A stretch of DNA of 64,000 bases, from positions 288,001-352,000 of the forward strand of contig JASGHG010000001.1 of NCBI GenBank assembly GCA_047602425.1, given 5' to 3'. A program made the position numbers and the translations under genes. The notes beneath the pieces were generated by a model. The model did no database searches. It worked only from the letters and a program-made list of their open reading frames with translations, and had not been told where the DNA came from. Source of the DNA: Nibricoccus sp. GTDB lineage: Bacteria; Verrucomicrobiota; Verrucomicrobiia; Opitutales; Opitutaceae. Numbering within the stretch: position 1 is the stretch's first letter; every line of letters starts with the position of its first letter. Below, one piece after another: positions 1 through 64,000 of this stretch.

Positions 1-1
1 T

Positions 2-70
2 GCCGAACGCTACATAGGGGTTAGTGCCATTCGCGTGACGGACATAGGCGTTGGCAGCGACTGGTTCGGC
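2..70 (-). other. attC site 1 (short/degenerate)
   Basis: GCCGAAC...GTTCGGC ends; right part matches attC at 7247 but lacks 3 bp, left arm divergent. Confidence 0.7.
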
Positions 71-80
71 TCCATTGTTT

Positions 81-606
81 TCATTTCTGTGTTCGGAACG
101 GCAAAGCGTCTTCGCTTTTACCAAGACGCTCCAGCTTTTCGACGTAGGAAGGGTAAAGCTTGGCCTTTAGCCATGCGAAGTCCTCTGTCTGAATCAGAGG
201 CAACGTCTGCCGAAGATACGGCAAGCCGCGCTCTGGCTGATCAAGTTCAAGATAGACCATAGCCAATCCGATATTCCTCTTCTGCGTGAGTAATGCCTGC
301 TCTCCACTTACCTTCTTTTCGATCTCCAGCGACTCCAAGAGCAGCGGCTCGGACCTCGGCATACTTCTTCAGTCGAATTTTAGCGTTCGCGAGGTTGAAC
401 AGGCTGCCCGACTTGGCCGCTGGGCCAAGTCGCCCCCAATCGACGTTCTGTGCAGCTCGGGCATATGCGATTTCCGCTTGAACATAGTCGCCACGCTCAA
501 GGGCGAGATCGCCTGCATCAGTGTAGCGTCCGTATGTCGCGTCGTTCAGCTGATTCGCACAGCCGACCAGAAGGATGAGGAACGTGAGTGAGAATAGCTT
601 TTTCAT
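81..606 (-). pseudogene. Cassette: TPR-like lipoprotein, frameshifted near 352-357
   Basis: MKKLFSLTFLILLVGC lipobox and TPR-like helices; removing one G in GAGGTCC fuses ORFs 247-621 and 81-362. Confidence 0.7.
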
Positions 607-615
607 TCTGATTTT

Positions 616-702
616 GCCCAACGTTAAAGATGTGACAACGGCGCGGTGGACATCGCCGAAGGAGTTTGCGTCATAGCCGTTGTCACTAGCGCCTGGTTCG
701 CC
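616..702 (-). other. attC site 2
   Basis: GCCCAAC...GTTCGCC with internal inverted repeats. Confidence 0.9.
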
Positions 703-709
703 TCATTTT

Positions 710-1147
710 TCATAGATTGTCTGACGACCAAGTTTCGGGTGCAGTCTTCTTGGTATTTGTTCGGTGGTGATACTTTCCGTCGTAAAAACAAAACTTAACT
801 TCAGGAAATTCTCCAAACGCCTTCTTATCTTCACTACCGTAGTAAAAGCTAACGCACTTGTATGTCACACCAGCCAGATCACCTGAAGTGAACGTGCTCC
901 ATGTCATCTTGATCGAGTCCAGCTGTGGGTAATTTATGCCGGCCAAATCTTCTTTCTTCACTTCAACCAGGCCGGCCTCAGTTCGTAAGGCCAGCGACAA
1001 CAACGCCACACGCTCTTTTGTGAGCACTACAGTGCCGCCATCTTCAAACGTGAGCTCCGCGCGCGATACTTTACCGAGTCGATCCCGATGCGCAAATGCG
1101 CTAGCTGCAAAACAGAGTGTGAAAACGATGAGAAATAATTTCTTCAT
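710..1147 (-). CDS. Cassette: secreted hypothetical protein
   Basis: Signal peptide MKKLFLIVFTLCFAASAFA; fills space between attC sites. Confidence 0.8.
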   Translation of the reverse strand: MKKLFLIVFTLCFAASAFAHRDRLGKVSRAELTFEDGGTVVLTKERVALLSLALRTEAGLVEVKKEDLAGINYPQLDSIKMTWSTFTSGDLAGVTYKCVSFYYGSEDKKAFGEFPEVKFCFYDGKYHHRTNTKKTAPETWSSDNL

Positions 1148-1333
1148 GGCGAACGTTCTCTGGTCAGCCACGCCGTACCAGCGGGCAGAGATTAAAAGGA
1201 CGGACGTCATCATAGGCGTTGCGCTGTATGCTACTAATAGGCGGATGAGATAACATAAGGAAGCGGCCCCGGCATGGACTGGACGGAGACAAGCACGTAA
1301 CCGGCACTCCTTAGCCGGAGCCGCAATCTAACA

Positions 1334-2599
1334 ATGATAACGAACAAAGCACTTAATGGCAGAACGCACTCCGGGCAACCGGAAACTCGCTGGGATATCG
1401 CCGTCGACGTTGGGCAAAAAGCACTGGACTGGTACGGTGAACTCGGGGCACAGGCGCACCAAGGCCATATCGCCAATCGCAATGAGGCCATCCTCTCATG
1501 GCTGGAACAACTCAACACCCACGCCCGCCAGCACGGCCTTGGCGGCGTGCGCATCCTCTGCGAACCCACCGGCGGATACGAACGGCGCCTGCTGCGCGCG
1601 GCCCGCCAACTCGGCGGCGCCACCGCTCTGGTCAATGGCGAAGCCGTCCACCAGATGCAAGTGGTCGAGAACAACGATACCGGCAAAAGCGACATCAAAG
1701 ATCCCCGCACGATTTTACTATTGGCCAAGTGGAACAAAACCCTGACCGATCGTCCCCTCCAAGGCGAGTGGCTGCTCCTGCGCGAACTCAACGCCCGCTA
1801 CGACCGGCTCGAACGCGACTCCACCCGCTGTAAAAACAGGATTCATAAACTGCTCCTCTCGCTCTTCCCCGAATTGAGCTTTAAAAACGACTGGCTCTTC
1901 GAAGGCCGCGCCGCCCAAGCCACGATCGCACTCTACGGCCTGAACGCCGCCGCGATCCTCGCCGACGGCCTGGAACGCTGCACCGCCAAACTGCGCAACC
2001 ACCACGTTGGCCCAAAGACCATCCAGCGACTCTTTGCCGATGCCCAGCGCTGCGCCCTGATCGACTCCGACCCCGACTGGCTGGCCCTGCTCGCCGAGGA
2101 CCTGCGCGCCCTCTTTGCCGAACTCACCGTGCTGCGCACCCGCCGAACCAACACCCGCCAGCAAATGATCGCCCTGGTCGAACGCCTGCGCGCCCGCGGC
2201 GCCACCCGCCTGCAAGCCCATCCCGACCTGATCAGCCCCTTCATGCTCGCCCGTGTCCTCGCCGAGACCGGACCGCTCCGGGACTTTGCCCACGTGCGCC
2301 AACTCTGGCGCTACGGCGGACTGAACCTGCGGCCCCGCCAAAGCGGCACGATGCAAGGCCAGCTCCGCCAAGCCAAACGCGGCCGCGCCCGCCTGCGCCA
2401 CGTCCTCGCCCAAGCCGTCCTCAAACGCGTCGTGCACGGACAACTCTACGGGCAATACTACCACGCCAAACGCGACACCGGCATGTGCGGCGGCAAAGCC
2501 ATGACCGCGGTCGCCCGCAAGTTCCTCAAACTGCTCCACGGCCTTGAACGCTCGCCCCAACCCTTCGACCCGAAGCGCGTTTTCCGCTCCGCCGCCTAA
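1334..2599 (+). CDS. IS110-family DEDD transposase/recombinase
   Basis: AVDVG, CEPTG, KSDIKD (D-E-D-D) RuvC-like motifs and C-terminal RQSG serine, AMTAVARK motif. Confidence 0.93.
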   Translation: MITNKALNGRTHSGQPETRWDIAVDVGQKALDWYGELGAQAHQGHIANRNEAILSWLEQLNTHARQHGLGGVRILCEPTGGYERRLLRAARQLGGATALVNGEAVHQMQVVENNDTGKSDIKDPRTILLLAKWNKTLTDRPLQGEWLLLRELNARYDRLERDSTRCKNRIHKLLLSLFPELSFKNDWLFEGRAAQATIALYGLNAAAILADGLERCTAKLRNHHVGPKTIQRLFADAQRCALIDSDPDWLALLAEDLRALFAELTVLRTRRTNTRQQMIALVERLRARGATRLQAHPDLISPFMLARVLAETGPLRDFAHVRQLWRYGGLNLRPRQSGTMQGQLRQAKRGRARLRHVLAQAVLKRVVHGQLYGQYYHAKRDTGMCGGKAMTAVARKFLKLLHGLERSPQPFDPKRVFRSAA

Positions 2600-2808
2600 A
2601 CCACTTCCTTGATCTATTTTAGCCGACATTAACTTTTGCTTTTCCGGGAAACCCGCCGCTCGAGGGCCACCAGCCGTTCCGCACAGCCTCGCTGATGCTC
2701 AACTGTATGTTTTAAAGCCCCGACGGCGGGCCTCCCGGTCCTACCGCCCTTTAAGTATCTGGGCTTGCCCCGGAAGGACGGACAAAGATTTGAGGTGGGT
2801 TGTTATGG

Positions 2809-3651
2809 TTAGTGGTGGAGGGATTCGTAGTCGAGCGGGGAGAGGTAACCGAGGGAGCTGTGGAGGCGCTCGCGGTTGTAGAAGCAAATATAGTCGTGCA
2901 GATGGGCGCGCGCTTCTGCGCGGGTGGCGAAGGTGCGTGGATAAACGCATTCGAGTTTGAGGGTGCTCCAGGCCGATTCCATGGCGGCATTATCGTAGCA
3001 GTTGCCGCGGCGGCTCATGCTGGGGATCGCGCCCATCGCGTGAAGCTTCTGGCGGTACGCCTCGCTGGCATACTGGCAGCCGCGGTCGGTGTGGATGATC
3101 AACCCGGCTTTGGGCTGGCGCGAACGGCGCGCCATTTCCAAGGCCGACAGGACCAGTGGCGTGTCGATTTTTTCACTCATGGCCCAGCCGACCAGCCGGC
3201 GGCTGCATGCATCTTTGAAGGCGCATAAATACAGCCAGCCTTCGCCGGTTCCGATGTAGGTCAGATCGCTCCGCCAAACGTGATCGAGCGCGGTGACCGC
3301 AGGCTTTCCCAAGAGGAGATTCGGGGCGATCGGACCGGGATGGTTGCTGTCGGTGGTTTTGACTTTGTACCGCCGGCGGGGCCGGGCGCTTTGGCGTTGT
3401 TGTTTCATCAGCCGGGCGATGCGTTTGCGGCTGGGTGTGGGCTGGCCCGGGCATCGCAAGACTTGCTGGATACGCGGCGCTCCGTAGGTGCCCCGGCTCC
3501 GCAGGTACGCGGCGGTGATTTTCGGGGATAGTTCCGCATCCGCCAATGTTCGCGGACCCGGATGAGTCTGCCGGTGGCAATACGCGTGGTACCCGCTGGT
3601 GCTCACGCCAAAGGCCGCGCACAGATCGGCGATCGTGTGGTGGGTCTTCAT
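2809..3651 (-). CDS. IS3 transposase OrfB (DDE integrase core)
   Basis: WRSDLTY, HTDRGCQY, DNAAMES motifs; joined to OrfA by -1 frameshift at A8 run (3704-3711). Confidence 0.92.
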   Translation of the reverse strand: MKTHHTIADLCAAFGVSTSGYHAYCHRQTHPGPRTLADAELSPKITAAYLRSRGTYGAPRIQQVLRCPGQPTPSRKRIARLMKQQRQSARPRRRYKVKTTDSNHPGPIAPNLLLGKPAVTALDHVWRSDLTYIGTGEGWLYLCAFKDACSRRLVGWAMSEKIDTPLVLSALEMARRSRQPKAGLIIHTDRGCQYASEAYRQKLHAMGAIPSMSRRGNCYDNAAMESAWSTLKLECVYPRTFATRAEARAHLHDYICFYNRERLHSSLGYLSPLDYESLHH

Positions 3652-3656
3652 CGCAG

Positions 3657-4007
3657 TTATCCTTTCGTACCGCTCGGCGGGGGTTCGGAGAGGATGCCCA
3701 AGGTTTTTTTTAATATGTCGCGCTGGGTGCGCAGGCGCTCGTTCTCCTGACGGAGCGCTCGCAACTCCGCTTGCAACGAACCGATGTCGGCCGGCGTTTG
3801 CGCGCCGCCCCCATGGGGGCGTTCCTCCGTGCGGATCCACGCATACAGGGTCGTCTCGTGGACCCCGATCTTCGGCGCATACTTCGGCACGCTTTCCCCG
3901 CTCAGCCGCCACGCCGCCACGCTGTCGCGGCGAAACGCCTCGTCATACTCAGGCACGTATTTGCGGGGCGGCGGGGCCGCCTCGTTCTTGGTCTCGGGTT
4001 TGTTCAT
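3657..4007 (-). CDS. IS3 transposase OrfA (HTH plus leucine zipper)
   Basis: YDEAFRRDSV...IGVHETTLYAW HTH, ELRALRQENERLRTQRDILKK zipper. Confidence 0.9.
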   Translation of the reverse strand: MNKPETKNEAAPPPRKYVPEYDEAFRRDSVAAWRLSGESVPKYAPKIGVHETTLYAWIRTEERPHGGGAQTPADIGSLQAELRALRQENERLRTQRDILKKTLGILSEPPPSGTKG

Positions 4008-4310
4008 GGACTTATTCTTTCTTCGTAGGCCCTCTTCTTTGTCCACGTTTTCGGGGTAAGCTTAATCGTCCGGGCCAGCCCGCAAAAGCTGGACCAACTC
4101 ATGGGGATCGTCGCGGAGGACCGGGCTCCTGGCCAAAGCGCCAAAACCATATCCATCTCATGTAACCAAAATACCTGCTACATCCTACCCCCGGGGCTCG
4201 TCCTCCGACGAGCTGGAGGCCCATTCTCGGACTCGCCCCTCTCCCCCCTGACTGCAAAATCAAACTTACCCCTTGATTTTACCTAAAGGGGAGCGCCTGG
4301 TTCGGCTCTT

Positions 4311-4685
4311 TCATGCTTTGATTTCTTCAGGCATAGATTTCTTACCAATACGGTGAGCCGCTATCCAAAAAGGAATCATAACAGGCAAAGACCAGATCCC
4401 GATAACGAAGAAGAGAATGCCGCTTTGAGCATCGGGATGCCAATAGAACCCGTCGAGATAGATGAAAAGAAACCAAACAGCGTAAAGGGATGTGCTCAGT
4501 GCGATCACTCTTTGTACCTTCCGGGCTTCTTTCCATCGCAAAGCAATCTGTAGAGAATAAACAAGGGGGCCTAACGCAAAGGGCACTGCCAACAGACCGG
4601 CATAAAAGGGCTCTGCCACGACGCAGAGTACTAGCGCGCCCAAGGCCAGAAAGAGTGCCGTCGTGCTAACGCCGATATTCTTCAT
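4311..4685 (-). CDS. Cassette: small multi-pass membrane protein
   Basis: Four hydrophobic segments; between attC sites. Confidence 0.8.
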   Translation of the reverse strand: MKNIGVSTTALFLALGALVLCVVAEPFYAGLLAVPFALGPLVYSLQIALRWKEARKVQRVIALSTSLYAVWFLFIYLDGFYWHPDAQSGILFFVIGIWSLPVMIPFWIAAHRIGKKSMPEEIKA

Positions 4686-4691
4686 ATCTTT

Positions 4692-4790
4692 GCCGAACGT
4701 TAAAGGTGAGCCACGCCTGTGCTCGGCGCGACAGCTGCCACGCAGCTGGCGTGACGAGCATAGGCGTTGTGCTCTAGCGCCTGGTTCGGC
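4692..4790 (-). other. attC site 4
   Basis: GCCGAAC...GTTCGGC, conserved array family. Confidence 0.92.
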
Positions 4791-4793
4791 TCT

Positions 4794-5099
4794 TTAGATT
4801 CTACGAGGATCAACATATTTAGCTCCCTGCTGCTTCAAGAGCCGCCAAAGCTTCCGGACAAGTCTGCCATCCGAGATCCAGAACACGAAAAAGCTAAAGA
4901 AACCTCGGTGCGGAAAAAGAACGATGAAATGAACTTCTGCATCACCGTCCTCCGTATAGTCGCAAACCTGAGCTCGTGCGGCACCAGACTGAACCAGTAA
5001 CGACCGACCAGACTGCTCGACGCTATAACCAGCGGTGCGAAGGCACACTTCAATCGCCTCGAACTTCTGACTGGGAAACGTGTAAATCGGGAAGGCCAT
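4794..5099 (-). CDS. Cassette: hypothetical protein
   Basis: ATG just after core site, stop just before attC. Confidence 0.75.
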   Translation of the reverse strand: MAFPIYTFPSQKFEAIEVCLRTAGYSVEQSGRSLLVQSGAARAQVCDYTEDGDAEVHFIVLFPHRGFFSFFVFWISDGRLVRKLWRLLKQQGAKYVDPRRI

Positions 5100-5287
5100 A
5101 CTTTTGCCTAACGATCTCTGGTCAGCCATGCCGAGCTGGCGACTCCAAACTCAAAGCGAACCCCGTCGAGGCATTGCGCTGTATGCTACTAATAGGCGGA
5201 TGAGGTAACATAAGGGGCGGCCCCGGCACGGACTAGACGGTGACAAGCACGTAACCGGCACTCCTTAGCCGGAGCCGCAATCTAACA

Positions 5288-6553
5288 ATGATAACGAACA
5301 AAGCACTTAATGGCAGAACGCACTCCGGGCAACCGGAAACTCGCTGGGATATCGCCGTCGACGTCGGGCAAAAAGCACTGGACTGGTACGGTGAACTCGG
5401 GGCCCAGGCGCACCAAGGCCATATCGCCAATCGCAATGAGGCCATCCTCTCATGGCTGGAACAACTCAACACCCACGCCCGCCAGCACGGCCTTGGCGGC
5501 GTGCGCATCCTCTGCGAACCCACCGGCGGATACGAACGGCGCCTGCTGCGCGCGGCCCGCCAACTCGGCTGCGCCACCGCTCTGGTCAACGGCGAAGCCG
5601 TCCACCAGATGCAAGTGGTCGAGAACAACGATACCGGCAAAAGCGACATCAAAGATCCCCGCACGATTTTACTATTGGCCAAGTGGAACAAAACCCTGAC
5701 CGATCGTCCCCTCCAAGGCGAGTGGCTGCTCCTGCGCGAACTCAACGCCCGCTACGACCGGCTCGAACGCGACTCCACCCGCTGTAAAAACAGGATTCAT
5801 AAACTGCTCCTCTCGCTCTTCCCCGAATTGAGCTTTAAAAACGACTGGCTCTTCGAAGGCCGCGCCGCCCAAGCCACGATCGCACTCTACGGCCTGAACG
5901 CCGCCGCGATCCTCGCCGACGGCCTGGAACGCTGCACCGCCAAACTGCGCAACCACCACGTTGGCCCAAAGACCATCCAGCGACTCTTTGCCGATGCCCA
6001 GCGCTGCGCCCTGATCGACTCCGACCCCGACTGGCTGGCCCTGCTCGCCGAGGACCTGCGCGCCCTCTTTGCCGAACTCACCGTGCTGCGCACCCGCCGA
6101 ACCAACACCCGCCAGCAAATGATCGCCCTGGTCGAACGCCTGCGCGCCCGCGGCGCCACCCGCCTGCAAGCCCATCCCGACCTGATCAGCCCCTTCATGC
6201 TCGCCCGTGTCCTCGCCGAGACCGGACCGCTCCGGGACTTTGCCCACGTGCGCCAACTCTGGCGCTACGGCGGGCTCAACCTGCGGCCCCGCCAAAGCGG
6301 CACCATGCAAGGCCAGCTCCGCCAAGCCAAACGCGGCCGCGCCCGCCTGCGCCACGTCCTCGCCCAAGCCGTCCTCAAACGCGTCGTGCACGGACAACTC
6401 TACGGGCAATACTACCACGCCAAACGCGACACCGGCATGTGCGGCGGCAAAGCCATGACCGCGGTCGCCCGCAAGTTCCTCAAACTGCTCCACGGCCTTG
6501 AACGCTCGCCCCAACCCTTCGACCCGAAGCGCGTTTTCCGCTCCGCCGCCTAA
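5288..6553 (+). CDS. IS110-family DEDD transposase/recombinase
   Basis: Near-identical to 1334-2599 (one G/C amino-acid difference seen). Confidence 0.93.
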   Translation: MITNKALNGRTHSGQPETRWDIAVDVGQKALDWYGELGAQAHQGHIANRNEAILSWLEQLNTHARQHGLGGVRILCEPTGGYERRLLRAARQLGCATALVNGEAVHQMQVVENNDTGKSDIKDPRTILLLAKWNKTLTDRPLQGEWLLLRELNARYDRLERDSTRCKNRIHKLLLSLFPELSFKNDWLFEGRAAQATIALYGLNAAAILADGLERCTAKLRNHHVGPKTIQRLFADAQRCALIDSDPDWLALLAEDLRALFAELTVLRTRRTNTRQQMIALVERLRARGATRLQAHPDLISPFMLARVLAETGPLRDFAHVRQLWRYGGLNLRPRQSGTMQGQLRQAKRGRARLRHVLAQAVLKRVVHGQLYGQYYHAKRDTGMCGGKAMTAVARKFLKLLHGLERSPQPFDPKRVFRSAA

Positions 6554-6597
6554 ACCACTTCCTTGATCTATTTTAGCCGACATTAACTTTTGCTTTT

Positions 6598-6880
6598 CCG
6601 GGAAACCCGCCGCTCGAGGGCCACCAGCCGTTCCGCACAGCCTCGCTGATGCTCAACTGTATGTTTTAAAGCCCCGACGGCGGGCCTCCCGGTCTTACCG
6701 CCCTTTAAGTATCGTCCGGGCCAGCCCGCAAAAGCTGGACCAACTCATGGGGATCGTCGCGGAGGACCGGGCTCCTGGTTAAAGCGCCAAAACCATATCC
6801 ATCTCATGTAACCAAAACCACCTGCTACATCCTGCCCCCGGGGCTCGTCCTCCGACGAGCTGGAGGCCCATTCTCGGACT
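6598..6880 (+). ncRNA. Predicted bridge RNA/seekRNA in IS right end (also at about 13301-13583, and split in copy 1)
   Basis: Manually paired stems CCGGGA/TCCCGG, CCCGCCG/CGGCGGG, GGGC/GCCC enclosing an internal loop with target-matching strands; second multi-stem domain 6714-6879; boundaries approximate. Confidence 0.7.
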
Positions 6881-6947
6881 CGCCCCTCTCCCCCCTGACT
6901 GCAAAATCAAACTTACCCCTTGATTTTACCTAAAGGGGAGCGCCTGG

Positions 6948-7235
6948 TTAGGCTTCTTCTTTATTCTTATTCGCCTCCTGCTCGGTTTTAGAATCGCTAC
7001 AATGATTCAAGCCGCGCCCATCGATCATCATTTTCACACCTGCTACGCAAAAGATAGCAGCAACTATTAACGGGTGCCAACCTATGGTGTTATATGTCAA
7101 CCATGCTAAATCACGGCTAGGTCCAGAATACCATTTTGTGAACGTAGACATGCCTTCAACCATCGCAAAGAAATGAACCGCATAGAGAAATACTCCCAGC
7201 GATATGAATCCAAAACCGAGCTTCGTTTTATTCAT
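6948..7235 (-). CDS. Cassette: small membrane protein (duplicate of 7825-8112)
   Basis: Identical 95-aa protein; two hydrophobic segments; stop overlaps R'' TAAC. Confidence 0.85.
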   Translation of the reverse strand: MNKTKLGFGFISLGVFLYAVHFFAMVEGMSTFTKWYSGPSRDLAWLTYNTIGWHPLIVAAIFCVAGVKMMIDGRGLNHCSDSKTEQEANKNKEEA

Positions 7236-7246
7236 AGATAATTTTA

Positions 7247-7345
7247 GCCTAACGTTATAGATCTGCCGCGCCTGTGGCCGGCGCGACCGGTGCGTCAGCA
7301 GCGGGCGTGACGGACATAGGCGTTGGCAGTAGCGCCTGGTTGGGC
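7247..7345 (-). other. attC site 6
   Basis: GCCTAAC...GTTGGGC. Confidence 0.92.
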
Positions 7346-7352
7346 TCTTTCT

Positions 7353-7718
7353 TTAGTCCCACCATAGATAGAGAAACCTGCCTTCAATGATGGGCAGCGG
7401 CTCTTTGCTCAAGTCGTAGCCTTCCAGAGTGGCTTCTTCGCGATAGATTGCCGCCAGCTCTTCCGATACACCTGCATCCGACAGCTCGATCACTAGCGAG
7501 TCGGAATAAGGTCCACCTAACTCAACGACCTCTTCTTCGTCTGCGATAATAGCGTCCTGAGGTACAAATACACGCTTCGCGCCAATGGCATACAGATGCT
7601 CAACGAAAGCTGCTGCTTCAGACGTGGACGGGAAACGATTCGATGCGAGCGCAGCTTCGTGGCCGTTCAGGCGCAACCACTCCAGAGCCTCGGGTCCGTC
7701 TTCAAATTGTATCTTCAT
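7353..7718 (-). CDS. Cassette: acidic hypothetical protein ending in LWWD
   Basis: Full cassette-spanning ORF. Confidence 0.8.
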   Translation of the reverse strand: MKIQFEDGPEALEWLRLNGHEAALASNRFPSTSEAAAFVEHLYAIGAKRVFVPQDAIIADEEEVVELGGPYSDSLVIELSDAGVSEELAAIYREEATLEGYDLSKEPLPIIEGRFLYLWWD

Positions 7719-7731
7719 GGGGACGCCTTTT

Positions 7732-7830
7732 GCCCAACGTTAAAGGTGAGCCACGCCTGTGCTCGGCGCGACGGGTGCGCAGCAGCCGGCGTGACGAGCA
7801 TAGGCGTTGTGCTCTAGCGCCTGGTTAGGC
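7732..7830 (-). other. attC site 7
   Basis: GCCCAAC...GTTAGGC. Confidence 0.92.
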
Positions 7831-8112
7831 TTCTTCTTTATTCTTATTCGCCTCCTGCTCGGTTTTAGAATCGCTACAATGATTCAAGCCGCGCCCATCG
7901 ATCATCATTTTCACACCTGCTACGCAAAAGATAGCAGCAACTATTAACGGGTGCCAACCTATGGTGTTATATGTCAACCATGCTAAATCACGGCTAGGTC
8001 CAGAATACCATTTTGTGAACGTAGACATGCCTTCAACCATCGCAAAGAAATGAACCGCATAGAGAAATACTCCCAGCGATATGAATCCAAAACCGAGCTT
8101 CGTTTTATTCAT
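7825..8112 (-). CDS. Cassette: small membrane protein (duplicate of 6948-7235)
   Basis: Identical 95-aa protein. Confidence 0.85.
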   Translation of the reverse strand: MNKTKLGFGFISLGVFLYAVHFFAMVEGMSTFTKWYSGPSRDLAWLTYNTIGWHPLIVAAIFCVAGVKMMIDGRGLNHCSDSKTEQEANKNKEEA

Positions 8113-8123
8113 AGATAATTTTA

Positions 8124-8210
8124 GCCTAACGTCAGAGGCCAGACAACGGCGCCGGCGGGACTGCCGAAGCGGGACGCGTCATAGCCGTTGTCTGTGGCGG
8201 CTGGATATGC
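8124..8210 (-). other. attC site 8 with non-canonical R'' (GCATATC)
   Basis: GCCTAAC...CTGGATATGC; related to attC site 2. Confidence 0.85.
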
Positions 8211-8444
8211 CGCGTTCTCGCAAAATCACCTCCGCATACAAGCTCGGCCGCAACGCGTGCGCACACTCCGAAGTCGTCCGGCGTCGCCTCACTGGCAAAC
8301 CTCCGCACTCTAACCTTTCTTTCTTCGCTCCGCACGCCGGCAGCTCTATCGGCAAGTTCTACCTCCGACAACCTCTCGCCTACTCTAAATTCTTTCGCAC
8401 GCACGCTCATCGTTTGATTTACCAGCATCATCGCAGCTCGATTT
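8211..8444 (-). other. Cassette lacking a convincing ORF (possible non-coding cassette)
   Basis: Bounded by attC sites; the only minus-strand ORF in the track runs into attC and looks unconvincing. Confidence 0.6.
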
Positions 8445-8543
8445 GCATATCGTTACAGGTGAGCCACGGCTATGGCCGGCGCGACGCGTGCCACGCACGC
8501 GGCGTGACGGACATAGACGTTGCGCTCTAGCGGCTGGTTGGGC
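8445..8543 (-). other. attC site 9 with non-canonical R' (G/ATATGC)
   Basis: GCATATCGTT...GTTGGGC. Confidence 0.85.
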
Positions 8544-8553
8544 TCCGTCGTTT

Positions 8554-8763
8554 TCATTTTTTCTTTTTCCCTCGGCGACTCACTGGCTTCAGCTTGTTCT
8601 TCTTTTTTGAAACGCTCGCCGCCAGTTTCGATGCGAGATACCCAACCACGTATTCTTTCTTCGTTTGGAGGATAAAGTCTCGATTGCTTTCAAGATCACC
8701 GATCGCTCGCGACAAAATCCGCCATGTTTTCGTGGCTCGGTATTCGGAATACGGGGACGTCAT
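8554..8763 (-). CDS. Cassette: small basic protein with Lys-rich tail
   Basis: MTSPYSEYRATKTW...RRGKKKK, 69 aa. Confidence 0.75.
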   Translation of the reverse strand: MTSPYSEYRATKTWRILSRAIGDLESNRDFILQTKKEYVVGYLASKLAASVSKKKNKLKPVSRRGKKKK

Positions 8764-8768
8764 CTTTT

Positions 8769-8867
8769 GCCCAACGTTATAGGTCAGCCACGCCTGTGCT
8801 CGGCGCGACGGCTGCTCCGCAGCCGGCGTGACGAGCATAGGCGTTGTGCTGTAGCGCCTGGTTAGGC
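8769..8867 (-). other. attC site 10 (vacant CTGTA target)
   Basis: GCCCAAC...GTTAGGC. Confidence 0.92.
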
Positions 8868-9227
8868 ATCTTTGTATTTTGTTACAAGTCGGTAATCAGA
8901 TAAAACTACCGCAATTGCCTTCTCGCTAACGTAGCCGTCTTCGCCGACCTCGTCATGATAAATACGATAAAGCGGACCTCCTTCACCGTCGGCCACACGG
9001 ATAAAATAAGGGTCTCCAGTACCAATACTGCAACCACCGACAGGAATATAACCGTCCTTATTTACAGCAATACCCGGATACAATTCTTCTGACTCTACGC
9101 GTGAGCCTTCTTCATCAAGCCATTCGATTACCGCACCAACACCAGATAAATCTTCGGCCACGGGTATTTCGATTTCCGTACCGATCAAATTATTATCTTG
9201 GGCAAATTTCTTCCAATACGGTGTCAT
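8862..9227 (-). CDS. Cassette: SMI1/KNR4 (SUKH)-like putative immunity protein
   Basis: YIPVGGCSIGTGDPYFI...GPLYRIYHD pattern resembles SUKH C-terminal strands. Confidence 0.55.
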   Translation of the reverse strand: MTPYWKKFAQDNNLIGTEIEIPVAEDLSGVGAVIEWLDEEGSRVESEELYPGIAVNKDGYIPVGGCSIGTGDPYFIRVADGEGGPLYRIYHDEVGEDGYVSEKAIAVVLSDYRLVTKYKDA

Positions 9228-9237
9228 ACTTTTTTCT

Positions 9238-9336
9238 GCCTAACGTTATAGATCTGCCGCGAGCGTGTCCGGCACGGAATGTGCGCAAGCATAGTCCGTG
9301 ACGGATATGCTCGTTGGCAGTAGCGCCTAGTTCGGC
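9238..9336 (-). other. attC site 11
   Basis: GCCTAAC...GTTCGGC. Confidence 0.9.
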
Positions 9337-9337
9337 T

Positions 9338-9835
9338 TCATTTTCTTGCTTTGAACTCTTCTTTGAGCACAGAAATGAACAGCATCTCCGGCGAGACTCG
9401 GTTTTGAGGGTAGCGTACACGATAATAGATCTCTACTCGTCGCGCATCCATCGGCACTGCGTACTCTTCTATCGCCATATGCCCCGTCAGCTTATCGAGC
9501 GACTTTAATGTCCATATTTGCGATACAGGCACTTGATAGATCATCGTCTCCGTCAACACTGGTTCGTAATACTCCAGCCCCGGCTCAATATCCGAACCGC
9601 GAACCGGCATCGACGTGACAGATACACCATCCACGTAAACGGCGCTGATCTGGAGTCCAACGACAGGACTAAGGTAATAACTAGCGGACCGACCTGCCGG
9701 TAGAGCAAAAACCTCATTCCGTAGATCGGAGAAATGCGTCGTGACAAAGCGGATCTGCTCCGTCGCCTTAGGCTCACCCTGCGCCACAACTGCAGCGTAG
9801 AGAAATACAATAACGATTGTCGCTAGGTGTTTCAT
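9338..9835 (-). CDS. Cassette: secreted hypothetical protein
   Basis: Signal peptide MKHLATIVIVFLYAAVVAQG. Confidence 0.78.
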   Translation of the reverse strand: MKHLATIVIVFLYAAVVAQGEPKATEQIRFVTTHFSDLRNEVFALPAGRSASYYLSPVVGLQISAVYVDGVSVTSMPVRGSDIEPGLEYYEPVLTETMIYQVPVSQIWTLKSLDKLTGHMAIEEYAVPMDARRVEIYYRVRYPQNRVSPEMLFISVLKEEFKARK

Positions 9836-9840
9836 ATTTT

Positions 9841-9940
9841 GCCGAACGTTCAAGATCAGCCACGACCGCAGATGGCGCGGGTCGTGCGCCAGCACGAACC
9901 GTGACAGCTGTGGTCGTTGTGCTGTGGCGCCTTGTTCGAT
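9841..9940 (-). other. attC site 12
   Basis: GCCGAAC...GTTCGAT. Confidence 0.88.
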
Positions 9941-9955
9941 CGGTTTGCTCTCTGA

Positions 9956-10285
9956 CTAGAGCAGGTCATGCGTAGTAAAGGGATCACGACCGATCGACGC
10001 TGAGTGAACTCTGAAATGGGCGCGTAAAATCGCTTCGACCTGCGAATTTTCGAGCGCCTGGTGCTGAACGGCATCGAGCAGAATACCTGAATCGTCGTTT
10101 CCGATCTTCTCTTGGGAGTCGTCACACTGACAGCAGCCGTAGCCGTCGAAAGAGATTCTGACCAAGCCAACCCGCCCTCCTTGATCAACGTCGAAATCAG
10201 CAAACACGCTGTCGTCCTGTAGGGCCAAGCAGAACTTGCATGGCCTTGTCGGCATCGTAGGCGCTACTCGTATGGAAAGGGCCAT
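9956..10285 (-). CDS. Cassette: Cys-rich hypothetical protein
   Basis: CKFC and GYGCCQC motifs. Confidence 0.78.
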   Translation of the reverse strand: MALSIRVAPTMPTRPCKFCLALQDDSVFADFDVDQGGRVGLVRISFDGYGCCQCDDSQEKIGNDDSGILLDAVQHQALENSQVEAILRAHFRVHSASIGRDPFTTHDLL

Positions 10286-10293
10286 GGGTCTGT

Positions 10294-10392
10294 GCCGAAC
10301 GTCAACGGTGAGCCACGCCTGTGCTCGGCGCGACGGCTGCCCCGCAGCTGGCGTGACGAGCATAGGCGTTGTGCTCTAGCGCCTTGTTCGGC
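10294..10392 (-). other. attC site 13
   Basis: GCCGAAC...GTTCGGC. Confidence 0.92.
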
Positions 10393-10396
10393 TGTT

Positions 10397-10837
10397 TTAT
10401 GGAGCGAATGTATAAGGCGGAGGACACAACTGAATCGTAGAATCGATATATGTCTTAACTATCTTAAAAGTCTTTTTGTCTTCCCTTTCGCATGAAAAAA
10501 CAGCCCACCCTTTTGAACTATCCAAAGTCCGTAATTCAAATATACCAGAATCCGGATCCTTCGTGACAAACAGCCATCGCCCCGCCCCTAAAGAAAAGCT
10601 ATCGCACTTAGAAAACTTGGTGCCAACATCGATTGCACTTATTTCAAGATCCTCGATCTTTTGGGTTTTCGTTATGCTTTCTTTCAGGAAAACGTGGAGA
10701 GCCCGAAAATCGTATCGTGAAGCAACGCTTCGCTGCCACTTTTTGCTAGCTCTTTTTAATTCGCTGCGGGATTCAGGGGTAAGTACTACAAAACCGCAGC
10801 TCAAGAACGCCAAGAGTAAAAGTAAAACTGGTTTCAT
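10397..10837 (-). CDS. Cassette: putative lipoprotein/secreted protein
   Basis: MKPVLLLLLAFLSC leader. Confidence 0.78.
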   Translation of the reverse strand: MKPVLLLLLAFLSCGFVVLTPESRSELKRASKKWQRSVASRYDFRALHVFLKESITKTQKIEDLEISAIDVGTKFSKCDSFSLGAGRWLFVTKDPDSGIFELRTLDSSKGWAVFSCEREDKKTFKIVKTYIDSTIQLCPPPYTFAP

Positions 10838-10841
10838 ATTT

Positions 10842-10939
10842 GCCGAACGTTAAAGATGTGCCGCGCCTATGGCTGGCGCGCCTCCTGCCCCGCAGGAGGC
10901 GTGACGGACATAGGCGTTGGCACTAGCGCCTGGTTCGCC
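10842..10939 (-). other. attC site 14
   Basis: GCCGAAC...GTTCGCC. Confidence 0.9.
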
Positions 10940-11370
10940 CTAATAAACCAGCGTGCTAAAGAGATTATAGCTACAAGCAAAGGCCCCCCGAACGTCCACA
11001 AGCTAATAAAGTCTATCTGTTTTACCGACGACAAAAAGGAAATCGAAACAGCACATCCTGAAATCAAGAGAATGGTCAAAATCAGTCTAAGCAATCTATG
11101 CTTCTTCGCTCGTGCACTAGTGATAAAGATCGAAGTAAAAACAGCGATTATGCTAAAGGGCGATAAAACCAAAACCGGGAAAAGTAGCACGCCAGAGACT
11201 GACCAACCGTGCAATCCGTCGTATGTGGAAGGAGCAAATACACTGACCGGGAAAAGCCACGAAAACGGAAAATATATCAGGATGGGGAAGCAAAGCGTCA
11301 GCTGGGCCATCGGCGATACAACCTCCATCGCAACACGGAAACCTCGGCCAAAGTTAATGCGTGTTTCCAT
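10867..11370 (-). CDS. Cassette: multi-pass membrane protein reading into its attC
   Basis: Four hydrophobic segments; stop lies inside attC 14. Confidence 0.72.
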   Translation of the reverse strand: METRINFGRGFRVAMEVVSPMAQLTLCFPILIYFPFSWLFPVSVFAPSTYDGLHGWSVSGVLLFPVLVLSPFSIIAVFTSIFITSARAKKHRLLRLILTILLISGCAVSISFLSSVKQIDFISLWTFGGPLLVAIISLARWFIRANQALVPTPMSVTPPAGQEARQP

Positions 11371-11373
11371 TCT

Positions 11374-11472
11374 GGCGAACGTTATAGGTGAGCCACGCCT
11401 GTGACCGGCGCGACGTGTGCCCCGCACACGGCGTGACGGACACAGGCGTTGTGCTCTAGCGCCTGGTTAGGC
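11374..11472 (-). other. attC site 15
   Basis: GGCGAAC...GTTAGGC. Confidence 0.92.
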
Positions 11473-11742
11473 CGTCTTCTTTTTGTCCCTGATTCCATCG
11501 AGATGTACTTTCCTGGCCTCGGCCTTTCGGGTTCGTTCAGCCACTCGACACTTGCGGCACCTTACCGCCTTCGTCTCGAACAGCCCTCCAGCAACTTCAT
11601 ACCACCATTTCTGCTGGCTAGCTTTCCAGACCTCAGCCTTCCCGCAATCCTTACAAACAAACGATTGGTCTTCGTAATAATCGGGAATCCACGGGCCTGC
11701 CATCGACTCCATCGATCGAATTTTTTCTGGATCGACTGGCAC
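11467..11742 (-). CDS. Cassette: zinc-ribbon domain protein
   Basis: YYEDQSFVCKDCG...QQKWWYE...RCRKCR, two CxxC pairs; upstream ATG at 11795 is out of frame. Confidence 0.75.
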   Translation of the reverse strand: MPVDPEKIRSMESMAGPWIPDYYEDQSFVCKDCGKAEVWKASQQKWWYEVAGGLFETKAVRCRKCRVAERTRKAEARKVHLDGIRDKKKTA

Positions 11743-11886
11743 GCGCTCTTCGGCGTCGGTTTAGCCGATTTGGTGTGCTTGCGGCCAAGGCTCATTTTCT
11801 GATTTTGCCTAACGTTTGAGGTCAGCCACGCCGTACTGGCGGGCAAAGATTAAAAGGACGGACGCGATCATAGGCGTTGCGCTGTA

Positions 11887-13643
11887 TGCTACTAATAGGC
11901 GGATGAGGTAACATAAGGGGCGGCCCCGGCACGGACTAGACGGTGACAAGCACGTAACCGGCACTCCTTAGCCGGAGCCGCAATCTAACCATGATAACGA
12001 ACAAAGCACTTAATGGCAGAACGCACTCCGGGCAACCGGAAACTCGCTGGGATATCGCCGTCGACGTTGGGCAAAAAGCACTGGACTGGTACGGTGAACT
12101 CGGGGCCCAGGCGCACCAAGGCCATATCGCCAATCGCAATGAGGCCATCCTCTCATGGCTGGAACAACTCAACACCCACGCCCGCCAGCACGGCCTTGGC
12201 GGCGTGCGCATCCTCTGCGAACCCACCGGCGGATACGAACGGCGCCTGCTGCGCGCGGCCCGCCAACTCGGCTGCGCCACCGCCTTGGTCAACGGCGAAG
12301 CCGTCCACCAGATGCAAGTGGTCGAGAACAACGATACCGGCAAAAGCGACATCAAAGATCCCCGCACGATTTTACTATTGGCCAAATGGAACAAAACCCT
12401 GACCGATCGTCCCCTCCAAGGCGAGTGGCTGCTCCTGCGCGAACTCAACGCCCGCTACGACCGGCTCGAACGCGACTCCACCCGCTGTAAAAACAGGATT
12501 CATAAACTGCTCCTCTCGCTCTTCCCCGAATTGAGCTTTAAAAACGACTGGCTCTTCGAAGGCCGCGCCGCCCAAGCCACGATCGCACTCTACGGCCTGA
12601 ACGCCGCCGCGATCCTCGCCGACGGCCTGGAACGCTGCACCGCCAAACTGCGCAACCACCACGTTGGCCCAAAGACCATCCAGCGACTCTTCGCCGACGC
12701 CCAGCGCTGCGCCCTGATCGACTCCGACCCCGACTGGCTGGCCCTGCTCGCCGAGGACCTGCGCGCCCTCTTTGCCGAACTCACCGTGCTGCGCACCCGC
12801 CGAACCAACACCCGCCAGCAAATGATCGCCCTGGTCGAACGCCTGCGCGCCCGCGGCGCCACCCGCCTGCAAGCCCATCCCGACCTGATCAGCCCCTTCA
12901 TGCTCGCCCGTGTCCTCGCCGAGACCGGACCGCTCCGGGACTTTGCCCACGTGCGCCAACTCTGGCGCTACGGCGGGCTCAACCTGCGGCCCCGCCAAAG
13001 CGGCACCATGCAAGGCCAACTCCGCCAAGCCAAACGCGGCCGCGCCCGCCTGCGCCACGTCCTCGCCCAAGCCGTCCTCAAACGCGTCGTGCACGGACAA
13101 CTCTACGGGCAATACTACCACGCCAAACGCGACACCGGCATGTGCGGCGGCAAAGCCATGACCGCGGTCGCCCGCAAGTTCCTCAAACTGCTCCACGGCC
13201 TTGAACGCTCGCCCCAACCCTTCGACCCGAAGCGCGTTTTCCGCTCCGCCGCCTAAACCACTTCCTTGATCTATTTTAGCCGACATTAACTTTTGCTTTT
13301 CCGGGAAACCCGCCGCTTGAGGGCCACCAGCCGTTCCGCACAGCCTCGCTGATGCTCAACTGTATGTTTTAAAGCCCCGACGGCGGGCCTCCCGGTCTTA
13401 CCGCCCTTTAAGTATCGTCCGGGCCAGCCCTCAAAAGCTGGACCAACTCATGGGGATCGTCGCGGAGGACCGGGCTCCTGGTTAAAGCGCCAAAACCATA
13501 TCCATCTCATGTAACCAAAACCACCTGCTACATCCTGCCCCCCGGGGCTCGTCCTCCGACGAGCTGGAGGCCCATTCTCGGACTCGCCCCTCTCCCCCCT
13601 GACGGCAAAATCAAACTTACCCCTTGATTTTACCTAAAGGGGA
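11887..13643 (+). mobile_element. IS110-family (IS1111-like) element copy 3, intact, 1757 bp
   Basis: Same ends and organisation as copy 2. Confidence 0.95.
11991..13256 (+). CDS. IS110-family DEDD transposase/recombinase
   Basis: Same protein as copy 2. Confidence 0.93.
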   Translation: MITNKALNGRTHSGQPETRWDIAVDVGQKALDWYGELGAQAHQGHIANRNEAILSWLEQLNTHARQHGLGGVRILCEPTGGYERRLLRAARQLGCATALVNGEAVHQMQVVENNDTGKSDIKDPRTILLLAKWNKTLTDRPLQGEWLLLRELNARYDRLERDSTRCKNRIHKLLLSLFPELSFKNDWLFEGRAAQATIALYGLNAAAILADGLERCTAKLRNHHVGPKTIQRLFADAQRCALIDSDPDWLALLAEDLRALFAELTVLRTRRTNTRQQMIALVERLRARGATRLQAHPDLISPFMLARVLAETGPLRDFAHVRQLWRYGGLNLRPRQSGTMQGQLRQAKRGRARLRHVLAQAVLKRVVHGQLYGQYYHAKRDTGMCGGKAMTAVARKFLKLLHGLERSPQPFDPKRVFRSAA

Positions 13644-13951
13644 GCGGCTGGTTCGGCTCCGTCTTGCTTCTCAAAAGGCTCAATGTGGCAATAGGGATAA
13701 GCTTCAGTCGCCGCGAAATACTTCTTGGTGAGCGATTCTTTAACGTCTGATAAGTGACGGATTTCTTCATGCTCACCGAGCACTACTATCTTCACTTTAA
13801 AATGGGTGGCGTATTCTTTCAGGGTGGCTTTCGCACCTTCTACTGACTCGTCACAGGTGTATCCAAGCGCATACGACATGATCCGCTCTTTTGTACGCTG
13901 TGGATGCCCGGGCAGCAGCTCTACGGACAATTGAAAGATCCTAAATTTCAT
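13634..13951 (-). CDS. Cassette: hypothetical protein (stop supplied by IS end)
   Basis: ORF reads through R'' into IS right end. Confidence 0.75.
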   Translation of the reverse strand: MKFRIFQLSVELLPGHPQRTKERIMSYALGYTCDESVEGAKATLKEYATHFKVKIVVLGEHEEIRHLSDVKESLTKKYFAATEAYPYCHIEPFEKQDGAEPAAPL

Positions 13952-13955
13952 TTTT

Positions 13956-14054
13956 GCCGAACGTTATAGGTGAGCCACGGCTATGTCCGGCGTGACTCGT
14001 GCCACGCACGAGGCATGACGGACATGGACGTTGTGCTCTAGCGCCTGGTTGGGC
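13956..14054 (-). other. attC site 17
   Basis: GCCGAAC...GTTGGGC. Confidence 0.92.
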
Positions 14055-14067
14055 GGTTTTCCAATCA

Positions 14068-14418
14068 TTAGAAAATCCTCGTTTCTCCCTTTCCTGTCCC
14101 TGCGTCGTGGTGCACCACAAAGTCGACTTTCTTCGACATCGAAAACTCAAGCATCTGCTGAAATAGTCCCTGTGCTTCCGCTGGCGGTACGTACAGGCAG
14201 CGCAAATCGATCTTAACTCTATCAGACGGCTTGAGCCCGTTCTGCGCTGCGATTCCGCCCTTAAGAATAAAAGTCATATATGCTGAAAACTTCTTCTCTA
14301 AATCGGCCATGATCGCGTCGATTTCGCTCCACTCACGCGACTCGAGCATGATCAATACTACCGTACCGTCGTGGTCCTGACCGAGAATATCAACCGAGGT
14401 ATGATCTTGTGTGGTCAT
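14068..14418 (-). CDS. Cassette: DUF6572-like protein
   Basis: VDILG..DGTVVLIM...W...LEKKFSAYMTFI..G pattern recalled from that family. Confidence 0.55.
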   Translation of the reverse strand: MTTQDHTSVDILGQDHDGTVVLIMLESREWSEIDAIMADLEKKFSAYMTFILKGGIAAQNGLKPSDRVKIDLRCLYVPPAEAQGLFQQMLEFSMSKKVDFVVHHDAGTGKGETRIF

Positions 14419-14422
14419 CTTT

Positions 14423-14512
14423 GCCCAACGTCAACGGTGAGCCACGCCATGAGCGACGTAGCTAAACAGAAAGGGACCAGCAATGGCGTTGTGCTCTAGC
14501 ATCTGGTTAGGC
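14423..14512 (-). other. attC site 18
   Basis: GCCCAAC...GTTAGGC. Confidence 0.9.
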
Positions 14513-14917
14513 TCCTTCAATCCCTTCTTTGAACTTCAAATGACGATTGCCGATGCGGTCTTCAGCGATGAGACCCACCACTCTTTCCGTGTCTATATAA
14601 TCTCCTAGCCTATCTAAAGGAATCGGCATAATAACCCTAAACAACGCCCGCGATAGTTCGGGCTTAATAATACTATTCTGTGAGCCAACAACAAGATACT
14701 CAGCCACCCGAGGATCATCTTTCCGGTGCCAAAGAAACGAAACTGCAACGGTCAGACGAAGGCCAAGTGGACTATCTGGCGATACGGGCTGCTCTCGTTT
14801 CTGGAGCACGAGATCAATCTCGGACATTAATTTTTCCAGTGATACCGTGGAAAGGGACCAGCGACGCAAAAGCTGCTCTAGATCATATTCCCACTGGGAC
14901 ATGTAGTAATCAATCAT
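14507..14917 (-). CDS. First cassette: hypothetical protein
   Basis: Follows attI core; stop overlaps R''. Confidence 0.78.
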   Translation of the reverse strand: MIDYYMSQWEYDLEQLLRRWSLSTVSLEKLMSEIDLVLQKREQPVSPDSPLGLRLTVAVSFLWHRKDDPRVAEYLVVGSQNSIIKPELSRALFRVIMPIPLDRLGDYIDTERVVGLIAEDRIGNRHLKFKEGIEGA

Positions 14918-14930
14918 GTGGTTCGTCTTC

Positions 14931-14960
14931 GCCTAACAGTGTATTATCCGGCACGAGAGT
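14931..14960 (-). other. Probable attI site
   Basis: Minus strand GGATAAT-ACACT-GTTAGGC: core site with 5-bp spacer and no attC palindrome upstream. Confidence 0.75.
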
Positions 14961-15521
14961 GCAGGATATCAAAGGTTATGGTTTTGAGATTTTGCATGGA
15001 GCTTTCCGTCTTCTGGATGAAATGCTTTTCGTTCGAAAAAAGGAGTTTAAAAAATTAAACCGCTGCCGCTACGTTTAAAGTTCCGGCACTTTTCTGCCAA
15101 AATTCTTCCACAAATAACAGCAATAAAAACCGGCGAGGGCATTTTCTTAACCAAGAGGCTGGGCTAAGATTTTTCTATTTTTGGATGTCATATCAATCTC
15201 GACCGGGAGATCTTCGACGGTTCCGCCCTTTGCTGGCGATCCGGAGAGGCGTCGATTACGACTTTCCTATTCCACTGTTAAATATCATCTTGCGTGGTCA
15301 ATAGATGGCTTCGCCCGGTCGCTTCGTCGAGAGAAACAACGCGGCATAACCTTTTCTTTGATCTAGCATTTTCCTAACTAATAAACCGTTCCAGCTTCAA
15401 CCCGTTCGGAACGAGTTGGCATGAAAAGGGACGATGGTGCGTGATATTACGGAAACGTTTTTGGCGGTTTTTGCCCACCTGAATTCTCTGATTCGCATCA
15501 ACAACGGTCCTGCCCCTTAAC

Positions 15522-16088
15522 ATGTTACCCAACGCCAAACCGAACAAAGAGGCCCAAAATCTGCCAAAAAATTCTTCCATGAAAACCGGCGTGCAAAATC
15601 CGGACTGGTCCAAGCCGGTGATCTTCCGCGAATGGCGTGACCACTTGATGCTGGAGCCGTTCGACGATGCTACGAAATCGCGGTATATCCGCGCGCTCAG
15701 AGAGTTCTTCGCCCATTGCAAGAAGTCTGGAAAGCTGGCCTCCATCGGGTTCGCCAAGGCTTACTTGGATGCAGGGACGGTTCAAGGCAAATGCGGTCCG
15801 GTCGATCGCGAGGCGTTGCGGTGGTTTTTCCACACTTACAAAAAAGAAGCCGTCCACCTGCGCCCCCGTTTCCAGCAGGCCACTTTCAAGCCTCAACCGA
15901 TGCCCATCTCCAAGGATGCTCCAGCGTGGGAGGCAAAGCTCATCCGCGCCGTCAGGGTGCGGGGGTTGCTGTGGAACACGGAACAGGCGTATCGCAATTG
16001 GTTGCGCCGGTTCGCCAAGGCCATCGGCCCAATGACTAAACCGGCGTTTCGCGGCTATGACATATTTGAAATGCCGCAGGGCGGATAA
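15522..16088 (+). pseudogene. intI: Truncated integron integrase (N-terminal SAM-like domains only)
   Basis: WEAKLIRAVRVRGLLWNTEQAYRNWLRRF matches the IntI N-terminus; divergent from array; no catalytic R-H-R-Y domain. Confidence 0.8.
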
Positions 16089-16254
16089 AGGGAAAGGTCC
16101 TCGTTGATTTAGGGAAGGGGCGCGACCGCCGTGCGCAGGCAAAGGCGGAGGAGGAGCATGAAGAAAGATAAAGAGAAGGAGGAAAGATATGGGGAAGACC
16201 GAAGCTTTAGATAAGGTGCTTGGGCAGAATCCCGGGAATTTTCCCGCCCTGGAG

Positions 16255-16329
16255 TGGTGCAAGCGCCGGGAGTCGAACCCGGATCAACGGCTTCGGAGAC
16301 CGCTACACTATCCATTGTGCTACGCCTGC
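16255..16329 (-). tRNA. tRNA-Arg (CCG)
   Basis: 75-nt cloverleaf GCAGGCG...CGCTTGC-ACCA, loop CT-CCG-AA, GTTCGACTC T-arm. Confidence 0.95.
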
Positions 16330-16476
16330 AATCGTGCGCAGACGTTCTTGCCTCTCTCCTCCCGATTCAAGGTTTTTCTCCAACGCTTCCCCTCCCGCCC
16401 GGCTTTCGGTTGAGTTTTCGTGTTGCGGCACGCGCCGTTTGGCTTTGGCCTCACGGTTTAACTCGCACGCCTTATC

Positions 16477-17745
16477 ATGTCGCTCAACGCCACACCGCTC
16501 AAAGCCCTCGATCCTGAAATTTACTCCGCGATTTCCTCGGAGTATGCCCGTCAGCAGAGCCACATCGAGCTCATTGCCTCGGAAAACTTCACCTACCCGG
16601 CCGTGATGGAGGCCCAGGGCAGTGTGCTGACCAACAAATACGCCGAAGGTTATCCGGCCAAGCGCTGGTATGGCGGTTGCGAATTTGTCGACCAGGTCGA
16701 AAATCTCGCGATCGAGCGTGCGAAAAAACTTTTTGGCGCCGAACACGCCAACGTGCAGCCGCATTCGGGCTCGCAGGCCAATTTCGCCGTTTACACGTCC
16801 GTGCTTCAGCCCGGTGACAAGGTCCTGGGCATGAACCTCAGCCATGGCGGCCATCTCACTCATGGAAATCCGGCAAATTTTTCGGGCAAGTTGTATCAAT
16901 TCGTCCAATACGGCGTCCGTGAGGACACCGGTTTAATCGACTACGACGAACTTGCCGCCACCGCCAACCGCGAGAAGCCCAAGATGATCACGGTCGGCGC
17001 CAGCGCCTACTCGCGCACGATCGACTTCGCCCGCATGGGCGAGATCGCCCGGTCCGTCGGCGCGTTACTCTTCGCCGACATCGCCCACATCGCCGGCCTC
17101 GTCGCCGCCGGCCTTCACCCGTCGCCCGTGCCGCATGCCGATTTCGTCACGACCACGACGCACAAAACGCTGCGCGGTCCCCGAGGCGGGTTGATCTTGT
17201 GCAAGGCTGCGCACGCGAAAGCCATTGACTCCGCCATGTTCCCGGGCGGCCAGGGCGGTCCGCTCATGCACGTCATCGCTGCGAAAGCGGTTTGCTTCGG
17301 CGAATGTCTCAAGCCCGAGTTCAAGAGTTACTCGGCCCAGATCATCAAGAATTCCAAGGCCCTCGCCGCCGCGATGATTTCGCGCGGTTACAAGATCGTT
17401 TCCGGCGGCACCGACAACCATCTTTTCCTCGTCGATCTGCGCGCCAATCTCCCCGAGCTCACCGCGAAGAAGGCCCAGGAGACACTCGATCTCGCCAATA
17501 TCACGTGCAACAAAAACACCGTGCCGTTCGAGACGCGTTCGCCGTTCCAAGCTTCGGGCATCCGCCTCGGCACGCCGGCTGTGACGACGCGCGGCCTGGT
17601 CGAAAAAGACATGGACGAAATCGCCGCCGTCATCGACGCTGTGCTCAAGGCCATCGGCACGCCCAATGAAGCCGCGATCATCGCCGAGACAAAGAAGCGC
17701 GTCGTCGCACTGACCAGCCGTTTCCCCTTGCCGTACAAGCTCTAA
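16477..17745 (+). CDS. glyA: Serine hydroxymethyltransferase
   Basis: [29 protein letters not shown]. Confidence 0.98.
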
Positions 17746-17776
17746 TCGCAATCTGCAAAACGCAGGGCCAGAGTTC

Positions 17777-17804
17777 AAAGGCGCACGAACGGTGCGCCTT
17801 TTTT
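17777..17804 (+). terminator. Rho-independent terminator after glyA
   Basis: AAAGGCGCAC-loop-GTGCGCCTTTTTT. Confidence 0.8.
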
Positions 17805-17885
17805 GCTTTCCATAGGGTACTTAAAACATTGTAGCCGTTGGGCTGGTAGCCCATACAATTTGGGCAGTCCTTGCTGGCTGACCCC

Positions 17886-20630
17886 ATGACAGCAACCCCC
17901 AACAAATCCCGGCGAAGGCGTCTCTTGGTGCTGTGGCTTGTCGCTCTAACGGGCGTAGCCTTGTCGTCCGCGGGAGCGTGGTGGTTGTACGTTGAGGAAC
18001 AAGGGCGGACCTTGCACGAATTCAGACGTCGCACTCGCAGCCTCGTCAATGTCGTCCAGCAGGTTGTCGCAAGCCGCGAGGAGGCGCTGACCACGCTCCG
18101 CGAACTTTATCACAATTCCGAGAGCGTCACGCGGCACGAGTTCAGCATGGCGGCGGAGGCCTTGATCGGGCGCAAACCCGGCTTGATCGCCTTGCTCTGG
18201 GCTCCGCGCGTTCCCGCGTCGCAACGCCGGTCGTTCGAAGCCGCCGCGTTCGCCAGTGGGTACAACGACTTCAAAATCCATCGCCTCGATTCCGGGCGGC
18301 GCGCACCGCCGACAAACAGTGCCGAAACATTTCCCATCACCTATATCGCCCCCGGCGGCATCTTCCCGGTGGAAGGCCTCGATTTGTCCACGCTTTCGAT
18401 CTGGCCTGAGTTGCAGTCCGCCGCCAAATCGGGCGCCATTCGTTTCGCCCAACCTCCCGGCGCCCTGACGCGCGATGCCCGCGAGCCAAGCTGTCTGCTG
18501 GCGATCCCCGTTTACCGGGACGCCGTGCCGCAGAGCGAAAACGAACGCTCGTCCGCGCTGCAAGGCTTCGTCGTCGGCCTGTTGGACCCGGCGGTGCTGC
18601 TCAATCGAGCAGTCAGCCGCTTGCCGAACCAAGGGCTGGAGGTTCTTCTCGTCGAACGTCAGAAAAATGGCGAGGTCCGTCCGCTCCACTATACACCCGC
18701 CGCAGGAGCCGCTCCTATTCCGGACATCCCTTCCATCGAAGCGATCGCCTACGATCAGCATCATCAGATCGCTTTCGAGCTTGGCGATGGCAATTGGGAG
18801 CTCTGGACGCGGCCAGCGCCCGCATGGCTCACTTCACAGCGAACGTACCGCGAATATATTGCAGGGACCTCAGGTCTGCTTTTCACCGGATTGCTGGTTT
18901 TCTATCTCCGCAGCCTTTTTCGCAACACCGAGGCGGTGGAAATCATGGTTGCCAAGCGCACCGTCGAGCTCACCGAGACGCAAGACCGGCTGCGCGAAGA
19001 CATCCAGCGGCGCATAAAAGCCGAACTATCCCTTAAGGCCAGCGAAGAGCGCTATCGCATCCTCATCAGCCAGAGCACAGAGGCGGTCTGGCTGCTCGAA
19101 ATTCAACCGCCGGTCCCGGTCGACCTCGCGGCCAATGTCCTAATCGACCGCATCCTGCGCGTGGCCCGCCTCGCCGAATGCAATCCCGCCGCCGCCCAGC
19201 TTTACGGCCATTCGCAGCCTTTCGCGGTGATCGGGCGCGATCTCGATTACTTTGCGCCTCAAGCCCGTTCGCGCCACACCGCCGTCCTTCGCGCTTTCGT
19301 GCAAAGCGGATATCATCTTGCCGAACATGAGGCTTGCGACAATCAGCCGGGCGAGCCGCGGGTTTTTCACCACAATCTCATTGGCGTGATCGAGGACGAT
19401 CGCCTTGTCCGCATCTGGGTGACCGAGCGCGAACTCACGCAACAACGCCAGATCGAGCGGGAGCGGCAGGCGCTCGACCGCCAGCTTTCCGAAACCCAGC
19501 GCCTCGAAAGTCTCGGCGTGCTCGCGGGGGGCATCGCCCACGATTTCAACAACCTTCTCACGAGCATCCTGGGACATGCCAGTCTCGGCCGGGCCGAAAT
19601 ACCTTCGGATTCGCCGCTAGACGAACATTTCGTGGAAATCGAAACCGCATCGCGCAGCGCGGCCAATCTCTGCCAGCAGATGCTCGCCTACGCCGGGAAA
19701 GGCCGGTTCGTGGTGAAACTTCAGGATCTTTCGCAGCTCATCGCCCAATCCGCTCATTTGATCCAAACTTCGATCAGCCACCACTGCTCGGTCAATTTCC
19801 AGCTGGCGGAAAATCTCCCGCCGGTCATGGCCGACGCGTTGCAGATCCAGCAGATCGTGATGAACCTCGTCTTGAACGCCTCGGAAGCCATCGGCGCGCG
19901 CGGGGGACAAATCACGCTTTTCACCGAACTCGTTCATCCCGACTCAACCACCTTCAATGGCTGCCCTTGTGTCCCCTCACCCATTGCGGATGAATATGTC
20001 TCCCTCACCGTCCAGGACAGCGGCGCCGGCATGGACGCGACGACTCTCTCACGGATTTTCGAACCATTCTTCACCACCAAATTCACCGGCCGCGGCCTCG
20101 GATTGCCCGCGACCCTCGGTATCGTGCGCAGTCATCAAGGGGCGCTGCGGGTCGACAGCCATCCCGGCGTGGGCACGTCGATTACTCTATTTCTTCCCAC
20201 CGCCACCCCGCAGGTCGACGAGGCGCGAAAAGCCGATACAAAAACCCCGTGGGAGCCCGAAGGCACTTTGCTTTTTATCGATGACGAAGCCTCGGTGCGC
20301 GGCGTGGGTGAGCGCATGGCGCGCGCGCTGGGATTCAGCGCCTTGAGCGCTGCCGATGGAACCCAAGGCATTGAACTTTTTCGGCACTATCAGCCGAGCA
20401 TCACCGCCGTCCTCGTCGACCTTTCGATGCCGGTCCTCACCGGCGAGGAAACCATGCAACGACTGCGCGCCATTTCCCCCGCGCTGCCTTTGATCTGCAT
20501 GAGCGGCTACAACCAGCCCAACACGCTCAGCGTGCATGGCCTCGCGCCGTTTTTCCTCTCAAAACCTTTTAACATCACCCAATTTCAATCCGTCGTGCGC
20601 CAGGCCACCAAGAAACGCGCCGCTGTCTAG
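17886..20630 (+). CDS. CHASE/PAS hybrid sensor histidine kinase-receiver
   Basis: CHASE-like periplasmic domain, AGGIAHDFNNLL H-box, FFTTKFTGRGLGL, C-terminal REC. Confidence 0.92.
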   Translation: MTATPNKSRRRRLLVLWLVALTGVALSSAGAWWLYVEEQGRTLHEFRRRTRSLVNVVQQVVASREEALTTLRELYHNSESVTRHEFSMAAEALIGRKPGLIALLWAPRVPASQRRSFEAAAFASGYNDFKIHRLDSGRRAPPTNSAETFPITYIAPGGIFPVEGLDLSTLSIWPELQSAAKSGAIRFAQPPGALTRDAREPSCLLAIPVYRDAVPQSENERSSALQGFVVGLLDPAVLLNRAVSRLPNQGLEVLLVERQKNGEVRPLHYTPAAGAAPIPDIPSIEAIAYDQHHQIAFELGDGNWELWTRPAPAWLTSQRTYREYIAGTSGLLFTGLLVFYLRSLFRNTEAVEIMVAKRTVELTETQDRLREDIQRRIKAELSLKASEERYRILISQSTEAVWLLEIQPPVPVDLAANVLIDRILRVARLAECNPAAAQLYGHSQPFAVIGRDLDYFAPQARSRHTAVLRAFVQSGYHLAEHEACDNQPGEPRVFHHNLIGVIEDDRLVRIWVTERELTQQRQIERERQALDRQLSETQRLESLGVLAGGIAHDFNNLLTSILGHASLGRAEIPSDSPLDEHFVEIETASRSAANLCQQMLAYAGKGRFVVKLQDLSQLIAQSAHLIQTSISHHCSVNFQLAENLPPVMADALQIQQIVMNLVLNASEAIGARGGQITLFTELVHPDSTTFNGCPCVPSPIADEYVSLTVQDSGAGMDATTLSRIFEPFFTTKFTGRGLGLPATLGIVRSHQGALRVDSHPGVGTSITLFLPTATPQVDEARKADTKTPWEPEGTLLFIDDEASVRGVGERMARALGFSALSAADGTQGIELFRHYQPSITAVLVDLSMPVLTGEETMQRLRAISPALPLICMSGYNQPNTLSVHGLAPFFLSKPFNITQFQSVVRQATKKRAAV

Positions 20631-20807
20631 ACGGGAAGGCTAGTCGCCGTTTAGTGGCGAAAACCACGATTGACGCGCGTAGCCCATTGCCGATGTTTGC
20701 CCACAGCCTTTTAACTGGCCGGAGTCGGCCCGTTGCCGGCTGATCCAACAAACACATCCGACATTTTCAATTTCGACAGTCCAAATCGCGTCTGCTGAGC
20801 TTCACCC

Positions 20808-23783
<2,976 letters not shown>

Positions 23784-24062
23784 GCGCGGCAGATATTATT
23801 AAACCAGCTGCTTTGGCCCAGCTATTCATCCATCGAGCTTCGTCGTTCGACCGCCACGCTGCGCAATAACCATTGGCATTTCCCAAAAATCGTCGCGCTA
23901 ACTTCGTTGTGCGTCTGTGCCAGCTTTAGGACACGATAATACAATTGGTCTGCGTAACCCTTTCATCGCTCGACGTGTACTAACGTTCAAAACCCCGCCT
24001 AACGCCCCTTTTTTTGCTCCTTGGCGTTGCAAACTCAGCCGTTATTCCTCCGGTCTACCACT

Positions 24063-25394
24063 GTGACCAACACTTCCACTCAAGCCGCCCCACCCAAACG
24101 CCCGCTTTCTCTCGGGGTCATTTTTCTCACGCTCTACATCGACCTGATCGGCTTCTCGATCATCTTCCCGCTTGGGCCGGATCTTCTTCACTACTACCTA
24201 AACCTCGAGGGCTCCAACGGCGCCTTGGGCTGGCTCGTGCGACACATCGAACCCATCGCGCACTTTTTCGGCAATACGACTCACCTGCCGGAAGTGCTTT
24301 TCGGCGGCATCGTCAGTTCGCTTTTTTCCATCATGCAGTTTGTGTGCGCTCCGCTCTGGGGCGGCTTGTCCGACAAACGCGGACGTCGCGGCGTCTTGCT
24401 TTTCACCGTGGCCGGTACGGCCGCGAGCTACTTATTGTGGGTATTCAGCGGTTCGTTCTGGATCTTTCTTGCTGCCCGACTGCTCGCCGGCGTTTTCGGC
24501 GGCAACCTCTCTGTCGCCACCGCCGCCGTAGCCGATGTCACCACCCGCGAGGAACGTTCCAAGGCCATGGGGCTCGTCGGCGCGGCCTTTGGCCTCGGTC
24601 TTGTCACCGGCCCTCTAATTGGCGCCTTTGCCTCGCACGTCAATTTGCTCACGAACCACCCGCGGCTCGCAACATGGGGCATCAATCCCTTTTCCGTTCC
24701 GGCGTTGATCGCGTTCGGCCTCGGCCTGCTCAACCTCGTCTGGATTACCCGGCGCTTCAAGGAGACGCTTCCGCCGGAAACTCGCGGCAAAAGCACCGAG
24801 ACCCGCACGCGCAACCCCCTGCGCGCCATCCTTTCGCTCGACAACGCTTCCGTGCGCAGCGTCAACCTCGTGTCTTTCGTTTACCAACTCGCCTTCGTCG
24901 CCATGGAAGCGTCGCTGGTCTTTGTCGGTTTCGAGCGGTTTCACTGGACTGCCAAGGAAAACGGCATGCTCATGGGCTTCCTCGGTTTTTGCTCCATCAT
25001 CACGCAAGGTATGATTGTCCGCCGTTTGCTCAAACGCATGAAGGAAACGACGATTTTGAGCAGCGGCCTTATATTCTCGGCCACTGGACTTTTTTGTATC
25101 GGTTATGCCAGCACCTCCGGCCTGCTCTACCTCGGTGTCGCGCTGCTCGCGCTGGGCGGCGGCCTGGTCAATCCCTCAACTACCGGGCTCATCTCGCTCT
25201 ACGCGAGTGCCGCGGAGCAGGGTCGCGTGCTGGGCATTTTCCGTTCGCTCGGCTCCCTGGCCCGGGCAGTGACGCCGATTATCGCGGGAATTGTATTTTT
25301 TACTGTCGGTGCACATTGGTTGTATTGCGTTGCGGCCGCCCTCGCGCTTGGCTCATGCTTCCTGAGTCTCAAGCTGCCTCAACCGGTTAAATGA
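24063..25394 (+). CDS. MFS transporter (TetA/DHA1-like)
   Basis: DLIGFSIIFP, GGLSDKRGRRGVLL motif A, multiple TM segments; start uncertain (24021 alternative). Confidence 0.9.
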   Translation: MTNTSTQAAPPKRPLSLGVIFLTLYIDLIGFSIIFPLGPDLLHYYLNLEGSNGALGWLVRHIEPIAHFFGNTTHLPEVLFGGIVSSLFSIMQFVCAPLWGGLSDKRGRRGVLLFTVAGTAASYLLWVFSGSFWIFLAARLLAGVFGGNLSVATAAVADVTTREERSKAMGLVGAAFGLGLVTGPLIGAFASHVNLLTNHPRLATWGINPFSVPALIAFGLGLLNLVWITRRFKETLPPETRGKSTETRTRNPLRAILSLDNASVRSVNLVSFVYQLAFVAMEASLVFVGFERFHWTAKENGMLMGFLGFCSIITQGMIVRRLLKRMKETTILSSGLIFSATGLFCIGYASTSGLLYLGVALLALGGGLVNPSTTGLISLYASAAEQGRVLGIFRSLGSLARAVTPIIAGIVFFTVGAHWLYCVAAALALGSCFLSLKLPQPVK

Positions 25395-26584
25395 TCCGCC
25401 CGCGCTTCCAGCTCCATCTCCTCGCCACACTCGCCACGCTGCTGGTGCTTGTCGGCTGTGTGAACTCGCGCGATCTCAAGCCCGGCCGCACCACCCTGCC
25501 GAAGAAACCGCTCGTCGTTCCGGCCCAGATTGTCGGCAACCTGTTCATCGTGGAAGCAAAATGGGACAAACATGGCCCGTGGCGCTTCCTGGTCGATACT
25601 GGTTCGGCTGTTACGCTCGTCTCCGGCGAATTCGCCAAACGCTACGCCACCGACAAAGCCGCGCTCGGCGCCCCGGCGGTGCGCGTCAAGGGCACCGACA
25701 GCAATGCCACACTGCTGCCCGCCGTCACCTTGCGTTCGATCGAATTGGACAATGCCCGCTTCGAAAACGTGCAGGCGCTGATTTACAATTTCGACGAACT
25801 TTCCGCCCATCTCGGCCTGAAGATCGACGGCGTACTTGGCTTCCCGCTCTTCCGCGAAACCGTTTTCACCCTCGACTACCCCCAATCGCGTCTCGTGTTG
25901 AAACCCGCCTGGCCCGCGCCCATGCCCACGCCAGATCTCGGCACCACGATCAAGTTCAACAACACCCAGCGCACGCCCTTCATCCCGGTCCGCCTCGGCG
26001 CCGAAAACGTCATCGCCCTGATCGACTCCGGCAACGATGGACCGCTCATGCTCAATCCGCTGGGTCTGCATACGCGCTTCGTCCAGGGGCCGCGCGCAGG
26101 GGTCGACGTCGGCACCGTCGCCGGCAGTCGCACACAGCAACTCGGACGGATTGAACAACCACTCGACATCGGCCCTTTCCGCTTTGAGCAACCCATCATC
26201 GAAATTTCCGACCGCCTGACCGCGATCAGCGGCTCGATTTTGAAGAATTTCTCCGTGACCTTTGATCAGTCGCGCAACCAAGTCAGTTTTTACCGGGCCT
26301 CCACCAACCCGATCCCGCCAACTCCGCGTCGCACGATCGGCATCAGTTTTTCCAAAACCCCCGCCTACTGGCGCGTCGCCGGCATAGTCGCCGCTTCGCC
26401 CGCCGAAACCGCTGGAGTAAAAACCGGCGACCTCGTCACGCGCATCAACGGCGAAAGCATCGCCGATTGGAATTACACGCGCTATGACGCCCTTGTCCGC
26501 CGCGCCGAAGAAATCACTTTCACCTTCCTGCAAGGCACCAAGGAAGTCCCCGTCGTCATCCCGACCTTCGTCCTCGTGCCGTAA
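25391..26584 (+). CDS. Aspartyl protease (two domains) with PDZ, lipoprotein
   Basis: FLVDTGS and LIDSGN motifs, SPAETAGVKTGD PDZ. Confidence 0.85.
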   Translation: MIRPRFQLHLLATLATLLVLVGCVNSRDLKPGRTTLPKKPLVVPAQIVGNLFIVEAKWDKHGPWRFLVDTGSAVTLVSGEFAKRYATDKAALGAPAVRVKGTDSNATLLPAVTLRSIELDNARFENVQALIYNFDELSAHLGLKIDGVLGFPLFRETVFTLDYPQSRLVLKPAWPAPMPTPDLGTTIKFNNTQRTPFIPVRLGAENVIALIDSGNDGPLMLNPLGLHTRFVQGPRAGVDVGTVAGSRTQQLGRIEQPLDIGPFRFEQPIIEISDRLTAISGSILKNFSVTFDQSRNQVSFYRASTNPIPPTPRRTIGISFSKTPAYWRVAGIVAASPAETAGVKTGDLVTRINGESIADWNYTRYDALVRRAEEITFTFLQGTKEVPVVIPTFVLVP

Positions 26585-26593
26585 GGAGCCGCT

Positions 26594-26746
26594 TGCGGCG
26601 TAGCGCCTCAGTTCACTGAGGCGTCGAGCAAGCTCAAGCGCTACGTTTCTGACCCATTGAGCGTTCAACGTTAAACGTTCAGCGTTGAGCGTTTCTTCTC
26701 CCGCTCCATCCCACGCTCTCTCCGTTCCCTCCGTTACCTCCTGTGA
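26594..26746. repeat. GTAG REP-like palindrome plus heptamer tandem repeat and CTCCGTTCCCTCCGTT motif
   Basis: CGTAGCGC...GCGCTACG; (TTSARCG)n; motif recurs at about 37305-37330. Confidence 0.55.
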
Positions 26747-26845
26747 AAAAAAACGGATCGATCACAACAGATGCTCCAACCGCCTTGTACTTTCTCAGAT
26801 TTGCCTTTCGCCCGCTTCGAAATTTGCTGACCTTCTTCCTCCCTC

Positions 26846-27655
26846 ATGTCCGCCCTCGCAAAATACCGGCACGCCTTCCTCGTCGGCCTTCAAAGCAGTC
26901 TCGTTTACCGCTGGAACTTTGCCATCCGCGCGTCCTTTTCCCTCTTCCACTTGGTTGTCGTATTCATTCTCTGGGGCGCCGCCTTCGAGGGGCGGACACA
27001 TATCGGCAATTTCAGCATCGAGCAGACGATGACCTATTTCATCCTCATGCTCGTGCTACAGTTTTTCATCGGCGCCTTCAACGAGGACTACCAGATCAGC
27101 GAGGAAATCCGCAATGGCCTCATCAATCAGTTCCTGTTGAAGCCAGTGAACTATTTTCTCTACCGCATCAGCATTTTCCTTTCCGCGCGCCTTGTCTCTG
27201 GCTTGCTCGCGTTGCTGCCCGTGGCGCTCGCTCTCCCACTGCTTCACCACTATCTCACGTTTCCAACCGATCCCTGGCGACTCGCGCTCGGCCTGCCCGC
27301 GATGGTTATGTCGGGGCTCATCCAGTTCACCATCGCCTATTGCTTCGGCCTGCTGACGTTTTGGTTTTTGGAAATCCAGTCGTTCATCATCCTTTCATTC
27401 GCGATCGAAACGCTGCTCGGCGGACAAGTTTTCCCCCTCGATTTGATGCCCAACTGGCTCTTCGAGCTCTCGCGCTATCTGCCGTATTACTACCAAATGT
27501 ATTTCCCGGTTTCGATTTTCACCGGCCGGCTCAACGACCCCATGCAGGCCGCCATCGGCCTCGGGATTCAAGCTTTCTGGGTCGTCGCCCTGCTGGGCCT
27601 TGCTCAACTCCTCTGGACCCGCGGCCTGCGTCGCCACACCGCCGTCGGAGGCTGA
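26846..27655 (+). CDS. ABC-2 family permease
   Basis: ISEEIRNGLINQFLLKPV motif, six TM segments. Confidence 0.88.
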   Translation: MSALAKYRHAFLVGLQSSLVYRWNFAIRASFSLFHLVVVFILWGAAFEGRTHIGNFSIEQTMTYFILMLVLQFFIGAFNEDYQISEEIRNGLINQFLLKPVNYFLYRISIFLSARLVSGLLALLPVALALPLLHHYLTFPTDPWRLALGLPAMVMSGLIQFTIAYCFGLLTFWFLEIQSFIILSFAIETLLGGQVFPLDLMPNWLFELSRYLPYYYQMYFPVSIFTGRLNDPMQAAIGLGIQAFWVVALLGLAQLLWTRGLRRHTAVGG

Positions 27656-27670
27656 AAAACAAACCATTTG

Positions 27671-27770
27671 ACCACGGATTTTACGAATGACCACGGATGA
27701 ATGCGAAAAATTTCCAAGTTTTTGGCTCTTTGGATTGTTTGCGTGCTTATCCGTGCAATCCGTGGTTAAA
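27671..27770. repeat. Intergenic palindromic repeat (ACCACGGAT...ATCCGTGG)
   Basis: Inverted arms; related ATCCGTGTTCATCCG at about 33500. Confidence 0.6.
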
Positions 27771-27781
27771 AAAATAAATCC

Positions 27782-28576
27782 ATGAAGCTCATCGGCTATT
27801 TTCGTATTTGGCTCGCCTGCATCCGCTACTCGGTCGTGCGCACGATGATGTTTCGCTTCGATACGCTTATGTGGGCACTGGTCGAACTTTTCTGGATGGC
27901 CGTCAACATCCTCACCATCGAGGTCATCTATAGCCACACCGATGCCATTGCCGGGTGGAAGGAAAATGAAATGCTGCTCCTCGTCGGGTCCGCGATGATC
28001 ATGCAGCGCCTCTTCATGGGGCTTTTTTGGAGCAACCTTTTCGAGGTCGGCCGCAACGTCCGCAGCGGACATTTCGACTTCTTTCTCGCGCAGCCTGGCA
28101 ATCCGCTCTTCATGGTTTCCACGCGCAAGATCGACCTCGACGGCCTCGGCAACGTCTTTATCGCCGCTGCGGTTGTGATTTATGCCGCAACCAAGCTCCA
28201 CCTCCAGCCCGGCCCCGGCGATATCGCATTCTACCTGCTGCTGCTCGCGATCGGCCTCGTCGTTCACTATAGCACGATGGTGCTCGTCGTCTCGCTCACG
28301 TTCTGGATCGTGAAAACCGAGGGCCTGGAGGGAAGTTATTTCACCTTGTACGAATTTTCCCGCATGCCACGCGAAGCGTTCAAGGGCATCGCCAATGTCG
28401 TATTCGTTTACGCACTACCGGTGGTGGTCGTGAGCTATGCACCCGCCCGCATGTTGCTCGATGGATTTAATCTCAATCTCATGCTCTGGCTCGTCGGCGC
28501 CGCCGCGGCTTGGTTCTCGTTCGCGGTTTTCGTTTTCCACCGCGGTCTCCGCCGCTATTCCAGCGCCAGCTCGTGA
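27782..28576 (+). CDS. ABC-2 family permease
   Basis: VRSGHFDFFLAQP, RGLRRYSSASS. Confidence 0.88.
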   Translation: MKLIGYFRIWLACIRYSVVRTMMFRFDTLMWALVELFWMAVNILTIEVIYSHTDAIAGWKENEMLLLVGSAMIMQRLFMGLFWSNLFEVGRNVRSGHFDFFLAQPGNPLFMVSTRKIDLDGLGNVFIAAAVVIYAATKLHLQPGPGDIAFYLLLLAIGLVVHYSTMVLVVSLTFWIVKTEGLEGSYFTLYEFSRMPREAFKGIANVVFVYALPVVVVSYAPARMLLDGFNLNLMLWLVGAAAAWFSFAVFVFHRGLRRYSSASS

Positions 28577-28796
28577 GGACAGCCGGAATTCCTTGACCAC
28601 TTATGAACACTTATTGGCATTGATTGGGTTCGGTACTGACAACTGTCTCAAAAATTAGCGCTCATTAGCGAAAATGAGCGGTTCAACAAATGACCGAAGC
28701 TCGATCAAACTGTCCCACACGGAAAGGGTTTCACCATCAGTGTCGATCAATGAAAGTAAGTGGCTCAAAAATCTCTCCCTTCTCAGTCCATTCCAG

Positions 28797-29603
28797 ATGA
28801 ATCTCGCCACCATCCTCCGCCCTGCCGCCCTTTTCGCCCTTCTGAGCGCCGCCTTCGTGCAATCGCTTGCCGCCGCTGCCATCGAAGATGCTCCGCTCGC
28901 GCCCGTCGGTCCCAAAGCCAAAATTCACCCTGCCCTTCACCTTGTGGGCGACTCGACCATGGCTGACAAACCAATCGACAAGCCCAACCCCGAACGCGGC
29001 TGGGGCCAGCTTTTCCCCACGCTCCTCAAGGAACCCGCCCGCGTCGTCAATCACGCCCAAAACGGCCGCAGTTCGAAAAGCTTTCGCGAAGAAGGCCGCT
29101 GGCAAAACGTCCTCGAACAAATTGAAAAGGGCGATTTCGTGCTGATCGAGTTCGGCCATAACGATCAAAAATCCCAAGACCCCAAGCGCTACGCCGCTGC
29201 CGAAACCGATTTCAAGGACAACCTCCGCCGGTTCATCCACGAGGCGACGGCCAAAGGCGCGTCCGTGCTCCTTGCCTCGCCCGTAAACCGCCGCAAATTC
29301 GACGATAAAGGTCAGCTCACGGAAACCCTCGGCGCCTACCCCGATGCCATGCGCGCCGTTGCCTCTGAGGAAAAGGTTCCCCTCATCGATCTACATAAAC
29401 TCACCCGTCCGGTCCTCGAAAAGCTCGGCCCCGAAAATTCGAAATCGCTTTTCGTTTGGGTGAAGCCCGGGGAATACGCCATTCTCCCTAAAGGTCGCGA
29501 AGACGACACCCATTTCAACGAAAAGGGCGCCCTTGCCGTGTCCGAACTCGTCGCCACCGATCTCCGCGCCCAAAAACATCCGCTCGCTGACTGGCTGAAG
29601 TAA
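28797..29603 (+). CDS. Rhamnogalacturonan acetylesterase (GDSL/SGNH)
   Basis: GDSTM, NGRSSKSF, FGHND, DDTHF. Confidence 0.9.
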   Translation: MNLATILRPAALFALLSAAFVQSLAAAAIEDAPLAPVGPKAKIHPALHLVGDSTMADKPIDKPNPERGWGQLFPTLLKEPARVVNHAQNGRSSKSFREEGRWQNVLEQIEKGDFVLIEFGHNDQKSQDPKRYAAAETDFKDNLRRFIHEATAKGASVLLASPVNRRKFDDKGQLTETLGAYPDAMRAVASEEKVPLIDLHKLTRPVLEKLGPENSKSLFVWVKPGEYAILPKGREDDTHFNEKGALAVSELVATDLRAQKHPLADWLK

Positions 29604-29726
29604 ACGCTCCAGCCTTCGAGCAAACCGCCGTCGCCGCCCGCTCGTTCAACGCCGGCAGATCGCAACGCCTATCGTTGCTCAAATCATTTTTCTATTTTTC
29701 GGCCTTACGACAAATTCAAGAATAAC

Positions 29727-29857
29727 CTAGAGCACATACGATAAAACTGTAGCCGTAAATCGGTACTACAAACCGAGCTGTCTTCGTAGGGGGCGCAGCA
29801 AGACTGCGCCCCTACAGCCGGAGTTGTGCGGTTATGACATTTTTAAAAATGCTCTAA
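29727..29857 (+). repeat. MITE-like element with TAGAGCA/TGCTCTA ends and central GTAG REP hairpin
   Basis: GTAGGGGCGCAG-CAAGA-CTGCGCCCCTAC core; inverted second copy at 38646-40094. Confidence 0.8.
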
Positions 29858-30159
29858 TAGGTTACTCGTACCGTCCGGCTACCAAGTTTTGCCTAGAGCC
29901 AATTACGTCTGCTTGATGACATCGCCTACTTTTCTCCCTGCGCACGCTGCTAAACACGCCTCGCGTCGCCAGCCAGCATGGAGATTTCTCAGTTCTTATG
30001 GCTTCGATGGCCGGACCGGTGCCCACGATATCTCTGACTTCACGCAACCCATTCTTATAGCCGACCTAAAGCTTGCGACTCCGCTGCAACCTCACATGCT
30101 TTCACGCAAGCCGACCGGACTACCATTGTTCCAGCCAGCTCTGAGAAAAGGAGTCACTC

Positions 30160-31956
30160 ATGCCGGCCCTGCGCGTACTTGTCGTTGACGATAATGACTT
30201 GGTTCTACGGACCCTCGCCGGCCTTTTCCGCCATCGCAACGATCAATGTGTCGCCGCTCCCAGCGCCCCGGAGGCGATCAAAGCGATCGAGACGCAACCG
30301 TTCGACGTTCTGCTCACCGACATGGCCATGCCCGAAATGGATGGCATCGAACTTATCCGCAGAGCTAAAATTATCCAACCCACCCTCGTCTGCATCCTCA
30401 TGTCCGGCGTGGGCACCCGGCGCGACATCATCGCGGCGCTGCAAACCGGCGTGTTCGACTTCATGGACAAGCCCATTCCGGATATCGCTTCGTTCAACAT
30501 GGTGATCGACCGTGCCGCCGAACGCAGCCGCCTGATCCGCGAACGCAATTCCCTCCTCGAAAATCTCAAGCAGCAGAATTCCCGGCTCGAATTCAGCCTG
30601 CAGCGGTTGCACGAGGCCTTCGGACAGTTGCGCCAACAGGAAGAGGAGCTCGAATCCGACCTTTCCCGCGCCCAACAGGTCCAGCGTCGTTTTCTGCCCG
30701 CCGCTTTTCCTTCCGTACCCGGCTGGGACTGCTTCGCCTATTTTGGACCTTGCGATCAGGTCGGTGGGGATTTCTTTGGAACCTTCACGTTGCCCGATGG
30801 ACAACTCGTCACGTACCTGCTCGACGTCGCCGGACATGGCGTTTCCGCCGCCATCGTCACCGTGACGCTGCGAGAACTCCTGCGCGCCCGCATGCGTCAG
30901 GGCGAAAATTCCAATCTTTTCAGCAATCCGGGTGCCGTTCTCGCCTTCATGAACAACGCCGTGATCGAGGAGGAATTCGAACCGCCTGTCCTCGTCACGA
31001 TGATCTACGCCGTATTCGATCCCGCCTCCGGACGCGTTTGCTACGCCGGAGCCGGCCATCCCGCGCCGATCTTGGCGGTGGCTGGTGGTAATGCACGTCT
31101 CGCCCCCGCGCCCGGTCCGGTTCTCGGGGCCAACCCCGGCGCAGCCTACGCCACCACGGAATTCACGCTGGAAAAAGACGACGCCCTGGTTTTGTACTCC
31201 GACGGCCTCACCGAAACCCGCGACGCCTCAGGCCAGGAATTTTCTCAAGGCCGGTTGCTCGAGCTTGTGCAAAATCAGTCTGCTGGCTCAGCCGCCAGCC
31301 TCGGGCAGGTCATTGAAACAGCCCGCGCCAAATTCCTCGAGAGCACCTCGCCGACCGATGACATGACTTTCATCGTCCTGCGCCGCATCGATCCCGCTAC
31401 CACCCAGCCACCCGTGGCCGCCAGCACTTCGATCAAATTTGTAATGCCCGCAAAACTACGCGCCGTCAGCACCGACTCCCGCGGGCGCATCAAGGCAGGT
31501 TGGAGCAACCAACATTGCATCGTTGTTTTCTCCGGCATTGCCACCTGGCAATTGGCCCCGACGTTGCGCGAAGTTATCCGCCAGGCCCGCGAAGGGCGCG
31601 CCGCCTCCGTCAAGATCGACCTCGCGGCGTGTGACAGCATGGACTCCACCATGCTCGGCCTCCTCCTTCAACTTTCGGCCGACATCCAACTCCACCAACC
31701 CGGCACACGCGTTTCCCAACAATTGCAAGAACTCGGCGTCGCTGCGCGTTTCACGATCAGCCACGAAATTTGCCCGCGCCCTGAACACCCCATGGAACTC
31801 GCCCGCGTCCAATCGCGCGAAGCCGCCTCGGAAATCATCCTCTCCGCCCACGAAGCCCTGATGGAAGCCTCCGTCGACAACCGCATGCGCTTCCAAGACG
31901 TCGTCGGCTCGATGCGGAAGGAACAAATTTCCACACCTAAACCGCCGATCAGTTGA
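30160..31956 (+). CDS. REC + PP2C/SpoIIE phosphatase + STAS-like fusion
   Basis: N-terminal REC, VGGDFF, DVAGHG, YSDGLTE, DDMT; C-terminal IDLAACDSMDSTMLGLL. Confidence 0.88.
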   Translation: MPALRVLVVDDNDLVLRTLAGLFRHRNDQCVAAPSAPEAIKAIETQPFDVLLTDMAMPEMDGIELIRRAKIIQPTLVCILMSGVGTRRDIIAALQTGVFDFMDKPIPDIASFNMVIDRAAERSRLIRERNSLLENLKQQNSRLEFSLQRLHEAFGQLRQQEEELESDLSRAQQVQRRFLPAAFPSVPGWDCFAYFGPCDQVGGDFFGTFTLPDGQLVTYLLDVAGHGVSAAIVTVTLRELLRARMRQGENSNLFSNPGAVLAFMNNAVIEEEFEPPVLVTMIYAVFDPASGRVCYAGAGHPAPILAVAGGNARLAPAPGPVLGANPGAAYATTEFTLEKDDALVLYSDGLTETRDASGQEFSQGRLLELVQNQSAGSAASLGQVIETARAKFLESTSPTDDMTFIVLRRIDPATTQPPVAASTSIKFVMPAKLRAVSTDSRGRIKAGWSNQHCIVVFSGIATWQLAPTLREVIRQAREGRAASVKIDLAACDSMDSTMLGLLLQLSADIQLHQPGTRVSQQLQELGVAARFTISHEICPRPEHPMELARVQSREAASEIILSAHEALMEASVDNRMRFQDVVGSMRKEQISTPKPPIS

Positions 31957-31969
31957 AGACTCAACGGAT

Positions 31970-32452
31970 ATGCTGAACCAGACTTTACTTTTATTTGCTG
32001 CCCTTCTGCTCCCAGGATGTGTTTCTCGACCACCAGTCGATCTTAGGCCGCTTGTCGTTTATCAGACAGCGGAGGAATGGGGCAATGCCATCTGCGTTTC
32101 TCAATGTTACCAATTCGACTTACAAAACCTCGATCACCTCTTTGGCCAAACCCCGTCAGAAATTTTCCAAATTTCCAAAATCCTCGTTTGGTATCCTAAG
32201 GACAATCTTGTCCCGCCAACTGTTGAACAAGCGCTATCTGCGGTTAACGACTATGTTCTAGTGTCAGTAAAATCGGGCTCCTCTAAAGAGCCCGGCGCTC
32301 CCCTCACATGGATCGAAGTGTTTGGGCCAGAATATGGGAAAGGAAAGAGCTTGGTGATCTACTTTAGAAACGGCATTCCTGTTTCGGCTGATTTGAAAAA
32401 AGGCTGGACGATAATCGGCTACTTTAAGCTAAAACGAAAAAGCCAAAACTGA
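31970..32452 (+). CDS. Hypothetical lipoprotein
   Basis: LLLPGC lipobox; more AT-rich than neighbours. Confidence 0.65.
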   Translation: MLNQTLLLFAALLLPGCVSRPPVDLRPLVVYQTAEEWGNAICVSQCYQFDLQNLDHLFGQTPSEIFQISKILVWYPKDNLVPPTVEQALSAVNDYVLVSVKSGSSKEPGAPLTWIEVFGPEYGKGKSLVIYFRNGIPVSADLKKGWTIIGYFKLKRKSQN

Positions 32453-32462
32453 ACCAGCTTCC

Positions 32463-33407
32463 TCACGCCCGCGGGTGAGCCTTGTTATAAACTTCCTTCA
32501 AGCGCGCCACGCTGACGTGCGTGTAGACCTGGGTAGTGTTTAGGCTGGCGTGGCCGAGGAGCTCTTGCACGAGGCGCAGATCGGCGCCGGCGTTCAGCAA
32601 ATGCGTCGCATAGCTGTGGCGGATCTTGTGCGGCGTTAGGTCGAGCGGCAGGTCGGCCAGCGCGAGGTAACGTTTCAACATCAGCTGCACTTGGCGCACG
32701 GGCATGCGCCGGTGGTTCGGCATCACCAGCACAGGCGAAGTCGGTGCAGTGTTTCGTGCGAATTCGTTTTTGAATTTCTTCAGCACCGCCAGCGCCACTG
32801 CGCCGAGCGGACAGAGGCGCTCCTTATTTCCCTTGCCGAGCACACGCGCGACGCCGCTCTCGAACTCGACCGAACCATAATTCAGGGCCACAAGTTCGCT
32901 CACGCGCAGGCCGCCTCCGTAGAGCAGCTCCATCGCCAGGCGGTCGCGCCAGGCGGTGAAAGCATCGATGCTTTCGTTTTCCAGCAGCCGCGTCGGGCCG
33001 GCCAGCAGCAGCTTCATTTGGTCTTCGGTGAGAAATTTCGGCAAACGTTTCTCCAGTTTCGGGAGCGGTACGCCGACGAAGGGATTTCGCTTCACGCGAC
33101 CGTGCTTGAGCCAGTATTTGAAGAACGCACGCAAGCCCGAGGCATGCAAATGCAGCGTCCGCCGGTCGAAACGGCGTTGTCCTTCAATCACAAAATCGCG
33201 GAGGTCGCGCGGCGTGAGCGCGTCGAGTCCGTGATCCCAGAGTCCGCTTTCCTGCAGCCAGACATAGAAATCAGTAAAGGCATGCCGGTAGTTGCGCAAC
33301 GTATACACCGAATACCGCCGCTCCTTCTCTATGTAGGTGAGAAATGGTTCGAGCCAATCGCGCGCGACGGACTCGGGAAGTGCAGCGGTTTTGTTCGCGT
33401 CATTCAC
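32463..33407 (-). CDS. xerC: Tyrosine recombinase XerC/XerD-type
   Basis: GLRVSEL, HKIRHSYATH, LLGHASLNTTQVY. Confidence 0.85.
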   Translation of the reverse strand: MNDANKTAALPESVARDWLEPFLTYIEKERRYSVYTLRNYRHAFTDFYVWLQESGLWDHGLDALTPRDLRDFVIEGQRRFDRRTLHLHASGLRAFFKYWLKHGRVKRNPFVGVPLPKLEKRLPKFLTEDQMKLLLAGPTRLLENESIDAFTAWRDRLAMELLYGGGLRVSELVALNYGSVEFESGVARVLGKGNKERLCPLGAVALAVLKKFKNEFARNTAPTSPVLVMPNHRRMPVRQVQLMLKRYLALADLPLDLTPHKIRHSYATHLLNAGADLRLVQELLGHASLNTTQVYTHVSVARLKEVYNKAHPRA

Positions 33408-33416
33408 GGATTCCGA

Positions 33417-33477
33417 GGTAGGGACGGACCGCCGGGCGTCCGAGAAACCACGGCGCTCCCTGCGGTCGCGCCCTACC
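33417..33477. repeat. GTAG REP-like palindrome
   Basis: GGTAGGG...CCCTACC. Confidence 0.55.
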
Positions 33478-33536
33478 TTTTAACGCTGCATACGAATCAT
33501 CCGTGTTCATCCGAAGTTAAAAAAAGTCCGGTTTTC

Positions 33537-34208
33537 CTAACCTTTTACCTCCGCCACACGCTGCTCCACTTCGCGCATAAGCTTCGTCGTGTGCAAACGC
33601 AGCGCACCTTCGGGATCGAGGCCTTTCGCGCGGCAGGCGGCGGTGAGTTCGAATAACATTTTTCCGATCGTCGCTTCGTCGAGTTGCGCGCCGAGGGCTT
33701 TCACCTGTGCGACATCGACAAGGCCGTCGACGGGCAATTTTTTCTTTTCGATCTGTTTCCAAATCGCCTCGGCAAACATGATCGATGGCAGGCGCGGCGG
33801 CTGATCCTTGAAAACTTTTTCGGCGGCCTGGCCATTCGCGCCTTTTTCTAACGCTTTGATTTTTTCCCACTGGGTGATGACCTGGTCGGATGTATCCAGT
33901 TTTCCATCACCGAAAACGTGCGGATGACGGCGGATGAGTTTCTCGTTCACCTCGCGGGCCACGTCCTCAAGATCGAACTTTCCCGCTTCCTCGGCCAGCT
34001 GGGCGTGAAAGATGACTTGGATGAGCACGTCGCCGAGTTCCTCGCGCATGTGCGGCAGGTCCAGGCGGTCGATCGTGTCGATCAATTCGCTACACTCGTC
34101 GATCAGACAACGCACGAGAGAGGCGTGCGTTTGTTCCTGATCCCAAGGGCAGCCACCGGGGCCACGGAGCCGGGCAATCGTCTTTCGCAGGTCGTCCATT
34201 GCACTCAT
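33537..34208 (-). CDS. mazG: MazG-family nucleotide pyrophosphohydrolase
   Basis: LRGPGGCPWDQEQT, EELGDVL, KLIRRHPHVF. Confidence 0.9.
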   Translation of the reverse strand: MSAMDDLRKTIARLRGPGGCPWDQEQTHASLVRCLIDECSELIDTIDRLDLPHMREELGDVLIQVIFHAQLAEEAGKFDLEDVAREVNEKLIRRHPHVFGDGKLDTSDQVITQWEKIKALEKGANGQAAEKVFKDQPPRLPSIMFAEAIWKQIEKKKLPVDGLVDVAQVKALGAQLDEATIGKMLFELTAACRAKGLDPEGALRLHTTKLMREVEQRVAEVKG

Positions 34209-34293
34209 GAGCCTCAAATTGCCGCGCCTGCCGCGGGTGTACATCGAATTTTTCGGCTTTGTCTTCCGCCGCTTCCCGTGTTCGCTGGTGGCG

Positions 34294-35091
34294 ATGTCCG
34301 ACAAACTCACCGAGATCATGGCCTGGAAACGGCAGGAAATCGCGCCGCGCCTGTGCCCCGTTTCCGAAAGCGACCTGTCCGCCCTCAACGCTTCCCTGCC
34401 GCGTCCGCCGTCCTTCGCCGCCGCTTTGCGCCGCGCCGACGGCAAGCTCGGGGTAATCGCCGAGATCAAACGCCGCTCGCCGTCCGCCGGCGCAATTCGC
34501 GAGGGCATTTCCGCCACCGAACAGGCCCTCCGCTATCAAGCCGCCGGTGCCAGCGCTCTCTCGGTGTTGACCGACGAAAAATATTTCGGCGGCACGCTCG
34601 ACGATCTTCGCGCCGTCACCGCTCAATTTCGCGACAAACCGCCCGCCCTGCCCTGCATCCGCAAAGATTTCATGGTGCATCCGCTGCAAATCGCCGAAGC
34701 GCGTGAGGCCGGCGCCAGCGCGATCCTCATCATCGTCCGCGCGCTGACCGACGACGAAATTAAAATCCTTTTCTCGTCTGCACAAGCCGCAGGACTCGAC
34801 AGCCTCTTCGAAATTCACAACGAGGCGGAACTCGATCGCGCGCTCAAACACGGCGCGAAAATCATCGGCGTCAACAACCGCGATCTCGCCATTTTCAAGA
34901 CCGACCTTTCCCTCAGCGAACGCCTGATTCCGAAATTCCCGCGCGCCATCACTGCGGTGAGCGAGAGCGGAATCTTCACTGGAGCCGACGCCGCCCGTGT
35001 GCGTCAAGCCGGAGCCCACGCCGTGCTCTGCGGCGAAGCCCTCATGAAAGCCCCGTCGCCCGCCGACTTGATCGCAGAGTTTCGGAAATGA
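34294..35091 (+). CDS. trpC: Indole-3-glycerol phosphate synthase
   Basis: IAEIKRRSPS, SVLTD, RKDF, GVNNRDL, SESGI. Confidence 0.96.
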   Translation: MSDKLTEIMAWKRQEIAPRLCPVSESDLSALNASLPRPPSFAAALRRADGKLGVIAEIKRRSPSAGAIREGISATEQALRYQAAGASALSVLTDEKYFGGTLDDLRAVTAQFRDKPPALPCIRKDFMVHPLQIAEAREAGASAILIIVRALTDDEIKILFSSAQAAGLDSLFEIHNEAELDRALKHGAKIIGVNNRDLAIFKTDLSLSERLIPKFPRAITAVSESGIFTGADAARVRQAGAHAVLCGEALMKAPSPADLIAEFRK

Positions 35092-35247
35092 GCCAGGACA
35101 TCCAGTCCGCAAACTTCGGCCCTCCGACCTCCGCCATTGTAGTCGTCGCGCCCAAGGGGCACCCGCTCCTCCAACCCTCCGCTTCGCTCCAGGCGAGCCG
35201 CTTAACGCAAACCGCGCGGCTCACCATCTCCGCACTTGCGTGCTCCG

Positions 35248-35300
35248 TCCGATCTCCGATCTCCGACCTCTGGCTTCCGGCCTCCGGCCTCCGGCTTCTC
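35248..35300 (+). repeat. Heptamer tandem repeat (TCCGATC/TCCGGCC)
   Basis: About seven degenerate 7-bp units. Confidence 0.6.
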
Positions 35301-35311
35301 GCCTCCTCTCC

Positions 35312-36139
35312 ATGCCTCTAACGCCCACCGCCACCCGGGAACTCCTAACCAGGCTCGGTCACCAACCGAAACGGTTTCTCGGGCAGAATTTTCTCGTCGA
35401 CGGCAATATCGTGCGCAAATCGCTCGAACTCGCCGAGGTCGTCGCCACCGACACCGTGGTCGAGGTCGGTCCCGGTCTCGGCACGCTCACGTCGGCCCTG
35501 CTCCAGAGCGGCGCCGAAGTTTTCGCCGTCGAAAAAGATCGCACGCTCCACGAACACCTCTCCGGCACGCTCGCCGTGGAGTTTCCCAAAACGTTTCACC
35601 TGCTCGAAGGCGACGCCGTAGAATTTCCCCGCGCCGGTTTGCCCTCAGACGATACCCGTCCCTTCAAAGTCGTGGCCAACCTCCCCTACGCCATCTCCAC
35701 GCCGTGGATGGACGAAGTATTGAGTGGGCCGTTGCCAACGCGCCTCGTGCTCATGTTGCAACAGGAGGCTGCCCAACGTTACGCCGCCACGCATGGCACC
35801 AAATCGTTCGGCGCCATCTCGATTTTTCTACAGGCCGCCTACGATCTTGCCCCGGGCCACAAGGTTCCGGCCGCGTGTTTTCACCCCCGTCCCGACGTCG
35901 AGTCCTACCTCCTGCATCTCGTACGCAAGCCTGAGCCCTTCGTTTTTTCGACCGCGACGAAGCAGCTCATCCGCAGTTGCTTTCAACAGCGCCGCAAGCA
36001 AATCGCTGCCCTGCTCCGCGAGCGCCTCCCCGATCAAGGCAAGGCTTGGATCGCCCAACTCACCGCTGCCGGCCTCGGCCCGCAAGCCCGCCCCGAAGAA
36101 ATCCCGGTTGCCCTCTGGCTGAAACTTTCCGCTGCTTGA
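35312..36139 (+). CDS. rsmA: 16S rRNA dimethyladenosine transferase
   Basis: GQNFL, EVGPGLG, ANLPY, PRPDVES. Confidence 0.94.
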   Translation: MPLTPTATRELLTRLGHQPKRFLGQNFLVDGNIVRKSLELAEVVATDTVVEVGPGLGTLTSALLQSGAEVFAVEKDRTLHEHLSGTLAVEFPKTFHLLEGDAVEFPRAGLPSDDTRPFKVVANLPYAISTPWMDEVLSGPLPTRLVLMLQQEAAQRYAATHGTKSFGAISIFLQAAYDLAPGHKVPAACFHPRPDVESYLLHLVRKPEPFVFSTATKQLIRSCFQQRRKQIAALLRERLPDQGKAWIAQLTAAGLGPQARPEEIPVALWLKLSAA

Positions 36140-36164
36140 AACACCGGCAAAGTTTTGCAGTCAC

Positions 36165-36923
36165 ATGAATCCAGCCATGTTTTTCAGAGGTCAACTTTTC
36201 GCCACCCTCGCCTTCGCGCTTTGCCTCGCGATCTCCTCGGTCGCGCAAACCTCCGTCGGCCCGTTGAATGGTCGCATCGAAAAAAACCAATATATATCAC
36301 CAACCGGCGCCTTCCAGATCAATATCCCGGTCATCGCTGCGCTCGGCGGTTCGGTCACCGATACGGAGAATGTCGTTATCTTCCAGGATCGCCTCAACAC
36401 GCACCAAAGTCTCGCGTGCTTCAAGCAGGACTCCACCCAGCGCTTCGAGGAGGAATCGCGCGGTCGCAAGGAGTACCTCATTTGGTTTCTCGCCAACTTC
36501 GTGCAAGCCGACTTCGAGCAGCGCTTCCACGGCGCCCGCGTCGAATCCGCCCACTTTATTCCCGATCTCCAAGGCGGCGCCCTGCTCGTTTACAATCTGC
36601 TTCCCGGCGGCTCGATGTTCGCCAACCGGGCCCTCATCGTGAGACGCGACCAGCCGCCCGTCGCCAAGCGCGGCAATCTTCTCTTCGTCAACCACGGCCA
36701 CATCTACGTTCTCAGTATTGAGCTCGCTGAAAAGGTCATCCAAGGCTCCGCATATACGCTAACGACCGAGGAGGAGGACGCCCAATTGCGCAAGCGGCTC
36801 ACGGACTTCCTCGCCAAAATCACTTTCAACCCGCTTCCCACTGCCGACGGAGCTACGCCGGGCACGGCAGCCACCCCCGAGAAATCTGCCATAACACCCG
36901 CTACCGACAAACCGTCCCGTTGA
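36165..36923 (+). CDS. Secreted hypothetical protein
   Basis: Signal peptide, host-like codon usage. Confidence 0.75.
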   Translation: MNPAMFFRGQLFATLAFALCLAISSVAQTSVGPLNGRIEKNQYISPTGAFQINIPVIAALGGSVTDTENVVIFQDRLNTHQSLACFKQDSTQRFEEESRGRKEYLIWFLANFVQADFEQRFHGARVESAHFIPDLQGGALLVYNLLPGGSMFANRALIVRRDQPPVAKRGNLLFVNHGHIYVLSIELAEKVIQGSAYTLTTEEEDAQLRKRLTDFLAKITFNPLPTADGATPGTAATPEKSAITPATDKPSR

Positions 36924-36983
36924 ACGGCTGCAGGCCGAGAGTTTTCCCTCGCCGAAACCATGCCTGACGCTTACCTAGTCGGC

Positions 36984-37241
36984 ATGAACCTCAACACAGC
37001 GCTTGTGATTCTGATCGTTGGCGCGCTCGCCGGCGTTCTCAGCGGACTTATCGCCAAGGCCAGAGGCAAAGGCTTCAACCTCATTGTCCACATCATCGTT
37101 GGCATCATCGGAGCTTTTCATGGCCGCCTCATTTTCGCTCTGCTCGACATCCGCGCCTCGGGCAACGTCGGCCACATCGTCTTCGCCGGCATCGGTGCGA
37201 TTCTCTTTCTCTATCCCCTGCGCTTCATCAAACCCGCCTAA
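36984..37241 (+). CDS. GlsB/YeaQ/YmgE-family small membrane protein
   Basis: IVGALAG...IIVGIIGAF pattern. Confidence 0.8.
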   Translation: MNLNTALVILIVGALAGVLSGLIAKARGKGFNLIVHIIVGIIGAFHGRLIFALLDIRASGNVGHIVFAGIGAILFLYPLRFIKPA

Positions 37242-37370
37242 GGAAAATCCCTACTCGTTTTACAGGAACAAACAGAGAGAACAGAGTAGCCAGCAATACC
37301 CCGCCTCCGTTCCCTCTGTTGCCTTCTGTTCAAACAAATCCTCTTCTGTCTCCGTGCCAACTCGCCACCT

Positions 37371-38102
37371 GTGGGAAAAAAATCGACATACCCCCGTTTT
37401 GCCCCGCTACTGCTGATTGCCCTGACGCTCGTCCTCAGCGGCTGCGTGTACTTACGGCTGCTCGATCTGAAAAAGCAGTTCGCCCGCTTCGACGAGAATT
37501 TTGTACTTCTCCCCGGGGATGATTTCGAACTGCGCTTTCTAAAACCCGTCCTCACCGCCAGCGATGTTCGCTGGCTTGGCGCCGAACCCAAAACCGTCCG
37601 GCCTTGGAAAGACGGCGAGGAATGGTCCATTCGCTGGGTGAAAACTCCGCCGCCGGGCCTGCGCGAAGAATCGGTTTACGACATGGAGTTTATCGCCCGC
37701 CTCGCCGACGATCGCCTCGTCGAAGCCGCGATCCCAAAACGCTACTTCGCGTATTTCCCGAAGGAACTTTTTATCAATCTCCTTCGTTCCACCGGCGCGG
37801 CCAAGGTCGACAAAACCGATCGTCAGGCCGAAACCCAAACCGAGACTCCGCCCGAAACGCCCCTGCCCAATCTGAAATCCATCGGCGGCATGCTCGGCGC
37901 CCCCACGCAAAAAACCACCAACAAGTCCGGTCAGCTCGTGTACCTTTACCTCTATCGACTGGATTTGCCCAAGCCAGATTCAAAACCCGTCGAAATGACT
38001 TTTCTCTTCGACCCCGCCAGCGGCGACCTCCGCAAACTCACCGCCAAACTCCCCCACGGCACGTTGAAATACGATTTCTCGAAGTCACCTTCTAAAAAAT
38101 AG
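37371..38102 (+). CDS. Hypothetical lipoprotein
   Basis: LVLSGC lipobox. Confidence 0.75.
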   Translation: MGKKSTYPRFAPLLLIALTLVLSGCVYLRLLDLKKQFARFDENFVLLPGDDFELRFLKPVLTASDVRWLGAEPKTVRPWKDGEEWSIRWVKTPPPGLREESVYDMEFIARLADDRLVEAAIPKRYFAYFPKELFINLLRSTGAAKVDKTDRQAETQTETPPETPLPNLKSIGGMLGAPTQKTTNKSGQLVYLYLYRLDLPKPDSKPVEMTFLFDPASGDLRKLTAKLPHGTLKYDFSKSPSKK

Positions 38103-38119
38103 CTCCATAGGCCTCATCT

Positions 38120-38554
38120 TCATTGGCCGGTACGTCGGTAAACCGTTTCGACGATTACGTTTTTGATCCCGGCTTTGCGAACTTCGTCGAGCACCGCAAC
38201 GGTCTGACCGTATTTTGCGCGCTCGTCACCCGCGAGGAGAACGGTCGGAGTTTTACATCCCGTCACATATTTCGCTAAGGCAACTGGTAATTCGCGCTCG
38301 GTGATCAGCGCCTTATCCCAATAGATTCCCGCATCGGTGATTTGCAGCACTACGGCACGGTGTTCATTCTGTCCATGGATGCAGAAACACCCTGGCCATT
38401 CGAGTGGGATGACTGTCTTCTTTTCCAAGCCCAAAGAGAACATCGCGAAAACGGCGAAGAGAAAAAATAGAATTGCGACCAGCGACATGAGCTGAATTTT
38501 CGCGCGCTGTTGCGGAATGGTCAGCAGCCGGGAACGAGGATCCTTGAAAGCCAT
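38120..38554 (-). CDS. ExbD/TolR-family protein
   Basis: Single TM, VLLAGDERAKYGQTVAVLDEVRKAG. Confidence 0.85.
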   Translation of the reverse strand: MAFKDPRSRLLTIPQQRAKIQLMSLVAILFFLFAVFAMFSLGLEKKTVIPLEWPGCFCIHGQNEHRAVVLQITDAGIYWDKALITERELPVALAKYVTGCKTPTVLLAGDERAKYGQTVAVLDEVRKAGIKNVIVETVYRRTGQ

Positions 38555-38704
38555 GTTCGTTTAGGGATATGGATATGTTTTGGAGAATTAACGTAACAAC
38601 GCGACATTTATTAACGCATCCAAGGCTGCGACTTTGCGTGTATCTCTAGAGCATTTTTAAAAATGTCATAGCCGCACAACTCCGGCTGTAGGGGCGCAGT
38701 CTTG

Positions 38705-40018
38705 TGTTTTGTACCGGGTTGTGGGTAACACATGTACCGCTAGTGAGGTAACACTTTTCAACTCATGGAAGAAGGGCCATGGCCCTTCTTCCATGAGTTG
38801 GGACAACAAAAATACAATCGCGCGACGGCACGAGTTTGTGACGTTCGCGCTTGCGGGCTCGATCAGTATGGTGGCCTTGTGTGAGCGTTTTGGCGTCAGT
38901 CGCAAAACCGGTTACAAGTGGTTGAGGCGTTTCCATGCACAAGGGCCCGCTGGCCTGGAAGACCGGCAGCGTGCACGCGTACGTCGCAGCAACCAGACCT
39001 CATGTTCGGTGGAGACGCGTGTGGTGAAGCTGCGCACGAAGCATCCTACCTGGGGAGCGCGCAAACTACATCGCAGGCTCTGCGATCTGGGCCACACTTG
39101 CATGCCGGCGGTGAGTACCTTCGCACGCATTCTTCGCCGGCGTGGGTGCATTCACCCGCGCCACAGTGCCGCACACCAGCCGATGCAGTGTTTTGCCAGA
39201 GCCGAGCCCAATCAACTCTGGCAAATGGACTTCAAGGGCCACTTTGCCATGCAGCGCGGTGGCCGCTGCCATCCGCTCACGGTGCTCGACGACCACTCCC
39301 GCTTTTCCGTTGGGCTTGAAGCGTGTGCCAACGAGCAGACGGTGTGCGTGCGTGAGCGCTTGGAGCGCATCTTCACCTGCTACGGCCTGCCCGAACAGAT
39401 CCTTTGCGACAACGGCCCTCCTTGGGGCGGAACAGGGCCGGAGTTCACCCAGCTCAGCGTCTGGTTGCTGCGCCTGGGCGTGGAGGTCATCCACGGCAGG
39501 CCGTTTCATCCTCAGACCCAGGGCAAAGACGAACGTTTCCACCGCACCCTCAAGGCCGATCTTCTGGACCGCCTCGACTGGCGCGACCTCGCCCAGGCAC
39601 AGCGACGCTTCGATGCGTACCGCCATCTCTACAATTATGACCGTCCACATGAAGCGCTTGATCTGGCCGTGCCAGCCTCCCGCTATCGCCCCAGTTCCCG
39701 CCGAATGCCAGCCAGGCTTCCCATCGCGCAGTATGAAGCCTCGGAGCTGGTCCACCTGGTGAAATCCAAGGGCGAGATCACCTTCCAAAACCGTTTCTTC
39801 TTCATCGGCCAGGCTTTCATCGGACTGCCTGTGGCGCTGCGACCCTGCGCAGCCCACGGCGTTTATCGGGTCTGCTACGCCGCATTTACTCTCGGCCTTA
39901 TCGATCTATCAAAACCAACCAATCTTCCCAAAGGCTGCTACCATCCCCTGCTTCGGCCTACTCATACACTGTAACCCCATTAGCGGTTCATCTGTTACCC
40001 TTGACCCGAGTCTATACA
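38705..40018 (+). mobile_element. IS481-family element
   Basis: TGT...ACA ends, about 50-bp imperfect IRs (CGGGT..GGGTAACA.ATG.ACCGCTA). Confidence 0.88.
38793..39974 (+). CDS. IS481-family DDE transposase
   Basis: FGVSRKTGYKW HTH, WQMDFKG, CDNGPPW, QGKDERFH. Confidence 0.92.
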   Translation: MSWDNKNTIARRHEFVTFALAGSISMVALCERFGVSRKTGYKWLRRFHAQGPAGLEDRQRARVRRSNQTSCSVETRVVKLRTKHPTWGARKLHRRLCDLGHTCMPAVSTFARILRRRGCIHPRHSAAHQPMQCFARAEPNQLWQMDFKGHFAMQRGGRCHPLTVLDDHSRFSVGLEACANEQTVCVRERLERIFTCYGLPEQILCDNGPPWGGTGPEFTQLSVWLLRLGVEVIHGRPFHPQTQGKDERFHRTLKADLLDRLDWRDLAQAQRRFDAYRHLYNYDRPHEALDLAVPASRYRPSSRRMPARLPIAQYEASELVHLVKSKGEITFQNRFFFIGQAFIGLPVALRPCAAHGVYRVCYAAFTLGLIDLSKPTNLPKGCYHPLLRPTHTL

Positions 40019-40097
40019 CAAGCCTGCGCCCCTACGAAGACAGCTCGGTTTGTAACACCGATTTACAGCTACAGTTTGTGTGTGTGTGCTCTAGAAC

Positions 40098-40126
40098 AAA
40101 AAACCGCGGAAAGATCTCCGCGGTTT
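40098..40126 (-). terminator. Terminator after GH28 gene
   Basis: AAACCGCGGA-loop-TCCGCGGTTT with T-run on minus strand. Confidence 0.75.
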
Positions 40127-40154
40127 CATTCTGTCGCGCATTCGCGGCTAAAAC

Positions 40155-41489
40155 TCACTCCACCATGGGCGGCGGTTCGACGAAGATGCCAGGCTTGATT
40201 TCGATCTTCACATTTTCAAACACCGGCTTGTCGGCGTCTTTGATCACAAAATCGTTTTCCGCAGTCAGTGTGACATTGCGCAGGGTGATGTTTTTAATCG
40301 GACTGTCGGGCAAACCGACGATTTTTCCGGCGTTCTTCGATCCTTCGACGGTCACGTTTTCGATGAGGATGTTTTGGATGGCGGGAATTTTTGTCGGATC
40401 GCCTTTGAAGTTGGGGCGATTGTTATCGACGTATGAGAGATCGAGGACGATGGCGTCTTTCACGTTTTTCATCGTGATGTCGGAGTAGCGCACGTTCTCG
40501 ACGAGGTCGCCGGCGCCTCGCATGGATTTTATGCGAATGCCGTTGTCCGTGCCTTCGAGGGTGCAGCGGCGCACCAACATATTTTTGATGCCCGCGCTCG
40601 TCTCCGAGCCGATTGAAAGACCGTGGCCATGCTTGATCGTGCAATCCTCGATCAGAAGATTGGTGCCGCCGAGCTTGATCACGATGTCGTCGTCGCCGGT
40701 GTCGATGTCGCAATGGTGAATCCAAGCGTTGGTGCAACTGCCGGGATCGATCGCGTCCGTGTTGGGCGCATCGTGCGGAGCGCGAACTTTCACGCGCTCG
40801 ATGGTCAGATCGGTGACGCCTTTCGGTACAAGGTGAAACATGGCGGAGTTCTGCAGGGTGACGTCGGCCACGAGCAGGCGCTCGATGCGCTCCAGAATAA
40901 TCATGTGTGTGCGACGGTAAACGATGCGATTTGGTTCGGTTTCCTTGACCTTGCGGGCGGCGCGTTCGGACCATTCCCACCAAAGCGCTCCGTTGCCGTC
41001 GATTTTGCCCGTGCCGGTGATGGCAACGTCATGAAGGCCTTTGCCGTTGATCAGTGGTTCGGGTGCGCGGTATTTTTCGCGCAGTTCGTCCTGCGACGTG
41101 ATGGTCTTGGGATCGGGCACGCCGAAATCGGCGAAGTTGTCGGGCGACTGGATCATCGCGCCTTCCGCGAGATGGAGTTCGAGATTGGAACAGAGTGTGA
41201 CTTGCAGCGTGCGAAAAACGCCTTTCGGCACGATCAGTTTTCCGCCGCCCGCCTTGTCGACCGCGGCGATTGCATTCTTAAAGGCCTCGGTATTGAGCGT
41301 CTTGCCATCCCCCACTGCACCGTAGTCGGTCAGCAGAAAGGTGCGCTGAGGAATCCTGGGACGCGCGGGACGCACGTTTTCAACCGCGGAAACATCGACG
41401 AGGGGCATTTTGGGCGAAGCGGTCTCCGCTGCAAAAACGCATGAGGCAAACAAAGAAAGTAGCACAAACGCTCGGGGGAAATTTTTCAT
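40155..41489 (-). CDS. GH28 polygalacturonase-family glycoside hydrolase
   Basis: NTDAID, GDD, GHGLSIGSE, RIKS. Confidence 0.93.
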   Translation of the reverse strand: MKNFPRAFVLLSLFASCVFAAETASPKMPLVDVSAVENVRPARPRIPQRTFLLTDYGAVGDGKTLNTEAFKNAIAAVDKAGGGKLIVPKGVFRTLQVTLCSNLELHLAEGAMIQSPDNFADFGVPDPKTITSQDELREKYRAPEPLINGKGLHDVAITGTGKIDGNGALWWEWSERAARKVKETEPNRIVYRRTHMIILERIERLLVADVTLQNSAMFHLVPKGVTDLTIERVKVRAPHDAPNTDAIDPGSCTNAWIHHCDIDTGDDDIVIKLGGTNLLIEDCTIKHGHGLSIGSETSAGIKNMLVRRCTLEGTDNGIRIKSMRGAGDLVENVRYSDITMKNVKDAIVLDLSYVDNNRPNFKGDPTKIPAIQNILIENVTVEGSKNAGKIVGLPDSPIKNITLRNVTLTAENDFVIKDADKPVFENVKIEIKPGIFVEPPPMVE

Positions 41490-41825
41490 GAGGGGAAAGG
41501 TTTCAAACATGCAGCTAATGACGCCGGTCGCGAGGAAAAGTCGCAGCAGTCCTGTCATTGAAACTCATGACACATGCCTCCATGTTCTCCCGCTCGCTTT
41601 TGAAATCAATTTATCATGCCTTGGGATCTTCATCATAAAAAGGGCATCCATCTGCCACAAATCGGTTGGTGGCTGGACCCGCAGCGCCCGGCCGACTTTG
41701 CAGTCGTATCGCACGCCCATTCGGATCATTGCGCACGCAACAAGGAGATTGTCTGCACGCCGGCCACCGCCCGCCTTGGGCTTGCCCCGGAAGGACGGAC
41801 AAAGATTTGAGGTGGGTTGTTATGG

Positions 41826-42668
41826 TTAGTGGTGGAGGGATTCGTAGTCGAGCGGGGAGAGGTAACCGAGGGAGCTGTGGAGGCGCTCGCGGTTGTAGAA
41901 GCAAATATAGTCGTGCAGATGGGCGCGCGCTTCTGCGCGGGTGGCGAAGGTGCGTGGATAAACGCATTCGAGTTTGAGGGTGCTCCAGGCCGATTCCATG
42001 GCGGCATTATCGTAGCAGTTGCCGCGGCGGCTCATGCTGGGGATCGCGCCCATCGCGTGAAGCTTCTGGCGGTACGCCTCGCTGGCATACTGGCAGCCGC
42101 GGTCGGTGTGGATGATCAACCCGGCTTTGGGCTGGCGCGAACGGCGCGCCATTTCCAAGGCCGACAGGACCAGTGGCGTGTCGATTTTTTCACTCATGGC
42201 CCAGCCGACCAGCCGGCGGCTGCATGCATCTTTGAAGGCGCATAAATACAGCCAGCCTTCGCCGGTTCCGATGTAGGTCAGATCGCTCCGCCAAACGTGA
42301 TCGAGCGCGGTGACCGCAGGCTTTCCCAAGAGGAGATTCGGGGCGATCGGACCGGGATGGTTGCTGTCGGTGGTTTTGACTTTGTACCGCCGGCGGGACC
42401 GGGCGCTTTGGCGTTGTTGTTTCATCAGCCGGGCGATGCGTTTGCGGCTGGGTGTGGGCTGGCCCGGGCATCGCAAGACTTGCTGGATACGCGGCGCTCC
42501 GTAGGTGCCCCGGCTCCGCAGGTACGCGGCGGTGATTTTCGGGGATAGTTCCGCATCCGCCAATGTTCGCGGACCCGGATGAGTCTGCCGGTGGCAATAC
42601 GCGTGGTACCCGCTGGTGCTCACGCCAAAGGCCGCGCACAGATCGGCGATCGTGTGGTGGGTCTTCAT
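41826..42668 (-). CDS. IS3 transposase OrfB
   Basis: As copy 1. Confidence 0.92.
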   Translation of the reverse strand: MKTHHTIADLCAAFGVSTSGYHAYCHRQTHPGPRTLADAELSPKITAAYLRSRGTYGAPRIQQVLRCPGQPTPSRKRIARLMKQQRQSARSRRRYKVKTTDSNHPGPIAPNLLLGKPAVTALDHVWRSDLTYIGTGEGWLYLCAFKDACSRRLVGWAMSEKIDTPLVLSALEMARRSRQPKAGLIIHTDRGCQYASEAYRQKLHAMGAIPSMSRRGNCYDNAAMESAWSTLKLECVYPRTFATRAEARAHLHDYICFYNRERLHSSLGYLSPLDYESLHH

Positions 42669-42673
42669 CGCAG

Positions 42674-43024
42674 TTATCCTTTCGTACCGCTCGGCGGGGG
42701 TTCGGAGAGGATGCCCAAGGTTTTTTTTAATATGTCGCGCTGGGTGCGCAGGCGCTCGTTCTCCTGACGGAGCGCTCGCAACTCCGCTTGCAACGAACCG
42801 ATGTCGGCCGGCGTTTGCGCGCCGCCCCCATGGGGGCGTTCCTCCGTGCGGATCCACGCATACAGGGTCGTCTCGTGGACCCCGATCTTCGGCGCATACT
42901 TCGGCACGCTTTCCCCGCTCAGCCGCCACGCCGCCACGCTGTCGCGGCGAAACGCCTCGTCATACTCAGGCACGTATTTGCGGGGCGGCGGGGCCGCCTC
43001 GTTCTTGGTCTCGGGTTTGTTCAT
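42674..43024 (-). CDS. IS3 transposase OrfA
   Basis: As copy 1; A8 slippery run at 42721-42728. Confidence 0.9.
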   Translation of the reverse strand: MNKPETKNEAAPPPRKYVPEYDEAFRRDSVAAWRLSGESVPKYAPKIGVHETTLYAWIRTEERPHGGGAQTPADIGSLQAELRALRQENERLRTQRDILKKTLGILSEPPPSGTKG

Positions 43025-44106
43025 GGACTTATTCTTTCTTCGTAGGCCCTCTTCTTTGTCCACGTTTTCGGGGTAAGCTTACCTGTTGCGCGCCCGGATG
43101 CCCGGTCGCCGGGTCGAGCACGCCCTGCCCTTCGGCCGCGCCGAACAGCTCACTTCCAACACGAACATCACGCTTCATCCGGCAGGTCACATCTTCGGTT
43201 CCGCCCTTTGCCTGCTCGAACACGCCGACCACGGGCGTCTGCTCTACACCGGCGATTTCAAACTGCACGCCGGACTCTCCGCCGAACCTTGTGCCACACC
43301 CCAAGCCGACGTTCTCGTGATGGAAACGACTTTCGGTCTGCCGCGTTACGTATTCCCGCCCGTCGAGGAAGTGCGCGCCGCCATCGTGGCGTTTTGCCGG
43401 CAAGCCCTCGCCGACGGAGCCACACCCGTGCTTTACGCGTATGGCCTGGGCAAAAGCCAGGAATTGCTGTGCGTGCTTGGCCAGGCTGGCCTGCCGGTGA
43501 TGATGCATGCCGAGACATTTCGCCTGACGGAAATTTGCCGCCAGCTCGGACTCGCAATGCCGCCCGCCCGCGAGTTCGACGCGAATGAGTTGCCCGGGCA
43601 CGTCGTCATTTGTCCCCCGCAAAGTCGCAATGCTTCCTTCCTCCGCAAAATTCCTGCGCCGCGCACCGCGATGATTTCCGGTTGGGCACTGGATCGCTCG
43701 ACGATTTTCCGCAGCCGCTGCGACGCGGCTTTCCCGCTTTCCGACCACGCGGATTTCCCCGAGCTGCTGCGTTTCGTGGAACTCGTGAAACCCAAACGCG
43801 TGCTGACGCTGCATGGTTTTGCCGCGGAGTTTGCCAGCGAACTGCGCCGCCGCGGCATTGAAGCCTGGGCCATTAGCGAAAACAACCAGCTCGACCTGCC
43901 GCTGGGCCCTCGACCCTGTAGGGTTCGATCTCGGTCGACGCCCGGTTCGAAAACTACGCTCGCCGAAGCAAGCACAGGCCTGCGCAAAACGGCGAACCTG
44001 CACCGTTCATGTAACTTTTGCCCCGCCCATCGTTCGCGGCGTGACTTTTTCGCGCCAACGTGAAAAGTCGCCCGCACCGGCTCGCCTTTCAACGGTCACA
44101 TCCCCC

Positions 44107-44919
44107 ATGCCCAAGTTCGTAAAACGCTGCCTTCTCGCTCTCGGTTTTATTTTTATCACAATCGTCCGTGCCGAGCCCTTCACCGCTTTTGGCGATGGCG
44201 AACGTCTCGTCTACAAGGTCAGCTGGGGCATCATCGGCGCGGGCCAGATCGAAATCGTCGCCAAAGCCGAGACCGGCCCCGACGGCAAGCCGCTCATGCG
44301 CATCACCAACACCATTGCCTCAAAAGGCTTGGTGCGCGGCATGTACCGTTTCGACAACCGCGCCGAAGTGCTGATCGAGCGCGAAACCAGCCGCATGCTC
44401 TGGGTGGCCGAAAAAGGCATGGATCGGAGCAAACAAACTGAAAGCCGCACCGATTTCGACTACGCCGCCAACCTCGCGCACCACAAGGACACCCAGCGTC
44501 CCAACCGCAACTGCGATATCCCCCTAAAACCCGACGCGTTGCCGATGGATTTGCTCTCGGCACTCGTGCAAACGCGGCATTGGGACATCAAAGTCGGCGA
44601 TGCCCGCGATGTCCTCGTCCATTTCGGTCGCGACATTTATCCCGTCACCATCCGGGCCGAAGGTACCGAGGAAGTGGATACGCCGCTCGGGGATTTTCAG
44701 TCACTCGTGCTCTGCCCGCGCATGGAAAAAGAACCACCACGCGGCGTTTTCAAAAAAGGCGGCGAAATCAAAGTCTGGATCGCCCAGTCCGGCGCCCGCC
44801 TACCCGTTAAGATGCAACTCAAACTCGGCTTCGGCACCGCCACCCTCACCCTCTCCAGCCATACGCCGCCAGCCACTCCACCAGAGACAAGCTCCTCCAC
44901 CCCAAGTCCCAAAGCCTGA
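44107..44919 (+). CDS. DUF3108-like secreted protein
   Basis: GERLVYKVSWG, TPLGDF, IKVWI...LPVKMQLKLGFG. Confidence 0.75.
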   Translation: MPKFVKRCLLALGFIFITIVRAEPFTAFGDGERLVYKVSWGIIGAGQIEIVAKAETGPDGKPLMRITNTIASKGLVRGMYRFDNRAEVLIERETSRMLWVAEKGMDRSKQTESRTDFDYAANLAHHKDTQRPNRNCDIPLKPDALPMDLLSALVQTRHWDIKVGDARDVLVHFGRDIYPVTIRAEGTEEVDTPLGDFQSLVLCPRMEKEPPRGVFKKGGEIKVWIAQSGARLPVKMQLKLGFGTATLTLSSHTPPATPPETSSSTPSPKA

Positions 44920-44963
44920 CTCTGTTTGAGTGTTTTCAAAGCCTGACTCTGTTTGAGTGTTTT
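44910..44963. repeat. 27-bp perfect tandem duplication
   Basis: CAAAGCCTGACTCTGTTTGAGTGTTTT twice. Confidence 0.9.
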
Positions 44964-45264
44964 TGGCGTCGACGCGGTCGTTCTTGATCTGCGCGTCAGC
45001 GATGATCCGATTCTTGGCCGGGTGCGAGAGTACCACTTCGCTCACGCCAGGGGCCTCCTCAATCAGGTCGTAGATTGTGCCCCAGTTCCAACACGCCTCG
45101 ATGACAACAGCGCTGGGTGCATCCAGCGATCTGAAGTAACTGGCGATAGCTTCCGGTTCGTGACCATTGATCCGGCCTTCCTTGACCAAGTTGCCCTGCT
45201 CGTCGAGTGTGCAGGCAACGCTGTAGCGTTTGTGATGATCGATTCCAGTATACAGTTTTGTCAT
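44960..45264 (-). pseudogene. Truncated IS110-family transposase (N-terminal DEDD domain), distinct from the attC-targeting IS
   Basis: YTGIDHHK, VIEACWNW, IKNDRVDAK then breaks at the duplication. Confidence 0.85.
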
Positions 45265-45399
45265 AGCAGCGCCAGCTTAGCACAGCGCCCTTGCGCCGTA
45301 CTTACCTGACTGCCGCTCATGTTACCTGACTCCTTTTTCACGCCTTCTGACTCCTTTTTCAGCCTTTTCTCTTTAGTCTTCTCCTTTTTTGAGCCTCTC

Positions 45400-46089
45400 T
45401 TACCGGTCTGTCCGGTTCATACCGGCTTGGTTGTCAGTAGGCATTACTACTACAGAGCCAGATTTCGCCACTTGCTCCTTTCGCATCGGCTCCATTTTAA
45501 ATGGAAACACACAACCGCTAAACAACCAATTTTCAATACTTCCATCTGGCAGAACAACGAAGTAGTTCAATACCCAACCATCATTTTTAAATGCAACTTT
45601 CGGCTCGGAATCATATTTCTCAAGCAAAGCGGAGGTTGCGTTCAAGATCTCCGAATTATGACCATCGCCATTAAGAACTATATATTCCTTCCATTGTTTT
45701 ATATAATAATCATTAATTACACGCCCTTCTCCTCTTAGTGAATAAAACGAATAAAATACGCTCACTGAATATTTCCTCAAGAAATCCTCAGAATCACTTT
45801 TCGTTAGCAGCTCAGCCCCCATCATGGCGTTAATTTTATCTAAAGCATTGGTGACAACCATGGACACACCATCATCCTTCATACGGTATAAATACACACC
45901 TCCTTCACCGAGCCCAAAATAGATATAGAACAGGCTACCGTTTTTGACCCACGAGAACATAGGCGCGCGATCAACCTTTATTGGATATATAGATATCTCG
46001 CTCGCCTGACAGTTAAACGAGGCCGTCTGAAGCATGTTTGCAACAAAAAGCATGACAAGAAAATTAATTCCTTTAACTACATTCGGCAT
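45400..46089 (-). CDS. Putative immunity protein (exported)
   Basis: AT-rich ORF 15 bp downstream of RHS gene, N-terminal hydrophobic leader. Confidence 0.65.
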   Translation of the reverse strand: MPNVVKGINFLVMLFVANMLQTASFNCQASEISIYPIKVDRAPMFSWVKNGSLFYIYFGLGEGGVYLYRMKDDGVSMVVTNALDKINAMMGAELLTKSDSEDFLRKYSVSVFYSFYSLRGEGRVINDYYIKQWKEYIVLNGDGHNSEILNATSALLEKYDSEPKVAFKNDGWVLNYFVVLPDGSIENWLFSGCVFPFKMEPMRKEQVAKSGSVVVMPTDNQAGMNRTDR

Positions 46090-46104
46090 ATATAATTATA
46101 ATGA

Positions 46105-49100
46105 TTACAGTTTTGTGGCGCCATAGCCAATATAGCCCTTAAAAGGCGTGCCCTGATAGATGGTCATCGTTTGATTGATATACGCACTCCTCGAGAATTC
46201 CTGATCATTCCTACCTCGCCAGTCCAACTTAAAATGCCCAAGCAATTCACTTTTACCTAAAGCCACAACGTCCCCCAAATAACCGGTATTCGTCATAACA
46301 TATTTACCAGAATCCTTATCGAGGCGAACTGTGATCGCATGATAGTTACTTGGCCAGTTGGCTTCGCGATTATATTCATACTTTATAACTGTAGATACAG
46401 GCGATTCACCAATTTTATCCACAAACTCTTCTATAGTGCTTCCTGTTATCACATTAAGCTGAGCACCATGTCGGCGCATCACTGGCGCAAGGAGTGTTTC
46501 GGATGCGTCCATACCTTTGTATTCTAAATTCCAATCACGCCCCTCATCACCATCTTCTTTCGCGATTTCCGCTTCAAGGTTACCAGGATCAATACCGGTT
46601 ACCCACCTCAGTACCTCTCTAATAGACAAAGGCATACATCCCGCAATTGAGCAGTCTCTAATTTGTCTAAAAGGTTCAGGCCTCGGTTCACTGTTTGGGG
46701 CATTATTTTTCAACGCCTGTTCGTTCGACCAGTTTGCTGCTGCTGCTTGGCTAGCCTCGTAGGCTTTAACATCAGAGTCATTTTTCGAAGCTGTAACCAC
46801 TTCTTTGGGCCTACGAATGGGATGAATTGTCCCATCTTTACCTTGGACCTCATATATTTCTTCGTCTTCAGGTTTCGGTGGTGGCGGTGGTAGTGGCGGC
46901 GTCGGATCAGAGGATTTCCCTTCATTAATTTTTTGGTACTGCGCTTGCATGCCTACATCGGCACCTACCATACCGAGCAAATCGTACCGGTTCACTCCGT
47001 CATTGCCGCAAAAGGCATAAAGATTGATGCCACCCTGCTCTTCGGCGGGGTCACGATTGATAAAGCGACCCAAGTTTGGTTGGTAATACCGCATGCCGTA
47101 GTAGATTAACCCAGTCTCATCATCGGTGTACTTGGTCGCCGAGCGGAAGGGATTGGCCGTGCTGTAGGAGCCTGCTGCGCTCTGCAGGTTGCCGAAGGGA
47201 TCGTACTGGTAGGCCGCGGCTACGCTGCCAGAACCGTCGTATAGGCCCAAGACATTGTGCGAAGCGTCGTAGAAGGGATAGTACTGACTGTTGCCCCCGA
47301 GATACGCATCGATCAACAGCAGGCCACCCACGCCACCGGCGCCCTGAGCCGTACCCGACACATCCGGTCCCCAGGCAAAGCGTCGCGTGAGCGTGCCGTT
47401 GCTGTCGAGTTCGGCAATCAGGTTCCAGCCATCGTAGATATAACGCGTGGTCGCAATGCCAGTGCCACTTTTTTCGACGCGGCGGCCGAGGTAATCGTAT
47501 TTATAATTCCAGACCGAGCTACCTTGGGTGACTGCGATCAGGCGATTCTCGGCGTCGTAGGCGAAGCCCCGCATACCGTCATTAGTCAGGTTGCCATTCG
47601 CATCGTACGAGATCGCTCCAGCAAACGGTGTGGCCTCGTATTGATTGAGCGCGTTGGGCGTGTAGCTACCATTTTGATCTGCGGTGCGGTTGCCCATCGC
47701 ATCAAAGCCGTAACTGCGGGCTGCGCCGGCTTGCGCCCCACCGGCACTGCCGTCGGTGTTAAGCTGGTATTTACCGCTGGCGCCCAGTTCCTGCCGGTCG
47801 GTGTAGCTGTAGTTCGTGTAACTGCCCCAACCTCCGGACAACCCCAGAAGATTGGCATAGGCTCCGCCGGTGGTTTTCTCCGTAGCTCGGAGGCCATAGC
47901 TGTTTGCCTGCCCCACGCCATCCAGACCGAAGTAGCCCACGCGAGTTGATACCGGGTTCGCAATGCCCCAGGCTTGGGCAATCGTATCGATCCGATTACT
48001 GTCAGACCGGTAGGTGTAATCCCGCGAGTAGTTCCAAGATGAGCCACCAGTCAGTTGTTCGATCGTCGCCACGAGGTTCGAGTTGTTCGTATACGTGTAG
48101 GTGAACGGGATGAGATTATTGTAAGAAATCGTGTTCAACCGCAACACCGCATCGTACCCATAGCCCACATTGTAGAGTATGCCACTGTCGAGCTTGAGTC
48201 CGGAGGTCGCACCGTTGAGCCGGCCCGAGACGCCGTACTGGTAGTTGTAGTTGAGCGTGTGACTGCCGAGGAAGGCTGGCAGGTTTTCGTTCTTCAGGCG
48301 GGCGCTCTTGTTGAGCAGGTCACCCTCGTCGCCCGGATCGGTCGATGTGTCGTAGTAATCCAAGCTGCGCTGACCGGCCACGTCGGTGACAGTCTTGGTC
48401 CGTCCCGCACGATCGTAGGTGTAGGTCAAGTTGGCGGTCAGTCCGTCGTTATAGGTGACCGTCCAGAGCAGGTTAAGCGGAGTGTAATTATAGGAGGTCA
48501 GGACGTTGCGGGCGTCGGTGCGCGTCGCGATCTGGCCCATTGCGTTGTAAGTGTAGCTCGTCGAACGGTTGGCCGCATCGACCTTCGACTGAAGCAGGCC
48601 GGTGGCCGCCTGATAGTTCCAAGTAGTCACGTCGCCATCGCCGCCGAAGCCGGAAGGCAAAGTGGAACCGGTCCACGTACCTGAGCGATAGGTGTGCATC
48701 TTCGTTTTCTGGCCGAGTTCGTTGTATTCGAAGCGGACAGGATTGACGGTGTCGCCCCACTGATGTGTTTGGTTGCCAGCTTCATCGAAACGGAAATAGG
48801 CGGCCTTGCCGGTCTGATCGCTTCGCGAAGTCACGCGGCCCGCACTGTCGTAGCCCAAGGTGGTGGCGTGTAGATCGGGCGTCGTGATTGTCTCGGCCAG
48901 AGCCGATCCGTTTCTGTAGGTGTAACTCGTCGTGCCGATGCGAGGATCGGACGATGCCTGTAGGCGGCCCAAGGCGTCGTAGGCCTGCAACGTCGTCTGG
49001 CCCTGGGCATTGGTTGCGCTGACAGGCAGGCCGTTGATCGAGATTTGCCTCATTGCCTGGTTGGTGCCAGTGGAGGTGGCGACTGTTTCAAGCCGCTTAT

Positions 49101-52100
49101 TTGCACGATTCGCGTAGGTGAAGGAGTCCGTCAGGTTGTGATCGAAATCGATGGCGACGATGTGTGCCACCATGGAGGCACCAAGGCCGGAAACCTGTGT
49201 GTAGGATTGCGAAGCATAGCGCGCAACCGTGCTCGTGGAACCGTCGTAGGGGTATACTTTCACGCGAGCATATTGATACCAGTTCGAACCATGACCATTG
49301 GGTGCGCCTGTTTGATAACCGGTTTCATATTCCTTAATCCCATAGTCTGCGCTGAGATTGAGGCCCAGCGTGTAGGCGCTGTTGGTGGTGAAGCCTTCAC
49401 GGAACAACCGGCCAAAAGCGTCGTAGTTGAAAATATGAGCAGGAGCGACAGTCAAACCATCGGAAGTGGTTGTCTGCCTCTGGAGTTGGCCCGTGGTTGC
49501 GTTGTATTCGTTGGTGACCACCCGCGTGCCATTGCCCCAAGTTGGGGTGGAAACAGAAAGCGTGCGATTCAACCAATCTGCCACCGTCGTGATGGTTTGT
49601 CCTGCGGTCGCCTGAGTGGTGGTTAAATTACCTGTCGAGGAGTCGTAACTGTACGTGTAGGAGGTGTCGGGAACAGCCGGACCTGAAACCGACTTCGGAC
49701 GCCCATCGGCATAGACGGTTTCGGTTTTGACCCCGTCACCGGGCAGGGTGGTCACTAGTGAGGTCGCTGAGGGATAGGCAACCGACGTGGTGAGGTTGCC
49801 GGGGAGCACGCGCCTCGTAATCCGGCCAGCCGTGTCGTAGTCGTAGCTCGTCACCAAGGTCTCGCCGGTGCCGACGCCCGAGACCGTTTCGGTTTTCAGG
49901 CGGCCCGCAGGATCGTAGAGATAAGTGGTGGTTGTGGCCTGCACGATGTTGGCTCCCTCACTCGCGGAAGCGCGCGTCATCGTGTAAACACGATCATAAT
50001 CGTCGTAGGTGTAGGACCGGGTGATGCCCGATTCATCTTTTTCCCAATCTTTCCTGAAGCCGGTGAAGCCCGCCTCGTAAAAGATGCGTCCTGTCCAGTC
50101 CGCGCGGTCGGCTTTGCAGGTGAGATTGCCGAGATCGTCATACCGATAATAGACCGACGAAAGTTCCGGAAAACTACTGCCGCCAGTATAGACATAACTC
50201 GATTCGCGCAGCACGCGGTCCGCAGAATCGACGATGCGCTCCGTCACCGACGATTTATAAGGATCAAGGTCGAGTGAATCGATTATGGCGCCGCTGTATG
50301 AACCGACCGAGCTGCCGACCTTGCCGTCCAATTGCGCAATCAGAAGATGGGGGCCTGACTCGTCGGCTATCCAAGTGGAGCCGCTCAGTGTACCGCGCTG
50401 GTACGCAAAAGAAGTTTTGGTCCCATCGGGACGTGTCGTGGAAGCAAGGCGGTCGCGAAAGTCGGTATCGGCAAGCCGGGCACTGTAGGTCTTTGTAATG
50501 GTGCTCAGAGATGAACCGCTCGCGGTGTATGTATTTGTGGTCTTGACCACTATCGACCTGCCGTTCAACGCATCCATTTGATAGGAAAATACAGACTGGC
50601 CGATAACGGTGGAGCCGCTCGTGACAGTGTCACTGATCCGCACTGTCTTTCCATCAATAAGATCGGGGGAATAAGTGTAGGATGAAATCAAGTCCGTACT
50701 CTGGTTGACAGCATTGTCCAGAAACGAGCTTCGCGTCTGCCTCTCCAAACCCATCGCATTCCACGGTTGCCCACCAAGATTATTTCCTCCTTCGCGAAGA
50801 ACCCGGAAATAATCGGTGATGATTCGCCCTCCACTGGGGATGGATGCGATTACGTTGCCTTCAGTGTCAATGCCCCGCCCATAACCAGGATGCTGATCCG
50901 CGCCGGCGCCGATTGTCTGAGACATGGGACTGTTATATAGTTTTTCATCGCCTTCGTTATAGGCGAGATCCTCGCGATAGAGTATGGCACCTGCATCGTC
51001 GCTGCCGGCATGCTGATACTTATGGGTAAAAGTGACTGCTTTCGTGAGAGGTCCGTTGCGCCAGTAATGATAACGTGAGGCGTAGCTCAGTTTTGTGAGG
51101 CCGCCCTTCGCCGCCGAAACAGATCTCGCCGGCCACTGGCGATGCACGGCATAAGTGTAGACCGCATAAAACGGGTAGTAAGTCACGCCTCCATCCATGC
51201 TCATGGAGTTTTCAGGTCCTTTATACTGGTACCAATCGGTTCGGAATTCCAGAATCTTGGTGTCTCCGCCCGTGGTTCTGGTCATCGTCACAGCCAGTGC
51301 ATTGCCCCTGTTGAATGTCTGTGGTTGTCCTTCGAGCAGTTGGTCGTTTGAAGCAAGCGGCGTCAGCGCAGGCATGGAAACGTCAAATTGATAAACCGAC
51401 AACGGCGTTGCACTGCTGAAATCCAATAAGGAGCCAGACTGTGGATAAGAACCTGGGGCGTAAAATTTGATGGTGTAGCTATAGCGGGATCTCTGCACAT
51501 CGACGTACCCAGCCGGTCCCTTCAGTTGGGTGCGTAATTGGCCGGAGGACCAAACGCCCTGATTAGCCGGACCGGGATACAGGCTCACGAGAGCCGCTTT
51601 GCAGGAATCAATATCCCAATAGTTGCCAGCATTGAACGTCAAGGTGCCGACCGGGCGCCCTGCACGATCGCACCCCAGACCGAACTGGATCATCTGGTCC
51701 TTTTCGAGCCGTGAAGTATCGACCGCGCCAAAAGGAAGTTCGCTCGCAAACGAAGTGCGAATTTTGAGGATATTGCCCGCAGCCTCGACTTCCTGCTTGG
51801 TAATGGTATCCACATATTGGTCGTTCAAGAGAATGTTCTTTCTTGTGATCCTGGGATTCAGCGGATCGGGGCGGGCTACGATCAAGTAGTCTGGAGCTGT
51901 AGCGGTGATCGTGGCCTGCTCTTCAGTGTCGTCCTTTACATCAACATATATGCAATCGCCAGTGTAATTCGGGATTGTTGTCGAGCCGCCGTTTCTGGTT
52001 ACTGTTATTTCACCACCGCCTATCGGTTGAAATTCCAGCTTCAACTGCGAGAGCGAGCCCCGGATACGCTGTTGCTGGTCCGAGTAGGACCAGGTTGGAT

Positions 52101-52875
52101 CTATCCAGAGGTTGTAGGCCTCAAGATTCGTGAAGCCGGATCCACTGGCCACGCCCTGTGCAGCGTCCGCAGGATTGTATGGGTCCAGACCGTATTGCTG
52201 CTCCCAACCATTGGGAATGCCATCGCCGTCCTGATCGCGATTGGGATCCAAGGTGAACGTCACCACATAGGTTGCAGACCAGGCGGAGTCGGCATAGTTG
52301 CCAGAGGCCAACCGCATCACCCTGAAAATCACAGTGCCAGCACGAGAAACGGTGATGCGACCATCGCTCGTCACAGAGGCACCCAACGCGCTTCCGCCAC
52401 CTACCAATTGGAAAACATAAGCCCCGCTTCCCGAGCCTCCTGTGGCCACAGCCTGAAAAGTATCGCCTACAAAGGCCGAACCATCAGCACTGCCAACGGA
52501 GTCTTGATAGGACTGGGGTTGCGTAATCGCAGTCGAAGCAACAATTGAATTATCCATTCTTGAACCACCCATAGGCGTGGTTGCCCAGCCCTCCGCACGA
52601 AAGTTTACGGTCTGCACACCGTTATCTGTACTCGTATAACTGGTAGCCACTGTATAGCTACCCAAAGCACCTCCACGACCATACGACGCGACCTGAGCGC
52701 CATTCTTGTAAATATAGACATAGGCGGCAACACATGATGTATTTGTTTGGGATGCGGCCAATGTATAACTTTGCCCAGAGGTGGCAGAGGCTGGAGGTGG
52801 CGTTGTCCAGCTTACGTTCGCCGCAACGTCAAATGCTGCGAATACAGTAACAATCAAAGTAATTATCTTTTTCAT
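46105..52875 (-). CDS. RHS/YD-repeat polymorphic toxin with Sec signal peptide
   Basis: MKKIITLIVTVFAAFDVAA leader, many YD repeats, core YYGMRYYQPNLGRFINRDP...DLLGM, variable AT-rich tip. Confidence 0.93.
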   Translation of the reverse strand: MKKIITLIVTVFAAFDVAANVSWTTPPPASATSGQSYTLAASQTNTSCVAAYVYIYKNGAQVASYGRGGALGSYTVATSYTSTDNGVQTVNFRAEGWATTPMGGSRMDNSIVASTAITQPQSYQDSVGSADGSAFVGDTFQAVATGGSGSGAYVFQLVGGGSALGASVTSDGRITVSRAGTVIFRVMRLASGNYADSAWSATYVVTFTLDPNRDQDGDGIPNGWEQQYGLDPYNPADAAQGVASGSGFTNLEAYNLWIDPTWSYSDQQQRIRGSLSQLKLEFQPIGGGEITVTRNGGSTTIPNYTGDCIYVDVKDDTEEQATITATAPDYLIVARPDPLNPRITRKNILLNDQYVDTITKQEVEAAGNILKIRTSFASELPFGAVDTSRLEKDQMIQFGLGCDRAGRPVGTLTFNAGNYWDIDSCKAALVSLYPGPANQGVWSSGQLRTQLKGPAGYVDVQRSRYSYTIKFYAPGSYPQSGSLLDFSSATPLSVYQFDVSMPALTPLASNDQLLEGQPQTFNRGNALAVTMTRTTGGDTKILEFRTDWYQYKGPENSMSMDGGVTYYPFYAVYTYAVHRQWPARSVSAAKGGLTKLSYASRYHYWRNGPLTKAVTFTHKYQHAGSDDAGAILYREDLAYNEGDEKLYNSPMSQTIGAGADQHPGYGRGIDTEGNVIASIPSGGRIITDYFRVLREGGNNLGGQPWNAMGLERQTRSSFLDNAVNQSTDLISSYTYSPDLIDGKTVRISDTVTSGSTVIGQSVFSYQMDALNGRSIVVKTTNTYTASGSSLSTITKTYSARLADTDFRDRLASTTRPDGTKTSFAYQRGTLSGSTWIADESGPHLLIAQLDGKVGSSVGSYSGAIIDSLDLDPYKSSVTERIVDSADRVLRESSYVYTGGSSFPELSSVYYRYDDLGNLTCKADRADWTGRIFYEAGFTGFRKDWEKDESGITRSYTYDDYDRVYTMTRASASEGANIVQATTTTYLYDPAGRLKTETVSGVGTGETLVTSYDYDTAGRITRRVLPGNLTTSVAYPSATSLVTTLPGDGVKTETVYADGRPKSVSGPAVPDTSYTYSYDSSTGNLTTTQATAGQTITTVADWLNRTLSVSTPTWGNGTRVVTNEYNATTGQLQRQTTTSDGLTVAPAHIFNYDAFGRLFREGFTTNSAYTLGLNLSADYGIKEYETGYQTGAPNGHGSNWYQYARVKVYPYDGSTSTVARYASQSYTQVSGLGASMVAHIVAIDFDHNLTDSFTYANRANKRLETVATSTGTNQAMRQISINGLPVSATNAQGQTTLQAYDALGRLQASSDPRIGTTSYTYRNGSALAETITTPDLHATTLGYDSAGRVTSRSDQTGKAAYFRFDEAGNQTHQWGDTVNPVRFEYNELGQKTKMHTYRSGTWTGSTLPSGFGGDGDVTTWNYQAATGLLQSKVDAANRSTSYTYNAMGQIATRTDARNVLTSYNYTPLNLLWTVTYNDGLTANLTYTYDRAGRTKTVTDVAGQRSLDYYDTSTDPGDEGDLLNKSARLKNENLPAFLGSHTLNYNYQYGVSGRLNGATSGLKLDSGILYNVGYGYDAVLRLNTISYNNLIPFTYTYTNNSNLVATIEQLTGGSSWNYSRDYTYRSDSNRIDTIAQAWGIANPVSTRVGYFGLDGVGQANSYGLRATEKTTGGAYANLLGLSGGWGSYTNYSYTDRQELGASGKYQLNTDGSAGGAQAGAARSYGFDAMGNRTADQNGSYTPNALNQYEATPFAGAISYDANGNLTNDGMRGFAYDAENRLIAVTQGSSVWNYKYDYLGRRVEKSGTGIATTRYIYDGWNLIAELDSNGTLTRRFAWGPDVSGTAQGAGGVGGLLLIDAYLGGNSQYYPFYDASHNVLGLYDGSGSVAAAYQYDPFGNLQSAAGSYSTANPFRSATKYTDDETGLIYYGMRYYQPNLGRFINRDPAEEQGGINLYAFCGNDGVNRYDLLGMVGADVGMQAQYQKINEGKSSDPTPPLPPPPPKPEDEEIYEVQGKDGTIHPIRRPKEVVTASKNDSDVKAYEASQAAAANWSNEQALKNNAPNSEPRPEPFRQIRDCSIAGCMPLSIREVLRWVTGIDPGNLEAEIAKEDGDEGRDWNLEYKGMDASETLLAPVMRRHGAQLNVITGSTIEEFVDKIGESPVSTVIKYEYNREANWPSNYHAITVRLDKDSGKYVMTNTGYLGDVVALGKSELLGHFKLDWRGRNDQEFSRSAYINQTMTIYQGTPFKGYIGYGATKL

Positions 52876-52887
52876 GACAGATCTCCG

Positions 52888-53961
52888 TTATAAACCCAGC
52901 CGGGATAGTTTCGCTTCGATATTCTCCAATCCACGGACGTCGTGGATTGTGCCATCGGTCGCGGTCAAATAAACAGCTGGTGCCTCGACCGCTCCGAGTC
53001 GGTCAGCCAAATCACCCTCCAAGCCCCCGCAAACATAGATCAGCCGCCCGGGCAATTTGTGTTCTGTGCCGGCTGACTTGGCTCTATTTAAATCGGAGTC
53101 GATGCAGATCCCGATTACATTCGCTTTCTCCAGATTTCGTGCAGCCAGCATCTCGGCGAACCTTACGCTGTCGGGATTCCAAGTTGCCCAGAAATAAATT
53201 ACCCCCGGTTTACCCTCCTGCCATTTTATCTCCGTTTCGCCTAAAACCGATCCACTCACCAGTCCGGTGATGGTTTGTCCAACCAAGGTATGTCGAGTAA
53301 CCAAACGCCTTGCCTGTTTGCGAACAATTTCTGGTCCTGCGGAGCCTGCAACCTCGCGCGCAATCGCAAGAGCGCTGGCAGATTCTCGCTGCATCGATTG
53401 GGTGAGCAGCGAAATATAGCCCTGGGGTTGATCTGGGAATTCCTCTATCAATCGACGTGCTACTTGCTCATATTCACGCACCAAGTCTGCTTCCGATCGG
53501 ATACGATCTCTCGCCATTTGGAATTCGTAAGTTCCGGCGACGATGGCTCGCTGCGAGGAAGGAATCGAAACATCGCCACGAAACTCCTTTACCGCGGCTT
53601 GCATACGCAAATCGGAAGATTTTTGTCCTTCAGCGACTGCATCAAGGAGAAGCAATGCCTCCAATTTGCGCGCTTCTACAGCCTGACAATGCTTTTTGTG
53701 CGTTAGGTAAAATGACCTTGCACGGTCTGCTTTGACGAGAATCGCCAGGGAATCGCTTTGAGGTTGCTGCAAAAAAGATCGAAGGTGCCTCCATGAGGAA
53801 TCCGCATCTTCAATGTCACGCGATGATGGTGGAGTGACCACATTCTGATTGCTCAGATAATCAATGGTGCTGATGGCAGCGTTTCCCTCAGCACAAACAA
53901 CGGGAAGGGCCAATATCGGAGCGCACAGGCAAAGGACAAGGATACGCAGATGCGTTCTCAT
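52888..53961 (-). CDS. Exported protein with C-terminal TlpA/redoxin-like fold lacking CxxC
   Basis: VIYFWATWNPDS, VIGICID, LGAVEAPAVYL...DG; start could be 53997. Confidence 0.7.
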   Translation of the reverse strand: MRTHLRILVLCLCAPILALPVVCAEGNAAISTIDYLSNQNVVTPPSSRDIEDADSSWRHLRSFLQQPQSDSLAILVKADRARSFYLTHKKHCQAVEARKLEALLLLDAVAEGQKSSDLRMQAAVKEFRGDVSIPSSQRAIVAGTYEFQMARDRIRSEADLVREYEQVARRLIEEFPDQPQGYISLLTQSMQRESASALAIAREVAGSAGPEIVRKQARRLVTRHTLVGQTITGLVSGSVLGETEIKWQEGKPGVIYFWATWNPDSVRFAEMLAARNLEKANVIGICIDSDLNRAKSAGTEHKLPGRLIYVCGGLEGDLADRLGAVEAPAVYLTATDGTIHDVRGLENIEAKLSRLGL

Positions 53962-54217
53962 AGAGAAAATGAGGCTTTTGTTAATGATGCAGTCCATATC
54001 CTACCCCACCGCGCCAAGTCACCCGCCAAGGGTCTCCCGCGTGAAAAAAGTCGATTGCTGGATTGCTTCGAAAGCACCGAACCAACTGCTTGAAGTCAAT
54101 ATCTTTCTTCCGATTTCGTGATAACGATTTTTTCGCCGACTTGGTGACGGCAAATTTTAGTGCACTTGAGAGAAAAAACCCGGCAGAGTTTTTTAGACTC
54201 TGCCGGGTATTTATGGA

Positions 54218-54577
54218 TCAGCTTTTGGTTTCGGCTGCTTTCCTTGAGCCAGCCTTTTTACGATCACTACTGCGCACGCCGCCGGCTTGCTCGTACTGTG
54301 TCGAGTCGGGGCCGTAGACTGCGCGGAAACCGCTGCGAACTCGCGTGATCATCGTGCGCAACACGGATGCCGCGGCGTCACGCTGATTAGCCAGATCGAT
54401 CATCTCGAGGCGCTTGGCCTCTACTTGTTCGCTCAACTTCACAGCTTTGCTCTGTGACTCGACAAACTGGGGCAATGTCATGTCACCGAGTGAAAAACCC
54501 GGATTGGCTGCCCAAGTATCGGCGTTTTTCTGAGCATCGATGTTCATGCGGCTAATGGTGGTAGGTCCTGCCTTCAT
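54218..54577 (-). CDS. Small helical hypothetical protein
   Basis: Coiled-coil followed by VYGPDSTQYEQAGGVRSSDRK. Confidence 0.75.
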   Translation of the reverse strand: MKAGPTTISRMNIDAQKNADTWAANPGFSLGDMTLPQFVESQSKAVKLSEQVEAKRLEMIDLANQRDAAASVLRTMITRVRSGFRAVYGPDSTQYEQAGGVRSSDRKKAGSRKAAETKS

Positions 54578-55490
54578 AGTATTTTGTATTTATTTCGAGT
54601 GAACCGTGTTTGATGGAAGCAGCGCCCTGGTTCAGGAGCGCAGGCTTGTGGTTGACAGGTCGGTGTCACGAGACTGGCAATTTGTGCGCTAGAATCGTTT
54701 CCACGACCTGAAATTTAGCTATGTTTGTTGGTTTTAATGAAAATTGCCCGCATGCGACCGGTTCTCGTGACAGAAGATGAGGCCTGCTGGTAAAACGACA
54801 GCCTAACTTCATATGAGCGCGTCACGGCGCAAGGGCGTGGTCGTCCCATCCAGTCCAAACCATATGAGTACGTTGGCGTGCTTTGTGGCTCCGCGGGATT
54901 CAGAGACGGAGGAATCCAGTTACTCGATGGTCTTTTTTACTCAATTCATGCTCCGCTCGACAGATGAGCGTCTCCACTTATGTTGTAGCGTGCTCCACTT
55001 GGCTTCGGTGACGTCTTCTCATCTTTGAGCAAGGCGTGATTCTAGTTCGTTGGCGTGCGTTTTGGAGACGCTCGCGAGCGCAATGACTTCGTTCGTGCGC
55101 GTACCGAATTGTTTCCTGCCCCTACTAAATTGGAAAAGGGTCCCGCCCGCTTCGTTTGTAGGTCGCCCGAAGAGGAGAACGCTTGCTTCAAAAGACAAAC
55201 CCTTTCGCAAGCGTACTGCATTCCCCGGACAATCTGTTTTGTATTTTCAAACCTTCAAAGAACGATGTCGGAGGTTCTTGTGAGGTTATATATATGCTAG
55301 AGCCATCGGAGCTCGGATCATATTGATCCACTAAAAAAGAACCTTCGACACCTTCTATTTTATGAATTTGTCGTGCGATGTTACAAAACACCCCAAACCA
55401 TTAGCCAACGCCACATTGTGAATGAGGATTCTTAATCCTCTTCGACCTTCGAAGCTCGATGCAACTCAAAGGCGATAGCACGCCCTTCGC

Positions 55491-57275
55491 CTACCAACCG
55501 CGGATCGAAATGAGGATCTCGGCGCCTTCGACGCCTGGGGCAGCGTGGATTTCGCCGCCGTGCAGGCGGATGATTTCCTTGGCGATAAATACGCCAATGC
55601 GGCCGTGGCTGGGGATGTCGCCTGGTTCGGGCAAGGGCAACACGCCTTCGAGTTCCATCTTCTCGCCGTTGATTGCCACCACCGCAGTAAGGTGTTCGCC
55701 CTCGCCCGCAGCGCGCAATTGAACCGTCAGTCCGCGTTTGCCGAACTCGGGGCGATTTTCGATCACGCTTTCGAGGATGGCTTGGACCGCAAATTCGATC
55801 AGTACGGGCACTACGCTCAACGCGAGTTCCTGTGCGCCGACCTCGACGGCGATCTCCATTTTTTCGCCAAGCTCCGTCAAAACACCGCGTAAATCAGCGG
55901 GCTCGGGATCGACTTCGCGGAAGGTCGGGATCGAGGCCAGGTGGCGATTGATGGTTTCGAGATTGGCGATATCGCGTTTGATGGCCGCGAGCAGAACCGG
56001 CGAGTTTGTCTCTGCGCCCGGGTTATGGCGCAGCGCGATAAGCGAGACGAGAGAGTTGCCCAGCTCGTGATTGAGCGTGAGCGCGAGATCGTGGAGCAGC
56101 GCCAGGCGGTCGAGGCGTTCGCGATGGCTGCGTTCGTGCAGTTCGGCACTGGCATCCTCCCAGCAGACCCAGATGCTGCCGGTTTCGGCGATGAGACCGG
56201 CGCTGATACGATACGGCTGGTTCGGTGCGGGCAGGATCCGCTTGGTCTCGTGGGACTGTCTCACTTCGCCAGCCACTGTGCGCACGATCAACGGGAGCTC
56301 GCGCGAAGGTAGTTCGTCGGAATCGAGGATGAGGAATTTCGGGAAATATTTTTCACCGCTGCGCCAGCGCGCCTGTTGCCGAACCAATTGGTCGACCTCG
56401 CCGGTGCGCTGCATGAACTGCCGGAGAATTCGCGCAAATACGATTAATCGCGCGCGGTCCGCACTGTCGTACGGCAAGCCATCATCCCGCACGCCGAGCG
56501 CGATCAGCCCTTCGATGCGGCCGTTGTCATGCACGGGCACGATGAGACGCGCCGACCAGAGCATCAGACGGTGGCGCACCGCCATTTCAGCCATGGGATC
56601 GGGCGAGCCGGGCCATTCGGCTCCGTCGAGGATCGCGGGATGTTTTGCGAGATAGGCCAGTAGCGGATCGTTCGACGGACAAACGTACGCTCCACGATCC
56701 GATTTTAAAACGTCACCCTCGGGCAGGAAGAAGAGCACGTAGGAAGCGTGCAGCAATTGTTTCGCCGCCCGGCGAAATTCCGCCAGCAACGGTTCGCGCG
56801 CTCCGATGTGTTCAGCTGCGGCTTCGAGAAAATCCCAGACGTGAACAGCCTCGCCCGTTCCGCCCGCAACTTTCATCGGCGGGCGCGAACCTTCGTTGCG
56901 ACGGGCTTTTTCGGCGAGTACCTCGACCGCGGCGGAACGCTCGGCGATTTCCTCAACCAACGGCAAGAACTCGCGCAAACGGCTGCGACTTTCCTCGTAA
57001 CTGAGATAGATGCGCGCCCTTCCGCTTTTGCGGGCATGTTCGAAGGGCAGGCTTCCCGGTTCGCCCACGAAAATGGTCGGACACTTTTCCAGCCCGACAG
57101 GCAGCTTCGCTTCACATGATGCATCGAGCACCACCACCACCGGCACGCCCGGCGGCAAAGGCGTCGGCAGAAAGGATTCCTTCAAAGTCGCGACCGACCG
57201 TCCAGCCGCGACCAAGCCCCACCACGTGCGTAGTAGGTCAGAATCCTCGGTTGCTAGGAAGTGGGTCGCGGACAT
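55491..57275 (-). CDS. GAF-containing degenerate histidine-kinase-like protein
   Basis: LNHELGNSL H-box-like, IAKEIIRLHGGEI tail, no clear N/G1 boxes. Confidence 0.7.
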   Translation of the reverse strand: MSATHFLATEDSDLLRTWWGLVAAGRSVATLKESFLPTPLPPGVPVVVVLDASCEAKLPVGLEKCPTIFVGEPGSLPFEHARKSGRARIYLSYEESRSRLREFLPLVEEIAERSAAVEVLAEKARRNEGSRPPMKVAGGTGEAVHVWDFLEAAAEHIGAREPLLAEFRRAAKQLLHASYVLFFLPEGDVLKSDRGAYVCPSNDPLLAYLAKHPAILDGAEWPGSPDPMAEMAVRHRLMLWSARLIVPVHDNGRIEGLIALGVRDDGLPYDSADRARLIVFARILRQFMQRTGEVDQLVRQQARWRSGEKYFPKFLILDSDELPSRELPLIVRTVAGEVRQSHETKRILPAPNQPYRISAGLIAETGSIWVCWEDASAELHERSHRERLDRLALLHDLALTLNHELGNSLVSLIALRHNPGAETNSPVLLAAIKRDIANLETINRHLASIPTFREVDPEPADLRGVLTELGEKMEIAVEVGAQELALSVVPVLIEFAVQAILESVIENRPEFGKRGLTVQLRAAGEGEHLTAVVAINGEKMELEGVLPLPEPGDIPSHGRIGVFIAKEIIRLHGGEIHAAPGVEGAEILISIRGW

Positions 57276-59218
57276 GGAAGCGTAATGCGGAAGGTCGCTC
57301 CGCGCCCCTGGACGGGCGGATCGACCGTGATGCTCGCATGAAGACTAGACAGGATGTCTTTGCAAATTGCTAGCCCTAAGCCGAACCCGCTGGATTTAGT
57401 AGATTGGAAGGGTTGGAACAGTCGCCCATAAACCTCGGGTGATATCCCCGGCCCACTGTCTTCCACCGTAACCTCCACAGTATCAATATTTTTTGTCGTC
57501 CTCAGTTTAATCCAACGGTCGTTCTTCGTTTGTTCGACGGCTTGGATCGCGTTAAAGGTTAAATTCAGTATAACCTGTTTTACTGCATTTGGATCTGTCA
57601 TTACAACGTCAGAAGCTGCCATGAAATCCTGATTTAGCTTCACCGCGCGATCACTGGCCTTCGCGGCCACCAGATCGACGCAGGAACTTAGCAGGTGATG
57701 CAATTTAACTGCTTTAACCGAGTAGACGCGGGGCGCCGAAAGATCGAGTAATTGCTCCGTCAACCGGTCGATCCGACCGACTTCGTCGCCGATCAAACGG
57801 AAAAACTTTTCGCGGAAGGCCGCATCTTGATGGTTCTCCGGCAGGAGTTGGACAAAGGTTTTGATCGTCACCAGCGGGTTGCGGATTTCGTGGGCGATGC
57901 TGGCGCCGAGCATACCGACGGTGGCGAGTTGTTCGGCATGTTGCGTCTGCTTAAGATAGCGCGCACGAGAAAGGGCATTTTCCATCGTCGTCGCCACCTC
58001 GCTCAATCGCGTGATCAACGGATAAGTGTATGGTTTCCGCGTGCGCGTCGGCCCAAGGGCCACGACGAACGACAGCGTTGGACCCGGATTCGCCACCAGC
58101 ACGGCAAACTGATGCTCGCGCATAAATTCCTTCAAGGTCCCGGCTCCCGCCAAACCGGTTTTGCGTTCGAGCCGCTCCGGTGTGACCCAATGCAAAGCGT
58201 GCAAAGCCACGAGCGCCGGGTGATCAGAGGGAAAGTCGAGCCCTCCCCCAGCCAGTCGACTTTGCGAACCCATCAGCAAAACCGCGCGGTCCGTCAGCAT
58301 GCGCTCCTTCAAAGCCGCCACAAAAGCGTCCTCGAGCGCCTCCGGCCTCAATTCCCGCCCGGTGATGGCCAGAATGGCCTTGCGGAGCTGCGACTGCCTC
58401 GATTTTTGCCGAATCACGCTCCTGAGCCAAGGATGCAGTTCGGCGGCAAACCACAATCCAGTCGATACCGACAATACATAGGCCGTGCCCACATGCATGA
58501 ACAACACCGCCAGTTGTTGCACGCTCCACACAAACATCACCACCAGCGCGACCATCGCCAGCCGCTCCACCACCGAGGACAAAATGTGCCGGGCGTCCAA
58601 GACCTTGCTCGAGGTCAACGCCCAGGTCGTGGCAATACAAAGCGTCAGCACCAGCAAGGGCATGAGTTCGAGGATCACGGGTGCTTCAAACCATGCGCCC
58701 GCCGCGATCAAACCGAGGGCCATGGCCGTACCTGAACCGACGCCCAGGTGTAAAATCTGAAACTCCATCCGTCGGACGCCGCTCAGGTCCTTGAGCCGGC
58801 TCAACGCCACTCCAATTTGCAACCCTCCACCCAACGCGCAGGCCAGAAGAAACAGACCCCGTTGTTCAGCCGTCGCGTCGAGCAGGCAGGCCCAGGCGCC
58901 CATCGCGACAAAAAAAGCCAGCCAGCCACGTCCGACGCGAAGGAAAGACCTCCAGTCGACGACGCCCTTCAGCACCACCTCTTGCAGCAGAGCCGCATGC
59001 GCCGGCATCGCCACCATCAAGATGGCCGCGACCCGCAACCAGCCCATTGACACCAAACCGTCCCGGCTCAACAGGAAAAGCGAAAACAGCCAACACCCCA
59101 CATGACCGCAGGCGAAAAACAACGCGCGATTCAGCATTCGCCCTGGATTTGTCCACATGGCCACCACGCCGGTGATGATCGCTGCGATTGCCGCCCAAAG
59201 TGCCGTGTTGAAAGTCAT
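57254..59218 (-). CDS. Membrane sensor histidine kinase (PrsK-like multi-TM)
   Basis: Multiple TMs, AHEIRNPL, NLTFNAIQA, DSGPG, GFGLGL. Confidence 0.9.
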   Translation of the reverse strand: MTFNTALWAAIAAIITGVVAMWTNPGRMLNRALFFACGHVGCWLFSLFLLSRDGLVSMGWLRVAAILMVAMPAHAALLQEVVLKGVVDWRSFLRVGRGWLAFFVAMGAWACLLDATAEQRGLFLLACALGGGLQIGVALSRLKDLSGVRRMEFQILHLGVGSGTAMALGLIAAGAWFEAPVILELMPLLVLTLCIATTWALTSSKVLDARHILSSVVERLAMVALVVMFVWSVQQLAVLFMHVGTAYVLSVSTGLWFAAELHPWLRSVIRQKSRQSQLRKAILAITGRELRPEALEDAFVAALKERMLTDRAVLLMGSQSRLAGGGLDFPSDHPALVALHALHWVTPERLERKTGLAGAGTLKEFMREHQFAVLVANPGPTLSFVVALGPTRTRKPYTYPLITRLSEVATTMENALSRARYLKQTQHAEQLATVGMLGASIAHEIRNPLVTIKTFVQLLPENHQDAAFREKFFRLIGDEVGRIDRLTEQLLDLSAPRVYSVKAVKLHHLLSSCVDLVAAKASDRAVKLNQDFMAASDVVMTDPNAVKQVILNLTFNAIQAVEQTKNDRWIKLRTTKNIDTVEVTVEDSGPGISPEVYGRLFQPFQSTKSSGFGLGLAICKDILSSLHASITVDPPVQGRGATFRITLPCPRPTS

Positions 59219-60372
59219 GGTGTAAGCAAAAGACAGGAAACGGCTCCGTTGGGATCTCGCGTGGATAGCAACGTCGCGCGCGAGCCCAACTGGCGGACGG
59301 TCGGACTAAGATTCAAAGGGCAGGACGGATCGGGATGACGCCAGTTCACAGTGGGAGCGATCAGGGAGTGTTTCATGCCGAGGGCCGCACATCCAAGTTG
59401 AATCGCACCCGCGCCGCCAAGTGCATTCCCGACCGCTCCTTGAATAGCCGCGACCGGCATTGCAGCCAGATGAGAGCCAAAAACGCCTTTCAAGCCCTGC
59501 GTTTCGGCACGATCCAGGGCCTTCTGTCCCACGCCGTCGGCATAGAGACAATCGACATCAACCGGTCGCAACCGGGCATTGCCCAACGCGAGTCGCGCGG
59601 CTTCGCCGAAGCCGGACCACGATGCCGAACTTTTATCAATCGCCACGCCCACACCCGCCACCCGCGCAATACGTGGGCGGGAACTGCTTTCCGGCTCCAA
59701 CACGAACATGCATCCACCTTCGCCGGCCAAACCTGCGCCGCGCCAAAGATCGAAGGGACGGCAATGCAATTGCGGTTCATCCGCATGCCCGGCCGACAAA
59801 CCCAGGCTGCGCATTTCCTCCAGAATTACCGGTTGAAACGGAACGTCCACCCCGCCGCAAATCGCCAGATCGGCCGCACCGCTTGCGACCTGCGCGGCAG
59901 CATGCCCCACCGTCGCAAGTCCGGAAGCAAAATACGCAGGCGCCGTCGGCATGGTCCCGGCTCGAACCCAGCGCGCCACCACCTCCTGCGTGCGGCCTGA
60001 GTTAGGCGAACCATTAGCCACCGGCATAATCCGCCCGCGCTCCGCGGCGGGACTAGCCAATACGACGAGCGGTTTCCGAGCGCGCACCTCCGCCAGGGCC
60101 AGACCCGCATCCCGCAGCGCCAGCATGGTCGCCGCCAGCGCGAACTGCACATGGCGCGTGCTGTTTAGATAAACCGCATCCACTGCATGCGCCCCAAGGC
60201 GAAAGTCCGGCACCAACGCGGCAGCTACTGCGCGCGCTTCGCGGCCTTCGCCGATCCGCGTGGCAACGGCGCGCGGCTTGTTTTGAAATATGCCGCGAAG
60301 AAAGGCCTCGTGGCCCGTGCCGGCGGGCGTGACCGGACCTATTCCCGTGATGTTGACCCGGCGCTGAATCAT
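59215..60372 (-). CDS. Beta-ketoacyl synthase-like protein, catalytic residues substituted
   Basis: VNITGIGPVTPAG, RPFD, GEGGCMFVLE, IAPTVN. Confidence 0.85.
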   Translation of the reverse strand: MIQRRVNITGIGPVTPAGTGHEAFLRGIFQNKPRAVATRIGEGREARAVAAALVPDFRLGAHAVDAVYLNSTRHVQFALAATMLALRDAGLALAEVRARKPLVVLASPAAERGRIMPVANGSPNSGRTQEVVARWVRAGTMPTAPAYFASGLATVGHAAAQVASGAADLAICGGVDVPFQPVILEEMRSLGLSAGHADEPQLHCRPFDLWRGAGLAGEGGCMFVLEPESSSRPRIARVAGVGVAIDKSSASWSGFGEAARLALGNARLRPVDVDCLYADGVGQKALDRAETQGLKGVFGSHLAAMPVAAIQGAVGNALGGAGAIQLGCAALGMKHSLIAPTVNWRHPDPSCPLNLSPTVRQLGSRATLLSTRDPNGAVSCLLLTP

Positions 60373-60411
60373 CCGAGTGCGCGTTATTTTGTCCTTGGCC
60401 GTCGGTTTTTG

Positions 60412-61551
60412 TCAGCGTCGAACTGGGAACAACATGCGCAATGTCGTGCCGCGCGTCGGCGCACTTTCCAGCGCCAGGGTGGCGCCATGCGCGCCGAGGA
60501 TGTGACGGCAAATGCCCAGTCCGAGGCCCGTGCCATGGGACTTCGTGGTGAAGCCACCTTTCAGGGCGCGCGCGGCGGTTTCGTTGTCCATTCCCGAACC
60601 ATTGTCGATGACACAAAGTTCCCACTGCTCGCCGTTTTGCTCGACTGATACCCCGATGTGGGTCGCGCCGGCTTCGAGGCCGTTCTTAAAGATGTTTTGA
60701 AACACACGCGTGAGCTCAAATTGCGAGCCGCGGATCACCGCACGTTTCGCGCCGTGGATTTCAATCGCGGGATTGCTGAAAAAGATCACGTCCTTCACGT
60801 GTTGCGCCAGTTTCACGAGATCGAGGTCCGCAAACTGCGAGCTCTTCCGGCTGGTCTGGCGCCAATTGTCCGCCAACTCGTGACAATATTCTGCCGCGCG
60901 TGTGACCACGTCGGCGTAGCTCAAAAGTTTCTTCGCCTCCTCGTTGTCGGCTTTGGCCAGTTTCTTCGACTGCTGCACCAGCAATGTCGCATAACCAATC
61001 ATCACCGTCAACGGGTTCGCCAGGTCGTGCACGAGTTCCACCGCCGCCCTGCCCTGCCAGATCTGCGGCTGTTTTTCCTCGATTTCGCGCTTCAAAGCCG
61101 TGTTCAGTTCCTCGGTCCGGCGCGTAAGCAGGGTGTGCTGGCGCCGCTCGGCCGAAGCGTGCGATTGCTTGCGAACCGCGTCCAATAGCTCGGCAATGTC
61201 CGGCGGCTTGCGCAGATACTGGTTCGCGCCGTGCAGCATCGATTGTTGCGCCGTTTGCAGCGTTCCATAACCAGTCAACATCACTACGGACACGTCGCGG
61301 TCAACCTTGCGGATCGCTTCGAGCGCACGAATGCCGTCCATTTCGGGCATGCGGATGTCGAGCACCACGACGGAAAAAGGACGCTCCTGCACGCGCTTGA
61401 TGCCCTCGGAGGGACGGTCCGCCGTCACCACATCGAACTCTTTCGAGAGCGTGTAGGCGATCGACTCGCGCGGGCCGTACTCGTCGTCGACGATGAGCAC
61501 GAGGGGTTTCTCAACGACGTCGACAGGGACTGACACAATTTCTTTCAACAT
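60412..61551 (-). CDS. Hybrid response regulator/histidine kinase
   Basis: N-terminal REC, VHDLANPL, DNGSG, GTGLGL. Confidence 0.9.
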   Translation of the reverse strand: MLKEIVSVPVDVVEKPLVLIVDDEYGPRESIAYTLSKEFDVVTADRPSEGIKRVQERPFSVVVLDIRMPEMDGIRALEAIRKVDRDVSVVMLTGYGTLQTAQQSMLHGANQYLRKPPDIAELLDAVRKQSHASAERRQHTLLTRRTEELNTALKREIEEKQPQIWQGRAAVELVHDLANPLTVMIGYATLLVQQSKKLAKADNEEAKKLLSYADVVTRAAEYCHELADNWRQTSRKSSQFADLDLVKLAQHVKDVIFFSNPAIEIHGAKRAVIRGSQFELTRVFQNIFKNGLEAGATHIGVSVEQNGEQWELCVIDNGSGMDNETAARALKGGFTTKSHGTGLGLGICRHILGAHGATLALESAPTRGTTLRMLFPVRR

Positions 61552-61756
61552 AGTGAAGTTGCGACAGGAACTGGCGAACGTGTGCCCTTTGGCGCTGGAA
61601 TAGCCGTGGGAAGCATGAGGCGTTCTTTGGCCTTCGCCCTCCAGTTGTCAAGAATCTGTCAAGAAAACCTGCGCATTTTTTGCTCTCGGTCCTGCGCGAA
61701 CATCTAGTTCAGCGCGTTGTTGCCATGCGCGCCGCAGTCGCAAAACCTCCCTCTTC

Positions 61757-63082
61757 GTGGAAACCCTTTTCATCGCCCTAGGCGCCGCCATTGCCGCCGC
61801 TCTCCTCGCCTGGTTTTTCGCCAATAGCCGTCAAGCCGCCCTCCGCGAGCGCCTTCGGTCGCGCGAGGAAGACGTCGCCCGCCTCACAGCCGAACTGGCC
61901 GCCGTCCAAAAACGCCTCGCCGACTCCGAAGCCGCGCGTGCCCAGGCTGACACCGCCCTCGCAGCGGAACGCGCCTCCTCTTCCGAACGCATCAAGGCTC
62001 TCACCGAGGCTCATGAACGTCTCACCGCCGAATTCAAAGCGCTTTCCGCCGATGCGTTAAAAAACAACAACACTGCCTTTCTCGAACTCGCCCGCGCCAC
62101 GCTCGAAAAATTCCAGGAAGGCGCCCGTGGCGACCTCGCCGCCCGCCAGCAAGCCATCGATTCGCTCGTCAAACCCCTCAAGGAATCGCTGGACAAAGTG
62201 GACTTCAAAATAGGAGCGCTCGAAAGCGCCCGCAAGGAGGCCTACGGCTCGCTCACGGAGCAGCTCAAGGGCCTCGCAACCGCCCAAATTTCCCTCCAAA
62301 CCGAAACCACCAAACTTTCCCGCTCGCTCCGCTCCACCAGCACCGCTGGTCGCTGGGGCGAGGTCCAGCTTCAGCGCGTGGTCGAGCTCGCCGGCATGGT
62401 CGAAAATGTCGACTTCATCCAACAGGAAGCCCAGGGCGAAGTCCGCCCCGATATGATCATCCGGCTGCCTGGCGGAAAAGCCCTAGCGGTCGACGCCAAA
62501 GCGCCGATGCAGGCCTACCTCGAGGCGCTGGAAGCCGGTGACGAAACGATTCGAATCGCCAAATTCAAGGAGCATGCCCGCACGGTCCGCGGGCATATCG
62601 ACGCCCTCGGCAACAAGGCCTATTGGAAAAATATCCAGCCCGCTCCGGAATTCGTCGTTCTCTTTATTCCCGGCGAAGCCTTCTACAGCGCGGCGCTCCG
62701 CTACGAACCCGATCTCTTCGAACGCGGCACGAGTCTCGGCGTCATCCTCGCGTCGCCCGCCACGCTCATCGCTCTTCTCAAGGCCGCGGCTTACGGTTGG
62801 AAGCAGGAAGCCCTTTCGAAAAACACCGAGGAAATTCGCAAGCTCGGCCTCGAACTCCACGAACGTGTTGCCTCTGTGGCCGAAAATCTCGACACGCTCG
62901 GCCAGCGTCTCAATCAAGCCGTCGGAGCGTACAACAGCACCGTCAACGCCGTCGAAAACCGCGTTCTCGTCACCGGCCGCCGGCTCGAAAAACTCGGCGC
63001 CGGCAGCGAAAAGAAAATTTCAGAACCGCGCCTGGTCGACGAGCAACCGAAACAATTGACAGCTCCAGAACTTCAAGGTTAG
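61757..63082 (+). CDS. rmuC: DNA recombination protein RmuC
   Basis: Coiled coil, GRWGEVQL, RPDMIIRLPG, VDAKAP, FVVLFIPGE. Confidence 0.92.
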   Translation: METLFIALGAAIAAALLAWFFANSRQAALRERLRSREEDVARLTAELAAVQKRLADSEAARAQADTALAAERASSSERIKALTEAHERLTAEFKALSADALKNNNTAFLELARATLEKFQEGARGDLAARQQAIDSLVKPLKESLDKVDFKIGALESARKEAYGSLTEQLKGLATAQISLQTETTKLSRSLRSTSTAGRWGEVQLQRVVELAGMVENVDFIQQEAQGEVRPDMIIRLPGGKALAVDAKAPMQAYLEALEAGDETIRIAKFKEHARTVRGHIDALGNKAYWKNIQPAPEFVVLFIPGEAFYSAALRYEPDLFERGTSLGVILASPATLIALLKAAAYGWKQEALSKNTEEIRKLGLELHERVASVAENLDTLGQRLNQAVGAYNSTVNAVENRVLVTGRRLEKLGAGSEKKISEPRLVDEQPKQLTAPELQG

Positions 63083-63114
63083 GTATTCCAGCATCCAGCC
63101 ACGGATACCTCAAC

Positions 63115-64000
63115 ATGACTGTTACCTCACGAGTTCGCGCAGGCCTCCGACAATTTATCCGCATCTTTGCACTGCTAACTTTGGCATCGTCGCCAGCCAT
63201 CCTGGCAGCGGAAATCGAGACAACCTCCGCCAGTGCCGAGGACGTCGACAAGGCGCTCAAGGGCAAGTTGACCTACAATTTTGTCGTCCTCAAAAACGGC
63301 GAAATTGTCGATCAGGACGGACGGCACTTAACAGCAAAAACCGCCAAAGACTATCTGGCGCGCGCAAAACCAGAACCCAAGGCGGCATATATCTTTTGGA
63401 TACCCGATCCCACGGCAGTCGAAATCGTGAAGAGCCTGATCGGACCATTTTCGGACTACGGCGCGACGATGCTTGTGATCCGCGAGAAGGACAAATCACA
63501 GAAGCCCAAACCACCCGCAGAGGATAATACCTCGAAGACCTTGATGATGGTGGGCGATGTCAATCCCGCATCACTTTCCGCAAAGGACAAAGCGCCCAAA
63601 ATGTCCGGCCGGCCCAAGAACCTTCGCCCCGGGAAGCTTCCGGCACGCGTCCGCTATGTTTTCCGTCCCGATGCCGAGGTGGTGGCCGCAGCAAAAAAAG
63701 CTGAAGAACTGCTGCTGGGCAAAGAACGCCCCGATCTCGCGAAATACTTCGATAAGAAGACCACGTTTATCCAGCCCGGCGCATGGAATTACCTCTCCTA
63801 CCTCATCCCGTTGCATGAGGCAAAAACCTTCACCGCCAAGATAGAACTCGGAACCAAAGTCGTCAGTCTTGACGGCAAGCTGCTAACCCAACCCACGGAT
63901 TTTTCCATCGCGGTCGACGAACTTCGTAGTTTGATCGCAGCCGACGGCGGCGGCGCCATTCGGGCATTCACCACGGCGGAAATGGACCTCTGGTGGACAT
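63115..64000 (+). CDS. Secreted hypothetical protein, runs off the window edge
   Basis: Open frame from ATG 63115 with signal-peptide-like start; absent from the ORF track because no stop is reached. Confidence 0.65.
   Translation, partial: MTVTSRVRAGLRQFIRIFALLTLASSPAILAAEIETTSASAEDVDKALKGKLTYNFVVLKNGEIVDQDGRHLTAKTAKDYLARAKPEPKAAYIFWIPDPTAVEIVKSLIGPFSDYGATMLVIREKDKSQKPKPPAEDNTSKTLMMVGDVNPASLSAKDKAPKMSGRPKNLRPGKLPARVRYVFRPDAEVVAAAKKAEELLLGKERPDLAKYFDKKTTFIQPGAWNYLSYLIPLHEAKTFTAKIELGTKVVSLDGKLLTQPTDFSIAVDELRSLIAADGGGAIRAFTTAEMDLWWT

What the first reader, a model, noticed from the sequence alone, without database searches (positions are those of the whole stretch)
5106..8132. Duplicate cassette carries two different attC sites, diverging exactly at the IS insertion point
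Seen: 6939-7255 and 7816-8132 (317 bp) appear identical, but beyond AGCGCCTGG one copy continues into attC 7 and the other into IS copy 2 and the dissimilar attC 5 body. Known: IntI moves a cassette together with its own attC, so duplicates should share it. The IS sits next to R'', leaving the paired inner arms on one side, so exchange there yields a foldable hybrid attC. Inference: the IS recombinase, or recombination between IS copies, reassorts cassettes and attC sites, an IntI-independent route of array shuffling.
Basis: partly seen in the sequence, partly recalled or inferred. Interest (0 to 1): 0.82.

Follow-up and report, generated by a model that had tools for sequence, protein, structure and literature searches.

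The report
Insertion-sequence recombination re-pairs integron cassettes
A duplicated integron gene cassette really does carry two different recombination sites, most likely because ordinary homologous recombination between copies of an insertion sequence that targets those sites swapped the neighbouring DNA; this is a neat example of known processes, not a new one.

Summary
Window 6939-7255 and 7816-8132 are 317 bp and 100% identical. To the left, one copy runs into an intact attC and the other into an IS110/IS1111-type IS and then an unrelated attC body.

The window holds an integrase-less cassette array in a closed 5.16 Mb genome. That genome has two integron integrases elsewhere and nine copies of this IS. 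All nine sit at the same point of an attC, antisense to the cassettes.

The key new evidence:
- **Shared tract.** The attC body and cassette left of IS copy 2, plus the first 398 bp of the IS, are 100% identical to a locus at 922 kb. This 1103-bp tract ends inside diverged homology on both sides, in a cassette ORF and in the IS body.
- **Mosaic IS copies.** 108 of 171 informative site pairs fail the four-gamete test.

This pattern indicates homologous recombination anchored in the IS. It does not fit IntI, and it does not fit exchange at the IS junction. The direction of transfer and the exact origin of the A/B difference remain inferred. No reads were available to check the assembly.

Earlier notes of this scan report attC-targeting IS110 lineages on other DNA, but none reports this re-pairing.

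The parts
1228..4291 (+). IS copy 1 (IS110/IS1111-type) in the attC of cassette K3. It is interrupted by a nested IS3-family element at 2760-4064.
   Evidence: blastn against IS copy 2, in two pieces at 99% and 98% identity. rve/HTH_21 domains in ORF 2809-3912. Identical nested-element copies occur elsewhere.
4311..4685 (-). Cassette K3 ORF (124 aa, no Pfam match). Its 5' part (from 4478) lies in the 100% tract shared with the 922-kb integron. Its 3' part (4307-4477) differs at 11 positions.
4687..4795 (+). Intact long-hairpin attC (GTGCTCT|AGCGCC type) of cassette K2. The copy in the 922-kb integron carries a group II intron at CCTGG|TTCGGC.
4794..5099 (-). Cassette K2 ORF. The ORF listing extends it to an ATG at 5129. 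No Pfam match.
4478..5580 (.). 1103-bp tract 100% identical to G000:927...-924... (922-kb integron, intron excluded). This is the inferred gene-conversion or double-crossover tract.
   Evidence: 4 of 20000 random placements of the 22 differences give so long a clean run
5106..5182 (+). attC 5 body (R' box GCCTAAC 5106-5112, L', loop, L'' ending GCGCTGT), left of IS copy 2. It belongs to a short attC type that dominates the arrays of two other genera of the family.
5183..6938 (+). IS copy 2, 1756 bp: 105-bp 5' non-coding part, transposase 5288-6553, 385-bp 3' non-coding region.
   Evidence: Pfam DEDD_Tnp_IS110 and Transposase_20. Ends set by comparing the nine copies with empty attCs. Candidate subterminal inverted repeats at 5203-5217 and 6917-6931.
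6939..6953 (+). Spacer plus R'' (AGCGCCTGG TTAGGC), the part of the interrupted attC that stays with cassette A.
6939..7255 (-). Duplicate cassette copy A. ORF 6948-7235, 95 aa, hydrophobic, no Pfam match.
7242..7350 (+). attC upstream of copy A (attC of cassette K0, GGCAGT|AGCGCC type).
7353..7718 (-). Cassette K0 ORF (121 aa, no Pfam match), between the two duplicates.
7727..7835 (+). attC 7, the intact long-hairpin attC attached to copy B (DNA fold -33.5 kcal/mol).
7816..8132 (-). Duplicate cassette copy B (ORF 7825-8112).
8120..8204 (+). attC upstream of copy B, a different type resembling 612-696.
   Evidence: family D13
11886..13642 (+). IS copy 3, identical in sequence to the copies at G000:5139347 and G000:1490205.

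Best explanation
The window holds an integrase-less cassette array (a CALIN) invaded by an attC-targeting IS110/IS1111-type insertion sequence. The IS always lands between L'' and the 9-nt spacer before R'', antisense to the cassettes.

Because the same 1.76-kb IS sits at the same point of many attCs in several arrays, it acts as portable homology. Host homologous recombination (crossover or gene conversion) that starts in one IS copy and ends in another homologous stretch replaces everything on one side of the IS.

Most likely history (inferred):
1. The cassette (ORF plus a long-hairpin attC, as in copy B) was duplicated by IntI acting in trans.
2. An IS copy inserted into the attC of copy A.
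3. A conversion tract copied from the 922-kb integron, anchored in cassette K3 on one side and in the IS on the other, replaced A's own attC body with the attC 5 body and cassette K2.

The result is an ORF joined, across the IS, to a foreign attC body. Precise IS excision would leave a complete-looking hybrid attC.

Shown: the duplicate, the IS positions, the shared tract with both ends inside homology, and the mosaic IS copies. Inferred: the direction of transfer, the earlier IS insertion into A's attC, and RecA dependence.
For: - **Same position in all copies.** All 9 IS copies lie in an attC at the same position and orientation.
- **Shared left flank.** IS copies w2 (window) and m2 (922 kb) share an identical left flank but have unrelated right flanks.
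- **Clustered differences.** Over window 4292-6938 the two loci differ at 22 positions. All lie in 4308-4477 (11 positions) or 5581-6900 (11 positions), leaving a clean run of 1103 bp. Only 4 of 20000 random placements give so long a run. The tract ends lie in the K3 ORF and 398 bp inside the IS. Neither end is at a G|TT crossover or at the IS junction.
- **Inherited alleles.** The differences in the IS are alleles shared with other copies, for example the type I/II block at alignment columns 504-918. They are not private mutations.
- **Mosaic copies.** There are 19 informative sites. 108 of 171 pairs fail the four-gamete test. Local incompatibility was matched or undercut in 2 of 10000 permutations.
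- **Canonical duplicates exist.** The genome's IntI-type duplicates carry their own attC.
- **Direction, from the spacer.** IS-free attC 5-type sites in two other genera have A[GA]CGGC after GCGCTGT in 13 of 13. The 922-kb copy has AGCGGC. Copy A has AGCGCC, as do copy B and 11 of 13 GTGCTCT sites.
- **Precedent.** Homologous recombination between IS copies inside an integron array is documented for Vibrio cholerae (PMC11023631, passages).
Against: - **Disfavoured target.** The history needs an IS insertion into a GTGCTCT-type attC. In this genome, 0 of 13 such sites are occupied, against 7 of 10 GCGCTGT sites (hand tally).
- **Weak spacer marker.** IS copy a3 sits in an attC 5-like body with AGCGCC. 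Overall, 5 of 7 occupied short-type sites have AGCGCC, against 0 of 20 IS-free ones. This could reflect target preference and not hybrid formation.
- **Direction not proven.** If the window was the donor, the 922-kb copy is the hybrid and the A/B difference needs a separate cause.
- **Patch conversion possible.** Gene conversion inside the IS without flank exchange could also produce the internal SNP pattern.
- **A third attC body.** A low-depth metagenome contig links a 98.6%-identical ORF to a third attC body, switching 20 nt from the IS point with no IS present (record 7). attC bodies may therefore also change without IS help.
- **No reads.** No reads of this strain were available to confirm the assembly or the SNPs.
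Confidence: 0.55

Rival explanations
1. Copy A with attC 5 is the native cassette, and the IS simply inserted into its preferred target. The 922-kb locus received the tract from the window. Copy B gained its long-hairpin attC by a separate event in the conserved attC arm, with no IS involved. That event could be short-homology recombination, gene conversion or template switching between attC repeats.
For: - GCGCTGT|AGCGCC is the best-occupied target class (7 of 10 GCGCTGT sites occupied), while 0 of 13 GTGCTCT sites are occupied.
- The window has IS copies on both sides of the shared segment (IS1-segment-IS2), as expected of a donor.
- A metagenome contig shows the ORF with yet another attC body and no IS at the junction.
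- attC arms share up to 39 identical nt between sites.
Against: - Between attC 5 and attC 7, uninterrupted identity left of the ORF is only about 16 nt, which is short for RecA.
- This needs an extra, unspecified mechanism.
- IS-free attC 5-type sites in relatives carry AGCGGC, not AGCGCC, in 13 of 13.
Confidence: 0.14
2. A RecA-independent deletion or replication slippage occurred between two direct copies of the 15-nt spacer-plus-R'' motif (AGCGCCTGGTTNGGC). One copy lay beside IS copy 2 and the other in A's own attC. The deletion removed A's attC body and the cassette that IS copy 2 originally interrupted.
For: - The motif is conserved at nearly every attC and directly abuts the IS.
- This needs no IS insertion into a disfavoured attC.
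- It also predicts identity ending 'exactly at the IS'.
Against: - 15-nt repeats recombine rarely.
- It does not explain the 1103-bp tract or why IS copy 2 changes haplotype 398 bp in. Separate conversion events would be needed for those.
Confidence: 0.1
3. The RNA-guided IS recombinase itself recombined an IS/attC junction with another attC. It would move the IS end, with its attached attC body, onto a new cassette.
For: - IS110/IS1111 enzymes carry out site-specific recombination guided by an RNA from the non-coding region, and known members target one end of attC sites (PMC11187229, passages).
- Body type and spacer type are mismatched at 5 of 7 occupied short-type sites, against 0 of 20 IS-free ones.
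Against: - The only exchange with mapped ends crosses the left junction intact and ends inside the IS body.
- The IS left end and the right target flank are not alike by eye (5 of 14 positions, read), so a half-site reaction has no obvious guide.
- The body/spacer mismatch is equally explained by target preference.
Confidence: 0.06
4. IntI recombined the 'wrong' (top) strand, with the crossover in R'' instead of R', so that an ORF was separated from its attC body.
For: On the plus strand, R'' reads GTTAGGC, a perfect R'-like box. The breakpoint cannot be told apart from G|TT in R''. Two intI genes are present.
Against: - An attC split by a 1.76-kb IS cannot fold, so this cannot have formed the A junction.
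- All three control boundaries of the canonical duplicates are at R'.
- Top-strand events are reported to be rare (recalled, not checked here).
Confidence: 0.04
5. Assembly or polishing artefact: flanks were mis-joined across near-identical IS copies, or a short segment was duplicated by error.
For: Nine IS copies are 99% identical, and the 317-bp repeat lies 877 bp apart. No reads of this strain could be laid.
Against: - The genome is one closed 5.16 Mb contig at 99.97% completeness, which implies reads long enough to span a 1.8-kb repeat.
- The IS copies keep distinct haplotypes.
- The two loci sharing the tract differ by a 1945-bp intron and by diverged flanks, so they are separate places.
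Confidence: 0.04

Closest known systems
IS1111-attC group (ISPa21, ISPst6, ISKpn4; Tetu & Holmes 2008, Post & Hall 2009, neither read here)
   Same: - It inserts at one fixed point near the 5' (R'') end of attC sites, antisense to cassette transcription, as PMC3001079 describes (passage).
- It has a DEDD-type transposase.
- Its long non-coding region lies downstream of the transposase gene, the IS1111 layout described in PMC11187229 (passage).
- There is no target duplication.
   Different: - The transposase is under 30% identical to the listed (best-ranked) plasmid-borne IS110-family genes, and under 60% to all 166 matching records.
- It was not found by DNA in 25 relatives.
- Only one 38%-identical relative turned up in 300 other genomes of the phylum.
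- It is therefore at best a distant branch, or an independent attC-targeting lineage. Clade membership was not tested against reference sequences.
Homologous recombination between IS copies inside a chromosomal integron (IS3 copies in the Vibrio cholerae superintegron, PMC11023631)
   Same: Host recombination between IS copies embedded in a cassette array rearranges the array without IntI (passages).
   Different: - There the IS copies sit in cassette coding sequences in opposite orientation and invert a block.
- Here the IS sits at a fixed point of the attC itself.
- The exchange here therefore re-pairs ORFs with attC bodies and moves cassette blocks between separate arrays.
Canonical IntI cassette excision and re-insertion
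   Same: The right boundary of the duplicate is at the G|TT crossover. Two other duplicates in this genome follow the rule fully, one of them at the attI-proximal position.
   Different: The left boundary is on the R'' side and the attC bodies differ.
Group IIC-attC introns
   Same: These are another mobile element that targets attC in antisense orientation. One sits in the 922-kb copy of the shared tract (PMC3001079 passages).
   Different: It is a retroelement that inserts at CCTGG|TT, 9 nt from the IS point. It is single-copy here apart from a 188-bp fragment, so it is not a recombination substrate.

Membership tests
IS110/IS1111 family insertion sequence | DEDD (RuvC-like) N-terminal domain plus Transposase_20 C-terminal domain | tested here: met
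   PF01548 (E 8e-16) and PF02371 (E 9.7e-14), both above the curated cut-off.
IS110/IS1111 family insertion sequence | Site-specific insertion without target-site duplication | tested here: met
   All 9 copies lie between ...T and AGCG[C/G]CTGG. Empty attCs read ...T|AGCG.. with no repeated bases.
IS1111 type (as opposed to IS110 type) | Long non-coding region downstream of tnp | tested here: met
   385 bp lie downstream (6554-6938) against 105 bp upstream (5183-5287). The criterion is taken from PMC11187229.
IS1111 type (as opposed to IS110 type) | Subterminal inverted repeats | tested here: inconclusive
   There is a 15-nt, 80% complementary pair at 5203-5217 and 6917-6931, 20 and 7 nt from the ends. 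It is one of 34 pairs of similar quality in the element.
IS1111 type (as opposed to IS110 type) | seekRNA/bridge RNA whose guides match the target | tested here: inconclusive
   The 3' region holds CCTGGTTA, AGCGCC and GCTACA, which match the target. By my own estimate about 7 six-mer matches are expected by chance. No relatives were available for covariation, and there was no Rfam hit.
IS1111-attC group | Insertion near the R'' end of attC, antisense to cassettes | tested here: met
   9 of 9 copies. The description is from PMC3001079.
IS1111-attC group | Transposase inside the monophyletic ISPa21/ISPst6 clade | not tested
   No reference sequences were compared. The best listed plasmid hits are under 30% identical, which argues against close membership.
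Integron cassette array without integrase (CALIN) | Two or more attC sites with R''/R' boxes and a hairpin, and no intI nearby | tested here: met
   There are 17 plus-strand attC hits between G000:287070 and 302518. The neighbouring genes are SHMT and sensor kinases. intI is found only at 919 kb and 5147 kb.
IntI-mediated cassette duplication | Both boundaries at G|TT of R', and the cassette's own attC travels with it | tested here: not met
   The right boundary is met. The left boundary is on the R'' side and the attC bodies differ. Control duplicates elsewhere meet both conditions.
Homologous recombination / gene conversion between repeats | Tract ends lie inside homologous sequence, and the repeats are mosaic | tested here: met
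   4 of 20000; 108 of 171 pairs; 2 of 10000.
Homologous recombination / gene conversion between repeats | Dependence on RecA | not testable with these tools
   This needs genetics.

The most novel reading that the evidence does not exclude
The RNA-guided recombinase of this attC-targeting IS can recombine an occupied IS/attC junction with a naive attC. Together with precise excision, this would make the IS an IntI-independent shuffler that re-pairs cassette ORFs with attC bodies within and between arrays. That would explain why 5 of 7 occupied short-type attCs carry the spacer of the long-hairpin type, while 0 of 20 IS-free ones do.
Probability: 0.06. Interest if true: 0.8.

Novelty: new member of a known kind. 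Interest (0 to 1): 0.4.

Why it matters
Cassettes are thought to keep their own attC. That assumption underlies the use of attC type to trace where a cassette comes from.

This genome shows, with mapped end points, that an attC-targeting IS can serve as shared homology at a fixed point of many attCs. Ordinary recombination then moves cassette blocks between separate arrays and leaves ORFs attached to foreign attC bodies. After IS excision, such hybrids would look native.

This is a caution for attC-based inference of cassette origin. It also suggests a plausible minor route of array evolution in integrase-less arrays. It is not a new mechanism.

Tried and rejected
- **Relatives of the duplicated cassette.** There was no DNA match in 40 relatives. 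The genome-contig scan found none. The metagenome scan gave one locus matching only residues 1-20. The native attC of this ORF therefore could not be read from relatives.
- **Assembly check.**
  - The only run holding part of the stretch (X1, share of words 0.27) is a low-depth metagenome of a relative, kept as contigs.
  - Seven pieces were laid and none spans a junction of interest.
  - Record 7 links a 98.6%-identical ORF to a third attC body. I treat this as weak evidence, because a k=31 contig could cross the 35-nt conserved arm by error.
- **IS relatives.** There were none by DNA in 25 relatives, none in genome contigs, and one at 38% identity in 300 other genomes of the phylum. Its right flank looks attC-like, but the contig lacks the left flank.
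- **Folding as a test of the hybrid attC.**
  - Minimum-energy DNA folds of the short attC types are weak (-13.8 and -13.4 kcal/mol) and do not reproduce the canonical L boxes. Energy therefore says little.
  - The argument rests on the R-box complementarity (GCCTAAC/GTTAGGC) and on intact sites of the same type in other genera.
- **seekRNA look-up by shared k-mers.** The matches are not above chance.
- **Spacer SNP as a direction marker.** It is suggestive but confounded by possible target preference.
- **Literature.**
  - Searches for 'IS1111-attC' (10 papers), for attC with homologous recombination, insertion sequence and cassette array (173 papers, 20 listed), and for 'hybrid/chimeric attC' (7 papers) showed no description of IS-anchored re-pairing of cassettes and attC bodies in the listings and passages I read.
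  - Tetu & Holmes 2008 is not held and Post & Hall 2009 was not sought. They may already discuss it.
- **Earlier notes of this scan.** There were none for this genome or this transposase.


Full report
**What is there.** The window is G000:288001-352000 of a closed, single-contig 5.16 Mb genome.
- Its first ~14.5 kb are an integron cassette array. attC repeats of about 80-110 nt alternate with short ORFs on the minus strand.
- The array has no integrase beside it. The next genes are a tRNA, serine hydroxymethyltransferase and sensor kinases.
- Two integron integrases above the curated cut-off lie elsewhere, at 5147 kb and 919 kb. Each sits next to its own array and points away from it.
- That geometry, the stop codon of the duplicated ORF inside R'' (GCCTAAC), and start codons a few bases after GTTRRRY fix the cassette sense as the window's minus strand.

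**The insertion sequence.**
- It is 1756 bp and encodes a 421-aa protein with DEDD_Tnp_IS110 and Transposase_20 domains.
- The genome has nine copies. Three are in the window, and copy 1 is broken by a nested IS3-family element.
- All nine sit in an attC between the L'' arm and AGCG[C/G]CTGG, 9 nt before R''. The transposase is antisense to the cassettes, and there is no target duplication.
- This is the behaviour described for the IS1111-attC group (PMC3001079, passage; PMC11187229, passages). The long non-coding region downstream of the gene is the IS1111 layout.
- The protein is far from known examples. It is under 30% identical to the listed plasmid IS110-family genes. It was absent by DNA from 25 relatives. 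One relative at 38% identity was found in 300 other genomes of the phylum.
- Three copies are identical in sequence, so the element has moved recently.
- A hand tally of the heptamer left of the insertion point shows a clear preference:

| Heptamer | Sites occupied |
|---|---|
| GCGCTGT | 7 of 10 |
| GCGCTCT | 1 of 6 |
| GGCAGT | 1 of 5 |
| GTGCTCT | 0 of 13 |
| GTGCTGT | 0 of 3 |

**The observation.**
- Window 6939-7255 and 7816-8132 are identical over 317 bp.
- On the right, identity stops 3 nt past the canonical G|TT crossover, and the upstream attCs differ.
- On the left, copy B continues into an intact long-hairpin attC (7727-7835). Copy A abuts IS copy 2, and beyond the IS lies a short attC body of another type (5106-5182).
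- Two other cassette duplicates in this genome are bounded by R' ends on both sides and carry their own attCs.
- The last 15 nt of the repeat are conserved in most attCs. 'Exactly at the IS point' therefore means 'somewhere in these 15 nt'.

**Independent evidence on mechanism.**
- *A second locus.* The left flank of IS copy 2 recurs next to the IS copy at 922 kb, inside the integron there. The right flank of that copy is an unrelated cassette.
- *The aligned tract.* I aligned window 4292-6938 with that locus, leaving out a 1945-bp group II intron present only at 922 kb.
  - The two loci differ at 22 positions: 11 in 4308-4477, inside cassette ORF K3, and 11 in 5581-6900, inside the IS.
  - Between them lie 1103 bp without a single difference.
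  - Only 4 of 20000 random placements give such a run.
- *What the tract contains.* It covers the 5' part of K3, an attC, cassette K2, the attC 5 body and the first 398 bp of the IS.
- *Where it ends.* Its ends are not at IntI crossovers and not at the IS junction. They lie inside homologous sequence, which is the signature of homologous recombination or gene conversion.
- *Inherited alleles.* The differences within the IS are alleles shared with other copies.
- *Mosaic copies.* Across the nine copies, 108 of 171 pairs of informative sites fail the four-gamete test. Incompatibility is clustered by distance, with 2 of 10000 permutations as low.
- *A second ORF with two attC bodies.* In the window K3 has a short-type body plus IS copy 1. 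At 922 kb it has an intact long-hairpin attC.

**Which copy is the hybrid.** This is inferred, not shown.
- The attC 5 type is the dominant attC of arrays in two other genera of the family.
- In 13 of 13 IS-free sites there, the L'' end GCGCTGT is followed by A[GA]CGGC.
- The 922-kb copy has AGCGGC. Copy A has AGCGCC, as do copy B and 11 of 13 GTGCTCT sites.
- This favours B as the native pairing, A as the hybrid and the window as the recipient.
- Two facts cut against it. The history requires an earlier IS insertion into a GTGCTCT-type attC, a class never occupied today (0 of 13). IS copy a3 sits in an attC 5-like body followed by AGCGCC.
- More broadly, 5 of 7 occupied short-type sites have AGCGCC, against 0 of 20 IS-free short-type sites in this genome and its relatives. 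This may mean that the IS prefers AGCGCC on its right, or that occupied sites are often hybrids. I could not separate the two.

**Rivals.** The alternatives are a reverse direction with a separate attC-arm event for copy B, slippage between the 15-nt motifs, an IS-recombinase half-site reaction, IntI acting on the wrong strand, and misassembly.
- The recombinase reading has no positive support. The one exchange with mapped ends crosses the junction intact.
- IntI cannot fold an attC that is split by 1.76 kb.
- Misassembly is unlikely in a closed contig whose IS copies keep distinct haplotypes. However, no reads of the strain were available.

**Comparison with what is known.** Targeted insertion of IS1111-type elements into attC is known (passages). 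So is homologous recombination between IS copies inside a chromosomal integron (PMC11023631, passages).
- What this genome adds is a distant attC-targeting lineage, and a mapped case in which the IS, by sitting at a fixed point of the attC, lets recombination re-pair ORFs with attC bodies and copy cassette blocks between arrays.
- My searches showed no description of that consequence in the listings and passages read. The two founding papers on these elements were not available to me.
- Earlier notes of this scan record attC-targeting IS110/IS1111 lineages in other genomes, but not this re-pairing.

**Verdict.** It is a new member of a known kind and of moderate interest.

Noticed in passing
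window 2760-4064 (also window 41777-43081 and G000:5019980-5021286): A 1.3-kb IS3-family element (rve, HTH_21) is nested inside IS copy 1. Two further copies are 99.9-100% identical, so it moved recently and has probably inactivated IS copy 1.
   Followed up: partly
G000:924716-926660 (locus L015/L023), outside the window: A 1945-bp group II intron (Rfam D1-D4 hits, GTGTG start) is inserted antisense in an attC at CCTGG|TTCGGC, 9 nt from the IS point, inside the tract shared with the window. A 188-bp fragment at 87% identity lies at 928691-928877.
   Followed up: partly
G000:1781034-1781117: A lone attC 5-like body is broken 2 nt past the IS insertion point (GCGCTGTAG, then unrelated sequence), with no R'' and no IS. 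It may be a scar of an IS-linked rearrangement.
   Followed up: no
loci L010, L017 (G007) and L011 (G006): The short attC 5 type, rare in this genome, is the standard attC of large arrays in two other genera of the same family. The long-hairpin type dominates this genus. This suggests that cassettes flow between genera.
   Followed up: partly
window attCs and G000 arrays: IS occupancy depends strongly on the heptamer left of the insertion point: GCGCTGT 7 of 10 against GTGCTCT 0 of 13. Occupied short-type sites mostly carry the AGCGCC spacer (5 of 7), while IS-free ones never do (0 of 20). Whether this is target preference or hybrid formation is unresolved.
   Followed up: partly
G000:5141416-5145946: Two canonical cassette duplications sit in the integron at 5.14 Mb. 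One copy is the cassette nearest the integrase, as expected of recent IntI excision and re-insertion at attI.
   Followed up: partly
window 16258-16329 (-): A tRNA gene lies about 1.7 kb beyond the last attC of the integrase-less array, before SHMT.
   Followed up: no
run X1, contig record 7 on window 7796-8017: A low-depth metagenome contig carries the duplicated ORF (3 differences in 222 nt) joined to an attC that matches attC 7 for only 20 nt and then differs. This is a third attC body for the same ORF, unless the contig is chimeric.
   Followed up: no
locus L029 (G279:C47): The only relative of the transposase found in the phylum sample (38% identity) ends with ...CTAAAGGG followed by a GTTGGAC box. 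An attC-like left end lies about 640 nt further on, so this distant relative may also sit in a cassette array.
   Followed up: partly

Follow-up and report, generated by a model that had tools for sequence, protein, structure and literature searches.

In this study, a 1755-bp insertion sequence of the IS110 family was analysed in the integron-type cassette array that forms the first 14 kb of the window, the window being the whole 64,000-nucleotide stretch of Nibricoccus sp. DNA under analysis. We consider it highly probable that this element encodes a two-loop bridge RNA (about 6594-6782, ~190 nt after tnp), with a target loop in hairpin 1 and a donor loop in hairpin 2. The hairpin flagged in a sequence-only reading of the same DNA is very probably the target-reading half of this guide RNA, which would steer the element into integron attC sites; that reading was right about the target loop and incomplete, since the donor loop of hairpin 2 follows. 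Our view is built on the structure and conservation of the RNA region, the covariation of its guides with target and donor, the site-specific insertion of the element and the catalytic residues of its enzyme, all of which were observed. The element is well preserved and apparently active; it belongs to a known class of RNA-guided mobile elements, and its branch is uncharacterised and widespread.

Short ORFs on the - strand begin directly beside the attC-like sites of the array, so the + strand was taken to be the one that conventional drawings of attC show at the bottom. On this strand the sites read GCC(G/T/C)AAC ... GGCGTTG(T/C)GCT(C/G)T AGCG(C/G)CTGGTT(A/C/G)GGC. Three copies of the element lie in the array of the window, and a search of the whole genome (5.16 Mb; query 5169-6938) returned eight copies of full length (99-100% identity) and a ninth that is split in two, the range over all nine being 98-100%. 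The blastn search of 5100-6800 against plasmids gave no match. The copies in the window, the attC site interrupted by copy 2 and the two ends of the element are as follows.

5184..6938, + strand: copy 2, complete, 1755 bp (eight full-length and one split genomic copy; junctions against empty attC sites)
1229..2759, + strand: copy 1, left part, cut within the 5' strand of the donor loop
4065..4291, + strand: copy 1, right part, of which the first 3 nt, ATC, are the duplication from an IS3-family insertion
11887..13642, + strand: copy 3, complete; C>T in the stem of hairpin 1 leaves a G-U pair there
5106..5183, + strand: left part of the interrupted attC, GCCTAAC...TTGCGCTGTA (empty-site comparison)
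6939..6953, + strand: right part of the interrupted attC, AGCGCCTGGTTAGGC (empty-site comparison)
5184..5196, + strand: left end TGCTACTAATAGG, holding the donor sequence that hairpin 2 would read and a conserved TAGG (junctions, relatives, donor covariation)
6917..6938, + strand: right end CCCTTGATTTTACCTAAAGGGG, holding one arm of the subterminal repeat, a -35-like box TTGATT (6920-6925) and, as its last letters, the GGGG that hairpin 2 would read (inverted repeat I12; relatives)

In all nine genomic copies, the left junction was ...GC(T/A)(G/C)TA followed by TGCTACTAATAGG..., and the right junction was ...CCTAAAGGGG followed by AGCG(G/C)CTGGTTNGGC, while an empty site from the genome census read GTTGCGCTGT-A-GCGGCTGGTTCGGC. 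Because the junctions were compared with empty attC sites, the limits of the element could be set at 5184-6938, with one A common to element and target on either side of copy 2 (5183 and 6939). The insertion is site-specific and makes no multi-base target duplication: the nine copies occupy an identical attC position in identical orientation with a single shared A, and some of them may be copies of one event, as 120 nt of left flank are common to two. The sequence-only reading had put the hairpin at the right end of the element, with the end near 6713, because copy 1 carries the IS3-family insertion at that very point; the true end is 6938. The 246 nt from 6693 to 6938 belong to the element, as they are present in all eight full copies and were split off in copy 1 by the IS3-family insertion. 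The non-coding parts of the element measure 385 nt downstream of tnp and 104 nt upstream. The inserted IS3-family element (2760-4064, 1305 bp; NF033516 at 2.8e-96; 3-bp duplication ATC) cuts the donor loop of copy 1, and copy 1 has therefore probably lost its donor guide. The remark that subterminal inverted repeats were not evident had to be revised with the true end, where 5203-5217 forms an imperfect 15-nt repeat with 6917-6931 (80% complementary; one of 65 inverted pairs in the element). Among the relatives inspected, a short TAGG/CCTA pair recurs and no long subterminal repeat is conserved.

5288..6553, + strand: transposase/recombinase gene, 421 aa, IS110 family (Pfam domains, catalytic residues)

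The 421-aa protein has both domains of the family, the N-terminal DEDD RuvC-like domain (DEDD_Tnp_IS110, PF01548, 8e-16) and the C-terminal Tnp domain (Transposase_20, PF02371, 9.7e-14), each above the Pfam cut-off. Residues D25, E77, D120, D123, S337 and G338 were invariant in 22 relatives, and the profile of these relatives aligned the catalytic residues with the DEDD and Ser-Gly motifs of IS621 and ISCro4. The IS621 motifs concerned are IDTAK, CIEAT, KTDTVD and ESGS, and the roles of these residues in IS621 have been reported (PMC11208158). Otherwise the protein is only marginally similar to IS4321, IS621 and ISCro4. BLASTP against the transposase of IS4321 (IS1111 group, plasmid R751) gave an E value of 0.012 and hhalign a probability of 28%; in the PDB, the single sequence found matches at about 1e-5 in the C-terminal domain only, and the profile reached 5e-11 with mainly the C-terminal domain covered. 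The NCBIfam IS110 model NF033542 scored the protein at 110.5 bits, below the cut-off of 140, compared with 240.6 for a second, unrelated, single-copy IS110 element of the same genome, and the enzymes of this second element and IS4321 are closer to each other (5e-11) than either is to the 421-aa protein. The tblastn search against 72,556 plasmids matched 166 records, all at <60% identity and the best at 22-36%, and neither Klebsiella nor Pseudomonas was among the ten commonest genera listed; with IS4321 as the query, only IS4321 and IS5075 copies were matched. Clustering of the 421-aa transposase with ISPa21, ISPst6 and ISKpn4 is, on this indirect ground, unlikely. Protein relatives are many (36-81% identity) and come mostly from metagenomes, the named matches being in Opitutales and other Verrucomicrobiota. 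The suggestion made beforehand from the 421-aa enzyme, of a distinct lineage, fits the scores with IS4321 and NF033542, and by sequence comparison the view holds that the transposase represents a distant, deep-branching, uncharacterised lineage of the IS110 family. A full-text literature search (attC, bridge RNA, IS110, IS1111-attC) found no publication on this clade.

6598..6692, + strand: hairpin 1, the flagged feature, with the putative target-binding loop, counterpart of a short seekRNA (fold, covariation, relatives)

Hairpin 1 begins 45 nt past the stop codon of tnp and lies 246 nt inside the true right end. The fold of 6590-6700 had an energy of -48.3 kcal/mol, compared with -33.9 ± 3.4 for shuffled sequences (z -4.21), and 0/200 shuffles were as good. 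CCGGGA (6598-6603) pairs with TCCCGG (6687-6692), and the other parts drawn in the sequence-only reading, namely CCCGCCG/CGGCGGG, TCG/CGA, GGGC/GCCC, the cap hairpin and the large internal loop, were all recovered in both the minimum-free-energy and the centroid RNA folds. The TCG>TTG change described for copy 3 is also present and makes a G-U pair, and G-U pairs on the + strand are many in the stems of this hairpin.

Loci of relatives were taken from genomes (78) and metagenomes (80). The covariance model built from the three copies of the window found six hairpin 1 matches in the 78 genome loci. The search of 86 loci gave 31 matches, of which 30 lay on the strand of the transposase and directly followed tnp; a weak minus-strand match in locus L096 (E 0.57) was dropped. 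The second covariance model, built from 21 matches, gave 86 matches in 84/100 further loci, always on the transposase strand and 3' of tnp. Hairpin 1 directly follows the transposase gene in 115 related loci, and among the loci that bear it are MAGs labelled Desulfobacterota, Nitrospirota, Neomarinimicrobiota, Bacteroidota, Latescibacterota and others. Minus-strand matches of model R1 to the hairpins of the window (about 24 bits) were taken as a palindrome echo, and alignment A4 was left unused. In the first alignment of homologues, which was fitted to the model and so favours structure (alignments A5, A9 and A10 were fitted to their source models), 95.2% of stem cells were paired and 23/27 pairs had changed on both sides, a result reached by 0/500 shuffles, with 27-50% paired in slid controls. 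Rfam 15 at gathering thresholds called only a tRNA in the window and no family on hairpin 1.

6623..6632, + strand: 5' loop strand ACCAGCCGUU (DNA ACCAGCCGTT), which would pair with the + strand of the right flank AGCG(G/C)CTGGT
6657..6663, + strand: 3' loop strand CUGUA+UG, which has the letters of the left flank (5 nt, the shared A among them) followed by those of the first two element bases

The two loop strands match attC DNA on both sides of all nine host-genome copies. As the sequence-only reading had stated, ACCAGCCGUU is complementary to AGCGGCTGGT with one G-U pair and has one further mismatch (C-C) with AGCGCCTGGT, and CTGTA at 6657-6661 is the sequence of the left flank. The right flank is AGCGGCTGGT in four copies and AGCGCCTGGT in five; the left flank ends with CTGTA in seven copies, CTCTA in one and CAGTA in one. 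Covariation of the loop strands with the flanks of homologues had been set beforehand as the refutation test for their role as attC-target guides, and in homologues they do covary. The junctions of relatives were placed independently of the guides, by the conserved left-end motif and by the GTT of the attC end. Over 18 distinct pairs, the 7-mer of the 3' loop was identical to the left junction at 122/126 positions (83.8 ± 4.9 when shuffled), and the 10-mer of the 5' loop was paired with the right flank at 160/180 positions (144.6 ± 2.8 when shuffled), each with 0/20000 shuffles as good, in tests that, like the other shuffle tests here, ignore the common ancestry of the elements. A wider left set, in which 78 loci with left end and flank were reduced to 54 distinct pairs with 37 guides and the truncated locus L110 was left out of the 3' guide counts, gave 324/378 positions compared with 204 ± 7.8 (0/20000); 23 of these pairs were identical at 7/7 positions, 20 at 6/7 and 11 at fewer.

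The edges of the left match are sharp. Over the 18 pairs, positions -5 to +2 agreed in 89-100%, and positions -7, -6 and +3 in 11-17%. The last two positions of the match are the first two bases of the element, TG, GG, TC, TA or CA depending on the lineage, and by analogy with the handshake guides of IS621 the bases at 6662-6663 may read the donor in a handshake-like way. In an anchor-free test, the exact cognate 7-mer occurred in the expected 470-nt stretch in 29/68 loci, always at the junction, compared with 3.4% for non-cognate 7-mers. The right 9-mer with <=1 mismatch was present in 31/85 loci, compared with 7.8% for non-cognate guides. Locus L093 has about 78% protein identity and a near-identical scaffold, and its guide positions 5-7 are changed together with the flank; its left guide CUGGA stands with left flank CTGGA where its sisters have CTGTA. 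We read this as probable natural reprogramming between close relatives, a contrast that helps against the objection of shared descent.

The pairing of the right guide is imperfect. Over the 18 pairs, flank position 5 was paired in only 50% and position 2 in 78%, and in this genome the C-C mismatch at flank position 5 affects 5/9 sites. Full reverse-complement guides with <=2 mismatches were not found in the single relatives L034 and L012, because flank positions 2 and 5 often mismatch, as anchoring on the attC end revealed. Of the right junctions chosen by a loose pattern, several were wrong (L027, L032, L125, L159 and L162), and the figure of 19/45 sites with a matching inverse core within 130 nt is given no weight here.

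Within this genome, the occupied sites are enriched for variants that match the guide. Among sites fitting A[AG]CGNCTGGT, to which the counts are limited, the CTGT left flank occurred in 7/9 occupied and 5/24 empty attC sites (Fisher p 0.0046), and G at right flank position 5 in 4/9 occupied and 2/24 empty attC sites (Fisher p 0.034); the 24 empty sites, in three cassette arrays with the usual attC context, were kept from 35 pattern matches, and 11 scattered ones were dropped. The relatives too adjoin attC ends of the GTT type. In right flanks confirmed by the guide, positions 9-11 were GTT in nearly all cases, followed by A/C/G-rich attC-end sequence, so the whole clade seems to be aimed at attC-type ends. 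When one attC of this genome was folded as DNA, the long central arms were paired and AGCGCCTG was unpaired; at this one site AGCGCCTG is the stretch read by the 10-nt guide. In our reading of the folded model, AGCGCCTG may be the spacer between the L and R boxes, and its mechanistic meaning is speculation.

6698..6762, + strand: hairpin 2, with the putative donor-binding loop, basal stem CCGC 6698-6701/GCGG 6759-6762 and cap CCAGC/GCUGG around 6721-6738
6708..6713, + strand: donor loop 5' strand AGUAUC, which would pair with GCTACT of the left end (5185-5190), with one mismatch here
6749..6754, + strand: donor loop 3' strand GGGG-A-U, spelling in turn the final 4 nt of the element, the shared A and the nt that opens the left end (circle junction)
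6766..6781, + strand: ACCGGGC and UCCUGG, alternative partners of UCCCGGU (6687-6693) and CCGGGA (6598-6603) (RNAalifold consensus; fold of 6594-6790)

A model of hairpin 2 had its match directly after hairpin 1 in 72/97 loci. In a MAFFT alignment of 17 lineages, fitted to no structure, the basal stem was 98.5% paired and 3/4 pairs had changed on both sides, with the variants CCGC/GCGG, CTGC/GCAG, CGGC/GCCG, CCAC/GTGG and TGGT/GCCA. The two strands of the loop follow the two ends of the element. For the 5' strand, the six bases were paired with the left end at 50/54 positions compared with 36.6 ± 2.9 when shuffled (2/20000). For the 3' strand, four bases agreed with the last four of the right end at 29/32 positions compared with 15.9 ± 2.65 (4/20000), and an invariant A stands next. 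In the wider set found with the hairpin 2 model, where donor sequences are few in kind (16 distinct pairs), the values were 86/96 compared with 70.6 ± 2.8 (0/20000) for the 5' strand and 33/36 compared with 16.3 ± 3.2 (0/20000) for the 3' strand, with A as the following letter in 18/18. Across lineages AGUAUA stands with TATACT, AGUAAG with CTTACT, and CGUAGC with GCTACG. An alignment-free donor test, limited to seven sequence classes, was weak, as 104/5040 and 912/5040 permutations reached the observed sums. Because hairpin 2 covaries with the ends of the element itself, we believe that the guide works like a full bridge RNA.

Folded alone, hairpin 2 was no better than shuffles (z +1.33; 181/200 as good), and the whole 197 nt (6594-6790) folded modestly better (z -1.54; 11/200). 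In the modelled alternative, ACCGGGC and UCCUGG could close both hairpins into a three-way junction, with the 3' strand of hairpin 1 pairing downstream.

We propose the following course of events. The 5' strand of hairpin 1 (10 nt) would base-pair with the + strand of attC to the right of the crossover; the 3' strand (5 nt), which has the + strand sequence left of the crossover, would pair with the - strand, and its next 2 nt, spelling the first bases of the element, would resemble the handshake guides of IS621. In hairpin 2, the 5' strand would pair with the left end of the element and the 3' strand would spell the last 4 nt of the right end and the single shared A. If the element behaves as IS621 and the seekRNA elements of the IS1111 type do, the RNA would be made, bound by the DEDD/Ser recombinase and required for its action, the complex of recombinase and bridge RNA would synapse the circularised element with an attC site, and the shared A, which lies 8 nt from the GTT at the attC end, would be the point of strand exchange. 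From the circle intermediate a junction promoter may fire, of which TACTAA (5187-5192) is a possible -10 box.

Other explanations of the hairpins were weighed against this one. Hairpin 1 might act alone as a target-only seekRNA, with the ends read by the protein via the subterminal repeats and the hairpin 2 matches arising as a by-product of conserved ends. This would agree with the 82-nt short seekRNA of ISEc11, which alone supported movement (PMC11187229), as well as with the lack of an energetic signal in hairpin 2, the weak alignment-free donor test and the few kinds of donor sequence (7 classes; 16 distinct pairs). We nevertheless regard it as improbable, since the covariation with both ends is position-specific (86/96 and 33/36, each with 0/20000 shuffles), the basal stem of hairpin 2 carries compensatory changes in an alignment that was fitted to no structure, and AGUAUA/TATACT, AGUAAG/CTTACT and CGUAGC/GCTACG are hard to account for without pairing.

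Target choice through a DNA hairpin also has a precedent. In IS200/IS605 elements, subterminal hairpins guide target choice by DNA-DNA pairing. That the single-stranded + strand of the present element folds and acts in the same way is very improbable in our judgement: covariation alone would look alike for an RNA and for single-stranded DNA of equal sense, but the enzyme has the domains and catalytic residues of the IS110 family, whose guides were shown to be RNA (PMC11208160, PMC11187229), the stems hold many G-U pairs on the + strand, and the hairpin lies 246 nt inside the end and not at a cleavage site. Least credible to us is a role in the transposase mRNA, be it in termination, stability or regulation, with flank matches by chance. 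The position 45 nt past the stop codon and the high G+C content would suit such a role, whereas no T-run follows the hairpin, a consensus scan of the + strand from 5100 to 7000 called no terminator and no promoter, and the loop strands vary while the stems are kept, tracking the flanks in 37 guide variants. A two-loop bridge RNA therefore remains the reading that we prefer.

The mechanism itself is not new, as attC-targeting insertion sequences with seekRNAs, ISKpn4 and ISPst6, were demonstrated by experiment in 2024 (PMC11187229). As reported there for ISKpn4, ISPst6 and ISPa25, the guide RNA is encoded after the transposase gene, consists of a hairpin of ~80-100 nt with two short segments that match opposite target strands, and directs the element to one end of integron attC sites; the longer form of these seekRNAs, 145-170 nt, is comparable to hairpins 1 and 2 of the present element together (PMC11187229). 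The IS1111-attC group likewise inserts into attC always at one position and in one orientation. The top-strand match lies 5' of the bottom-strand match in the present guide, as in IS1111 seekRNAs (PMC11187229), and the short left end, the long right end and the RNA after the gene also follow the IS1111 layout (PMC11187229, PMC11208160). IS1111-group bridge RNAs were located in the right end (PMC11208160); those predicted by Durrant et al. in 2024, for example for ISPa11 and ISAzs32, have the same long right end and short left end as the present element (PMC11208160). According to Siddiquee et al. (PMC11187229), a non-coding region downstream of the gene occurs in some elements of the IS110 type as well. 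In many IS1111 orthologues, a multi-loop holds the donor-binding bases (Durrant et al. 2024, PMC11208160), whereas the present donor bases would lie in a simple internal loop of the second hairpin, the three-way junction fold being possible as well.

The element nevertheless differs from the IS1111 family in several respects. The IS1111 enzymes are tightly clustered and have 330-350 aa, compared with 421 aa here, and the present enzyme is not related to that group over its full length, as judged by IS4321 (E 0.012; hhalign 28%). Subterminal inverted repeats of 7-17 bp are a criterion for IS1111; here there is one imperfect 15-nt pair (80%), TAGG/CCTA is all that recurs across the relatives, and no long subterminal repeat is conserved. 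With IS621 the element shares the DEDD and Ser-Gly active site and, as described in PMC11208160 and PMC11208158, two internal loops for target and donor, in each of which one strand pairs with the top DNA strand and the other with the bottom one; the extra handshake-like bases that would read the partner DNA also have their counterpart in IS621 (PMC11208158). In contrast to IS621, the RNA lies in the right end and not in the left, the strand order in the guide is reversed, the core is one shared A where IS621 has the dinucleotide CT, and the stretch between the RuvC and Tnp domains of the protein has about 95 aa more.

The 115 loci span Verrucomicrobiota, Desulfobacterota, Nitrospirota, Marinimicrobia, Bacteroidota, Latescibacterota and others, and the 37 variants of the left guide suggest repeated rewriting, with the GTT of the attC end always kept. 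In the attC of this genome, the partner of the long guide is the strand whose folding serves integrase recombination, and the pairing falls on the unpaired stretch between the R and L boxes, so these elements may read structured or single-stranded attC besides duplex DNA. We speculate, with more doubt than confidence, that there is a large separate clade of attC specialists, of an origin independent of the proteobacterial IS1111-attC group, whose guides were repeatedly rewritten for the attC family of each host and which reads structured or single-stranded attC.

The guide matches explain the presence of the element in an integron recombination site for every copy. Each insertion interrupts the attC at a distance of 8 nt from the GTT end and should thereby impede excision or shuffling of the cassettes next to it. 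The clade also adds a deep-branching natural set of bridge RNAs with readable guides, of 10 nt and 5+2 nt for the target and 6 nt and 4+1 nt for the donor, and with a single-base core. Its many naturally reprogrammed variants offer a ready comparison for the mismatch tolerance of the enzyme, for example at flank position 5.

At the right end, TTGA(C/T) recurs in relatives about 13-17 nt from the end of the element. As far as the letters alone can be read, joining the two ends of copy 2 would give TTGATT, 17 nt and TACTAA.

One family of attC sites in the host genome forms at least three arrays (at about 288-302 kb, 921-928 kb and 5131-5146 kb) and also occurs as scattered lone sites, at 1.49 Mb and 4.13 Mb, and the studied IS110-family element is present at all of these locations, in the three arrays as well as at the single attC sites. 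The left flank is the same over 120 nt in the copies at 293 kb (L001) and 924 kb (L003), but their right flanks are different. This pattern suggests either that a cassette was duplicated or that recombination took place between copies of the element at distant loci.

Two features of the window were found at the upstream end of the cassette array:

15522-16088, + strand: 188-aa ORF with a weak Phage_int_SAM_4 match (1.7e-6)
16258-16329, - strand: tRNA gene adjoining this ORF

The ORF is located at that end of the array and is divergent from the cassettes; therefore, we believe that it may be a remnant of the integron's integrase.

The host genome also carries a second IS110-family transposase gene, unrelated to the studied one:

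G000:C1:5137681-5138754 (L170, 1483-2595): second IS110-family transposase, NF033542, 240.6 bits

This 370-aa transposase lies within the 5.13-Mb cassette array, flanked by two copies of the studied element, and its long non-coding stretch is upstream of the gene. In addition, a short fragment at window 44962-45249, - strand (G000:C1:332962-333249), matched the model of the IS110 family in its N-terminal portion, with a score of 37.8 bits and E 2.9e-9.

Copy 1 of the studied element was itself the target of an insertion:

Window 2760-4064: IS3-family element interrupting copy 1 of the studied IS110-type element

The IS3-family ORF (2809-3912, - strand) encodes 367 aa with rve domains (NF033516, 2.8e-96). 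The insertion is accompanied by a 3-bp duplication, ATC, and splits the donor-loop strand AGTATC of copy 1.

The crossover base was G at the right junctions of the loci L105/L106, L109 and L139, and it was A on the left side in L106 and L109, the left junctions of which lie within the contig. In these loci, the single core base may not have been the same in the donor as in the target.

Some relatives had duplicated or altered parts. Hairpin 1, very probably the target-binding loop, was present in two copies in each of two loci, at 1410-1513 and 2166-2269 in L025 and at 2305-2430 and 2714-2839 in L019, spaced a few hundred bases within each locus; L019 also had a long insertion in the hairpin cap. 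In one relative, L102, the terminal stretch of the right end (AACTTTACAACCTAAGAGAGA) occurred in two tandem copies at about 1718-1770. Another clade member (L039) was found in a MAG that bears the label Halobacteriota archaeon, on a contig of 2.7 kb. Its nearest relatives are bacterial, and thus the archaeal label is likely a binning error.
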